24,000 bases of DNA, taken from contig OZ242331.1 in the NCBI GenBank assembly GCA_965208275.1, forward strand, positions 2,093,225 through 2,117,224, in the 5' to 3' direction. The DNA comes from Caldilineaceae bacterium (lineage in GTDB: Bacteria > Chloroflexota > Anaerolineae > Caldilineales > Caldilineaceae). The notes below the pieces were generated by a model. It made no database searches. It was not told the origin of the DNA and saw nothing but the letters and a program-made list of their open reading frames with translations. The first letter of the stretch is position 1, and each line of letters opens with the position of its first letter. The position numbers were made by a program, and so were the translations under genes. Positions 1 to 24,000 of this stretch are shown in pieces.

Positions 1-36
1 GTCCGAAGGCTGAGCAGCCGCAAGAGGCAGGTCGAT

Positions 37-846
37 ATGACGCAGCACAATCTGACGCTGGGGGCAATCTACCCCGACGACATGTGGATCGATAGCGACA
101 TAAATCGCATGCTGGACGAGTTTCGCAAATTCCTGCCGCAGCATGTGCCGATGGTTACGGTCCGCACGCACGTGCCGATGTTCCTGGAGGAGGACGGTGA
201 GCCGGAGGACGATGCCAGCGTCGAGCTGGGCAGGTGGCTGGCGGAAAACGGGGATATCGAAACGGCTGCGGCGCGTCTGATGCGGCTCGAGCCCAGCCTG
301 TTCGCCTACTACTGCACGACGGCAAGCTTCGTTTCGGGCGTGGCCGGCGACGAGGCGCTGAAGCAGCGGGTGGAGGACGCGACGGGGCTGCCGTGCACGA
401 CGGCGAGCAGCGCGATCGTGTGCGCGCTGCGCCATTTGGGCATCAGCCGGGTGGCGACCGCCTCGCCGTACATGGAGGACGTGAACCGGGCGCTGGGCCG
501 CTACCTGGCGGAGTGCGACATCGAGGTGGTGAACAGCAACCCGCTGCACCGCCTGCAGGACCACGGAATCGTGCCGCCGTCAACCATTCGCGAGGCCGCG
601 CGCATGGCTGACGTGCCCGAGGCGGAGGCAATTCTGATCAGCTGCACCGGCCAGAAGACGGCCGACTTTATCACCGACCTGGAAGAGGAGATCGGCAAGC
701 CGGTGATTACCTCCAACCAGGCGACCGGCTGGCAGGCTCTCAATATGCTCGGCGTCGAGCCCTGCCTGCCGCGACGCGGTACACTATTCGAAAAAAGATC
801 GGACACAAACAACTCGAGGAACGAACCGCATGGCCCGGAAAATTGA
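37..846 (+). CDS. Asp/Glu/hydantoin racemase-superfamily enzyme, maleate cis-trans isomerase or arylmalonate decarboxylase-like
   Basis: 269-aa ORF. Two-cysteine pattern typical of the family: YYCTTASF (Cys about 93) and LISCTGQKT (Cys about 203), plus C-terminal VITSNQATGW. GAGG lies about 9 nt upstream of the ATG. The frame stays open to the window start, but the length and N-terminus fit a start at 37. Confidence 0.7.
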   Translation: MTQHNLTLGAIYPDDMWIDSDINRMLDEFRKFLPQHVPMVTVRTHVPMFLEEDGEPEDDASVELGRWLAENGDIETAAARLMRLEPSLFAYYCTTASFVSGVAGDEALKQRVEDATGLPCTTASSAIVCALRHLGISRVATASPYMEDVNRALGRYLAECDIEVVNSNPLHRLQDHGIVPPSTIREAARMADVPEAEAILISCTGQKTADFITDLEEEIGKPVITSNQATGWQALNMLGVEPCLPRRGTLFEKRSDTNNSRNEPHGPEN

Positions 847-1315
847 GATCTCATTTGAAAAACACAGTGCCCGCGCCGTGGCTGAACTGGCCGACGACGC
901 CGCGCCTCTGACGGCCGATGCGGTCTGGAACGCACTGCCGCTGTCGGGCGCGGCCTATCATGCCAAGTGGGCCAACAACGAAGTGTACATTCTGACGCCG
1001 CCGTTCGCCGAGCAGGAACCGGGAAAAGAGAATGCCACGGTTTTCCCGATTCCCGGCGACATTCTCTATCTGCCGGTGCCCAAGGGGACTGTGGTCATGC
1101 CCGAAATGCTGGAGCAGTGCCGCAGAACGGGCCTGATCGACCTTGCCATCTTCTACGGGCGGGACAACTACCTGCTGGGGCCGGACGGTCACATGCCGGG
1201 GAACCTGTTCGCCACCATCACAGAGGGGCTTGAGGAATTGGCCGCGACGTGCCAGGACCTTTGGCGCAACGGCGCAGGCGACGAACGCATGACCTTCAGC
1301 CGGCTTGAGGAGTAA
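830..1315 (+). CDS. Small cyclophilin-like-fold protein, DUF3830-like (recalled from memory)
   Basis: 161-aa ORF that overlaps the upstream gene by 17 nt, suggesting translational coupling. GAGGAA lies 8 nt upstream of the ATG. Size and the pairing with a racemase-superfamily gene match my recollection of DUF3830. No catalytic motif recognised. Confidence 0.5.
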   Translation: MARKIEISFEKHSARAVAELADDAAPLTADAVWNALPLSGAAYHAKWANNEVYILTPPFAEQEPGKENATVFPIPGDILYLPVPKGTVVMPEMLEQCRRTGLIDLAIFYGRDNYLLGPDGHMPGNLFATITEGLEELAATCQDLWRNGAGDERMTFSRLEE

Positions 1316-1337
1316 CCGGCTTTCCCTTCGAAAACTA

Positions 1338-1367
1338 CCGGCGGACCGAATAGACTCGGTCCGCCGG
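1338..1367. terminator. Bidirectional intrinsic terminator hairpin between convergent genes
   Basis: Perfect 12-bp stem ccggcggaccga / tcggtccgccgg with 6-nt loop atagac. On the minus sense it is followed by tagttttcg (a run of four T), ending the LmbE operon. The plus-sense tail ccttctcc is weaker. Confidence 0.7.
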
Positions 1368-1379
1368 CCTTCTCCGGAC

Positions 1380-2294
1380 TCAGTCCTCGTACATCTCTTT
1401 GGTCATCCGATGGCGCGATGTAAATGAGGCATCCGGCGGCAGCGGCATCAAGCCGCCCACCATTTCGCTGCGCCGTCCCATGTGGGCCGACTGCGGCTCG
1501 GTTATGCGCGCCAGTTCGGCGTCAGTGATCGGGAGCGTGTAGCGGACAAGGGGCGTGAAGCGCTGAAACTGCTCGGCGTAGGCGACGAGGGCCTTGTTGC
1601 CGTAATGCCCGTCTGACGATTCGGCGCGCTTGCGGGCATACGCGCCGCCGTAGTACTGGCTGGCGATCTCGTCCAGGGCGCGCACCTTCTTGTCGATCAC
1701 GTCGGTGATGTCGATGTACACGTCGGCGCGGGCGGTCCCGGCGTATTCCAGACTGTCGTTGCCGACGTAGGCCATCGGGTTCATGAAATAGATGCAGGGA
1801 ATGGGATGACGCTCCTGGCGGCCGCGGCCCGAGCCCTGCGCCTGCTGCCAGGCGTAGAGCGCGCACTGGCCGGTCGAGCCGTGCATCTTGAAGCCGCCGC
1901 TCTCGAACGGCTGGTGCGTGATCATAAGGTCGGGCTTGACCGCGCGAATCACCTCGGCGATGGCGTCGATCTTGTCCTGCGTGACAAGAACGTCGTCGTC
2001 CTCAAAGCCGAGGTCGCGCACGTCGTCGAAGCCGAGTGTCCGGCACGCCCGCCGCACCTCCTCCAGCTTCTCCTCGACCGCCTGTGCGACGAACTGCTCC
2101 ACGTCCAGATCGGCGCCGGCCCGGCGCTTCTGCTCGCCAAGCTCCCAGTGGTGGGAGCGCACGCCCGTTGTAAGAATGGCCGCGGTTACGCTGTCGCCCT
2201 GGTCGACGTGGTGGGCGAGTGTGCCGCCGGCCATATCGAAGCTGTCGGCCGGATGCGCCGCGACCAGAAGAATCTGTATCGGTCTGCTTGCCAT
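1380..2294 (-). CDS. PIG-L / LmbE family N-acetyl-sugar deacetylase
   Basis: N-terminal ILLVAAHPADSFDMAGGTLA matches the AHPDD(E) LmbE signature. I chose the ATG at 2294 (304 aa), which has GGGAG 6 nt upstream. The track start at 2342 is a TTG forming a TTGA overlap with the upstream stop and remains an alternative. Confidence 0.75.
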   Translation of the reverse strand: MASRPIQILLVAAHPADSFDMAGGTLAHHVDQGDSVTAAILTTGVRSHHWELGEQKRRAGADLDVEQFVAQAVEEKLEEVRRACRTLGFDDVRDLGFEDDDVLVTQDKIDAIAEVIRAVKPDLMITHQPFESGGFKMHGSTGQCALYAWQQAQGSGRGRQERHPIPCIYFMNPMAYVGNDSLEYAGTARADVYIDITDVIDKKVRALDEIASQYYGGAYARKRAESSDGHYGNKALVAYAEQFQRFTPLVRYTLPITDAELARITEPQSAHMGRRSEMVGGLMPLPPDASFTSRHRMTKEMYED

Positions 2295-2338
2295 GAAGGA
2301 CTCCCTTGACGTGGATGGGCCTTGCGCGGCCTTGCGGC

Positions 2339-3898
2339 TCAATTGAGCGGTGGGAAGAATGTGAGATCGGCCCCGAAGTTGGACATGGCCGCCACGGAGT
2401 CGCCGCGCAGCTGCACGCCAATCTCGCGCGTCCGGTGCTTCAATACGATTTTCGACTCAGCCAGGTTGAATTCGATCGCAACCCATCGATTCAGTTGCGG
2501 GCGGCTCAAAACAAGGTAGCCGTTGCTCCACTGGTGCCCGCTCCCGATCCCGTCTACCCTGACCGAATCGGGCGTAACCCAGGTGGGTATACGGACGTAG
2601 AGCGGGCCCGGTCGTTTGACGCGCACGCGCAGGCTCCCGTTTGTATACGGGGACTCAACCGCAACCGCGTCTGTTTCTCGATCGAAGAGCAGGTGCACCC
2701 AGTGCCCGGCTTCGTCCGACACCACCGTTTGACGCATTGCTTCGCACAGTGAAGCCACTGCCCCGCCGACAATGTCCATGTTGAAGCTGATCCTCGTCGC
2801 GTCCAGCGGCTTATGGCCGTAGGGCGCGGGAAAGCCAAATGCGCCAAGATGACGCGCGGCGACATCCCTTTTGCCATCCTCGTCTTGCGGGTTGTCAGGC
2901 TCGCGAATGAAAGAGGTGTCGCGCAGCTGCGAAGGCAGCAGATGGCAGCGCAGAATCCTTTCGGCGTCCTCAAAATATGCTGGATACCCCCACTTCCCCA
3001 GAATCAGCGCCGTCTCGACGATGTCGCCCGTGTTGTTGACCTCGCCACGGTCCGGGTCGACGCGGTCGGCGCTGCTTTCGATGACCCAGCCGATCTCGTC
3101 GCGGATCTCGTTCAGTCCGTTGTCGTAAAATGCCCTCACCCTCTCCATCAAAGGCGCGTCTCGGTTCAGATCGGCCAGCTGGGCCAATGATGAAAGTACG
3201 CAAGTTGTCGAATGTGTATGCGTGCCGAAAGACTCACGGTCGTATCCGCCGCCGGGCAGGAAGAACTCGTCGGTGGCCTTACGCGCCAGCTCCAGTGCCA
3301 GGTCGAGCGCGCCCTTGCAACCCGTGTAGCGATGCAGCTTTACAAGCGGGCCGATCGCGCGGGCCAGGCCGGCAACGAATGTCGTGGAATGGAAGTCGAT
3401 CTCGTCGCCCAGGGCGGCCCTGTCCCACCCTTGTTCCCGGTCCCACAGCCGCTGGATCGCCTCGATGCTTGCTTCGGCCGTTGCCAGGGCCTGCTCGGAG
3501 CCGCGGAAGCGGGCCAGCGCGTAGAGGGCGTGAAAGCCCTCGCGTACATCGTGGGGAGAGAAGTGCTTGAGCCTGCCGCCGATGCGGTCGCGGTTGAGCG
3601 GCAGCGAATGTTCGCCGGAGTAGGACAAAAAGGCGGCGCGCGCGTGCCGGTCGATACAGCCCTCGTCGATATAGACGCCGGCTGCGTCTTCGGCGCTCAG
3701 GAGCGCGTTCAGATGACGCCCCGGAACATGGGACTCGTTATGCGTCGAGCTGAAACTCAGCCTCGCTTCCGGCCACACCTGCGAACCGAAAAAGGGAACG
3801 TCATCGTCATCGGCGTTGAAGACGGAACACATCGTCCGGCAGCCCAGCCGGATCGCTTCTCTGATATCCGCCGTGTTGACGTCGGCAAGCATCGTCAC
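2339..3898 (-). CDS. Six-hairpin (alpha/alpha)6-barrel plus C-terminal beta-sandwich protein, DUF1680/GH127-like architecture, specificity unknown
   Basis: The C-terminal pattern LYVRIPTWV..VRVDG..NGYLVLSR..NRWVAIEFNL resembles the GH127/DUF1680 tail. The helical N-terminal part is rich in repeats. No CC dipeptide or ETCA-like Zn/Cys site is seen, so it is not a canonical GH127. Start set to GTG 3898, with AAGGAG at 3905-3910 and a 6-nt spacer. The track start at 3997 overlaps the upstream gene and has no RBS. Confidence 0.55.
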   Translation of the reverse strand: MTMLADVNTADIREAIRLGCRTMCSVFNADDDDVPFFGSQVWPEARLSFSSTHNESHVPGRHLNALLSAEDAAGVYIDEGCIDRHARAAFLSYSGEHSLPLNRDRIGGRLKHFSPHDVREGFHALYALARFRGSEQALATAEASIEAIQRLWDREQGWDRAALGDEIDFHSTTFVAGLARAIGPLVKLHRYTGCKGALDLALELARKATDEFFLPGGGYDRESFGTHTHSTTCVLSSLAQLADLNRDAPLMERVRAFYDNGLNEIRDEIGWVIESSADRVDPDRGEVNNTGDIVETALILGKWGYPAYFEDAERILRCHLLPSQLRDTSFIREPDNPQDEDGKRDVAARHLGAFGFPAPYGHKPLDATRISFNMDIVGGAVASLCEAMRQTVVSDEAGHWVHLLFDRETDAVAVESPYTNGSLRVRVKRPGPLYVRIPTWVTPDSVRVDGIGSGHQWSNGYLVLSRPQLNRWVAIEFNLAESKIVLKHRTREIGVQLRGDSVAAMSNFGADLTFFPPLN

Positions 3899-3918
3899 CT
3901 GATTCTCCTTGATTTGAC

Positions 3919-5613
3919 TCAGGACCGCGCCTGAAACTGGAAGCCGTAAAGAGTGGACTCGAGCAACGAGAATTGGACCCGCACAGGCCTGTTCCACAGT
4001 TGACGCAAGTCAGGCCCGCCTTCCCAGGCCGCCGTATGCCAGATCTGCGAAGACGGCGCGTGCAGCGGGACCGACTGCTCCAGGCTGAAGCCGGGATAAG
4101 GCTTGAGTTCGGAATCGAGCAGTGCGACGCGCAGCGAGCCATAGGCGCAGTCGGCGTTGACCCGCAGCTCGTCGCCTTCGAATACAAACTGCTTCGTAAC
4201 GACCTGGCCCAATTCATATCTGGGACGGACCGCGGCCCAGCCGTCCTCGCGCAGCACAAGGCCGCCGATGCCGCGTTGCATAGACGCTTCCCGCCGCACT
4301 CTGTCCATCATCGGACTGCCCATCCCGTGCCGGCTCAGCTCTTCGATATGATGGCGGGAAGCCCTGGCTGCTGCCGCGGGCGCATGGTTGGAGACCCCGG
4401 CGGGCCGCGTGTCGCGCTGCTTGTGCGGAAAGGCGGAGTAGGCGATCACCATTCTGCCGTTATGCAGCAGGTAGTCGGATACGGTATGGGCCAGGTAGCC
4501 GTAGTCCTGGCTGCCGGGCGGTCCGTTGTCCGCCCAGGGCCGGTAGCCGTCGGCGCGAAAGAACCGATGGCCGTCGCGGCTGGCGTACAGCGCGGCCTTG
4601 ACATGGAACTGATCGCGCTGGTTGCTGCCGTCGCGGTTGACCAGCCACTGGTGTTCGCCGTGCGCCTCCTCGACGATGCCGATGTATAGGCCCCCCTCCT
4701 TGCGCACGGACATCGTGTGGAGCTCGACATTGGGGCCGACGCCGGGGTCCCAGTCGCCCGAAAGGATGACCTGTTTGGGCGACCAGTTGATGAAGTCGGC
4801 GCTCTCCTGGCGGCCGATCGTGCGGATGTGCAGGTGGCTGGCGAATGCGTGCGAGGCCTGCGAGTAGCCGGCCCACTTGCCATAGGCATCGTCCCAGATG
4901 ACGCGCATCTGGTGGTGATGGCGGAAGGGCGTGTCGTCGCTTATCACCTGCCAGCTAATCCCGTCCGGCGATGCGGCAACGCGTGACATGACGCGATTGC
5001 CGCGGCGGACGGCCTCCATCGATGGGTTGTAGACGGCCAGGAACTTGCGCGACGGGTCGCTCCTGTCCTGATTGAGAACAATGGTGCCGTTGTCGAAGTC
5101 CCGCATGACGATATTGGTACGCTGCTGGTCCGCGAACGGCTGACTGTCGTCGCGCATCGGCTTGTGCCACTGCAGCGCGTCGGCAGATTCGGCGTAGCAA
5201 AGCACGACCTCGGTCCCCTGCGCCGAGTTCGTGTTGCCGCTCACCAGCGTTTTGTACCACATCTTGTAGAGACCGTCGTCCGGGTCGTACAGGGCCGCCG
5301 CCGGGACACAGGTGAAGTGGTAGCGCTCCCAGGGCAGGTCCTCGTACGCGATGAGAGGGGACGCCGCCTTGTCCGGCCTCACGATGATCCGCTCCGCATC
5401 GATCAGTTCATCCAGAATGTAGTTGTCGAGGAAGAGTTGCTTTTGCCTGCCGATATGCTTGAATGGGAGGCGGTAGGGCGGATTGAAGTAGGGGTAGGTG
5501 AGGGGGTCCACGGGCCGATCACCCGCCCAGGTCTCCTCCATCGCCCGATTGGTGTCGGCGAGTTCGGTCTCGCTTCGCGCTTCTGGAGCAAGATGCAGAT
5601 CGCCTTCGGCCAT
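3919..5613 (-). CDS. Cytoplasmic beta-propeller glycosidase-like protein with C-terminal beta-sandwich (GH32/43/68-clan-like), paralog 1
   Basis: 564 aa. Contains QLFLDNYILD, YDPDDGLYKMWY, SPDGISW and a C-terminal LVLREDGWAAV..TKQFVFEGDELRVNAD..LRVALLD jelly-roll pattern like GH32-type C-domains. GGGAGGA lies 4 nt upstream of the ATG. No signal peptide. Clear paralog of 9461..11110. Confidence 0.6.
   Translation of the reverse strand: MAEGDLHLAPEARSETELADTNRAMEETWAGDRPVDPLTYPYFNPPYRLPFKHIGRQKQLFLDNYILDELIDAERIIVRPDKAASPLIAYEDLPWERYHFTCVPAAALYDPDDGLYKMWYKTLVSGNTNSAQGTEVVLCYAESADALQWHKPMRDDSQPFADQQRTNIVMRDFDNGTIVLNQDRSDPSRKFLAVYNPSMEAVRRGNRVMSRVAASPDGISWQVISDDTPFRHHHQMRVIWDDAYGKWAGYSQASHAFASHLHIRTIGRQESADFINWSPKQVILSGDWDPGVGPNVELHTMSVRKEGGLYIGIVEEAHGEHQWLVNRDGSNQRDQFHVKAALYASRDGHRFFRADGYRPWADNGPPGSQDYGYLAHTVSDYLLHNGRMVIAYSAFPHKQRDTRPAGVSNHAPAAAARASRHHIEELSRHGMGSPMMDRVRREASMQRGIGGLVLREDGWAAVRPRYELGQVVTKQFVFEGDELRVNADCAYGSLRVALLDSELKPYPGFSLEQSVPLHAPSSQIWHTAAWEGGPDLRQLWNRPVRVQFSLLESTLYGFQFQARS
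4775..4815. repeat. 41-nt tract identical to 10296..10336 (inside paralogous genes)
   Basis: ttgggcgaccagttgatgaagtcggcgctctcctggcggcc occurs at both sites and encodes GRQESADFINWSPK on the minus strand. Confidence 0.9.
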
Positions 5614-6012
5614 TGCGTCCTCCCGGACAAAAAACTGTGGCGGTTCATACGGGAAAACTGTCCCAAGGTACAGCTCGGCCGCCTGCGGCGTAACCGAAAC
5701 GAAATCTGTAGAGCCGGCAGCCAGCCAACTCTATCTTCAGCCGGATCGGCCGATTGCACAAACTGCGCCAGTCCGAACTGCCGTGCTAGATGCGTTCGCT
5801 CTGTCGCCGGACCACCATTTGCTCGAAGGCCTGTTTCTTCTCTTTGGCACTTGCCGCGTGCAGTTCCATGTGAATTGCGGCAGGGCGAAAACGGGAACCA
5901 TCGGCAGTCGGCTTCCGTTCGTTCGGCAATGGGTAGGACGTCAAGCGTTGGAGCGCTGCCCCACTTGGTGAATGGAACCTGAAGCGCTTCCCGGATTCCT
6001 GGAGGACCGGTT

Positions 6013-6720
6013 TTGCAGAAACAAACAGATCGTACTTCGCATAACGCGCAGCCATCTGCCGTCCGGAGATTCCTTCTTGCCGCAACTGTCCTGCTACTGT
6101 CGCTCGTGGCGGCGGCAGGCTACTTTCTCGCCAATGCGTACCGTGAGGGCCAGGAAATTCGTCGATACGTGGGTGGACCGTTCGGCCAGCAGCTGCTTTA
6201 CATGCAGGCGTGCGTATTGACAGACCGCGCCGGCGCCGCCGGCGCGGACTCTCTTGAAGCCCAGCTGGATACCTGCCGGCGCGGCCGCAGCCCCCAGGCC
6301 GGTTACTTTGTCTACGACTTCAACATCGGCAGGTCGGTCCCTCTTGGCGAAGAGGACCTGGCGCTGTGGAAGGAGTACGCCGTGTTCTCCTTTCCAGACT
6401 CCGTCGACGGGGAGGTCGTTGCCAGCGAGTCCAATCCGTTCAATCGTATCGTCCCGTTCGCAGACTTTACGGGCTTCGACTACGACTGTCTGCCCGTTGG
6501 GGACACAAGCGACTTTGCTTGCAAACGCGCCCCGGCTTCGTGCGACCTGAGCGCCCACTCGATCCGTTGCAGCGTGACGGACCCGCATACGGGAGAATCT
6601 GAACTGCACGTCATCGAGCGCGACCCAAAACTGGATCTCCTGCTGCCGCACGGATTCATCACCGGTCCGGATATCTTTAAGATGCTGAAACCACGCTTCT
6701 TCCCCCGGCTTGACAGCTAA
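6013..6720 (+). CDS. Hypothetical membrane-anchored, Cys-rich protein
   Basis: 235 aa with a TTG start and GGAGGA (6001-6006) 6 nt upstream. N-terminal signal-anchor helix FLLAATVLLLSLVAAAGYFLA. Six cysteines in the predicted extracytoplasmic part. No recognisable family. It is one of only three plus-strand genes, and the only one inside the minus-strand block. Confidence 0.55.
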   Translation: MQKQTDRTSHNAQPSAVRRFLLAATVLLLSLVAAAGYFLANAYREGQEIRRYVGGPFGQQLLYMQACVLTDRAGAAGADSLEAQLDTCRRGRSPQAGYFVYDFNIGRSVPLGEEDLALWKEYAVFSFPDSVDGEVVASESNPFNRIVPFADFTGFDYDCLPVGDTSDFACKRAPASCDLSAHSIRCSVTDPHTGESELHVIERDPKLDLLLPHGFITGPDIFKMLKPRFFPRLDS

Positions 6721-6779
6721 CGGCGCACGCCGCTACTGCATTGTGCAATCGGCGGCAAGCAGGCCCGGGACGCGCGCGG

Positions 6780-7556
6780 TCAGGCAGGAAAATGTTGCAC
6801 CGGACGTCGCTTGCCCCGCCTGTGGGCGTACAGCTCCTGCAGCGGCTGCGGGAATCTGTCAAAGATGTCGGCAGGGACGAAGGCGGCATTGCGCTTGCCG
6901 TACTCCGTGCTCAGCCACCAGGGCGAATAACGGGCGACCACTGAGGTGCGGGTCTCGTCGGTCGTGTTGGCTCCGCGCGAGTGCCAGATGCGGCTGTCGA
7001 TCAGCACCACGTCGCCGGCATCGCCGCAGACCTGCCGCTCGTTCGGAATCGCGCTGTGCTCGTCGATTCCGTCCTTCTCCCCGCGCGGGTTTGTGGGCTC
7101 GCGATGCGTGCCGGGCACGACCCACGTGGCGCCGTTCTCAGGCGTGAACTGATAGAGCATCCAGATGGAAGTGATGCTCATGATCATGTCGGGGAACGGC
7201 TGATTGACGCGCCCGCAGAAGGAACGGTCGGTCAGATCATGCGGCCAGTCGGTGTGAAAGCCGCGCCACGCCGGCGGATCGCTCCTGGGCGGAACGCTCT
7301 TGAACTCGGTCTGCGAAATGCGGACTGTGGCGTGGTTGAACATCGTCCGTACGATGCTCAGCAGTCTTGCGTCGGCAAAATAGGGCGCCAGCGAGAGCAT
7401 GTGGGTGACGGCAGACCAGTCGAGCTCATTGTATGCCTTGAGCCCGGCCACCATTGCGTTATCAATGTCGCTGCGAATGCCGCTTATCTCACCCTCGGGG
7501 ATTACGCCCTTGAGTAGACAGAAGCCGTCGCGGCGCAGCTGCGAAATCTCTTCCAT
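6780..7556 (-). CDS. Phytanoyl-CoA dioxygenase (PhyH) family Fe(II)/2-oxoglutarate-dependent oxygenase
   Basis: 258 aa. HxD facial-triad motif in GFHTDWPHD, distal His in IWHSRGANTT, and Arg in SVVARYSPWW. GGAGAG lies about 4 nt upstream of the ATG. Confidence 0.75.
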   Translation of the reverse strand: MEEISQLRRDGFCLLKGVIPEGEISGIRSDIDNAMVAGLKAYNELDWSAVTHMLSLAPYFADARLLSIVRTMFNHATVRISQTEFKSVPPRSDPPAWRGFHTDWPHDLTDRSFCGRVNQPFPDMIMSITSIWMLYQFTPENGATWVVPGTHREPTNPRGEKDGIDEHSAIPNERQVCGDAGDVVLIDSRIWHSRGANTTDETRTSVVARYSPWWLSTEYGKRNAAFVPADIFDRFPQPLQELYAHRRGKRRPVQHFPA

Positions 7557-7578
7557 ACCGTCTCTCCGCTGGCGTGAA

Positions 7579-7612
7579 GCGCCGGCCCGCGCAAGGAGGT
7601 GTCGGCCGGCGC
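7579..7612 (-). other. GC-rich hairpin in the 5' leader of the PhyH gene
   Basis: 9-bp stem gcgccggcc / ggccggcgc with a 16-nt loop. On the minus sense the loop carries CCUCCUU, complementary to Shine-Dalgarno sequences. It lies 23-56 nt upstream of ATG 7556. No U-tract follows, so it is not a classic terminator. Confidence 0.4.
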
Positions 7613-7613
7613 G

Positions 7614-7693
7614 GCCTGAGTCTACGCGAACCAGGCAGGGCGTAGAGGATTCAGAGCGTTCCTCTACAGTTCCCCTGCCTGGTAGCCTGAGTC
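7614..7693. repeat. 62-bp palindromic element (7623..7684) flanked by 9-bp direct repeats GCCTGAGTC; MITE/REP-like
   Basis: Direct repeats lie at 7614-7622 and 7685-7693. The termini are TAC[GCGAA]CCAGGCAGGG and CCCTGCCTGGTA, which form an inverted repeat. There is an inner 8-bp stem gtagagga/tcctctac and an outer 10-bp stem ccaggcaggg/ccctgcctgg (7631-7640 / 7673-7682). Confidence 0.5.
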
Positions 7694-7770
7694 ATGCTCG
7701 GTAACCCGGCTTAAGGCCCGGTCAGGTTGCTACGATTTGCAGTTGCCCCGGCAGCTTGGCGCTCGCACGA

Positions 7771-9414
7771 TCAGCGCCAGTCGTCAACAGAGACTGTTCC
7801 GCCGTAGTTGCACCCCATGATGCGCCAGTAGCCGTTTGTCTCACCGCCGACGACGACGACGTGGATGTCGTCAAGCTCGTAGACCGGAATCATCTCGTCA
7901 GCGTCCACCTTGAGCTTGCTGGCATGCGGTTCGACGCCGTTGAGCGCCTGCGGGTAGACGTAGTTTTCGATCAGCTGGTAGTCCCAGTAGATCCCCGAGG
8001 GCATGGTGGCGTTGTCGTGGACCCACTGGATCAGCTTCTCCTTGGTGTCGAAGCCGCCGCGGTCGATGAACTGCTGCGCCGTGATGGGATCGAGCACCAG
8101 CGTCGGCGGGTTGTGCGGGTTGAGGCCGCGCAGCATATTGCGCACGTGGTCCTGCCAGTGCTTCGCCCGCAGGCCGAGATTGAACGCGGTTGACCGGCAG
8201 CCGCCGAAGACGCTGACCGCGCTCTGGTCCGGTTCGAAGCCGTGCTGCACGTGGAAGGGCACCCACGGACTGCGCTCTTCATTCTCGGCGAAGGTGACGC
8301 TGTTGTAGGCGTAGTTGTTGCCCTGCGAACCTAGATAGGTCACTTCGGGCAGCGAGCCGCCCTGCAGGTTCTGCGAGAGCAGGCCATAGGCGCGTCCGAT
8401 CGTGGCATTGGCGTGATTGTACGGGCCCATTGCGCCGATGCCCCAGTTCATCCCAATCTCCTCGCGGACGGGACCGTTGACGACCGCCATCGACGCGGCC
8501 GAGCTTGTTGTGCTGGCACGGGCCGACGCGCAGGTCGCGGCCAGGGCCAGGATCACGGGCAGGTACTCGGGCCTGGCGCCGGCCATCACCGCGTTGACCG
8601 CCACTTTCTCAACGGTGTACTGCCAGGCTTCGCGCGTCGAGGTTGGCCGCATGTGGCCCACCACCGTGTCCGGGCTGCGGCTGGTCCCTTTCAACATGGC
8701 CTCAACCCGCTCCTCTGTCGGCAGGATGATCGGCAGCATGTCGGTCCAACGATTGTCCACGAAGAGATGGTGCAGATTCTCCTCACTGTCAGACTCGACA
8801 AAGCGGGGCGTAGAGCGGTCGAAGGCGTGCGCGCGCGTCTCCTCCGCCGAGGGCGCGCGCGTGAGCGCGGCGATGACCTCGCCCATGAAGGGACGGCCGG
8901 TGATGTCGTCAGGTCCGTCGACGTAGGCGCGCAGCTGCTCGGGAGAGCGGCCCATGACCGGCTGCGGCACGAAGGCATGGCGCAGATAGGGGATCCCCTG
9001 CTGCAGGGTGGAAGCCTTCACCAGGGGCTCGAAGATCCCCGTCTGGATGGAGGCCGTGGCAACGTTGTACTCGGTTTCCAGAATAATGCATTGGTCGGCG
9101 ACCGCCGGCGCACAGGTACTTCAATGGCCGACGGCCATGACGGCCCCTGCCCCCTTCCGCTGGATCTCCGTATAGAGCGCTTCGTCCCGCTCGGTGTAGA
9201 CGCCCGACTTGCGCCGCACTTCGATCTGTATGTCGGGCCGGTTCTCGCGAAACCAGTTCGCCATCTGTTCAACCAGGATGTCGCCGTCGTCGAAGCGGCA
9301 GTCGACGAGGTAGACAGTCTTCCCGGCCAGGTCGCTGACACGCGGCGCCAGATGCTTCTGGTCAATCTGGGGAGGATAGCCCATCGGGTTGTGAACGCGC
9401 AGATCTGTGGCCAT
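7771..9414 (-). CDS. Putative selenoprotein: UGSC-like U-x-x-C redox module fused to a domain of unknown function (547 residues, Sec at 98 encoded by TGA 9121-9123)
   Basis: Track ORFs 9121..9414 and 7771..9021 share one frame, and the 33 codons between them (9022..9120) contain no stop. The only interruption is one TGA, in the context AVGH-U-STCAPAVADQC. AAGGAG (9421-9426) lies 6 nt upstream of ATG 9414, whereas the GTG at 9021 has no SD. GC3 of the bridging codons is 26/33, which is coding-like. A hairpin follows the TGA. Confidence 0.7.
9087..9112 (-). promoter_or_regulatory. Candidate bacterial SECIS hairpin
   Basis: Numbered from the U of UGA as +1. Lower stem +12-15 / +34-37 (UGCG/UGCA, including one G-U pair). 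Upper stem +17-20 / +25-28 (CGGC/GCCG). Apical loop GGUC at +21-24, which places G-U at +22/+23. Confidence 0.5.
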
Positions 9415-9460
9415 ACCTTGCTCCTTACAAATTGGATTCTCGATTAAGTCTTGTCTCCGC

Positions 9461-11110
9461 CTATTCTACATCATTTTCCGAATTGAGAAACTGAAAAGAA
9501 TAAAGGCTGGCCTCATGCACTTGAAACCGAATCCTCACCGGTCTGTCCCACAGCGTCCGCAGGTCGCCTCCGCCCTGCCAGCGGACCGTGTGCCAGATCT
9601 GGTCCGCCGCCCCGATGAGCGGGTCGCACTGCTGCGCCGAGAAGCCATCGTACGGCTGGAAGCAGGGATCGAGGAGCTCGACGCGGACGTATCCGTAGCG
9701 GCAGTCGGCATTGACGCGCAGCGAGTCCCCTTCGAACACGAACTGTTTGGTTAGGACCCGGCCGGACTCGTAGGCTGGGACGAGACGGGCCCAGCCGTCT
9801 TCGCGCAGGATCAGGCCATTGACCGCCCGCCGGATTCCAGACTCGCCCTGAATCGCCGCGCGCGCCCTCCATTCCTGTTGCCGGCGCGCGAACTCCTCGC
9901 GAGGATAGAGCGGTGTCGGCGGCCCGGGGTGCAGCCAGCTCTGCTTCTGCGGATTGGCGCTGTAGGGGATCACCATGCGACCGTCGTGTACGAGCGTCCC
10001 CGCGGGTGTGAAGCAGGCGAACCCGTAGTCCTGGTCGCCCGGATCACCGGTGTCGACCCAGGGACCGGGGCCGCCCACGCGCTGCCAGCGCCTTCCGTCG
10101 CGGCTGGTGTAGAGGCCCAGGCGGCTGAAAGCCTGGTCGCGCCAGTTGTGGCCGTCTCGCTCCTGCCAGAAAGGCTCGGCCATGAACTCGCTTGTTATGC
10201 CGATGTAGAGCCCGCCGATTTTGCGTGCCGACATGTCGTGCATCTCGAGGTCGGGCGGCAGGTTGGCGTCCCAGTCGGCCGAAAGCGCGACCTCCTTGGG
10301 CGACCAGTTGATGAAGTCGGCGCTCTCCTGGCGGCCAATCTGACGCTTGCGGTAAAGAAAGTTCTGGTGATGGGAATACTGGCTGAAGCCGACCCAGCGC
10401 CGGATGCTCCCGTCCCAGAATATCTTCTGTTCGTGGTGATGAGGAAATGCACTCTCCTCGCTGATCGTATGCCAGCGGATTCCGTCCGGCGAGGCGTCGA
10501 CGCGCGAGAGGCGGGGGCTGTTGGGCGGGCGAACGCGCGCTGCTTTCGGCGGCCAGTTTACCAGCAGGTACTTGCGGTCGGGGTCGCTGCGGTCATAGTT
10601 GAGCGCCAAGCCGGACTGGGACACGTCCGGATGGACGATGTTGGTTGCCTTGTGCCCTTCAAAGGGAAGGCAGTCGTCGCGCAGCGGCTTTTCCCACTGG
10701 AGCGCGTCCCTGGATTCAGCGTAACAGAGTACTTGACCCTCGTTGAAAGCGTGTCCGGTCAAACCCTGCCAGTACCACATTTTGAAGAGGCCGTCGTCGG
10801 GGTCGTGGACGACGCCGGCGGTGCCGGGATTGAACTGCACCTGCTCCCACGGCAGGTCGGACCAGGCGAGCAGAGGTTCGGCTGTTTTGGCGGGAACGCA
10901 AACCTCGCGGCGTACGCCTTCAAGGTGGTCGAGAATGAAGTTGTCGAGGAAGAGCTGGCGCTCCGTGCCGATGTGGAGGAAGGGCACACGGTAGTCGGGC
11001 GGAATGTAGGGGTAGTCCCTTTCGACCGGCCGGGCGCCGGACCTGATTGCATCGGTCTTCTGCTGGATGTCGAGTGGCTCGGTTGGACTCTGGCGTTCAG
11101 GCGTGTTCAC
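9461..11110 (-). CDS. Cytoplasmic beta-propeller glycosidase-like protein with C-terminal beta-sandwich, paralog 2
   Basis: 549 aa with a GTG start and GGAGG 11 nt upstream. Collinear with 3919..5613 at roughly half identical residues by eye. Shared blocks are QLFLDNFILD, DPDDGLFKMWY, IGRQESADFINWSPK, GLYIGI, DGRMVI.YSA, LREDGWA and TKQFVFEGD.LRVNADC.YG. Confidence 0.6.
   Translation of the reverse strand: MNTPERQSPTEPLDIQQKTDAIRSGARPVERDYPYIPPDYRVPFLHIGTERQLFLDNFILDHLEGVRREVCVPAKTAEPLLAWSDLPWEQVQFNPGTAGVVHDPDDGLFKMWYWQGLTGHAFNEGQVLCYAESRDALQWEKPLRDDCLPFEGHKATNIVHPDVSQSGLALNYDRSDPDRKYLLVNWPPKAARVRPPNSPRLSRVDASPDGIRWHTISEESAFPHHHEQKIFWDGSIRRWVGFSQYSHHQNFLYRKRQIGRQESADFINWSPKEVALSADWDANLPPDLEMHDMSARKIGGLYIGITSEFMAEPFWQERDGHNWRDQAFSRLGLYTSRDGRRWQRVGGPGPWVDTGDPGDQDYGFACFTPAGTLVHDGRMVIPYSANPQKQSWLHPGPPTPLYPREEFARRQQEWRARAAIQGESGIRRAVNGLILREDGWARLVPAYESGRVLTKQFVFEGDSLRVNADCRYGYVRVELLDPCFQPYDGFSAQQCDPLIGAADQIWHTVRWQGGGDLRTLWDRPVRIRFQVHEASLYSFQFLNSENDVE
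10296..10336. repeat. 41-nt tract identical to 4775..4815
   Basis: Same 41-mer as in paralog 1, with flanks about 85% identical over roughly 80 nt. Confidence 0.9.
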
Positions 11111-11161
11111 TTTGCGCGGGACCTCCGGTTGCGGGAAATGGTCTGGTGGATGGCCAAAGCG

Positions 11162-12064
11162 TCAGATGCCCCACATCTCCCGCATTTCTGCCATCGTCTT
11201 TCGGTTCTCGGCTTTGGGGATATTGCCCGGGTGCGGCCCCATGTGACGCTCGTCGACCGGCTCGGAGGCCAACTGGTAGCGCGTGTCCGTGCTGATGCGG
11301 TAGCGGTCGGAGACGTTGTCCAGCGAACCGTGCAGAAAGAACATGCCAAATATCATCACGTCGCCGGCGCGGAAAGGCGTGGACGCCCACTGCACGCCGA
11401 GGCTTTCGATCAGGTCATGCGGGTCGCGGCTGAGGTGGCCGTCGAGGAGGTCGTTGTGCGCGTCGGCCGTCCCATAAGTGGAGCGCAGAATGTCGAGCCG
11501 GTTGGAGCCTGGGCAAAAGGCGAGAGGGCCCATAGTCAGCGAAATGTCGTCCAGCGGCGTCCAGGCCGTGTACAACTGCTTTGTGCCCGCGCCCATGAAC
11601 ACAACGTCATAGTGGGCGCCTGTGCTCACTCCCGTGCTGACCGCGCGCGGCCATTTGTGGTCCAGCGTCAGGACCGGCCCGCCCAGGAACCGTTCAAAGA
11701 AGGCCATGATGCGGCGCGAATTGACGAGGCGCAGGTAGTTGGGCATCTTGAGGACATCGTCGTGTGGAAGGACGGCGTTGCCGCCTTCCTGCCCAACTGT
11801 GCCTTTCTCCATAGGGACATCCTTTGCGAGACGCCCTTGCTCCGACAGCTGCTTCAGAATGTCAGTCCTGGCGGAAAGCACGGCTTCACGGTCGTAGAAC
11901 CCGCGAATGAGTAGGTAACCGTCTTCTTCAATCCTGGCGTGCAGTGCTGCCGCGTCGTGCAAAATGCCGTTGGCATCGCGCGGCGTGAAGATCGTCTGAC
12001 CGAAGACAAGCTCATGTCCGGCCATCGAGACCTTGGTTCCATCTGCTACTGCCGGAGCTCTCAT
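11162..12064 (-). CDS. Phytanoyl-CoA dioxygenase (PhyH) family Fe(II)/2-oxoglutarate-dependent oxygenase
   Basis: 300 aa. HxD in TGAHYDVVF, distal His in FFLHGSLDN, and Arg in RYRISTDTRY. GAGGAGG lies 10 nt upstream of ATG 12064. An alternative ATG at 12025 is possible. Confidence 0.75.
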   Translation of the reverse strand: MRAPAVADGTKVSMAGHELVFGQTIFTPRDANGILHDAAALHARIEEDGYLLIRGFYDREAVLSARTDILKQLSEQGRLAKDVPMEKGTVGQEGGNAVLPHDDVLKMPNYLRLVNSRRIMAFFERFLGGPVLTLDHKWPRAVSTGVSTGAHYDVVFMGAGTKQLYTAWTPLDDISLTMGPLAFCPGSNRLDILRSTYGTADAHNDLLDGHLSRDPHDLIESLGVQWASTPFRAGDVMIFGMFFLHGSLDNVSDRYRISTDTRYQLASEPVDERHMGPHPGNIPKAENRKTMAEMREMWGI

Positions 12065-12110
12065 GATCCGTTCGCCTCCTCAAGATAGTTGAAGGGTAGC
12101 ACCCTTGTGG

Positions 12111-13208
12111 TCAAGCGATGCTGATTTGGCCTTGGAAGACGGTTCCGAAGGTGTTTCCGCGTACCCTGTCGCGGGTCTCATTGCCTACGAGGAAGACGCG
12201 GTCCTGCCAGACGGCGACGCGGTGCGAGGCGATGCCGTAGGGCAGGGGATCGAGAGCTGTCCACTCGTCTTCCTGGGTATCATAGGCCCAGGCCTCGTGG
12301 GAATGGCAGACGAAGTCGAGTTCGGGCACGTGTCCCATGATCTGTGTGGAGACTCCCTCTTTCGAGACGATCCAGTTCTGGCCGCCGGTGAGGACGATCC
12401 AGCGGTCGCTGACCGTGAAGGCGTCGGCGACGAATGCCCGCGGCGGACGCGGCAGCTCGCGCCAGCTGCCGGATGAGAGGTCGCACGCCCAGGCCTCGCG
12501 AAAGGTAACGTGGTTGACTCTGCCTCCGTGCGCCTTCCCGTCGCCGAAGGTGTGCAAAGCGTTGTGGGGCTTGGGGTCGCCTGCGCCGCACACAGGAATG
12601 TCGTGGCCGCCGATGACGTAGAGTTTCCCCTGGCAGATGCCCATGCCGCACATCCAGCGGGCGTCTCCGGGGAATCGGGCTGCAGTTTCCCACTTGCCGC
12701 GACCGCGCACGTCCAGGCAGTATATGTTGGGGTCACCGGTGGCATGTTCGTGCGGCTGCCAGTCGGTGCCGAAAGCGGTATAGAGCAGGTCGTCGTGGGC
12801 AAATGTCGTGGCGACCATGGCGGTGGATGGCCGGTCGGGCAGGCGTTCCCAGGTGGAGGCTCCGCCGTGAACGTCGAGAAACCAGACTTCGGCGGTGGCG
12901 CGGTTGCCGACCGCGCGGCGTCTTCCGCCGACGACGGCGAGTCCTCCGGCCACGGCCGCGCCGGATGTCCAGCCGGGGCCAATGGGAATGGGCGGGAGAG
13001 GGTACCACTCACCGATTGTGGGGGCCCCGTCCCGCGAGGGTGGTTCGTCCTGCTCCAGGATCGGCGCGCCGAATCCATATTCGACTTCGCGCCAGGGGTA
13101 TGACATACCGCCGGCAACCAGGAGATGGCCGTTGACTACGCCGACCGCGGGTCCTTTGATGAGTGCAGGGTAAACTGGAGCTTTGCACCAGCTGATTTGG
13201 AGTGACAT
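12111..13208 (-). CDS. Six-bladed Kelch-repeat beta-propeller protein (NanM/mutarotase-like?)
   Basis: 365 aa with six blade signatures: NGHLLVAGG, GGLAVVGG, DDLLYTAFG, QGKLYVIGG, DRWIVLTGG and QDRVFLVGN. No signal peptide and no obvious SD. It appears to be the first gene of an operon. Confidence 0.65.
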   Translation of the reverse strand: MSLQISWCKAPVYPALIKGPAVGVVNGHLLVAGGMSYPWREVEYGFGAPILEQDEPPSRDGAPTIGEWYPLPPIPIGPGWTSGAAVAGGLAVVGGRRRAVGNRATAEVWFLDVHGGASTWERLPDRPSTAMVATTFAHDDLLYTAFGTDWQPHEHATGDPNIYCLDVRGRGKWETAARFPGDARWMCGMGICQGKLYVIGGHDIPVCGAGDPKPHNALHTFGDGKAHGGRVNHVTFREAWACDLSSGSWRELPRPPRAFVADAFTVSDRWIVLTGGQNWIVSKEGVSTQIMGHVPELDFVCHSHEAWAYDTQEDEWTALDPLPYGIASHRVAVWQDRVFLVGNETRDRVRGNTFGTVFQGQISIA

Positions 13209-13243
13209 TGGGGTCGCTGACGTTCGTTTGGGACGGTGCGGTC

Positions 13244-13271
13244 AGTATAGTCCATGTCGATCGGCGGGCAA
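13244..13271 (-). promoter_or_regulatory. Candidate sigma70-type promoter for the Kelch-PhyH-propeller-selenoprotein-PhyH operon
   Basis: Minus sense reads TTGCCC (13271-13266), a 16-nt spacer, then TATACT (13249-13244), ending 35 nt upstream of ATG 13208. It lies in the only sizeable non-coding gap upstream of this gene block. Confidence 0.35.
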
Positions 13272-13307
13272 AAGGAGGTGTTCGGTTCTGAGTTCTGGTG
13301 CGTGTCA

Positions 13308-13679
13308 TCAAAGTCGCTGCCGGAGATTGGACAGGCCCTGGACCCGGTGCGTTTCCCGCAAACGGAAGCCTTTTGTACAAGCCTTGCTCAGAGGCCATGA
13401 GAACAATCCCTGACTGTACGAGATGACAAGGAAAAACACACAGACTGCAAAGGGGGTCCGGACGCGCCAGAACAGGAACCGATGCAGGCCGCCTACTCTG
13501 ACCTGGTTGGTTGCCCGCGGAAATCTGTCGGGTTCATCGGCTGCAAGTTCCCTTCCGGTTCCCAGTCTGCATTCGGACCCAGATCTCTTTCCGCAGGCAG
13601 GTTGAGGGGTTGGACCCGAACGCCCACGACAATGTACAAACGTCCTGTTCGGCAGGCGGTCCCCAGAGTGCCCCCGCAT
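13308..13679 (-). pseudogene. Decayed partial tandem duplicate of the small membrane-protein gene 13710..14081
   Basis: Shares AADEP(D/E)RFPR (13515-13544 versus 13806-13835, offset 291 nt) followed by Q(V/I)R..GL...F.(F/M)W. It has no RBS at its ATG, lacks the N-terminal TM helix, and sits in a lower-GC spacer. Confidence 0.3.
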
Positions 13680-13709
13680 CCGGTTTAGAGTTGCTGAGTT
13701 TCAATGTAC

Positions 13710-14081
13710 TTATCTGCCTGAGAGCAACAAACCAATCAGTCTGCCTGCCCAGACGGTCCACATGACGAACAGGAGCAGACCCAGAAGCCTGATCTGCAGG
13801 AGGACGCGGGGAAACCTCTCGGGCTCATCGGCGGCACTGAGAAAGACGTCCGCGGAAGGCGCGCCCAGGAATAAGCGAAAGAGGGCGGAGGGCCAGGGGC
13901 CTATCTTCACGCCGGGCCACCCCTCGCCCGGCTTCCGTTCGAATCTGAAGAGCCGCTGCCAGCACCTGATCTGCCATGCGAGGAATCTCTTTGGCCTGAA
14001 CAGGAGCAGGCAGCAGATTGGAGGCGACACGAGGACCAGTGGGCCCAGTACTGCAATCGTGAGGAGTTCGTCGCCCGTCAA
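13710..14081 (-). CDS. Small hypothetical membrane protein (2-3 TM helices)
   Basis: 123 aa with a TTG start. GGAGCA lies 7 nt upstream, immediately after the aldolase stop codon. Hydrophobic helices are LLTIAVLGPLVLVSPPICCLLLF and LLGLLLFVMWTVWAGRLIGLLL. Confidence 0.45.
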   Translation of the reverse strand: MTGDELLTIAVLGPLVLVSPPICCLLLFRPKRFLAWQIRCWQRLFRFERKPGEGWPGVKIGPWPSALFRLFLGAPSADVFLSAADEPERFPRVLLQIRLLGLLLFVMWTVWAGRLIGLLLSGR

Positions 14082-14092
14082 CCTGTTGCTCC

Positions 14093-14965
14093 TCAGTCGA
14101 AGGTGCGCCCGGTGTGCAGCCGACCGACCCTGGCGCTCTCCTCGTCGCCGGCGGGGAAGGTGATGCCCTCGTCAATCTTGGCAGCGACGTCGTCTGGATA
14201 GACCGCGTCCAGGAATCCGATGTTGGCGGCTTTGCAGGCGGCGAAAACGCGATCGCGCGCGGCGCGGAGGTCGCCTTCCTCGGTGTTCTCGCGCGTACGC
14301 ACAGTGTCGTAACCGAAGGTCATGCGCATGTCCGAGGGCCCCCACTCTGCAAAGGCGATGCCCGGCACCGCGGTGCTGGCTTCGGCGTTCTCCAGGGCGC
14401 GGCTGTTTTCGATCTTGATACCGAGAACGATTTCGCCGTCCGGATTGAGCGGCCAGACGTCGGCCTTGCGCAGATAGTCCTGCGTGGAGAGGCCCCAGAT
14501 TTGGGCGGCGTTGTCCTGGCCGCCGGAGCCGCGGCGTCCCATGTTCAGTCCGGCGCCGACGCCGGGCGTGTGGAAGGGAAAACGCACCCACTCGACGAAC
14601 TCCTTGACCGCGCCGGGCGATTCGGCGTGGCAGAGCAGGATGCCGTGAATGCCGGTCGCCATGACCTGCTTGATCATCCAGGCGTTGTTGCGGACGACAT
14701 ACTCGTCAACGCCGTCGAAGGGGAGCGTGACCAGGACAGGGGGCGTGCGATGGCCGCTGCGTGTGGGTCCGCCGGCCACCAGGCCATGCATAAAGGCGTT
14801 GAGCCCGGCGATATCGTAGGGTTGGTGCTCGATACCGATGACGAGCCAGTCGGCGTGGGTCTGGGCGGACTTGACGCCGCCTTCGTAGGTCAGTGTGCGT
14901 CCGCCGTCCCAGTAGACCGGCTGGCCCGCCTCCAGGAGTTCGATGATCTGATTGATGCGTTTCAT
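14093..14965 (-). CDS. HpcH/HpaI-family class II (metal-dependent) 2-keto-3-deoxy-acid aldolase
   Basis: 290 aa. Contains WLVIGIEHQPYD, GILLCHAES, and GIKIENSRALENAE..VPGIAFAEWGPSDM, the Glu/Asp metal-site pattern of HpaI/YfaU-type aldolases. GGAAAGG lies 4 nt upstream of the ATG. Confidence 0.75.
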   Translation of the reverse strand: MKRINQIIELLEAGQPVYWDGGRTLTYEGGVKSAQTHADWLVIGIEHQPYDIAGLNAFMHGLVAGGPTRSGHRTPPVLVTLPFDGVDEYVVRNNAWMIKQVMATGIHGILLCHAESPGAVKEFVEWVRFPFHTPGVGAGLNMGRRGSGGQDNAAQIWGLSTQDYLRKADVWPLNPDGEIVLGIKIENSRALENAEASTAVPGIAFAEWGPSDMRMTFGYDTVRTRENTEEGDLRAARDRVFAACKAANIGFLDAVYPDDVAAKIDEGITFPAGDEESARVGRLHTGRTFD

Positions 14966-15004
14966 TTTGCCTTTCCGAATGTGGAAGTTCGCTCCGGGAA
15001 CAGT

Positions 15005-16090
15005 TTATCGGGAAACCCAGTCGCGCAGCGGATGCTCGCGATCGGCGAGGGGCAGCGGTGTGCGGCCGTGGCGATGGGCGGTGTAGACGCCGAGGATCAT
15101 CTCCAGCGCCCAACGCGCGTCGCGTCCGCTTGAAATCGGCTCGCGGCCCTCCTCGAATGCCGCGATCAGGTCGCGCACCATATAGGCGTTCAACGTGTTG
15201 AAACCGAGATCGTTCGGCTTGAGCACGAGTTGCCAGGCGGGCTCGTTGAAGGCGGGCGACCAGTTGGGATGGGGGCAGTGGAACAGGTAGCCGTCGCGGT
15301 TGAGGAGGATTCCCTCGGTCCCGTGGACGACCAGGCCGCCGGGACGCGGCCCGGGCCGGACGGTCTGCCGCCGCGAGGAGAATGTGGCGACGATGCCGTC
15401 GTCGAAGCCGTAGGTAGCCTGCAGGTGGTCGCCAACGATGGGACCGATCTCCTCGTCCCCCTGCCGCGCGTCGTCAGGCCCGGCGTCGTGTCCATTCTGC
15501 CGGATATAAGCCTGCACCCAGCTGGGGTGACCGAAGAGAAAGCACAGCATGTCGAGCGAGTGCGTGCCGAGGACCATCAGGTCCTGGCCGCCGCCGCGGT
15601 GGTCCTGCTTGCCGGCGCTGTGGGCTTCTTCGACCTCGCCGATCGCCCCGTCGGCGATCATCTCCTTCATCTTGTGGGAAAAGCGGTTGACGCGGCCCTG
15701 GTGGGAGACGGTGATCTTGACGCCGGCGCGTTCGCAGGCCGCTATCATGGCGTCGGCCTCGGCCGCGGTCCTCGCGAACGGCTTTTCGCAGAAGATGCCG
15801 CGCACGCCGGACGCGGCCGCCGCGATCACCATGTCACGTTTCTGGTCGAGCCAGCGCGGGGCGACGCTGACGATGTCCAGCTCCTCCTGCTCCAGCATCC
15901 GGCGGTAGTCGGAATAGCAGCCGGCCGTTCCCACGCCGAGGCGCTCGCCGGCTTCAGTCAGACCGTCGGCGTCGGCGTCGGCCACGGCGACCAGATCGAT
16001 TTCCTCCATGCCGAGGTAGACCGTATCCAGACTGTGCCCGTAGTTGCCCCTGCCTGTATGACCGATTACGCCGGCCCGGTACGTTGTCAT
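15005..16090 (-). CDS. Gfo/Idh/MocA family NAD(P)-dependent oxidoreductase
   Basis: 361 aa. N-terminal Rossmann motif RAGVIGHTGRGNYG and the conserved CEKP motif (GIFCEKPFA). Its ATG forms an ATGA overlap with the upstream stop at 16087-16090. Confidence 0.8.
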   Translation of the reverse strand: MTTYRAGVIGHTGRGNYGHSLDTVYLGMEEIDLVAVADADADGLTEAGERLGVGTAGCYSDYRRMLEQEELDIVSVAPRWLDQKRDMVIAAAASGVRGIFCEKPFARTAAEADAMIAACERAGVKITVSHQGRVNRFSHKMKEMIADGAIGEVEEAHSAGKQDHRGGGQDLMVLGTHSLDMLCFLFGHPSWVQAYIRQNGHDAGPDDARQGDEEIGPIVGDHLQATYGFDDGIVATFSSRRQTVRPGPRPGGLVVHGTEGILLNRDGYLFHCPHPNWSPAFNEPAWQLVLKPNDLGFNTLNAYMVRDLIAAFEEGREPISSGRDARWALEMILGVYTAHRHGRTPLPLADREHPLRDWVSR

Positions 16091-17787
16091 ATCAACTCCT
16101 CTTCGCTGATTCTATATGCCCTGATGTGTGGCTGCGGGCTCAGCCGCGAGGCCGCGTCGTAAAACGCCTGATTGGTATAGTCGGCGACGACAATCGTGCC
16201 GTCCTCCATCTGGTCCCAGTTGCTGTAACCGGAGTCTGCTGCGGCATCCAGTAGTACCATTCTATCCCGCCGGAACTGGTCCGGATAAGCCCCCTCGTCC
16301 GCCCGCCAGGACCAGTCGATACTGTGCCCGTGTCTGTTCTCTACTGTGGCCCATACGCTTCTCCAATGTGACTCAGAGGGCATATCGCTGCCGAAGCGGA
16401 CAAGCCGGTTGTCGTATGTTTCTGCCCGTTCCCGCAGCAGGGGACGTCCGTCCACGAATACCGCAATCTCGCCATCAGCCCTGACGATTCTGTAGCGGTG
16501 CCACGCCGACGTATCCAGCCGGCTAAGCTTCGACCGGCGGCCAGTCCTGCCGCCTTCCGCCGGCGCCGGGCCGGCAGCAGTATGAACCTCCTCCTCCTCT
16601 TCCCCACCGACCAAGCGTATTCCCTGCGCCGACAGACGCAGATGGCAGCCCGCAAATAGATCGCATCCGTCGCTCATTGCACCGGCCAGACGTACCTCGG
16701 CCTCCATCTCAACGCGCGCCTCGCCGGTCAATGCCGGATACAGAGAGAAGAAGACCCTGTTCTCGTCGCCGTGATCGGTCGAAAGGACAAGCTCACCGCT
16801 CACCAGCTTGCAGCGGGACTCGTCCCAAATGAATGAGGCCGGCTCGAATCCCAGCGCCTCCGACGGGTCCCAAACAAATGCATAGCTGGCGAATGTCCCC
16901 CAGCGATTGCGATAGGTGACCAACAGCCTGCCCGATCGCAGTCGGTGGACCGCCGTCCGCTGCCCGTAGAGCGGCGCCAGCTGCGGTTCTTCCCATGTTC
17001 TGCCGGCGTCATAGCTATGAATGAAGCGGCTGGGCTGTCCGTAGTCGCCGTTCCCGTAGCCGATCCGCGTCACGGCCAGCAGATGGCCCGGTTCCAGCTC
17101 CACGAGGCCCACTTCGGCGTCGCCGTGATAGGGATCGTCGGAGACGACCGCGGTCCGGTCCCACGTTTGCCCGCGGTCTTCGGAAAAAACGGCTACGTTC
17201 CTGCAGTAGATCCTGTGCTCGGGGGGCGGCGGGTTTTCGAAAGAATCTGACTCGACCGACTCTGTACGCGTGTAGACGAGCGTTCCGTCGTGCAGCTCCA
17301 CAATATAGCCCGGCTCGCCGCCAACGTCGTCGCATTTGACCGGCCGGCTCCAGCTCTGGCCGTCGTCATCGCTCCAAAAGAGGTAGTTCGCCATCCCCCG
17401 TCCCGGGCGCTGCCAGTGCGCGAGACGCGGCCAGTCCTCACCGGGAAGGCGGCGGCCCAAATCGCAGATGACAACGAGCCGCCCGTCGTTGAGGCGGCTC
17501 AACTGCGGGGCGATCCAAACGACATTGTGTTCCCAGACGTTTCGACTGGATATGGAGCGGTGCCCGAACCAGCTGCGGCCGCGGTCGGTGGAGTAGGCGA
17601 CCATAATGTGGGTTGCGACCGCGGTGTGCGAATCAGAGAGCCGGTAGACGGCGACCAGCCCGGCCGGCGTGTTCACAACATTGGCGACCGAATGGTACCA
17701 GCCGCGCGGGTTGGGGCAGGTCAATTCGGGCCCGTAGCTAGCCTGACCGGCAACGGGGAACTTACTCAGATCGGAAACCGCACGCAT
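16087..17787 (-). CDS. BNR/Asp-box repeat sialidase-fold protein with inserted ConA/LamG-like domain, cytoplasmic
   Basis: Four SxDxGxxW Asp-boxes: STDRGRSW, SDDDGQSW, SEDRGQTW and SYDAGRTW. A jelly-roll-like insert (WHRYRIVRADGEIAVFVDGRPL) and a poly-Glu linker precede the last blade. Start set to ATG 17787 (566 aa), 5 nt after the upstream stop. The track's 54-residue Arg/Pro-rich extension overlaps the upstream gene. Confidence 0.65.
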   Translation of the reverse strand: MRAVSDLSKFPVAGQASYGPELTCPNPRGWYHSVANVVNTPAGLVAVYRLSDSHTAVATHIMVAYSTDRGRSWFGHRSISSRNVWEHNVVWIAPQLSRLNDGRLVVICDLGRRLPGEDWPRLAHWQRPGRGMANYLFWSDDDGQSWSRPVKCDDVGGEPGYIVELHDGTLVYTRTESVESDSFENPPPPEHRIYCRNVAVFSEDRGQTWDRTAVVSDDPYHGDAEVGLVELEPGHLLAVTRIGYGNGDYGQPSRFIHSYDAGRTWEEPQLAPLYGQRTAVHRLRSGRLLVTYRNRWGTFASYAFVWDPSEALGFEPASFIWDESRCKLVSGELVLSTDHGDENRVFFSLYPALTGEARVEMEAEVRLAGAMSDGCDLFAGCHLRLSAQGIRLVGGEEEEEVHTAAGPAPAEGGRTGRRSKLSRLDTSAWHRYRIVRADGEIAVFVDGRPLLRERAETYDNRLVRFGSDMPSESHWRSVWATVENRHGHSIDWSWRADEGAYPDQFRRDRMVLLDAAADSGYSNWDQMEDGTIVVADYTNQAFYDAASRLSPQPHIRAYRISEEELI

Positions 17788-17792
17788 CGGCC

Positions 17793-18845
17793 TCAGTGCC
17801 CCGGCGGCAGCGGCAGGTCGACGCGGACGTTGCCGCGGGCGTGGGACTGCAGAATGCCGACAAGAATCTCGACCGTCTTCTTGGCTTCTCTTGCCGGGCT
17901 GAGCAGGTCGCCGCCGTTTTCGATTGCGTTGATCAGTTCGACGACGCAAGCCGGGATGCCGATGAACTGGTGGTCGGGAAAGGGAAAGAACTCGGTCGTG
18001 TTGCGGTCGCGGCGGATAACACGGCTGGGGTGGACCTCGATCAGGCCGGTCTCGCCGAACACCTGGTAGCGGAAGCTGTCCCGGAACTGCTCTTTTGCCA
18101 GATTGATGAAGGCGCGCACGCCGTTGCGAAAGTGGACGTAAGCCGAGGCTGCCGGATCGGTCGCCGGGTCGCGCCCGCCGTCCCCCAGGTACCTGTCGTA
18201 GTGGTCGTATCCCGGTTCAAGGTGCCCGAAGACCCACTCCGGGTCCGAATCGGCAAAGAAGCAGACGCCGTCTATCAGGTGTGTACCGTTGCGGAACATC
18301 ATGGCGCGCGGGGTGCCGAGGTGGGCGACGATTCGGTGCACTTTGCCAATCGATCCGTCGCGGATCGCCTGCCTGGCCACGTCGTAGTGTGGACGCCAGC
18401 GATTGGTGTGATCGACGACAAGAAGCGAGCCGCTGGCCTCGCAGGCTTCGATCATGCGCGTTGCTTCGTCGACGCTGGTGGCAAGCGGCTTTTCGCAAAT
18501 GATTCCCTTTACGCCGGCATGGGCCGCGGCGATGACGATGTCGGTATGCCGGTGGTCCGAAGTGCAGACGCTCAATATGTCCAGATTCTCCCGCTCGATC
18601 ATGGCGCGGTAGTCGGTGTATGTCTCCAGCTCACCGAACTCCTGGCCCCATGTCTGCGCCACCCTTTCGAACAGCTCAGTCTTCAGGTCGCAGACTGCAA
18701 CTACGTCGGTCTGGGGCACGAGATGGTACGCGCCAAGATGAGAGGACGGACTGGGCGACTTCAGTATGCTGTCTGCTTGCGGTGCGGGCCGGTTTGCGGA
18801 GATGCCAGACAGACCGACGACCGCGGCGCGATAACGGTTCTGCAT
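17793..18845 (-). CDS. Gfo/Idh/MocA family oxidoreductase
   Basis: 350 aa from ATG 18845, with GGAGAGGAG 7 nt upstream and the upstream stop TAG 4 nt away. Contains RAAVVGLSGIS and ICEKPLA. The track's 151-residue N-terminal extension overlaps the Ldh_2 gene and is Arg/Ser/Pro-rich junk. Confidence 0.8.
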   Translation of the reverse strand: MQNRYRAAVVGLSGISANRPAPQADSILKSPSPSSHLGAYHLVPQTDVVAVCDLKTELFERVAQTWGQEFGELETYTDYRAMIERENLDILSVCTSDHRHTDIVIAAAHAGVKGIICEKPLATSVDEATRMIEACEASGSLLVVDHTNRWRPHYDVARQAIRDGSIGKVHRIVAHLGTPRAMMFRNGTHLIDGVCFFADSDPEWVFGHLEPGYDHYDRYLGDGGRDPATDPAASAYVHFRNGVRAFINLAKEQFRDSFRYQVFGETGLIEVHPSRVIRRDRNTTEFFPFPDHQFIGIPACVVELINAIENGGDLLSPAREAKKTVEILVGILQSHARGNVRVDLPLPPGH

Positions 18846-18849
18846 ATCT

Positions 18850-19899
18850 CTACTCCTCTCCTGCTTCCCTGTCGAGCGAAATGTCCAGTTTCTCTGCCCA
18901 AACTTCGATCTTGCCATAGGTCTCCGCCGGCACTTCGATTCCTTCGGCCAGGCGCTGCTGCCGCGAGCGATGCTCGAAGTCGCCCGGGACGAGGACTTCG
19001 TCAAATCCCGGCGCCGGCGGCGTCGCTTTGATGGCATCCAACACGATGCGAACCTGGCGCTGATACTCATCGAGGGGCGAAAACCCGGCCACGTCGTAGA
19101 CCTGCATGAAGAGGCCCGACATGGCGGAATGCTCGCCGGCAAAGCCGCCGGCCAGCCCGCCCATGAGGCTGAAGTATAGCGAGAGCGCATAGCCCTTGTG
19201 GCCGCCGAAGGGCAATAGCGAGCCGCCGTCAAAGTAGACGCCCGGATCGGTAGAGGGCCGCCCGTCCTTGTCGACGACGGCGCCGGGGGGTAGGTCAACG
19301 CCCTTATCGCGGGCGACGAGGATCTTGCCGCCGGCGATCACGCTGGTGGCAAAGTCTATGACGAAGGGGGCGTCGTCTCCGGTCGGAATGCCGACAGCCA
19401 TAGGATTGGTCCCGAGGCAGCCGCGCGCGCCGCCGAAGGGAACGACCTGCGAAGGGCCGTCTGAAGCCCAACCCAAGGTGATGACTGTGACGCAGCCGGC
19501 CCTGGCGGCCTGCTCTGCATATTCTCCCAGGCGGCCGATGTGCGTCGAATTCTCAAAAGTTACGCAGCAAACGGCGGTGCGTCTGGCCCGCTCGATCGCC
19601 CAATCCATGGCCTGGCGGCTCATATTATGGCCGAATCCGTAGTGCCCGTCCACGTGGACCGTTGTCGATGTCTCGCGCACGATTTCCGGCCGGGCCGCCG
19701 GCTTGAGCTCGCCGGCTTCGATTCGATCGAGATACATGGGGACGAACTGCACGCCGTGGGAATCGTGGCCGGCGAGGTTGGCGTTCACGAGAATGTCGGC
19801 GACTGTCGCGGCGATGTCTTCGGGCGTTCCGGCAGCCGAGAAGAGGTTGCGGCTGATCCTGCGGAGATAGCTGGCTGAATGGCGATTCGACTGTGTCAT
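18850..19899 (-). CDS. Ldh_2 (malate/L-lactate/sulfolactate/diketogulonate) family NAD(P)H-dependent dehydrogenase
   Basis: 349 aa. Contains LAGHDSHGV, TNPMAVGIP and LPFGGHKGYAL, which are hallmark blocks of the Ldh_2 family. Confidence 0.8.
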   Translation of the reverse strand: MTQSNRHSASYLRRISRNLFSAAGTPEDIAATVADILVNANLAGHDSHGVQFVPMYLDRIEAGELKPAARPEIVRETSTTVHVDGHYGFGHNMSRQAMDWAIERARRTAVCCVTFENSTHIGRLGEYAEQAARAGCVTVITLGWASDGPSQVVPFGGARGCLGTNPMAVGIPTGDDAPFVIDFATSVIAGGKILVARDKGVDLPPGAVVDKDGRPSTDPGVYFDGGSLLPFGGHKGYALSLYFSLMGGLAGGFAGEHSAMSGLFMQVYDVAGFSPLDEYQRQVRIVLDAIKATPPAPGFDEVLVPGDFEHRSRQQRLAEGIEVPAETYGKIEVWAEKLDISLDREAGEE

Positions 19900-19988
19900 C
19901 GGCGGCCCCTCTTATTGGCGCTTCTCTCTCTCATCCTGGATTCTCACGGTTTCCTTGAAGTCGATGTAAGTTTGCTCGTGCGGCCCTG

Positions 19989-21152
19989 TCAGCCGGCGCG
20001 CGGCAGCGGCAGCCGCACGACGCGTCCCTCGGCGGCCGACAAATAGCCCGCCAGCAGAATCTCGGTCAGCTTGGCGGCCGCGCGCGCGTTCATCCCGCTC
20101 TCTCGCCCCTCGACGATGCAGTCGATGAAGTGACTTGCGTCCGACCGGCTGTCCAGCATATTGGAAAATGGGGCGAGCGTGCGCTTGGGCTGGGCGTTGA
20201 CCTCCTCCTGCGCGGTCCGCCAAAAGCCCATCGGATCGCGCGGGTTTACCGGCGGCGGCGTCCAGGGTGGACTGGAATTGTACACTTCCAGCCGCGGCCG
20301 GTTGGCGTCGACGAGCAGCGAGCCGCGCGTGCCGACCAGGTAAATCTGGTTGGTGCCGCCGGCGGGGTGACTCGTCCAGCCCATCCGTCCCCCGGTAATC
20401 GTCGCCGTCGCGCCGCCCTCCAACGTCATGGAGAGAAAGCCAAAGTCCTCGACGTTGCGGCCCTGGTGGGCAGCGAAGAAATAGTTGCCCGTGCTGCCGT
20501 AGACCGTCTCGACCGTGCGACCGGAAATCAGGCCGACCAGCCCAATCGCATAGACCCCCATCGCGTACAGTTCGGCCTTGGTGTCAACGAAATTTGAGAT
20601 TATGGGCGGGTAGACGGCCCGGCGCGGCCTGCCCAGCGTCGCGCTTCCGCCCGGTCCCTTGGCAAAAAGATTGTCGACGTGAATGGCAACGAGCTCGCCC
20701 AACTCTCCCGACTCGACAAACTGGATTGCCTCCTGCACCCAGTCCTGATGGTTCGAGCTGAACATCTGGCTGCGGACCCCAGCGCGTTCGACCGCGGCGA
20801 CGACGGCGTCTGCGGTCGCGAGATAGGGGGTCATCGGCTTGTCGACGTAAATGTGCTTGCCGGCGTCGGCGCAGCGGGCTGCGATGCGGCCGCGGCGTTC
20901 CGGTTCGGCGCAGATCGAGACGATCTGGACATCTTCCCTGGCCAGGGCCTCTTCCAGGTCGGGCCAGTAGGGGATTTCCATGTCGTTGGCGAAATGGCGG
21001 TTGAGCTGCGCGCGTTCGGGGTCGACACCTATTTCGTCAGTGAGGCCAACGATAGTGCAACGGGGGTCGTCGCGGAGTTCCAGTGCGTAACCTTCCTGGT
21101 GGGTCAGCCTGCCCGAGACTAAAAGGACGCCAAATTGCTGAGCGGTCATCAT
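19989..21152 (-). CDS. Gfo/Idh/MocA family oxidoreductase (divergent dinucleotide motif)
   Basis: 387 aa from ATG 21152 (or 21149). GGAGG lies 3-6 nt upstream, and there is an ATGA overlap with the upstream stop. Contains HIYVDKP (EKP-like) and a C-terminal alpha/beta domain. The track's 104-residue extension was rejected. Confidence 0.7.
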   Translation of the reverse strand: MMTAQQFGVLLVSGRLTHQEGYALELRDDPRCTIVGLTDEIGVDPERAQLNRHFANDMEIPYWPDLEEALAREDVQIVSICAEPERRGRIAARCADAGKHIYVDKPMTPYLATADAVVAAVERAGVRSQMFSSNHQDWVQEAIQFVESGELGELVAIHVDNLFAKGPGGSATLGRPRRAVYPPIISNFVDTKAELYAMGVYAIGLVGLISGRTVETVYGSTGNYFFAAHQGRNVEDFGFLSMTLEGGATATITGGRMGWTSHPAGGTNQIYLVGTRGSLLVDANRPRLEVYNSSPPWTPPPVNPRDPMGFWRTAQEEVNAQPKRTLAPFSNMLDSRSDASHFIDCIVEGRESGMNARAAAKLTEILLAGYLSAAEGRVVRLPLPRAG

Positions 21153-21619
21153 CGGCCTCCATTCTCGGACAGGGAGACGGGTTGGTTGGCGGCAAGCGAT
21201 TCTTCCAGGGCAGCCGGCAGCATGGGCGCGACGGTCGGGACTGAGAGGCCGGCGGTGGAACTCAGCCGGGGAAGAGCCCGAGCGCCGCTGTGGTAGATGG
21301 CGCCGTCCGAGCCGTAGATTGCAAGGTCGAGTTCGGGACGGCCATGCGCCAGCGCGATGGCAAGCAGGGCGGAGCTGCCATTGAGATAGTCGAGGGCCAG
21401 CGAGAGGTGCCCGCGGGAATCGGCGCCGGCGGCGTACAGCTTTCGCGGGTTGGAGGCGAGCCAAAGAGCGCTGTAGTCGCTCATCTCGAAGAGAAGCGGC
21501 CTGAGCTCATCTTCGGTGTGTGCGACGGATGCTGTCCAACGTACGAAGACGGGCGTACCGACGCGGGACGCGGCCAGCGCGGCGCTAACAGTCTGGTTGA
21601 GCACAGTCCAATCGTACAT
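21149..21619 (-). CDS. Hypothetical protein resembling a stand-alone Gfo/Idh/MocA C-terminal domain
   Basis: 156 aa from ATG 21619. Pattern VGTPVFVRW....LFEMSDYSALWL..NPRKLYAAG...GHLSLALDYLNGSSALL.....RPELDLAIYGSDGAIYH resembles the dimerisation/substrate domain of the family. It has no Rossmann part. The RBS (AGGA) is weak. Confidence 0.4.
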   Translation of the reverse strand: MYDWTVLNQTVSAALAASRVGTPVFVRWTASVAHTEDELRPLLFEMSDYSALWLASNPRKLYAAGADSRGHLSLALDYLNGSSALLAIALAHGRPELDLAIYGSDGAIYHSGARALPRLSSTAGLSVPTVAPMLPAALEESLAANQPVSLSENGGR

Positions 21620-21696
21620 GGGCGGATTCCTGCGTCTCAAAGGCGGTTGTCGGGACTGGACTGAAAACGGACGGATTGACAAAGCTTCCGGTGGGA

Positions 21697-22680
21697 CTAG
21701 GTATCGGCCTGGCGCGGATTCAGGGCATCGTTAAGGCCGTCGCCAAGAAAGTTGATGCCCACAGAGACGATGGCAATGGTGAGGCCGGGCACCGCTACCA
21801 ACCAGGGCCGGTAGCGCCAGCTCAACTGGTTGTCCTGGATCATGGCCCCCCAGCTGGCCTGCGGCGGCTGCACACCGACGCCCAGAAAACTGAGTCCGGA
21901 CTCGGCCACGATGGCGCCGCCGAAACCGAAAGTGACCAATACGATCAGCGGACCGAGCGCGTTGGGAATCAGATGTTTGAGCAGGATCTTGAACTGGCCG
22001 ACGCCGACGGCGCGTGCGGCCTCGACAAACTCCTTTTCGCGCAGCGAAAGGATCTGCCCCCTGATCAGCCGAGCATAAGCCGGCCACTGGATAAGTGCAA
22101 GTGCGCCAAAAACAACGATCAAGTCGACATAGGTGGGTGTGGAGAAAAACCCCAGCCCGGTCCTGGCGTACATCGCGTCGACCCAGTCTGCGACCGGTTT
22201 GCGGAAGGTTGCAGCCATCAGCGAGGCGAAGAGGAGCTGTGGAATCGACATTGTTACATCAACGGCACGACTGATGATCCAGTCGGTCCAACTCCCCATG
22301 TAGGCGGCCAGCCCCCCCAGAACGATGCCCAGAATCAGGCTGAAGGATGTGGAGATGATGGCGACGATTCCGGCGGTGCGCGCGCCCCACAGGATACGGC
22401 TGAGCATGTCGCGACCGAGATCGTCGGTGCCCAGCAGGTAGTCAACGCTGGGCCCCTCGGCAACCCGGTCCAGGTTCTGGAGCATATAGGGGTAAGGGGC
22501 AAGATTGGGGCCAAAAATGGCGGTGATGAAGAGCAGCAGAAAGATGAAGAGACCGACCATCGAAAGGCGGTTCCGGATCATGCGCTTGAAGGCATCGGTC
22601 CAGAGCCCGCGTGTCTTCAGATTCTGCGCTTCCAGTTCAAACTGCAGGCTGGCTGTGCTGCTCGCGTCCTCTTGAGCCAT
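21697..22680 (-). CDS. ABC transporter permease, DppC/OppC type
   Basis: 327 aa with about 6 TM segments, an N-terminal LWTDAFKRMIRNRLSMVGL, and an EAA-like loop (REKEFVEAARAVG). Confidence 0.85.
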   Translation of the reverse strand: MAQEDASSTASLQFELEAQNLKTRGLWTDAFKRMIRNRLSMVGLFIFLLLFITAIFGPNLAPYPYMLQNLDRVAEGPSVDYLLGTDDLGRDMLSRILWGARTAGIVAIISTSFSLILGIVLGGLAAYMGSWTDWIISRAVDVTMSIPQLLFASLMAATFRKPVADWVDAMYARTGLGFFSTPTYVDLIVVFGALALIQWPAYARLIRGQILSLREKEFVEAARAVGVGQFKILLKHLIPNALGPLIVLVTFGFGGAIVAESGLSFLGVGVQPPQASWGAMIQDNQLSWRYRPWLVAVPGLTIAIVSVGINFLGDGLNDALNPRQADT

Positions 22681-22771
22681 TCTGGCGTCCCGTAAACTCT
22701 GCGCAACCGGAATATCCTTTGGCGCAGTCAGAAATGAACGTACTGGCGGTCCTTACAGGCCTGCGGTCAAC

Positions 22772-23719
22772 CTAATCGTAGGCGACGCGTGGGTCGAGCA
22801 AGGGGTAGATCAGGTCGACGATGAGATTGATCGCCATGGTCAGTCCGGCGGTGAATAGCACGACACCGTTGATCATGTTGAAGTCGCGGCCGGCGAGGCC
22901 CTGCTGAAAGAGGCGGCCGAGTCCCGGCAAGTTGAATGCCAGCTCGAGAAAGACCGCGCCCCACATGAAGTCGTCGACGAGTAGGCCGAGAGATGTTACG
23001 ACGGGAATCAGTGCATTGCGGGCCACGTGGCGGACCATCACCTTGACTTCGGTCAGGCCCTTTGCTCTTGCGGTCCTGACGTAGTCATTCTGCATCACTT
23101 CAAGAATGCCGCCGCGCGTCTGGCGAATCACGTTTACGAGCGAACGAGTAGATATGATCGCACAGGCGATGTAGTAGGAGGGATGCCCCATCCCTTTCCA
23201 GCCGCGGGGCACGTTCATCACGTCAAGCCAGAGGACGGCAATGATGAGCACGACAGGCACAAGCACATAGGTTGGAATCGACCAGAAGAAGAGTGTGGTG
23301 CTGACAATCGAATAGTCCAGCCAGGTATTGTGGAAGCGGGCCGCGATCATGCCCAAGGGGATGCCGATAAAGAACATGATGAAGAGGACGCCCAAGGCAA
23401 GCTGACCGGAGACAGGGAGCGCGCGTTCAATACGCGGCCAGATCGGGGCTGCATCGGCGAAGGAATAGCCGAATTTGCCCTGCATCAAATTGCCCATGTA
23501 GGTGCCGAATTGGTCCCAAAAGGGCCGGTCCAGACCGTACTGGTGGCGAAGATCGGCCAGCTCCTCCTGGTTGAGATAGATGCCCTGCGCTGCCCATTGA
23601 GAGCGAAGAATCGTGACGGGATCAATGGGCCCCAGGTAGCCGAGCAGGAAGACGATCATCAGCGTCGCGAACAAGGTCGGAATGATGACCAGCAGCCGCA
23701 TCGAAATGTAGCGCGTCAC
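22772..23719 (-). CDS. ABC transporter permease, DppB/OppB type
   Basis: 315 aa with a GTG start and AGGA 7 nt upstream. Contains MTRYISMRLLVIIPTLF, an EAA loop (NDYVRTARAKGL) and a C-terminal DLIYPLLDPRV. Confidence 0.85.
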   Translation of the reverse strand: MTRYISMRLLVIIPTLFATLMIVFLLGYLGPIDPVTILRSQWAAQGIYLNQEELADLRHQYGLDRPFWDQFGTYMGNLMQGKFGYSFADAAPIWPRIERALPVSGQLALGVLFIMFFIGIPLGMIAARFHNTWLDYSIVSTTLFFWSIPTYVLVPVVLIIAVLWLDVMNVPRGWKGMGHPSYYIACAIISTRSLVNVIRQTRGGILEVMQNDYVRTARAKGLTEVKVMVRHVARNALIPVVTSLGLLVDDFMWGAVFLELAFNLPGLGRLFQQGLAGRDFNMINGVVLFTAGLTMAINLIVDLIYPLLDPRVAYD

Positions 23720-23821
23720 GGTTCTGTCCTATTTGCTTCCGTCATCTCGGGTCTTCGCTGGCCCGCTGCCGGGAGGAGCTCCCCCAAGCCGAACAGCGGG
23801 GACATTTGGAAGAGGATGGAA

Positions 23822-23860
23822 GGCGGTGCGCCCATGGATACGTTCGGAGGGCGCACCGCC
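23822..23860. terminator. Strong hairpin upstream of the permease genes (attenuator or mRNA-stabilising structure)
   Basis: 12-bp stem ggcggtgcgccc / gggcgcaccgcc with a 15-nt loop. The plus strand continues tgctcttttt, and the minus sense continues ttccatcctcttcc. Its position suggests it separates an upstream gene beyond the window (probably the binding protein) from the permeases. Confidence 0.4.
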
Positions 23861-24000
23861 TGCTCTTTTTGCTTCTGCAGGGGAAGGGAAGCCCAGCGCC
23901 GAGACCCCCCCTCTGGAATTCTGACTCTTACGCAAAGCAGCCGCAAGAGTGCGACCAGCGGGCGGCCCGAAGGACCTCATTCGACCGTTGGCCGAGCAGG

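Follow-up and report, generated by a model that had tools for sequence, protein, structure and literature searches.

Proteins with a UGSC motif have been catalogued as a selenoprotein family since 2008 (Zhang and Gladyshev, PMC2398784; also PMC13188914). This family is defined by a U-x-x-C motif in which selenocysteine (Sec) is aligned with cysteine in homologs; it is abundant in environmental bacteria, its function is uncharacterised, and a thioredoxin-like fold has been proposed for it (PMC2398784). The same study presents, in Fig. S1A, a UGSC/Unknown_1 fusion from the Global Ocean Sampling metagenome. As for the RNA signal, bacterial SECIS elements are described by a loop of 3-9 nt, an upper stem of 4 bp or more, a G in the first two loop positions, a spacing of 16-37 nt and an MFE of -7.5 kcal/mol or lower (PMC13188914; PMC10778597).

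The locus considered here belongs to a Caldilineaceae bacterium (GCA_965208275.1, contig OZ242331.1, positions 2,093,225-2,117,224), and the whole stretch of DNA analysed, 24,000 nt with 63% G+C, is referred to as the window. Two open reading frames on its minus strand, separated by an in-frame TGA, are best explained overall as one gene for a long-form UGSC selenoprotein of 547 residues, a reading that is very probably correct. Sequence and comparative evidence together indicate that the internal TGA almost certainly encodes Sec. The novelty of this finding is low, as UGSC selenoproteins and their fusion to an unknown domain were already reported in 2008 (PMC2398784). The coordinates of the features are collected in Table 1.

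Table 1. Features of the long-form UGSC gene and of its flanking and internal signals (window coordinates).
Feature	Position	Strand	Details
Selenoprotein gene	7771..9414	minus	547 codons (Sec = codon 98) + TGA terminator 7773-7771
In-frame TGA, codon 98, probable Sec reading	9121..9123	minus	Cys column in full-length homologs; TGA in 119/120 loci
Shine-Dalgarno AAGGAG	9421..9426	minus	6 nt upstream of ATG 9414
Redox motif U98-S-T-C101	9112..9123	minus	invariant G96-H97 precede; alignments of homologs and loci
N-terminal UGSC domain, residues 7-165	8920..9396	minus	Pfam PF24696, spans TGA
C-terminal domain, ~380 aa (residues 169-547)	7774..8910	minus	no family model
Candidate bacterial SECIS	9086..9113	minus	+11 to +38 from U of UGA
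Lower stem of candidate SECIS	9113-9109 with 9090-9086	minus	paired segments
Apical hairpin CGGC-GGUC-GCCG	9107-9096 (+17..+28)	minus	loop GGUC 9103-9100; RNAalifold

Reading frame, homologs and family

The first-pass annotation had proposed that a single TGA joins two called ORFs, and a renewed check of the sequence and its ORFs agrees with this. The upstream ORF (9121..9414, 97 aa) starts with ATG and terminates at TGA 9123-9121, after which 33 codons (9120..9022) continue in the same frame without a stop and enter ORF 7771..9021, giving 547 codons plus a stop. Between ATG 9414 and the stop at 7771, this TGA is the only internal stop of any kind. Translation across the junction reads ...GAGAVMAVGH-TGA-STCAPAVADQCIILETEYNVATASIQ..., which yields U98-S-T-C101 and C109. 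ATG 9414 is preceded by a strong ribosome binding site (Table 1), and GTG 9021, the called start of the downstream ORF, lacks a Shine-Dalgarno sequence. A recount of GC3 across the bridge gave 26/33, in agreement with the first count.

A bare stop-free continuation is not significant alone, because a TGA with at least 50 stop-free codons on either side arises dozens of times in a window of this G+C content, which also makes a scan of the window for other TGA-split genes uninformative. The significance of the continuation beyond codon 98 comes from homology, selection and an RNA element. In terms of selection, dN/dS is 0.095 for bridge codons 99-131, compared with 0.098 and 0.074 for the flanking ORFs, indicating purifying selection throughout.

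Homology provides the comparative part of the argument. Full-length homologs were found with E values down to 1e-232, and those of about 60% identity are single chains of 545-560 aa. Thirteen full-length homologs carry GVGH-C-STC, with Cys aligned with U98, and full-length Cys forms make up about half of the best 120 protein matches. At the level of DNA, 119 of 120 related loci, ranging from Caldilineaceae to Desulfovibrionaceae, have TGA at the aligned codon and exactly one in-frame stop each, while the remaining locus (L041) has TGC. An ortholog with 94% identity is encoded on a closed Caldilineaceae chromosome, OZ241871.1. The TGA is also kept in distant members with 37-43% identity (L044, L138), and in one distant member of the UGSC family the motif is D-U-G-T-C. 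Protein matches and related loci thus bear out the expectation that homologs would be single polypeptides with Cys or TGA aligned at position 98. An in-frame UGA that orthologs retain and that stands opposite a Cys in other family members is the pattern by which bacterial selenoproteins are recognised. Besides C101, C109 was considered as a Sec-coupled resolving Cys and was ruled out, since Ala or Gly occupies this position in many Sec forms; in the alignment of related loci it is clade-specific and not coupled to Sec.

The family named in the first-pass annotation, the NCBI 'UGSC family (seleno)protein', was confirmed at one level and not at another. Pfam PF24696 (UGSC) matches with 58.8 bits against a gathering cut-off of 25, covering profile positions 2-159 of 172, whereas the NCBIfam equivalog model NF041046 (UGSC_fam, ~147 aa) gives 43.5 bits against a curated cut-off of 125. 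Long-form homologs that bear the NCBI name, which is given both to Cys homologs of 553 aa and to Sec homologs in truncated form, also reach just 52-59 bits with NF041046. The motif U98-S-T-C101 itself agrees with the literature definition of the family. Judged by its sequence, the 547-aa protein is related to the short UGSC protein without being its equivalog, and belongs to a separate long-form subfamily. This long-form family comprises at least 4000 clusters at 50% identity.

Truncation by annotators had been anticipated, and it is indeed found in the databases. The closest GenBank records are 416-aa entries named 'hypothetical protein' (MCY3901463.1, MYH62461.1), which lose the redox centre. 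Moreover, the downstream 'starts' chosen by gene callers are inconsistent among relatives, resulting in products of 371-444 aa.

Domain architecture, gene neighbourhood and possible function

The fold was assessed through an AlphaFold model of a Cys homolog (P0017), 63% identical, in place of the window protein. An earlier guess had put the TGA at the end of a beta-alpha-beta-like unit and at the start of a helix, and the model is in line with it: the first Cys of the predicted CxxC, at the Sec position, falls in the loop that joins beta3 to alpha3, and the second sits where the helix begins. Residues 35-151 of the model form a beta-alpha repeat with five strands and a flavodoxin- or Rossmann-like look; the Foldseek matches to such folds are all weak (E > 1e-3).

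The C-terminal domain gave no match in Pfam and NCBIfam profile searches, and no PDB relative was found by sequence or by Foldseek. It is represented by 4064 cluster representatives at E<=1e-3, nearly always after a UGSC domain, and most of the polar residues that are invariant among the aligned sequences (W, D, N, R, E, H) fall within it. One seemingly stand-alone C-terminal domain protein (P0197) proved to be another TGA-split fusion, and for a second candidate (P0195) the contig is too short to judge.

Gene neighbourhoods vary widely across the family. Their analysis was based on naive longest-ORF calling, which produces many spurious antisense ORFs in G+C-rich flanks, and the sole neighbour retained, upon confirmation by tblastn and NCBIfam, is a TrxR-like gene. 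In 18 Sec-form loci this gene (TIGR01292, 314 bits) is found, in the same orientation, 40-208 nt downstream; two alphaproteobacterial loci of the Cys form show the same arrangement behind a MarR gene that is divergently oriented. It is the single most recurrent neighbour outside Caldilineaceae, being present in 16 of the 69 non-Caldilineaceae loci with enough downstream sequence. In the 24-kb window, tblastn gave no match to a TrxR-like gene, and none adjoins the selenoprotein gene on the same strand.

About 20 relatives encode a TrxR-like protein directly after the gene, which is suggestive of a reductase system; we infer, as the most likely function, that the protein is the substrate-facing half of such a system. 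Its N-terminal alpha/beta domain would provide a selenol/thiol redox centre of the U-x-x-C type, placed where a strand passes into a helix, and the fused, strongly conserved domain of about 380 residues would presumably bind or transform the substrate. The selenenylsulfide between U98 and C101 would then be re-reduced by the TrxR-like flavoprotein encoded directly downstream in many relatives; in the source genome, this step would fall to the general thioredoxin system or to a reductase encoded at a distance.

A broader proposal can be put forward tentatively. Long-form UGSC proteins may be the catalytic subunit of a (seleno)thiol reductase system that is very widespread, draws on NAD(P)H and has a TrxR-like flavoprotein as partner; the C-terminal domain, with a fold without a solved analogue, would act on a small polar molecule. 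The gene may, in sponge-associated Caldilineaceae, have been recruited into a glycan/organic-acid catabolic island beside PhyH dioxygenases and a propeller-like paralog pair.

Alternatively, the U-x-x-C centre might work without dedicated TrxR-like recycling, acting by itself as a peroxidase or in detoxification, or else binding selenium or a metal, with a C-terminal domain that is structural or regulatory. This would account for a TrxR-like gene being absent from the window and from most loci and for the varying contexts, and the MarR regulator beside Cys forms would fit a role in stress or detoxification. It is nevertheless rather unlikely, because the concentration of invariant polar residues in the C-terminal part is what a domain engaged in catalysis or substrate binding should show. 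The nearly universal fusion order and the recurrence of the TrxR-like gene outside Caldilineaceae also argue for the reductase reading.

The candidate SECIS hairpin and the decoding of UGA98

The hairpin that follows the TGA has a dG of -8.2 to -8.8 kcal/mol, a spacing of 17 nt after UGA and an upper stem of 4 bp; its loop, stem, loop G, spacing and MFE all fall within the published constraints. Of 120 Sec forms, 117 share the 13-nt core CCGGCGGTCGCCG unchanged; the six Cys forms examined all lack it and vary at those codons. Additionally, synonymous diversity is lowest in this region: the ten lowest 10-codon windows of the whole gene start within codons 90-104, the minimum is 0.086, where the mean over the gene is 0.338, and at codons 103-109 the value is zero. 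The near-frozen sequence across phyla is attributed to the same nucleotides also encoding the conserved peptide P-A-V-A.

Divergent members show hairpins of other sequence at the same offset, namely CCCGG-CGUGCU-CCGGG in L044 and CCGGUGG-GGUAU-CCACUGG in L138, neither being column-aligned with the main hairpin type. In a further locus (L131), C20 is replaced by U and a U-G pair is retained. Support from covariation is thin, because the apical stem has only 4 bp and is almost invariant, and it depends on a few divergent members. Searches against Rfam gave no match to the hairpin at gathering or permissive thresholds.

In the proposed mechanism, the G+C-rich hairpin within the ORF, with its GGUC loop, would act as a bacterial SECIS that recruits SelB with GTP and Sec-tRNA(Sec). 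UGA98 would be decoded as Sec, and ordinary TGA stops elsewhere in the window would be unaffected by the recoding.

The main alternative to this decoding is that the TGA is a genuine stop, leaving a 97-aa fragment and a 416-aa protein translated from GTG 9021, or a pseudogene. The same split is made by gene callers and in GenBank, stop-free runs after TGA are common in this G+C-rich window, and UGA termination under selenium limitation would likewise give the 97-aa fragment. Such a reading is still very improbable: GTG 9021 has no Shine-Dalgarno sequence and downstream starts are unconserved, the bridge holds the essential second Cys and is as constrained as its flanks, one Pfam domain crosses the TGA, and the Cys forms are single chains. 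A pseudogene, in turn, is incompatible with a 'stop' kept in 119 loci of several phyla.

Another kind of recoding, either reassignment of UGA to Trp or Gly or near-cognate suppression by Cys or Trp, is less plausible still and can be regarded as highly improbable. What can be said for it is that none of selA, selB, selC and selD was found nearby: neither tRNA-Sec nor SelD was detected in the window (tRNA scan) or in 1.09 Mb of related loci (ARAGORN; tblastn with an approximate E. coli SelD), a result that is uninformative for whole genomes, as these sequences are flanks. On the other side, TGA serves as an ordinary stop for ORFs at 6780, 7771, 12111 and 14093, as the first-pass annotation had stated, and terminates 11 of the 16 further large ORFs of the minus strand that were checked in the window. 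Homologs have Cys, and neither Trp nor Gly, at the aligned position, a SECIS-type hairpin lies at canonical spacing, and UGSC proteins are already catalogued as selenoproteins (PMC2398784, PMC13188914).

The probability that this is a single gene for a Cys form, in which faulty sequencing or assembly has turned TGC or TGT into TGA, is negligible: Cys forms are common and L041 has TGC, but the same codon is TGA in 119 independent assemblies, closed long-read chromosomes included, and the RNA element that follows it is specific to Sec forms.

Comparison with known systems

With selenocysteine at codon 98, the corrected annotation would add a selenoprotein to Caldilineaceae and imply Sec use in sponge-associated Chloroflexota. 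In aquatic metagenomes, UGSC proteins rank with the most abundant selenoproteins. The near-obligatory fusion, the recurrent TrxR-like neighbour and the near-frozen candidate SECIS across phyla make the family experimentally approachable. These findings leave the current understanding of Sec decoding unchanged.

The glycine and proline reductase components GrdB and PrdB are UxxC selenoproteins that use Sec in a reductive reaction with thioredoxin recycling. The likeness is one of analogy only, as no similarity to GrdB/PrdB was detected and PF07355 gave no match at E<=1. A further parallel is offered by the TrxR/Trx and AhpF/AhpC pairs, since a TrxR/AhpF-like flavoprotein of 304-328 aa with CxxC is encoded directly downstream in about 20 relatives. 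Unlike those pairs, the window copy has no adjoining flavoprotein gene, and the acceptor is a modelled parallel alpha/beta fold with an unknown domain instead of a thioredoxin or peroxiredoxin.

The candidate SECIS resembles canonical bacterial elements (E. coli fdhF type; bSECISearch consensus model) in being an in-ORF hairpin right after UGA, with a G-rich GGUC apical loop, a spacing inside 16-37 nt and an MFE below -7.5 kcal/mol. The loop of the E. coli fdhF SECIS is likewise GGUC, with G23/U24. The upper stem differs from the canonical type in being minimal, consisting of 4 bp that are all G-C.

The described UGSC/Unknown_1 fusion (PMC2398784) is comparable, as far as its description goes, in combining a UGSC domain with a conserved fused domain and in having few cultured hosts. 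Motifs of the C-terminal domain had no match in the supplementary text of that study, where Fig. S1A is an image. Finally, the protein shares with the UGSC family (PMC2398784) the Pfam-level N-terminal domain, the U-x-x-C motif and the alternation of Sec and Cys, and it differs in having U-S-T-C in place of U-G-S-C and 547 aa in place of about 150 aa.

A single gene across an in-frame TGA

The upstream and downstream ORFs lie in one frame across the TGA at codon 98, as the first-pass annotation had proposed, and no further stop occurs before position 7771 (see table). The junction reads ...AVMAVGH-TGA-STCAPAVADQCIILE..., corresponding to U98-S-T-C101 when the TGA is decoded as selenocysteine. 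Other details of that annotation also hold: a recount gives the same GC3 of 26/33 for the bridge (codons 99-131), the GTG at 9021 is without a Shine-Dalgarno sequence, and TGA serves as an ordinary stop nearby, ending 11 of 16 further large ORFs checked on the minus strand. However, stop-free continuation alone is not significant, because this window of 63% G+C has dozens of TGAs with 50 or more stop-free codons on each side.

Homology, selection and the RNA element are what make the continuation significant. Residues 7-165 match the Pfam UGSC model (PF24696) at 58.8 bits, where the gathering score is 25, and therefore a single domain spans the TGA. About 8000 relatives, in two classes, emerged from a search of 5.8 billion proteins. 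The first class consists of full-length chains 545-560 aa long, with about 60% identity at 99-100% query coverage, and the second comprises proteins of 416-444 aa, 71-97% identical, with starts scattered just past the TGA column; these shorter proteins are gene-caller output from Sec forms. All 13 full-length proteins aligned carry GVGH-C-STCAP at the TGA position, in line with the expectation that homologs would be single chains with Cys or TGA at this column. Against 34 colinear orthologs, the upstream and downstream ORFs gave dN/dS values of 0.098 and 0.074, and the bridge gave 0.095; because the bridge value resembles those of its flanks, the supposedly intergenic codons are, on substitution pattern, translated.

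The TGA itself is conserved. Scanning a single genome for each GTDB species yielded 44 loci, the majority from sponge-associated Caldilineaceae MAGs (86-94% identity, several closed chromosomes) and the remainder from Latescibacterota, other Chloroflexota, Burkholderiales and Desulfovibrionaceae. The top matches have 94-98% identity, and a Caldilineaceae bacterium is the most likely source of the window. A metagenome scan added 78 full-length loci with identities of 62-84%. Among 120 related loci, 119 carry the aligned codon as TGA and have exactly one in-frame stop; the exception is a proteobacterial locus with TGC. Such conservation speaks for a genuine codon and not a sequencing error. C109 is found in some Sec clades only. 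Even a distant, low-G+C locus (L138, 37% identical) has an in-frame TGA within a D-U-G-T-C motif. Overall, this is very probably a real selenoprotein gene, a single gene with a Sec-recoded TGA, and thus correctly interpreted at first pass.

At L138 279-1898, an apparently stand-alone 371-aa C-terminal-domain protein was rejected as an artefact, since a 102-aa UGSC ORF upstream shares its frame across the TGA. Truncated calls of this kind probably inflate database counts of stand-alone members of the C-terminal domain.

Features of the selenoprotein gene, its candidate RNA element and associated genes (element positions are numbered from the U of UGA)
Feature	Position	Strand	Remarks
Upstream ORF, 97 codons	ATG 9414 to TGA 9123-9121	-	AAGGAG 6 nt 5' of ATG
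Full read, 547 codons + TGA terminator	9414..7771	-	33 stop-free codons link to ORF 9021..7771
Candidate apical hairpin CGGC-GGUC-GCCG	+17 to +28, window 9107-9096	-	By folding
Candidate lower stem	+11..+15 with +34..+38	-	By folding
Catabolic island members	1-24000	-	Opp-type ABC permeases, four GFO/IDH/MocA oxidoreductases, Ldh_2, BNR sialidase-like protein, HpcH/HpaI aldolase, NanM/Kelch protein, PIG-L deacetylase
Amdase, DUF3830	1-24000	+
Unknown 552-aa ORF	2339-3997	-
Two PhyH (phytanoyl-CoA dioxygenase-like) genes	6780-7556, 11162-12064	-	Bracket selenoprotein gene and 549-aa paralog
Paralog pair, 549 aa and 564 aa	9461-11110, 3919-5613	-	50% identical; no Pfam/NCBIfam match
TrxR-like genes, Cys-form loci	L126 9665-10579; L127 9695-10681	Same as long-form UGSC gene
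Sec-form loci with downstream TrxR-like gene			L038, L059, L065, L081, L083, L086, L088, L089, L099, L100, L108, L109, L111, L113, L114, L119, L122, L123

A candidate SECIS element under constraint

Immediately after the UGA, the transcript is predicted to form a hairpin of -8.2 to -8.8 kcal/mol. Published constraints ask that a bacterial SECIS have 4-16 bp in its upper stem and 3-9 nt in its apical loop, with G in the first two loop positions, that the loop lie 16-37 nt from the UGA, and that the MFE be at most -7.5 kcal/mol (PMC13188914, PMC10778597). The candidate hairpin agrees with all of them, with a UGA-loop spacing of 17 nt. Among 33 Caldilineaceae orthologs, the ten 10-codon windows of lowest synonymous diversity in the whole gene all begin at codons 90-104, the minimum being 0.086 against a gene mean of 0.338, and codons 103-109 show zero synonymous variation. 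Bridge dS is likewise lowered (0.55 versus 0.77-0.90).

Of 120 Sec-form sequences from across phyla, 117 share an identical 13-mer, CCGGCGGTCGCCG. It occurs in none of the six Cys-form loci, all of which vary at the third positions of the P-A-V-A codons. The exceptions keep a hairpin: in L131 the C20 to U change retains a U-G pair, in L065 and L089 loop positions 21 and 24 are changed jointly (GGUC to AGUU), and at the same offset L044 can form CCCGG-CGUGCU-CCGGG and L138 CCGGUGG-GGUAU-CCACUGG, with a 7-bp stem and loop GGUAU. The synonymous constraint, the Sec-form specificity and the retained hairpins together show selection acting on the RNA itself. The SECIS of E. coli fdhF likewise has GGUC in its apical loop. 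Rfam contained no family matching the hairpin.

Just 5' of the UGA, codons 90-97 (9124-9147, minus strand) also show very low synonymous diversity among Caldilineaceae, and vary freely in other phyla. In the MFE fold of 9135-9050, the upstream stretch GCCGUCGGCCAU pairs with the 5' half of the SECIS region, an alternative structure that would compete with the apical hairpin.

A tRNA scan found no tRNA in the window, and neither tRNA-Sec nor SelD was found in the 1.09 Mb of flanks, as opposed to whole genomes, around related loci.

Genomic surroundings

The gene is situated within a minus-strand catabolic island covering nearly the whole window. The order PhyH, 549-aa paralog, selenoprotein gene, PhyH recurs in about 25-30 Caldilineaceae genomes, and the 549-aa paralog is a conserved upstream neighbour in about 28-30. 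Asp-box-like motifs (SPDGIxW, SRDGxR) in this protein and its 564-aa paralog suggest a propeller-type glycosidase-like protein.

No convincing gene was found in the approximately 880 nt between the Kelch-like and aldolase genes (13209-14092). Two 123-aa ORFs in this gap share a 28-residue stretch with 57% identity, reflecting a motif of about 30 nt, TGCnGCCGATGAnCCCGAnAGnTTTCC, with copies near 13520 and 13811, a spacing of about 291 nt; a longer repeat was not detected there.

In L001, a related 4.9-Mb Caldilineaceae contig, the ortholog is surrounded by the same gene families, and the orthologous island contains an inserted DDE transposase gene (6030-7037), a sign that mobile elements are active in these islands. 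An IS element with a DDE_Tnp_1 transposase (L131 7041-8001 / L132) also lies directly upstream of homolog P0116, where, after an in-frame stop, another sequence takes the place of the usual N-terminus NPMGYPP...; this gene may be truncated or inactivated.

Domain architecture, putative redox partner and the UGSC family

An AlphaFold2 model of the Cys homolog P0017 (63% identical; mean pLDDT 84.5, pTM 0.82) has an N-terminal domain built as a beta-alpha repeat with five strands. The loop that follows strand 92-98 holds the first Cys, at the Sec position, and the N-terminus of helix 103-117 holds the second; this is the classical position of CxxC redox centres, which the first-pass annotation had assigned to the UxxC motif. 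In this model the domain looks flavodoxin- or Rossmann-like rather than thioredoxin-like, with Foldseek hits that are all weak. The C-terminal domain of about 380 residues holds most invariant residues of the alignments; it matched no Pfam or NCBIfam model and had no PDB relative by sequence or Foldseek. It has 4064 cluster representatives at 50% identity, nearly always following a UGSC domain.

Outside Caldilineaceae, the most recurrent neighbour is a TrxR/AhpF-like flavoprotein (TIGR01292, 314 bits, CASC motif), whose gene, in 18 Sec-form loci, follows on the same strand at a distance of 40-208 nt. It is also immediately 3' in two alphaproteobacterial Cys-form loci, from a Sphingomonadaceae MAG and Bradyrhizobium, which have a divergent MarR gene upstream and an AMP-binding ligase and/or MFS transporter gene after it. 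The window contains no TrxR-like gene, and the remaining gene contexts of the family differ between loci. Recycling of the U/CxxC centre probably depends on a TrxR-type reductase, and the fused C-terminal domain would handle the substrate.

The UGSC-containing protein, with its UxxC motif, entered the catalogue of selenoprotein families with the Sargasso Sea and GOS surveys, where it was among the most abundant, was described as "likely Trx-like", and was already noted in a UGSC/Unknown_1 fusion (PMC2398784). Reviews from 2022 and 2026 still give the family as uncharacterised. Some long forms are named "UGSC family (seleno)protein" by NCBI, and for this lineage GenBank's closest entries are "hypothetical proteins" of 416 aa, which bears out the prediction that annotators shorten the gene. 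The gene adds a mis-annotated member to a family already known. Recoding of this kind is textbook knowledge. Leads, and not discoveries, are offered by the fused domain, the partnership with a TrxR-like protein and the unusual degree to which the SECIS is frozen. The earlier assignment to UGSC stands by the Pfam and motif tests but fails at the level of the NCBIfam equivalog, since all long forms tested score 43-59 bits with NF041046 against a cut-off of 125. This combination of likeness and difference places the gene, by sequence comparison, in a distinct long-form UGSC subfamily.

Follow-up and report, generated by a model that had tools for sequence, protein, structure and literature searches.

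Bacterial SECIS elements follow a published consensus (bSECIS; Zhang and Gladyshev 2005, summarised in PMC13188914) of a 3–9-nt apical loop on an upper stem of 4–16 bp, with a G at loop position one or two that is usually followed by G or U, a UGA-to-loop spacing of 16–37 nt and a minimum free energy of −7.5 kcal/mol or lower. In E. coli fdhF the G-U dinucleotide of the loop (G23 and U24, in a GGUC tetraloop) is the contact made by SelB (PMC8659212). The UGSC family (Pfam PF24696, NCBIfam NF041046) is a known selenoprotein family in which Sec and Cys forms coexist (PMC2398784), and the account of Zhang and Gladyshev (2008, PMC2398784) includes UGSC domains from ocean metagenomes that are fused to an unknown conserved domain, 'Unknown_1'.

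The 24-kb stretch of DNA analysed here (the window) carries on its minus strand a gene of this family with an in-frame UGA and, immediately 3' of it, a hairpin. We read this hairpin, with a probability of about 90%, as a bacterial SECIS lying inside the ORF of a selenoprotein gene of the UGSC family, a reading that is supported because of comparison with relatives and not because of folding energy. RNA positions are counted from the U of the UGA (window 9123, minus strand) as +1. On this numbering +37 corresponds to window 9087, in agreement with the extent of 9087..9123 given in the preliminary description. The features are as follows.

7771..9414, minus strand: predicted selenoprotein gene; ATG at 9414, UGA at codon 98, TGA stop at 7773..7771; 547 codons
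9121..9123, minus strand: recoded UGA, predicted Sec codon 98, in the motif VGH-U-STC; Cys-aligned
9109..9113, minus strand: 5' arm of the lower stem, GUGCG, +11..+15; pairs with +34..+38 and is the weakest part of the hairpin
9104..9107, minus strand: 5' arm of the upper (apical) stem, CGGC, +17..+20; from RNAalifold on 72 sequences and covariation
9100..9103, minus strand: apical tetraloop, GGUC, +21..+24; conserved in 72 distinct Sec sequences
9096..9099, minus strand: 3' arm of the upper stem, GCCG, +25..+28; from RNAalifold on 72 sequences and covariation
9091..9095, minus strand: 3' side of the internal loop, ACCAA, +29..+33; opposite C16 (9108), read from the sequence
9086..9090, minus strand: 3' arm of the lower stem, UGCAU, +34..+38; its sequence is set by Cys-Ile codons in the window lineage

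The predicted product has a UGSC-family domain at its N-terminus, followed by ~400 aa that form a C-terminal domain. PF24696 matches residues 7–165 with 58.8 bits, against a gathering cutoff of 25, and the match runs across the UGA. That the UGA is a Sec codon is supported by three observations. First, full-length Cys homologues (~60% identity) align end to end with the predicted protein and place VGHCSTCAP opposite the UGA; this position is TGC or TGT in 18 orthologous loci and TGA in 40 others (41 with the window), all of them sharing a GH[U/C]STC motif. Second, reading frame and protein conservation continue unbroken across the UGA. Lastly, TGA is otherwise an ordinary stop, terminating 12 of the 19 long ORFs in the window, among them the 7771..9414 gene itself. 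If translation instead ended at the UGA, two separate proteins would come from the locus, one of 97 aa from its N-terminal part and one of 416 aa from the GTG at 9021, and the public calls for the closest relatives are indeed fragments of 416–441 aa that begin downstream of the UGA. However, the frame stays open over the 33 codons from the UGA to this GTG, and their translation is conserved in the full-length Cys homologues, and the UGSC domain match spans the supposed stop. Furthermore, different gene callers placed the start at different points downstream (416, 425, 430, 436 and 441 aa), as is typical of truncated selenoprotein calls, and we regard a true stop as extremely unlikely. With the UGA read as Sec, the two ORFs that public gene callers report here (a 97-aa stub and a 416-aa fragment) are one selenoprotein gene. 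The annotation should become a Sec-containing protein of 547 residues, the closest database entries all being such fragments.

The preliminary description drew the hairpin with a lower stem (U12-A37, G13-C36, C14-G35, G15-U34), an asymmetric internal loop and an upper stem (C17-G28, G18-C27, G19-C26, C20-G25) capped by G21 G22 U23 C24. Every base and pair of both stems is present, as is the tetraloop, and the internal loop is 1×5, with C16 facing A29–A33. The window has a single copy of the 13-mer CCGGCGGTCGCCG. It was also proposed that distance and loop content fit a bacterial SECIS, and both the published consensus (PMC13188914) and the GGUC loop of fdhF bear this out. The element shares with the bSECIS consensus a 4-nt loop of G-G-U content, a 4-bp stem, a 17-nt spacing (+4..+20, identical in all 72 Sec sequences) and a location inside the ORF, 3' of a Cys-aligned UGA. 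As expected of such an element, orthologues with a Sec codon keep it and those with Cys do without it. The consensus energy is reached by the window only if the lower stem and an added G11-U38 pair are counted (−8.2 kcal/mol), while most orthologues fold at −14 to −23 kcal/mol. The pairs of the preliminary description amount to −6.9 kcal/mol, and the apical hairpin alone to −6.5 kcal/mol.

Folding of the single sequence did not yield the favoured hairpin that a fold prediction had been expected to return. Neither a 44-nt nor a 74-nt segment folded better than its dinucleotide shuffles (z of +0.46 and +1.35, respectively), and RNAfold preferred for the window another register (18-31, 19-30, 20-28, 21-27, 22-26) at −8.8 kcal/mol, 0.6 better than the proposed structure with G11-U38. 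The ensemble probability of the apical stem was 0.38 over +1..+48 and rose to 0.88 when +1..+13 were left out; over +1..+90 it was close to 0, long-range pairing replacing the hairpin in the thermodynamic model. With a sequence as G+C-rich as this one, single-sequence thermodynamics is uninformative. The lack of excess stability is nevertheless what one would see if the hairpin were a chance by-product of coding for C-A-P-A-V-A in a G+C-rich genome, with the UGA read through in some other way. It also agrees with such an origin that about 8% of the 588 UGA triplets in the window precede some hairpin satisfying relaxed bSECIS rules. A GGUC tetraloop on at least 4 bp at matching spacing follows only one of these 588 triplets, that at 9123. 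Many ORF pairs in the G+C-rich window are joined by a TGA and were considered as further selenoprotein genes, but the GGUC hairpin is found at none of them except that at 9123.

The comparison with relatives gave a different picture. We assembled 72 distinct UGA-containing sequences from many phyla, together with 23 Cys-encoding sequences; beyond the orthologous loci, more distant paralogues and subfamilies supplied a further 40 distinct UGA sequences. Unprompted, RNAalifold on the 72 sequences returned exactly 17-28 to 20-25 with a 4-nt loop. The covariation in orthologous genes for which the preliminary description had called is present in the upper stem, and the structure is kept in the UGA-containing relatives. 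Pair 18-27 occurs as GC, CG and AU, pair 19-26 as GC, AU and GU, and pair 20-25 as CG, AU and UG, and single changes compatible with wobble pairing are seen in two loci (C20U in L003, C26U in L061). The upper-stem covariation score was 0.294 versus 0.112 ± 0.014 in shuffles, and 56 cells were changed on both sides versus 21.7, with 0 of 500 shuffles as high on either measure, although the sequences are related and such shuffle counts are not to be taken as probabilities. By the same comparison, the register preferred by RNAfold was rejected (no two-sided changes; matched by 500/500 shuffles). The alternative register offered in the preliminary description (21-31, 22-30, 23-29, 24-28) did not hold up either; it reaches only −4.9 kcal/mol, does not covary and is matched by 406/500 shuffles. 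In the loop, G21 and C24 are invariant across the 72 sequences, with G22 and U23 conserved in at least 90%. The median probability of the apical stem is 0.99 in the Sec sequences, reaching at least 0.5 in 59 of 72, whereas none of the 23 Cys sequences attains 0.5 although the peptide is the same. As judged from these alignments, the upper stem and tetraloop are a conserved element that is lost in Cys-encoding relatives.

Synonymous sites point the same way. Among 37 distinct Sec orthologues the hairpin codons are CCG (37/37), GCG (34), GUC (36) and GCC (35), and since every exception changes the amino acid, the third base at these codons is invariant. Third-position entropy over codons +5..+8 is thus 0 in Sec genes versus 0.96–1.57 bits in Cys genes, and the four-fold-degenerate codons flanking the element mostly show 1.2–1.9 bits. 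Gene-wide, only 4 of 91 conserved four-fold-degenerate columns have zero entropy (mean 1.41 bits), and these are the consecutive CCG GCG GUC GCC. The stem, moreover, covaries between subfamilies that encode different peptides here (PAVA, PTVV and PEVS), with naturally occurring variants such as GACGGUCGUC, CACGGUCGUG and GGAGGUCUCC. These results are hard to reconcile with a by-product of coding, as the Cys orthologues, which are similarly G+C-rich and encode the same peptide, vary freely at synonymous sites and none has the hairpin, whereas in the Sec genes no four-fold-degenerate codons other than these four are invariant and the stem covaries through peptides that are not the same. A chance origin is therefore largely refuted on comparative grounds, and we give it next to no weight. 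The alignments instead show that a 4-bp stem with GGUC at +21..+24 is kept by selection at the RNA level, in UGA-containing genes only. The locus is accordingly a clean case of an RNA element in coding sequence, with zero synonymous change over four codons in Sec genes only, where compensatory stem changes come by way of amino-acid replacements (PAVA, PTVV, PEVS) around an invariant GGUC loop.

The hairpin as first proposed is well supported in its upper stem and tetraloop and more weakly in its lower stem, which is mostly kept in close relatives but shows no covariation and shifts its register in some of them. Of the 24 lower-stem cells in close relatives, 20 form pairs; compensatory changes are absent, and the register is shifted in L081 and L002. 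At +29..+33 most orthologues have GUGCA or GCGCA, and with this segment paired their lower stem runs on uninterrupted but for a single bulged C. This common-class stem (9-35 to 16-28; 81.8% paired) covaries modestly, 17/500 shuffles matching it, and is supported by the alignment more weakly than the apical stem; it does not apply to the window. A change from Val/Ala-His to Asp-Gln in the window lineage has abolished the 3' segment with which the lower stem usually pairs, and a weaker substitute forms with the downstream Cys-Ile codons. A perfect 6-bp hairpin 5' of the UGA (−15..−1) was considered as a part of the element and placed outside it because only the closest relatives have it.

We compared the element with the fdhF SECIS of E. 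coli, the reference sequence of which was confirmed in 5419 E. coli genomes before folding. Both are hairpins inside an ORF just 3' of a Sec UGA, with an identical GGUC loop on a G/C apical stem of 3–4 bp. Most orthologues resemble fdhF further in having a 3-bp apical stem, a 1-nt pyrimidine bulge on the 5' side and a longer lower stem. The host genes are unrelated, and the loop lies at +22..+25 in fdhF but at +21..+24 here, one nucleotide closer to the UGA. A further difference concerns the bulged U17 of fdhF, which is essential for E. coli SelB: the window has C16 in a 1×5 internal loop instead, the bulge is a C in most orthologues, and divergent subfamilies have uninterrupted stems without any bulge. 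The absence of the bulged U that E. coli SelB requires would suit a hairpin that is functional but not a SECIS, such as an element for ribosome pausing, mRNA stability or readthrough without Sec. Such a role would leave unexplained why spacing and the G-U loop dinucleotide are those expected of a SECIS, with exactly the fdhF loop, and why the hairpin is strictly coupled to a UGA at a Cys-aligned position. Moreover, the family was on record as one of selenoproteins before, and the UGA falls within its UxxC redox motif; we consider a non-SECIS function very improbable.

Taken as a SECIS, the hairpin could act as in the E. coli and general bacterial mechanism. SelB-GTP carrying Sec-tRNA(Sec) would bind the apical loop, where G22 and U23 would correspond to G23 and U24 of fdhF. 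A ribosome bringing the UGA to its A site would unwind the lower stem (+11..+15) in the mRNA channel and leave the apical hairpin at the channel entrance, so that the tethered SelB could compete with release factor 2 in delivering Sec-tRNA(Sec), after which the hairpin would be melted and translated as Pro-Ala-Val-Ala. We infer the dependence of the hairpin on SelB from this analogy. No tRNA gene was found in the 24-kb window, and a Pfam scan of ten long neighbouring ORFs gave no family of the Sec machinery, selA, selB, selC and selD being unseen there. Rfam gave no match at gathering thresholds over the whole window, and a scan of 9040..9140 at permissive E-values returned only chance-level matches (E of 1.3–8.9) to unrelated families. 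The SECIS hairpin is very probably correct but ordinary in kind, the UGSC selenoprotein family being already known, and the understanding of selenocysteine insertion itself is unchanged by it.

The predicted protein shares with the UGSC family a PF24696 domain above threshold and a UxxC motif with Sec in first position, although the motif reads U-S-T-C here as opposed to U-G-S-C, and the protein has ~550 aa compared with ~150 aa. Against the NCBIfam equivalog model (NF041046, UGSC_fam) it scored 43.5 bits, under the 125-bit cutoff, and the Cys homologues P0042 and P0112 reached only 57 and 53 bits. These profile scores set the window protein apart from the 147-aa NF041046 equivalog as a longer relative with a fused domain; the 550-aa Cys homologues go by 'UGSC family (seleno)protein' at NCBI. 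Neither a Pfam family nor a PDB relative matches the C-terminal domain, in which Cys406 is invariant within a G-C-R motif. When the AlphaFold model of one Cys homologue (pLDDT 85.4) was searched with Foldseek against the PDB, TM scores were at most 0.2, and a profile search of PDB sequences found nothing. We put forward tentatively, and as the less probable view, that the ~550-aa UGSC-domain fusion may be a very widespread, uncharacterised selenoenzyme family with an unusually rigid SECIS. If so, it would exemplify a near-universal mode of loop recognition by SelB under joint coding and RNA constraint, and its natural series of stem variants could serve in the engineering of portable SECIS elements. 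The long UGSC-domain fusion protein matches more than 7,900 database clusters, and the GGUC tetraloop stays unchanged at +21..+24 in many phyla, as well as between subfamilies with wholly re-coded stems.

The in-frame UGA stands at the Cys-equivalent position of a UxxC motif, and the gene that carries it belongs to a known selenoprotein family and is broken into fragments in public gene calls. The relevant features are as follows.

9414 to 7771, minus strand: selenoprotein ORF of 547 codons, from ATG 9414 to a TGA stop at 7773..7771, with the UGA at codon 98
9123..9121, minus strand: in-frame UGA, codon 98, motif VGH-U-STC; the same frame continues beyond
9121..9414 (97 aa) and 7771..9021 (416 aa, GTG start at 9021), minus strand: the ORF pieces returned by mechanical calling
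7771..8919, minus strand: C-terminal domain of ~380 aa, residues about 166-547

Pfam PF24696 ('UGSC family') matches residues 7-165, across the UGA, at 58.8 bits (cutoff 25); the NCBIfam equivalog NF041046 reaches only 43.5 bits (cutoff 125). Among more than 7,900 relatives from a protein search, the nearest (81-97% identity) are fragments of 416-441 aa starting right after the UGA, and full-length relatives of ~550 aa at ~60% identity read VGHCSTCAP, with Cys at the UGA position; several of these Cys relatives bear the NCBI name 'UGSC family (seleno)protein'. The 'UGSC-containing protein' has figured as a UxxC selenoprotein family since the ocean-metagenome surveys, which also described a fusion to an uncharacterised conserved domain (PMC2398784; PMC13188914). 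Since the nearest public entries (P0001-P0013 of our search, and others) are the same 416-441-aa fragments, the Sec forms of the family are systematically mis-annotated, and correction of the gene model to one selenoprotein gene is a useful by-product of the analysis. UGA is not reassigned genome-wide, because TGA is the ordinary stop of 12 of the 19 long ORFs in the window, this gene's own stop included.

For P0017, a full-length Cys homologue with 63% identity, the AlphaFold model is confident (pLDDT 85.4, pTM 0.85) and shows alternating strands and helices (alpha/beta) around the U/C position, which lies between strand 92-98 and the next helix, 103-117. Foldseek comparison of this model with the PDB gave no meaningful match (TM at most 0.2), and no sequence relatives were found in the PDB. 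The C-terminal domain has no Pfam family, PDB sequence relative or PDB fold match; its invariant residues include a Cys (C406, motif G-C-R) as well as many Gly, Asn and Trp.

Numbering the mRNA from the U of the UGA as +1, the preliminary description placed a SECIS-like stem-loop at 9087-9123. Every base it listed is present in the sequence, namely a lower stem (U12-A37, G13-C36, C14-G35, G15-U34), an upper, apical stem (C17-G28, G18-C27, G19-C26, C20-G25) and the tetraloop G21-G22-U23-C24; the asymmetric internal loop is 1x5, with C16 facing A29-A33, and the coordinates are right, +37 being window base 9087. On its own, the sequence of the window is not proof of the hairpin. In a fold check, stretches of 44 and 74 nt were no better than dinucleotide shuffles (z of +0.46 and +1.35). 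The proposed pairs yield -6.9 kcal/mol (-8.2 once G11-U38 is added), and RNAfold favours another register (18-31, 19-30, 20-28, 21-27, 22-26) at -8.8 kcal/mol, for which covariation is absent; a second register suggested in the preliminary description reaches only -4.9 kcal/mol and likewise shows no covariation. In the ensemble, the apical stem has a probability of 0.38 over +1..+48, ~0 when 90 nt fold together, and 0.88 when +1..+13 is left out of the fold, the segment that we assume the ribosome to cover while the UGA occupies the A site. The window has 588 UGA triplets, and 8% of them are followed by some hairpin obeying relaxed SECIS rules; this is the only one followed, at the spacing seen here, by a GGUC tetraloop with 4 bp or more beneath it. 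Directly 5' of the UGA (9124..9138, minus strand; -15..-1) lies a perfect 6-bp hairpin, AUGGCC-GUC-GGCCAU (-7.6 kcal/mol), present in 4 of 12 sequences checked (the window and the related loci L001, L083 and L097). It is probably incidental, since it is formed neither in L081 (88% identical) nor in farther orthologues.

Comparison with orthologues shows that the RNA hairpin is under selection only where the UGA is present. We fetched 104 related loci, of which the nearest, 98% identical, is on a contig of a Caldilineaceae MAG. With the window included, the motif GH[U/C]STC is encoded with TGA in 41 loci and with TGC/TGT in 18. At codons +5..+8, 37 distinct Sec sequences use CCG (37/37), GCG (34), GUC (36) and GCC (35), and third-position entropy is 0 because every deviating codon changes the amino acid and the third base never varies. 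In Cys orthologues the same peptide shows 0.96-1.57 bits at the four third positions, and in the Sec genes most four-fold-degenerate codons on either side show 1.2-1.9 bits. Across the full gene the mean is 1.41 bits for 91 conserved four-fold-degenerate codon columns; the only zero-entropy columns (4/91) are the four consecutive hairpin codons, after which the Ala codon beside them has the lowest value. The apical stem mostly has a probability of 0.9-1.0 among 32 distinct orthologue sequences, and one near zero in all 18 Cys orthologue sequences.

TGA also occurs in relatives of 45-53% identity, with motifs such as GL-U-STC-SPTVVG, GT-U-PGC-APEVSG and GL-U-SGC-APAVAG. In these distant Sec subfamilies the hairpin stands at exactly the same place with GGUC unchanged and its stems re-coded, an unusually clear natural series of compensatory variants and a second useful by-product:

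GCCCGAC-GGUC-GUCGGGC
CCCCAC-GGUC-GUGGGG
GCCGGA-GGUC-UCCGGC
CCCAAC-GGUC-GUUGGG

Across a covariation alignment (A5) of 72 distinct Sec sequences, the loop bases G21 and C24 never vary, conservation of G22 and U23 is 90% or higher, and the apical pairs are distributed as follows.

17-28: CG in all
18-27: GC 63, CG 8, AU 1
19-26: GC 36, AU 28, GU 2
20-25: CG 64, AU 6, UG 1

The covariation score was 0.294 against 0.112 ± 0.014 in shuffles, and cells changed on both sides numbered 56 against 21.7 ± 4.2; 0/500 shuffles reached either value, counts that are not probabilities, as the sequences are related. Controls independent of kinship come from codons flanking the hairpin within these genes, from the Cys orthologues and from slid registers, whose covariation score fell below that of the apical stem. 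From the alignment alone, RNAalifold returned exactly 17-28 to 20-25 with a 4-nt loop. Apical-stem probability has a median of 0.99 in the Sec sequences and is at least 0.5 in 59/72, versus 0/23 Cys sequences.

The lower stem is less uniform. Most orthologues have a long one (G11..C16 with G28..C33) with one bulged C; its paired cells amount to 81.8% in Sec genes versus 57.6% in Cys genes, and pair 15-29 is seen as GC, GU, AU, CG and UA. In the window's lineage the 3' partner is gone because Asp-Gln (GAC CAA) replaces Val/Ala-His, and the lower stem of the preliminary description pairs instead with the downstream Cys-Ile codons (UGCAU). Its pairing is mostly kept in close relatives, with 20/24 cells paired in the six closest distinct sequences, although these show no compensatory change and the register shifts in L081 and L002. 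This stem is a plausible candidate in the window's lineage.

The zero synonymous change, the stem covariation in Sec genes and the unformed hairpin in Cys relatives support the SECIS reading, and we put at roughly 0.9 the probability that the hairpin is a bacterial SECIS of the standard sort. The E. coli fdhF SECIS sequence is present, 100% identical, in the fdhF gene of 5419 genomes; it folds into a 3-bp apical stem topped by GGUC at +22..+25, with a 1-nt bulge and then a lower stem beneath. Our element has the same loop one base nearer the UGA and shares this architecture in most orthologues, but lacks the bulged U17 required by E. coli SelB: the position is C, lying in the internal loop in the window, and divergent subfamilies have no bulge. 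By analogy, it would work like an fdhF-type SECIS without that defining bulge. Loop size, loop G, stem length and spacing all agree with the general bacterial model (PMC13188914), with borderline energy; Rfam returned no family match. As in the E. coli system, SelB-GTP-Sec-tRNA(Sec) would bind the apical loop via the G-U dinucleotide, the ribosome, on moving the UGA into the A site, would melt the lower stem, and the tethered complex would decode UGA as Sec in competition with termination (PMC8659212; PMC13188914). The hairpin would afterwards be translated as Pro-Ala-Val-Ala.

No Sec machinery or tRNA was found within the 24-kb window. Among the products of neighbouring genes are two PhyH-type dioxygenases, a Kelch-repeat protein, an HpcH-type aldolase, a GFO/IDH/MocA oxidoreductase and a BNR-repeat protein.

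6780..7556 and 11162..12064, minus strand: phytanoyl-CoA dioxygenase (PhyH) family genes flanking the selenoprotein gene on the same strand
9461..11110: 549-aa ORF without Pfam match, ending 47 nt upstream of the selenoprotein gene
2339..3997 and 3919..5613, minus strand: long ORFs of 552 and 564 aa, overlapping by 79 nt, without Pfam match

The PhyH genes, the 549-aa ORF and the selenoprotein gene may form an operon. The window is G+C-rich, with many long shadow ORFs on the opposite strand (e.g. 8413..9447, 9878..11914). Several genomes carry two paralogues per locus, both having a UGA and a GGUC hairpin of their own:

L037: TGA at 3289 and 4937
L047: TGA at 2334 and 4008
L074: TGA at 3277 on the plus and 153 on the reverse strand

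L035 and L040 each have a Sec paralogue adjoining a Cys one (GHCSNCAPAV) that lies on the opposite strand. The gene with its bacterial in-ORF SECIS also appears in contigs binned as the archaeon Candidatus Nitrosocosmicus (L014, DASRWT010000085.1) and as Klebsiella pneumoniae (L062, CAMDRJ010000019.1), most likely mis-binned metagenomic contigs. The farthest Sec relative in the metagenome scan (L101, TGA at 1768; 43% identity, motif GH-U-SSC-TPACSG) still forms the stem pairs C16-G29, C17-G28, G18-C27 and G19-C26, around a 6-nt loop, CGUGCU, in place of GGUC; G-U is still near the loop start.

Follow-up and report, generated by a model that had tools for sequence, protein, structure and literature searches.

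The window, by which we mean the whole stretch of 24,000 nucleotides that was analysed, carries on its minus strand a complete selenoprotein gene (7771..9414) of 547 codons plus a stop, in which the UGA at codon 98 is read through. Translation of the minus strand across positions 7771-9450 yielded one continuous frame from the ATG at 9414 to the stop codon at 7771-7773, with the TGA at 9123-9121 (codon 98) as its sole interruption, and all of the peptide strings quoted in an earlier note on this DNA were found in that translation. A Shine-Dalgarno-like AAGGAG (9421..9426, minus strand), read from the sequence, lies 6 nt 5' of the ATG at 9414. Public gene callers divide the gene into a 97-aa ORF and a 416-aa ORF, a split annotation that is present in a relative.

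Upstream of the selenoprotein gene, 46 nt away and probably co-transcribed with it, lies a gene for a 549-aa protein with no Pfam family (9461..11110, minus strand), which is conserved only in near-identical relatives. Downstream, a gene for a PhyH-family 2OG dioxygenase (6780..7556, minus strand) is separated from it by a 214-nt structured spacer. A Pfam scan of the neighbouring genes identified a Kelch/NanM-like protein, two PhyH proteins, a BNR protein, three GFO/IDH/MocA proteins, an HpcH protein and a PIG-L deacetylase. The neighbours were thus as the earlier note had described them, except that the "glycosidase-like" member of its operon inventory rests on sub-threshold matches (GH127M at E 0.009 and 4onz at E 0.53).

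The interrupting UGA (9121..9123, minus strand) encodes Sec98 in the motif GH-U-STC, which the alignment and a homolog model place in a loop after a beta strand, at the N-terminus of a helix. Cys101 (codon at 9112..9114, minus strand) is the presumed resolving partner of Sec98 in U-S-T-C. In 60 of the 80 homologous loci, spread over many phyla, an in-frame TGA aligned with it and was followed by STC, PGC, DGC or SSC. A Cys codon occupied the position in 15 of the 80 (GHCSTC), which makes 75 loci in which this single column holds either Sec or Cys. A SECIS-like hairpin (9093..9110, minus strand) begins 11 nt after the UGA and has the apical loop GGUC at 9100-9103. When 61 sequences were folded individually, the GGUC-loop hairpin was found 11-28 nt after the UGA. 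Its covariation score was 0.327, compared to 0.127 in shuffled alignments (0/500) and also above slid controls, and five of its seven pairs had changed on both sides in a compensatory manner. The hairpin is weaker in the window gene, where the upper stem has 4 bp and one mismatch; the SECIS region of the window folded alone was unconvincing (z +1.3), Rfam gave no matches in the window, and the support for the hairpin comes from the comparative analysis only. Because the TGA recurs at the same position, is substituted by Cys in other loci and is followed by a hairpin with compensatory changes and a GGUC loop, comparison of these sequences identifies the TGA of the window gene as a genuine selenocysteine codon.

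The opposing view, that the locus is a pseudogene or consists of two genes (the 97-aa and 416-aa ORFs) parted by a real stop, has already been effectively refuted by the identical placement of the TGA in 60 loci of many phyla, with Cys in its stead in 15, by conservation of the protein sequence on both sides of the TGA, by the covarying hairpin that follows it, and by full-length Cys homologs that model as a single rigid protein. Such a view would agree with the two ORFs annotated by automatic callers and with the 24-kb window, in which no tRNA or sel genes, including tRNA-Sec, were found. Among the homologous loci, selD, selA or selB lie beside the gene in 10, six of which also have tRNA-Sec.

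The N-terminal part of the selenoprotein (residues 7-165; 8920..9396, minus strand) matched the Pfam UGSC domain PF24696 with an E-value of 9.9e-16 and 58.8 bits against a cutoff of 25; 51 of the 76 aligned relatives match this domain as well. The Sec/Cys-x-x-Cys of the UGSC family was found at the conserved position as U98-S-T-C101. The window protein shares with the family the PF24696 domain at its N-terminus, the position of the U-x-x-C motif, the alternation of Sec and Cys, and the fusion of this domain to a conserved uncharacterised domain, but its motif is U-S-T-C whereas the canonical one is U-G-S-C. Against the NCBIfam model NF041046, an equivalog of a stand-alone protein of ~147 aa, the window protein scored 43.5 bits, below the cutoff of 125; the stand-alone UGSC protein of Halorientalis passed with 150.7, and a Variovorax fusion protein scored 76.3. 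The window protein is therefore a diverged, fused relative and no equivalog of NF041046.

Close relatives are already named "UGSC family (seleno)protein" by NCBI, and the family is very large, with 4036 representatives at 50% identity. A "UGSC/Unknown_1" fusion was published in 2008 by Zhang and Gladyshev (PMC2398784), and the C-terminal domain of the window protein is likely the "Unknown_1" domain of that work. The fusion of UGSC to an uncharacterised domain is not new, and the gene is not of a new kind. From a 2007 paper through to a review of 2026 (PMC1976440, PMC2398784, PMC13188914), UGSC-containing selenoproteins carry the entry "function unknown", so membership of the family gives no mechanism.

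The UGSC domain is predicted to adopt a flavodoxin-like beta-alpha fold with five parallel strands. The secondary structure of a full-length Cys homolog model showed a five-strand beta-alpha alternation, and Foldseek matched the domain to flavodoxin and SIS domains (probability 0.9-0.99), and also to the N-terminal domains of Fe-ADH. Neither this model nor these matches showed a thioredoxin fold around the redox motif, whereas the 2008 paper had guessed a thioredoxin fold (PMC2398784).

The UGSC domain is followed by an interdomain linker (residues 166-204; 8803..8919, minus strand) that is little conserved and for which the matching part of the homolog model had a pLDDT of 53-79, and by the C-terminal domain (residues ~205-547; 7774..8802, minus strand), the boundary of which was set from split haloarchaeal genes and tandem-domain proteins. 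The earlier note had stated that residues from about 190 to 547 belong to no recognised family, and this was borne out: that stretch had no match in Pfam or NCBIfam, in PDB sequences or among PDB folds. In Pfam, DUF3234 alone appeared (E 0.14), below cutoff; it was rejected as the family of this domain at E-values of 0.14 and 0.05. Pfam and NCBIfam scans of the window protein and 76 relatives found UGSC alone. A sequence search of the PDB with the single sequence or a 76-sequence profile returned only noise (a designed filament, MarA). The Foldseek comparison that the earlier note had proposed, performed against the PDB with two high-confidence models, returned nothing at E<=1e-3, although the AlphaFold model of the C-terminal domain had a pLDDT of 93. 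The best matches of this domain, class I (Fe-S) fumarate hydratase and Toblerone-fold cyclic amide hydrolases, were insignificant (E 3e-3 to 0.5) and were dismissed as noise at TM-scores of 0.17-0.25, where overall structural similarity would call for about 0.5 or more, and an rmsd of 11-18 Å; the domain has no conserved Cys cluster ligands, and no Ser-Lys dyads were identified in it. The full-length model was that of a Cys homolog 55-63% identical to the window protein, and its pTM of 0.92 suggests that the two domains would form one rigid unit.

Conservation within the C-terminal domain is strong. The motifs WTDxLPIxLPTE, GTS, TVEKVAVNAVMAG, VNGP, GMNxGxxAxGP and NxANxxIGRA are conserved, as are AENEExSPW, VVVGG and, at the extreme C-terminus, SVDxWR. 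Across 76 sequences, P232, A272, G279, G314 and E377 are invariant and no Cys or His is conserved; the conserved polar residues are acidic residues, Arg, Asn, Ser or Thr (D225, E269, S305, N323, N336, R341, E377 and D544). A hairpin motif of the domain differs by clade, being GGCRST in the redox clade and GGWxHxGN in a distant non-redox clade. The ~345 residues at the C-terminus make up a module in its own right, strongly conserved and without known relatives.

This module is separable from UGSC, and the two are genetically linked in every architecture seen. All full-length representatives with a single C-terminal domain that were scanned or aligned have UGSC at the N-terminus. In the haloarchaeon Halorientalis the two domains are encoded by split yet adjacent genes, and elsewhere tandem C-terminal domains, from which the conserved GTS motif is missing, are preceded by a Sec-split UGSC gene. 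Several paralogs may occur in one genome, as at loci L022 and L049, at L064 and L070, and in the two copies of L091.

The commonest and most conserved neighbour of the homologous genes encodes a thioredoxin-reductase-like (TrxR-like) flavoprotein of ~300 aa with a CxxC. This gene (Pyr_redox_2, motif GVSHC[AT][ST]CDG) lay no more than 10 kb away in 43 of the 80 loci; when only the 69 loci whose flanks were adequate are counted, the figure is again 43. In 31 loci it was the immediate neighbour, and 30 of these pairs shared a strand; Sec and Cys forms alike showed the association. Its products scored 308-327 bits against TIGR01292, just under the equivalog cutoff of 343, and they are therefore a dedicated paralog of low-molecular-weight thioredoxin reductase, not the housekeeping enzyme. 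The association reaches a 31%-identical relative in Variovorax, where the order is TrxR-like gene, TctC, then a fusion protein with CGSC. A search of +-10 kb around all 80 loci turned up no TrxA-like (thioredoxin) gene, and the TrxR-like gene was absent within reach in the window and in its nearest clade. Genes for transporter binding proteins (TctC, DctP, TAXI-TRAP, SBP_bac_5, SBP_bac_1/8) adjoin the gene across all clades. In Variovorax, 3 nt separate TctC from the fusion gene, and in P0123 the gene is inserted between SBP_bac_5 and its permease. As a guide to function, such neighbourhoods are circumstantial.

Many relatives keep both domains and have no redox residues at the Sec and Cys positions, including P0123 (GGAT), P0138 (MDTL), P0151 (TVTS) and the distant clade. 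Since both domains persist in many members that have lost both residues, redox chemistry is excluded as an ancestral or universal role of the C-terminal domain. Four variants without U/CxxC (P0138, P0223, P0123 and P0226) had no TrxR-like neighbour, as the model of an electron chain set out below predicts, with the limit that two of their contigs are only 4.6 and 5.6 kb long.

These variants also bear on a different reading, in which the C-terminal domain would be a non-redox catabolic enzyme (a hydrolase, lyase or isomerase) whose substrates are small molecules brought in by transporters, UGSC would be structural or regulatory, and U-x-x-C would be a redox switch in one clade, not a catalytic nucleophile. 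The many full-length two-domain relatives without redox residues, the presence of such variants in transporter or catabolic operons without a reductase, the acid/base types of the conserved residues in place of Cys or His, and the clade-specific hairpin motif are all consistent with it. A dedicated CxxC flavoprotein reductase adjoining the gene in 31 loci would, however, be costly for a mere switch; Sec is normally kept at catalytic positions, and the Sec machinery is co-located in 10 loci. We regard the non-redox reading as rather unlikely.

The neighbourhoods also bear on whether the protein could be a self-contained detoxification or repair reductase, comparable to peroxiredoxin or sulfoxide reductase, with the TrxR-like flavoprotein as its sole partner and catabolic neighbours that are unrelated to it. 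Binding-protein and permease genes repeatedly adjoin the gene, in some cases as tightly as in Variovorax and P0123, several paralogs per genome suggest substrate diversification, and non-redox variants exist; for these reasons a detoxification or repair role seems improbable to us. In its favour, the reductase is the sole widely conserved partner while other neighbours vary greatly, some genomes hold compact islands of the gene and the Sec machinery, and the UGSC family is among the most abundant selenoproteins of surface-water metagenomes (PMC2398784).

The earlier note had also placed the protein in a sugar-catabolic operon and had asked whether its homologs always lie in sugar loci. Among 18 window neighbours tested, none occurred near homologs except in the near-identical locus L001, apart from isolated weak matches to Ldh_2 and to two ABC permeases, and no window neighbour recurred within +-10 kb of 79 other loci. 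The family-wide sugar link therefore fails on the ground that the note itself had named, namely homolog neighbourhoods unrelated to carbohydrate genes. Synteny of the Kelch, PhyH, BNR and GFO genes was confined to relatives of 89-97% identity, and GFO-family genes were near the gene in one of the 80 GTDB loci and in four other close lineages. Sugar-type genes (among them GFO/IDH/MocA, BNR, AP_endonuc_2, a ROK regulator and a CUT1-type binding protein) do adjoin the gene in several independent lineages of the nearest clade, at about 70-83% identity; they differ between lineages, and the phyla concerned are rich in such genes. Sugar-gene surroundings are no family-wide feature. The reductive role that the earlier note had proposed is plausible given the TrxR-like neighbour in 43 of 80 loci; its tie to a sugar operon is not a property of the family.

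That proposal can be specified as a Stickland-type reductase, analogous or homologous to GrdB/PrdB, the selenoprotein B of glycine/sarcosine/betaine and D-proline reductase; it would break a C-N bond in an amino sugar or in an amine derived from glycans. With GrdB/PrdB the window protein shares a U-x-x-C selenoprotein and, by implication, a substrate-specific large subunit. The trxB gene is present in grd operons, and the reductase-like gene beside the relatives parallels it; a PIG-L deacetylase and Opp-type permeases occur in the window, and a copper amine oxidase lies near one homolog. Unlike GrdB/PrdB, however, the window protein had no match to Pfam GRDB (PF07355) at E<=1, and none of the 76 scanned members matched GRDB or Gly_reductase at E<=0.1. 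Neither a pyruvoyl proprotein partner (GrdE/PrdA) nor a GrdA-type carrier was found among the window genes or among the Pfam-scanned neighbours and precomputed listings for relatives. The loss of the conserved GTS motif from tandem-domain forms and the lack of a conserved sugar context also argue against this chemistry, as do the carriers of the gene, which we take to be mostly non-fermentative soil and water taxa, not typical Stickland fermenters of amino acids. That the window protein might reductively cleave a C-N bond in amino sugars or glycans is speculation, and we consider a Stickland-type reductase very unlikely.

The explanation that best accounts for the whole, to which we give a probability of about 0.5, sees in its product a selenoenzyme of two domains that belongs to the UGSC-containing proteins and is fed by a TrxR-like partner. 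In such an enzyme, NAD(P)H would supply electrons that FAD takes up and hands on, by way of the CxxC of the reductase-like flavoprotein, to the Se-S pair of the UGSC domain, which would take the role held elsewhere by thioredoxin. The selenolate would attack or reduce a small imported molecule in a putative pocket of the C-terminal domain, and Cys101 would resolve the intermediate to a selenenylsulfide that is then recycled. Since no dedicated reductase lies near the window gene, the housekeeping thioredoxin system would have to serve in this lineage, where some intermediate of the glycan- or amino-sugar-like pathway of the neighbouring genes may be the substrate.

The proposed selenoenzyme resembles TrxR- or thioredoxin-dependent terminal reductases (methionine sulfoxide reductases, ArsC, peroxiredoxins and the AhpF-AhpC pair) in its nucleophilic Sec/Cys with a resolving Cys and in the coexistence of Sec and Cys forms. 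At 43 of the 80 homologous loci, though not in the window or its nearest clade, a dedicated low-Mr flavoprotein of the TrxR family is a further point of likeness. It differs from them in having no thioredoxin-fold element; instead a flavodoxin-like redox module is fused to a large domain without relatives. No relation to these reductases was detected in sequence (Pfam, NCBIfam) or in fold (Foldseek).

As a tentative extension, held to be less likely than not, UGSC, the C-terminal domain and the TrxR-like flavoprotein may together constitute an undescribed NAD(P)H-driven selenocysteine reductase system for diverse, transporter-delivered substrates, with a catalytic domain that has no detectable structural relative in the PDB. 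The window lineage would have drawn this system into a catabolic operon for glycans or amino-sugar-type compounds, as a reductive step new to such pathways. No family model and no structural relative exist for the C-terminal domain, although thousands of sequence clusters from many bacterial phyla and from haloarchaea contain it. Natural Cys orthologs are present in cultivated Neorhizobium, Rhizobium puerariae, Microbacterium album and Variovorax, and these, together with the TrxR-like partner and the adjacent binding proteins, make the function directly testable. The location of the gene beside the complete selenocysteine machinery in some genomes further hints that it may be a main reason why some bacteria keep selenocysteine.

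The target gene runs on the minus strand from an ATG at 9414 to a stop at 7773-7771, behind a strong Shine-Dalgarno sequence (AAGGAG, 9426-9421, minus strand), and its frame is broken only by a TGA at 9123-9121 (minus strand, codon 98). Translation through this codon gave a 547-residue product with V-G-H-U-S-T-C at residues 95-101, in which all of the peptides quoted in the earlier note were found; public gene callers break the gene into a 97-aa and a 416-aa ORF. The Sec position was compared across 80 homologous loci from GTDB contigs, one genome per species, spanning Chloroflexota, Latescibacterota, Binatia, Rokubacteria, Acidobacteriota, Actinomycetota, Planctomycetales and the Alpha-, Beta-, Gamma- and Deltaproteobacteria. 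An in-frame TGA, followed by STC, PGC, DGC or SSC, occupied the aligned position in 60 of the 80 loci and a Cys codon (GHCSTC) in 15, including Rhizobium puerariae, Neorhizobium, Microbacterium album and Ramlibacter; the other five were not readable in frame there. Comparative folding placed a hairpin with a GGUC apical loop about 11 nt 3' of the UGA, and across 29 distinct sequences both sides of the stem had changed in five of seven pairs. Its covariation score, to which codon constraints add because the hairpin sits in coding sequence, was 0.327 compared to 0.127 in shuffles (0 of 500 reached 0.327) and was above every slid control. The window's own hairpin is weaker than the average of its relatives. 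Judged by this comparison of sequences, the TGA at codon 98 is a genuine Sec codon.

A word-indexed search returned at least 7975 relatives at E ≤ 1e-3 (7975 of 8000 candidates), the best 120 of which were 72-97% identical and all ended at the Sec codon. An exhaustive search of 50%-identity representatives (P-numbers below) returned 4036 at E ≤ 1e-3 and 420 at E ≤ 1e-30. Some close relatives carry the NCBI name 'UGSC family (seleno)protein'. The UGSC-containing protein has been described as 'a selenoprotein of unknown function' (PMC1976440), and a 2026 review still lists UGSC among selenoproteins with largely uncharacterised functions (PMC13188914). The fusion of a C-terminal domain to a Sec module, claimed in the earlier note, is real, and a 2008 paper already reports UGSC fused to a conserved domain, 'Unknown_1' (PMC2398784), which is very probably the C-domain described here. 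Within this known, uncharacterised and very large family the target gene is an ordinary member.

Target residues 7-165 matched Pfam UGSC (58.8 bits, cutoff 25) and scored 43.5 bits, short of 125, against the NCBI equivalog model of the stand-alone ~147-aa UGSC protein. AlphaFold2 models were built on a 77-sequence alignment for P0121, a full-length Cys homolog that is 55-63% identical (pLDDT 93.6, pTM 0.92), and for window residues 176-547 (pLDDT 93.2, pTM 0.90). Because the N-terminal domain was modelled as a five-strand beta-alpha alternation with flavodoxin, SIS and Fe-ADH N-terminal domains as Foldseek neighbours, it is predicted to be flavodoxin-like, whereas the 2008 paper guesses a thioredoxin fold for the UGSC protein (PMC2398784). 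In the model the Sec/Cys residue lies in the loop following strand 3, and the helix after this loop holds the second Cys in its first turn, a predicted arrangement that puts the Sec/Cys-x-x-Cys pair on a flavodoxin-like domain. Between the two domains, residues ~166-204 form a variable linker that was modelled with low confidence.

The C-domain (residues ~205-547) matched no Pfam or NCBIfam family in the window protein or 76 diverse relatives, and no PDB sequence in single-sequence or profile searches; the proposed Foldseek search of its AlphaFold model likewise returned nothing from the PDB at E ≤ 1e-3, in agreement with the claim that these residues belong to no recognised family. The best Foldseek matches, to a class I fumarate hydratase (E 3e-3, TM 0.22) and to amide hydrolases of the Toblerone fold (E > 0.05, TM ~0.18), were judged noise. 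Stand-alone copies of the domain are labelled 'hypothetical protein' by PGAP. The domain is strongly conserved: P232, A272, G279, G314 and E377 are invariant in 76 sequences, and T224, D225, T233, T244, E269, S305, N323, N336, R341, W384, D544 and W546 are nearly so. SVDxWR ends the protein in nearly all aligned members, and no Cys or His is conserved in the 76-sequence alignment.

In all full-length single-C-domain representatives scanned or aligned (511-667 aa) UGSC is N-terminal. In Halorientalis litorea the two domains are encoded separately by three adjacent genes on plasmid NZ_CP095483.1 (5355-8017, locus L087): first a paralog of the C-domain (330 aa), next UGSC as a stand-alone 195-aa protein that has the motif CGSC and passes NF041046, and last a C-domain gene (333 aa). 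Genes for a CoA transferase, a CoA ester lyase, an LLM oxidoreductase and a TAXI-TRAP binding protein adjoin them. Two C-domains in tandem, without UGSC, make up proteins of 709-741 aa, and at one locus the gene immediately upstream of such a tandem gene is a Sec-split UGSC gene. The C-domain is a separable module always accompanied by UGSC, as the earlier note had asked, in fused and split forms, and the genetic linkage is obligatory. The tandem forms suggest that the C-domain acts as a dimer. Some members begin with signal-like or membrane-like segments; in P0189, P0217 and P0267 a hydrophobic start resembling a signal peptide or lipoprotein leader precedes the UGSC domain. Such starts suggest that exported or membrane-anchored forms exist.

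The most conserved neighbour encodes a ~300-aa thioredoxin-reductase-like (TrxR-like) flavoprotein with Pyr_redox_2 and the motif GVSHC[AT][ST]CDG. Its score against TIGR01292 (308-327 bits) falls slightly under the 343-bit cutoff, which marks it as a paralog of the housekeeping enzyme. The gene was present within 10 kb at 43 of the 80 loci, or 43 of 69 when only loci with adequate flanks are counted, and it accompanies 29 Sec forms, 10 Cys forms and four loci that have no Sec/Cys assignment. In 31 loci it is immediately next to the target homolog, and 30 of these pairs share a strand (17 with the TrxR-like gene downstream, 13 with it upstream). The association reaches a Variovorax plasmid homolog that is only 31% identical and has CGSC at the Sec position. 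No thioredoxin gene was found within 10 kb of any of the 80 loci. Most of the loci that could be assessed have a dedicated CxxC flavoprotein reductase and no thioredoxin. In ten loci selD, selA or selB adjoins the target homolog, and six of these, also with tRNA-Sec, are compact Sec islands. The islands, in which the UGSC-fusion gene accompanies selD, TrxR-like, selA, selB and tRNA-Sec genes, were seen at L037, L046, L048, L057, L059 and L073, and also at L043, L045, L062 and L063. Transporter binding-protein genes (TctC, DctP, TAXI-TRAP, SBP_bac_5, SBP_bac_1/8, Peripla_BP_6) recur in every clade. Further recurrent neighbours are of the Amidohydro_2, SDR, AMP-binding, GntR/FCD, Meth_synt_2 and molybdenum hydroxylase types. 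At L013, an uncultured delta proteobacterium contig, nine TctC-like ORFs in 20 kb surround the homolog, so many orphan receptors of tripartite transporters being unusual over such a distance. A Sec-form homolog with 68% identity at L014 (DASRWT010000085.1, labelled Candidatus Nitrosocosmicus sp.) has a copper amine oxidase gene beside it; its place in a thaumarchaeal bin is likely a binning artefact or horizontal transfer.

We put at roughly one half the probability that the protein is a reductase of the NAD(P)H/flavoprotein/Se-S type. Electrons from NAD(P)H would pass through the flavoprotein to the Se-S pair, and the selenolate would attack or reduce a small imported substrate held in a C-domain pocket of acidic, Arg and Asn residues. 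Cys101 would then resolve the adduct, and the selenenylsulfide would be recycled. In the window lineage, the housekeeping thioredoxin system would stand in for the absent TrxR-like partner. A self-contained detoxification or repair system is the second of two rivals to this reductase.

The main rival, a non-redox enzyme to which the redox pair is an add-on, draws on several full-length relatives that keep both domains with non-redox residues at 98/101 (P0123, GGAT; P0138, MDTL; P0151, TVTS). A distant clade with both domains has CSTT, SSTT or AATM at these positions and the C-domain hairpin motif GGWxHxGN instead of GGCRST. In these alignments the redox motif is clade-specific, so the basic function of the C-domain does not need the selenol. 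No TrxR-like neighbour was found at four non-redox variants, a weak test since two of them are on short contigs: P0138, P0223 (beside a PEP-mutase-family gene), P0123 (between SBP_bac_5 and its permease) and P0226 (between a GntR regulator and DctP). On a JGI 3300049473 contig (L091), two P0138-type paralogs (1571-3319 and 6001-7701), in which GHMDTLG replaces GHUSTC, have as neighbours two glycyl-radical enzymes with their radical-SAM activase, and a permease for amino acids; this anaerobic setting differs markedly from that of the other loci.

The earlier note had placed the Sec module in a sugar-catabolic operon. The window neighbours are Kelch/NanM-like, two PhyH, BNR, three GFO/IDH/MocA, HpcH, Ldh_2, PIG-L, Amdase and DUF3830 proteins, Opp-type permeases and two ~550-aa paralogs, in an order that recurs only in 89-97% identical relatives. 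At the other 79 loci none of them recurred within ±10 kb, apart from isolated weak matches (Ldh_2 at L010, two ABC permeases at L080), and GFO-family genes occurred at only 1 of 80 GTDB loci, which argues against sugar loci as a family-wide trait. In the closest clade (~70-83% identity, GH-U-STC), carbohydrate-type genes adjoin the homolog in several independent lineages: GFO, APH kinase, BNR, a CBM9/beta-helix protein and heparinase at P0027; GFO directly downstream and a glycoside hydrolase at P0070; AP_endonuc_2 directly downstream and GFO at P0033; GFO directly upstream at L003; a divergent ROK regulator and AP_endonuc_2/UxuA at P0012; and a CUT1-type binding protein with permeases at L010. 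Other members have the TrxR-like gene instead (L002, L004, L007, L008, L013, L025), or have unrelated neighbours. The phyla of this clade are rich in such carbohydrate-type genes. No specific partner enzyme was conserved among the sugar-type neighbours of the closest-clade lineages compared. A sugar-related role is possible for the window sub-lineage but is not a family property, and it is doubtful that the substrate derives from the neighbouring sugar-type pathway. Of the proposed reductive sugar step, the reductive role is plausible but the sugar link is local to the lineage; the observation behind the note is confirmed and its interpretation partly supported.

Several features of the window stood apart. 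The paralogous ~550-565-aa proteins flanking the target locus (3919-5613 and 9461-11110, both minus strand) matched no Pfam or NCBIfam family and are a second uncharacterised family in the target's operon; in the PDB their only hint was 4onz, a putative glycoside hydrolase, below threshold (E 0.53). The 219-nt intergenic spacer that separates the target stop (7771) from the start of PhyH (7556) has a folding energy of -99 kcal/mol (z -2.0) and contains, at 7631-7682, a long nested inverted repeat (CCAGGCAGGGCGTAGAGGA ... TCCTCTACAGTTCCCCTGCCTGG). No T-tract follows the repeat and Rfam gave no match; it could be an element of the terminator-like or REP-like kind. About 880 nt between the Kelch-like and HpcH genes (13209-14092) hold no convincing ORF, and only two weak inverted repeats were found there; since these genes are just ~190 nt apart in an 89% identical relative (L081), the stretch may represent inserted DNA or the remains of a gene. 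The 501-aa GFO/IDH/MocA ORF (17793-19298, minus strand) overlaps the Ldh_2 gene (18850-19899, minus strand) by ~450 nt and its Pfam match begins only at residue 186, so translation probably starts well downstream of the start assigned by the mechanical ORF call.

The UGSC-fusion family is a long-standing unknown, for which the partner and context data open the way to experiments, and its protein may be a principal reason that Sec-island bacteria (Alpha-, Gammaproteobacteria and others) keep selenocysteine.
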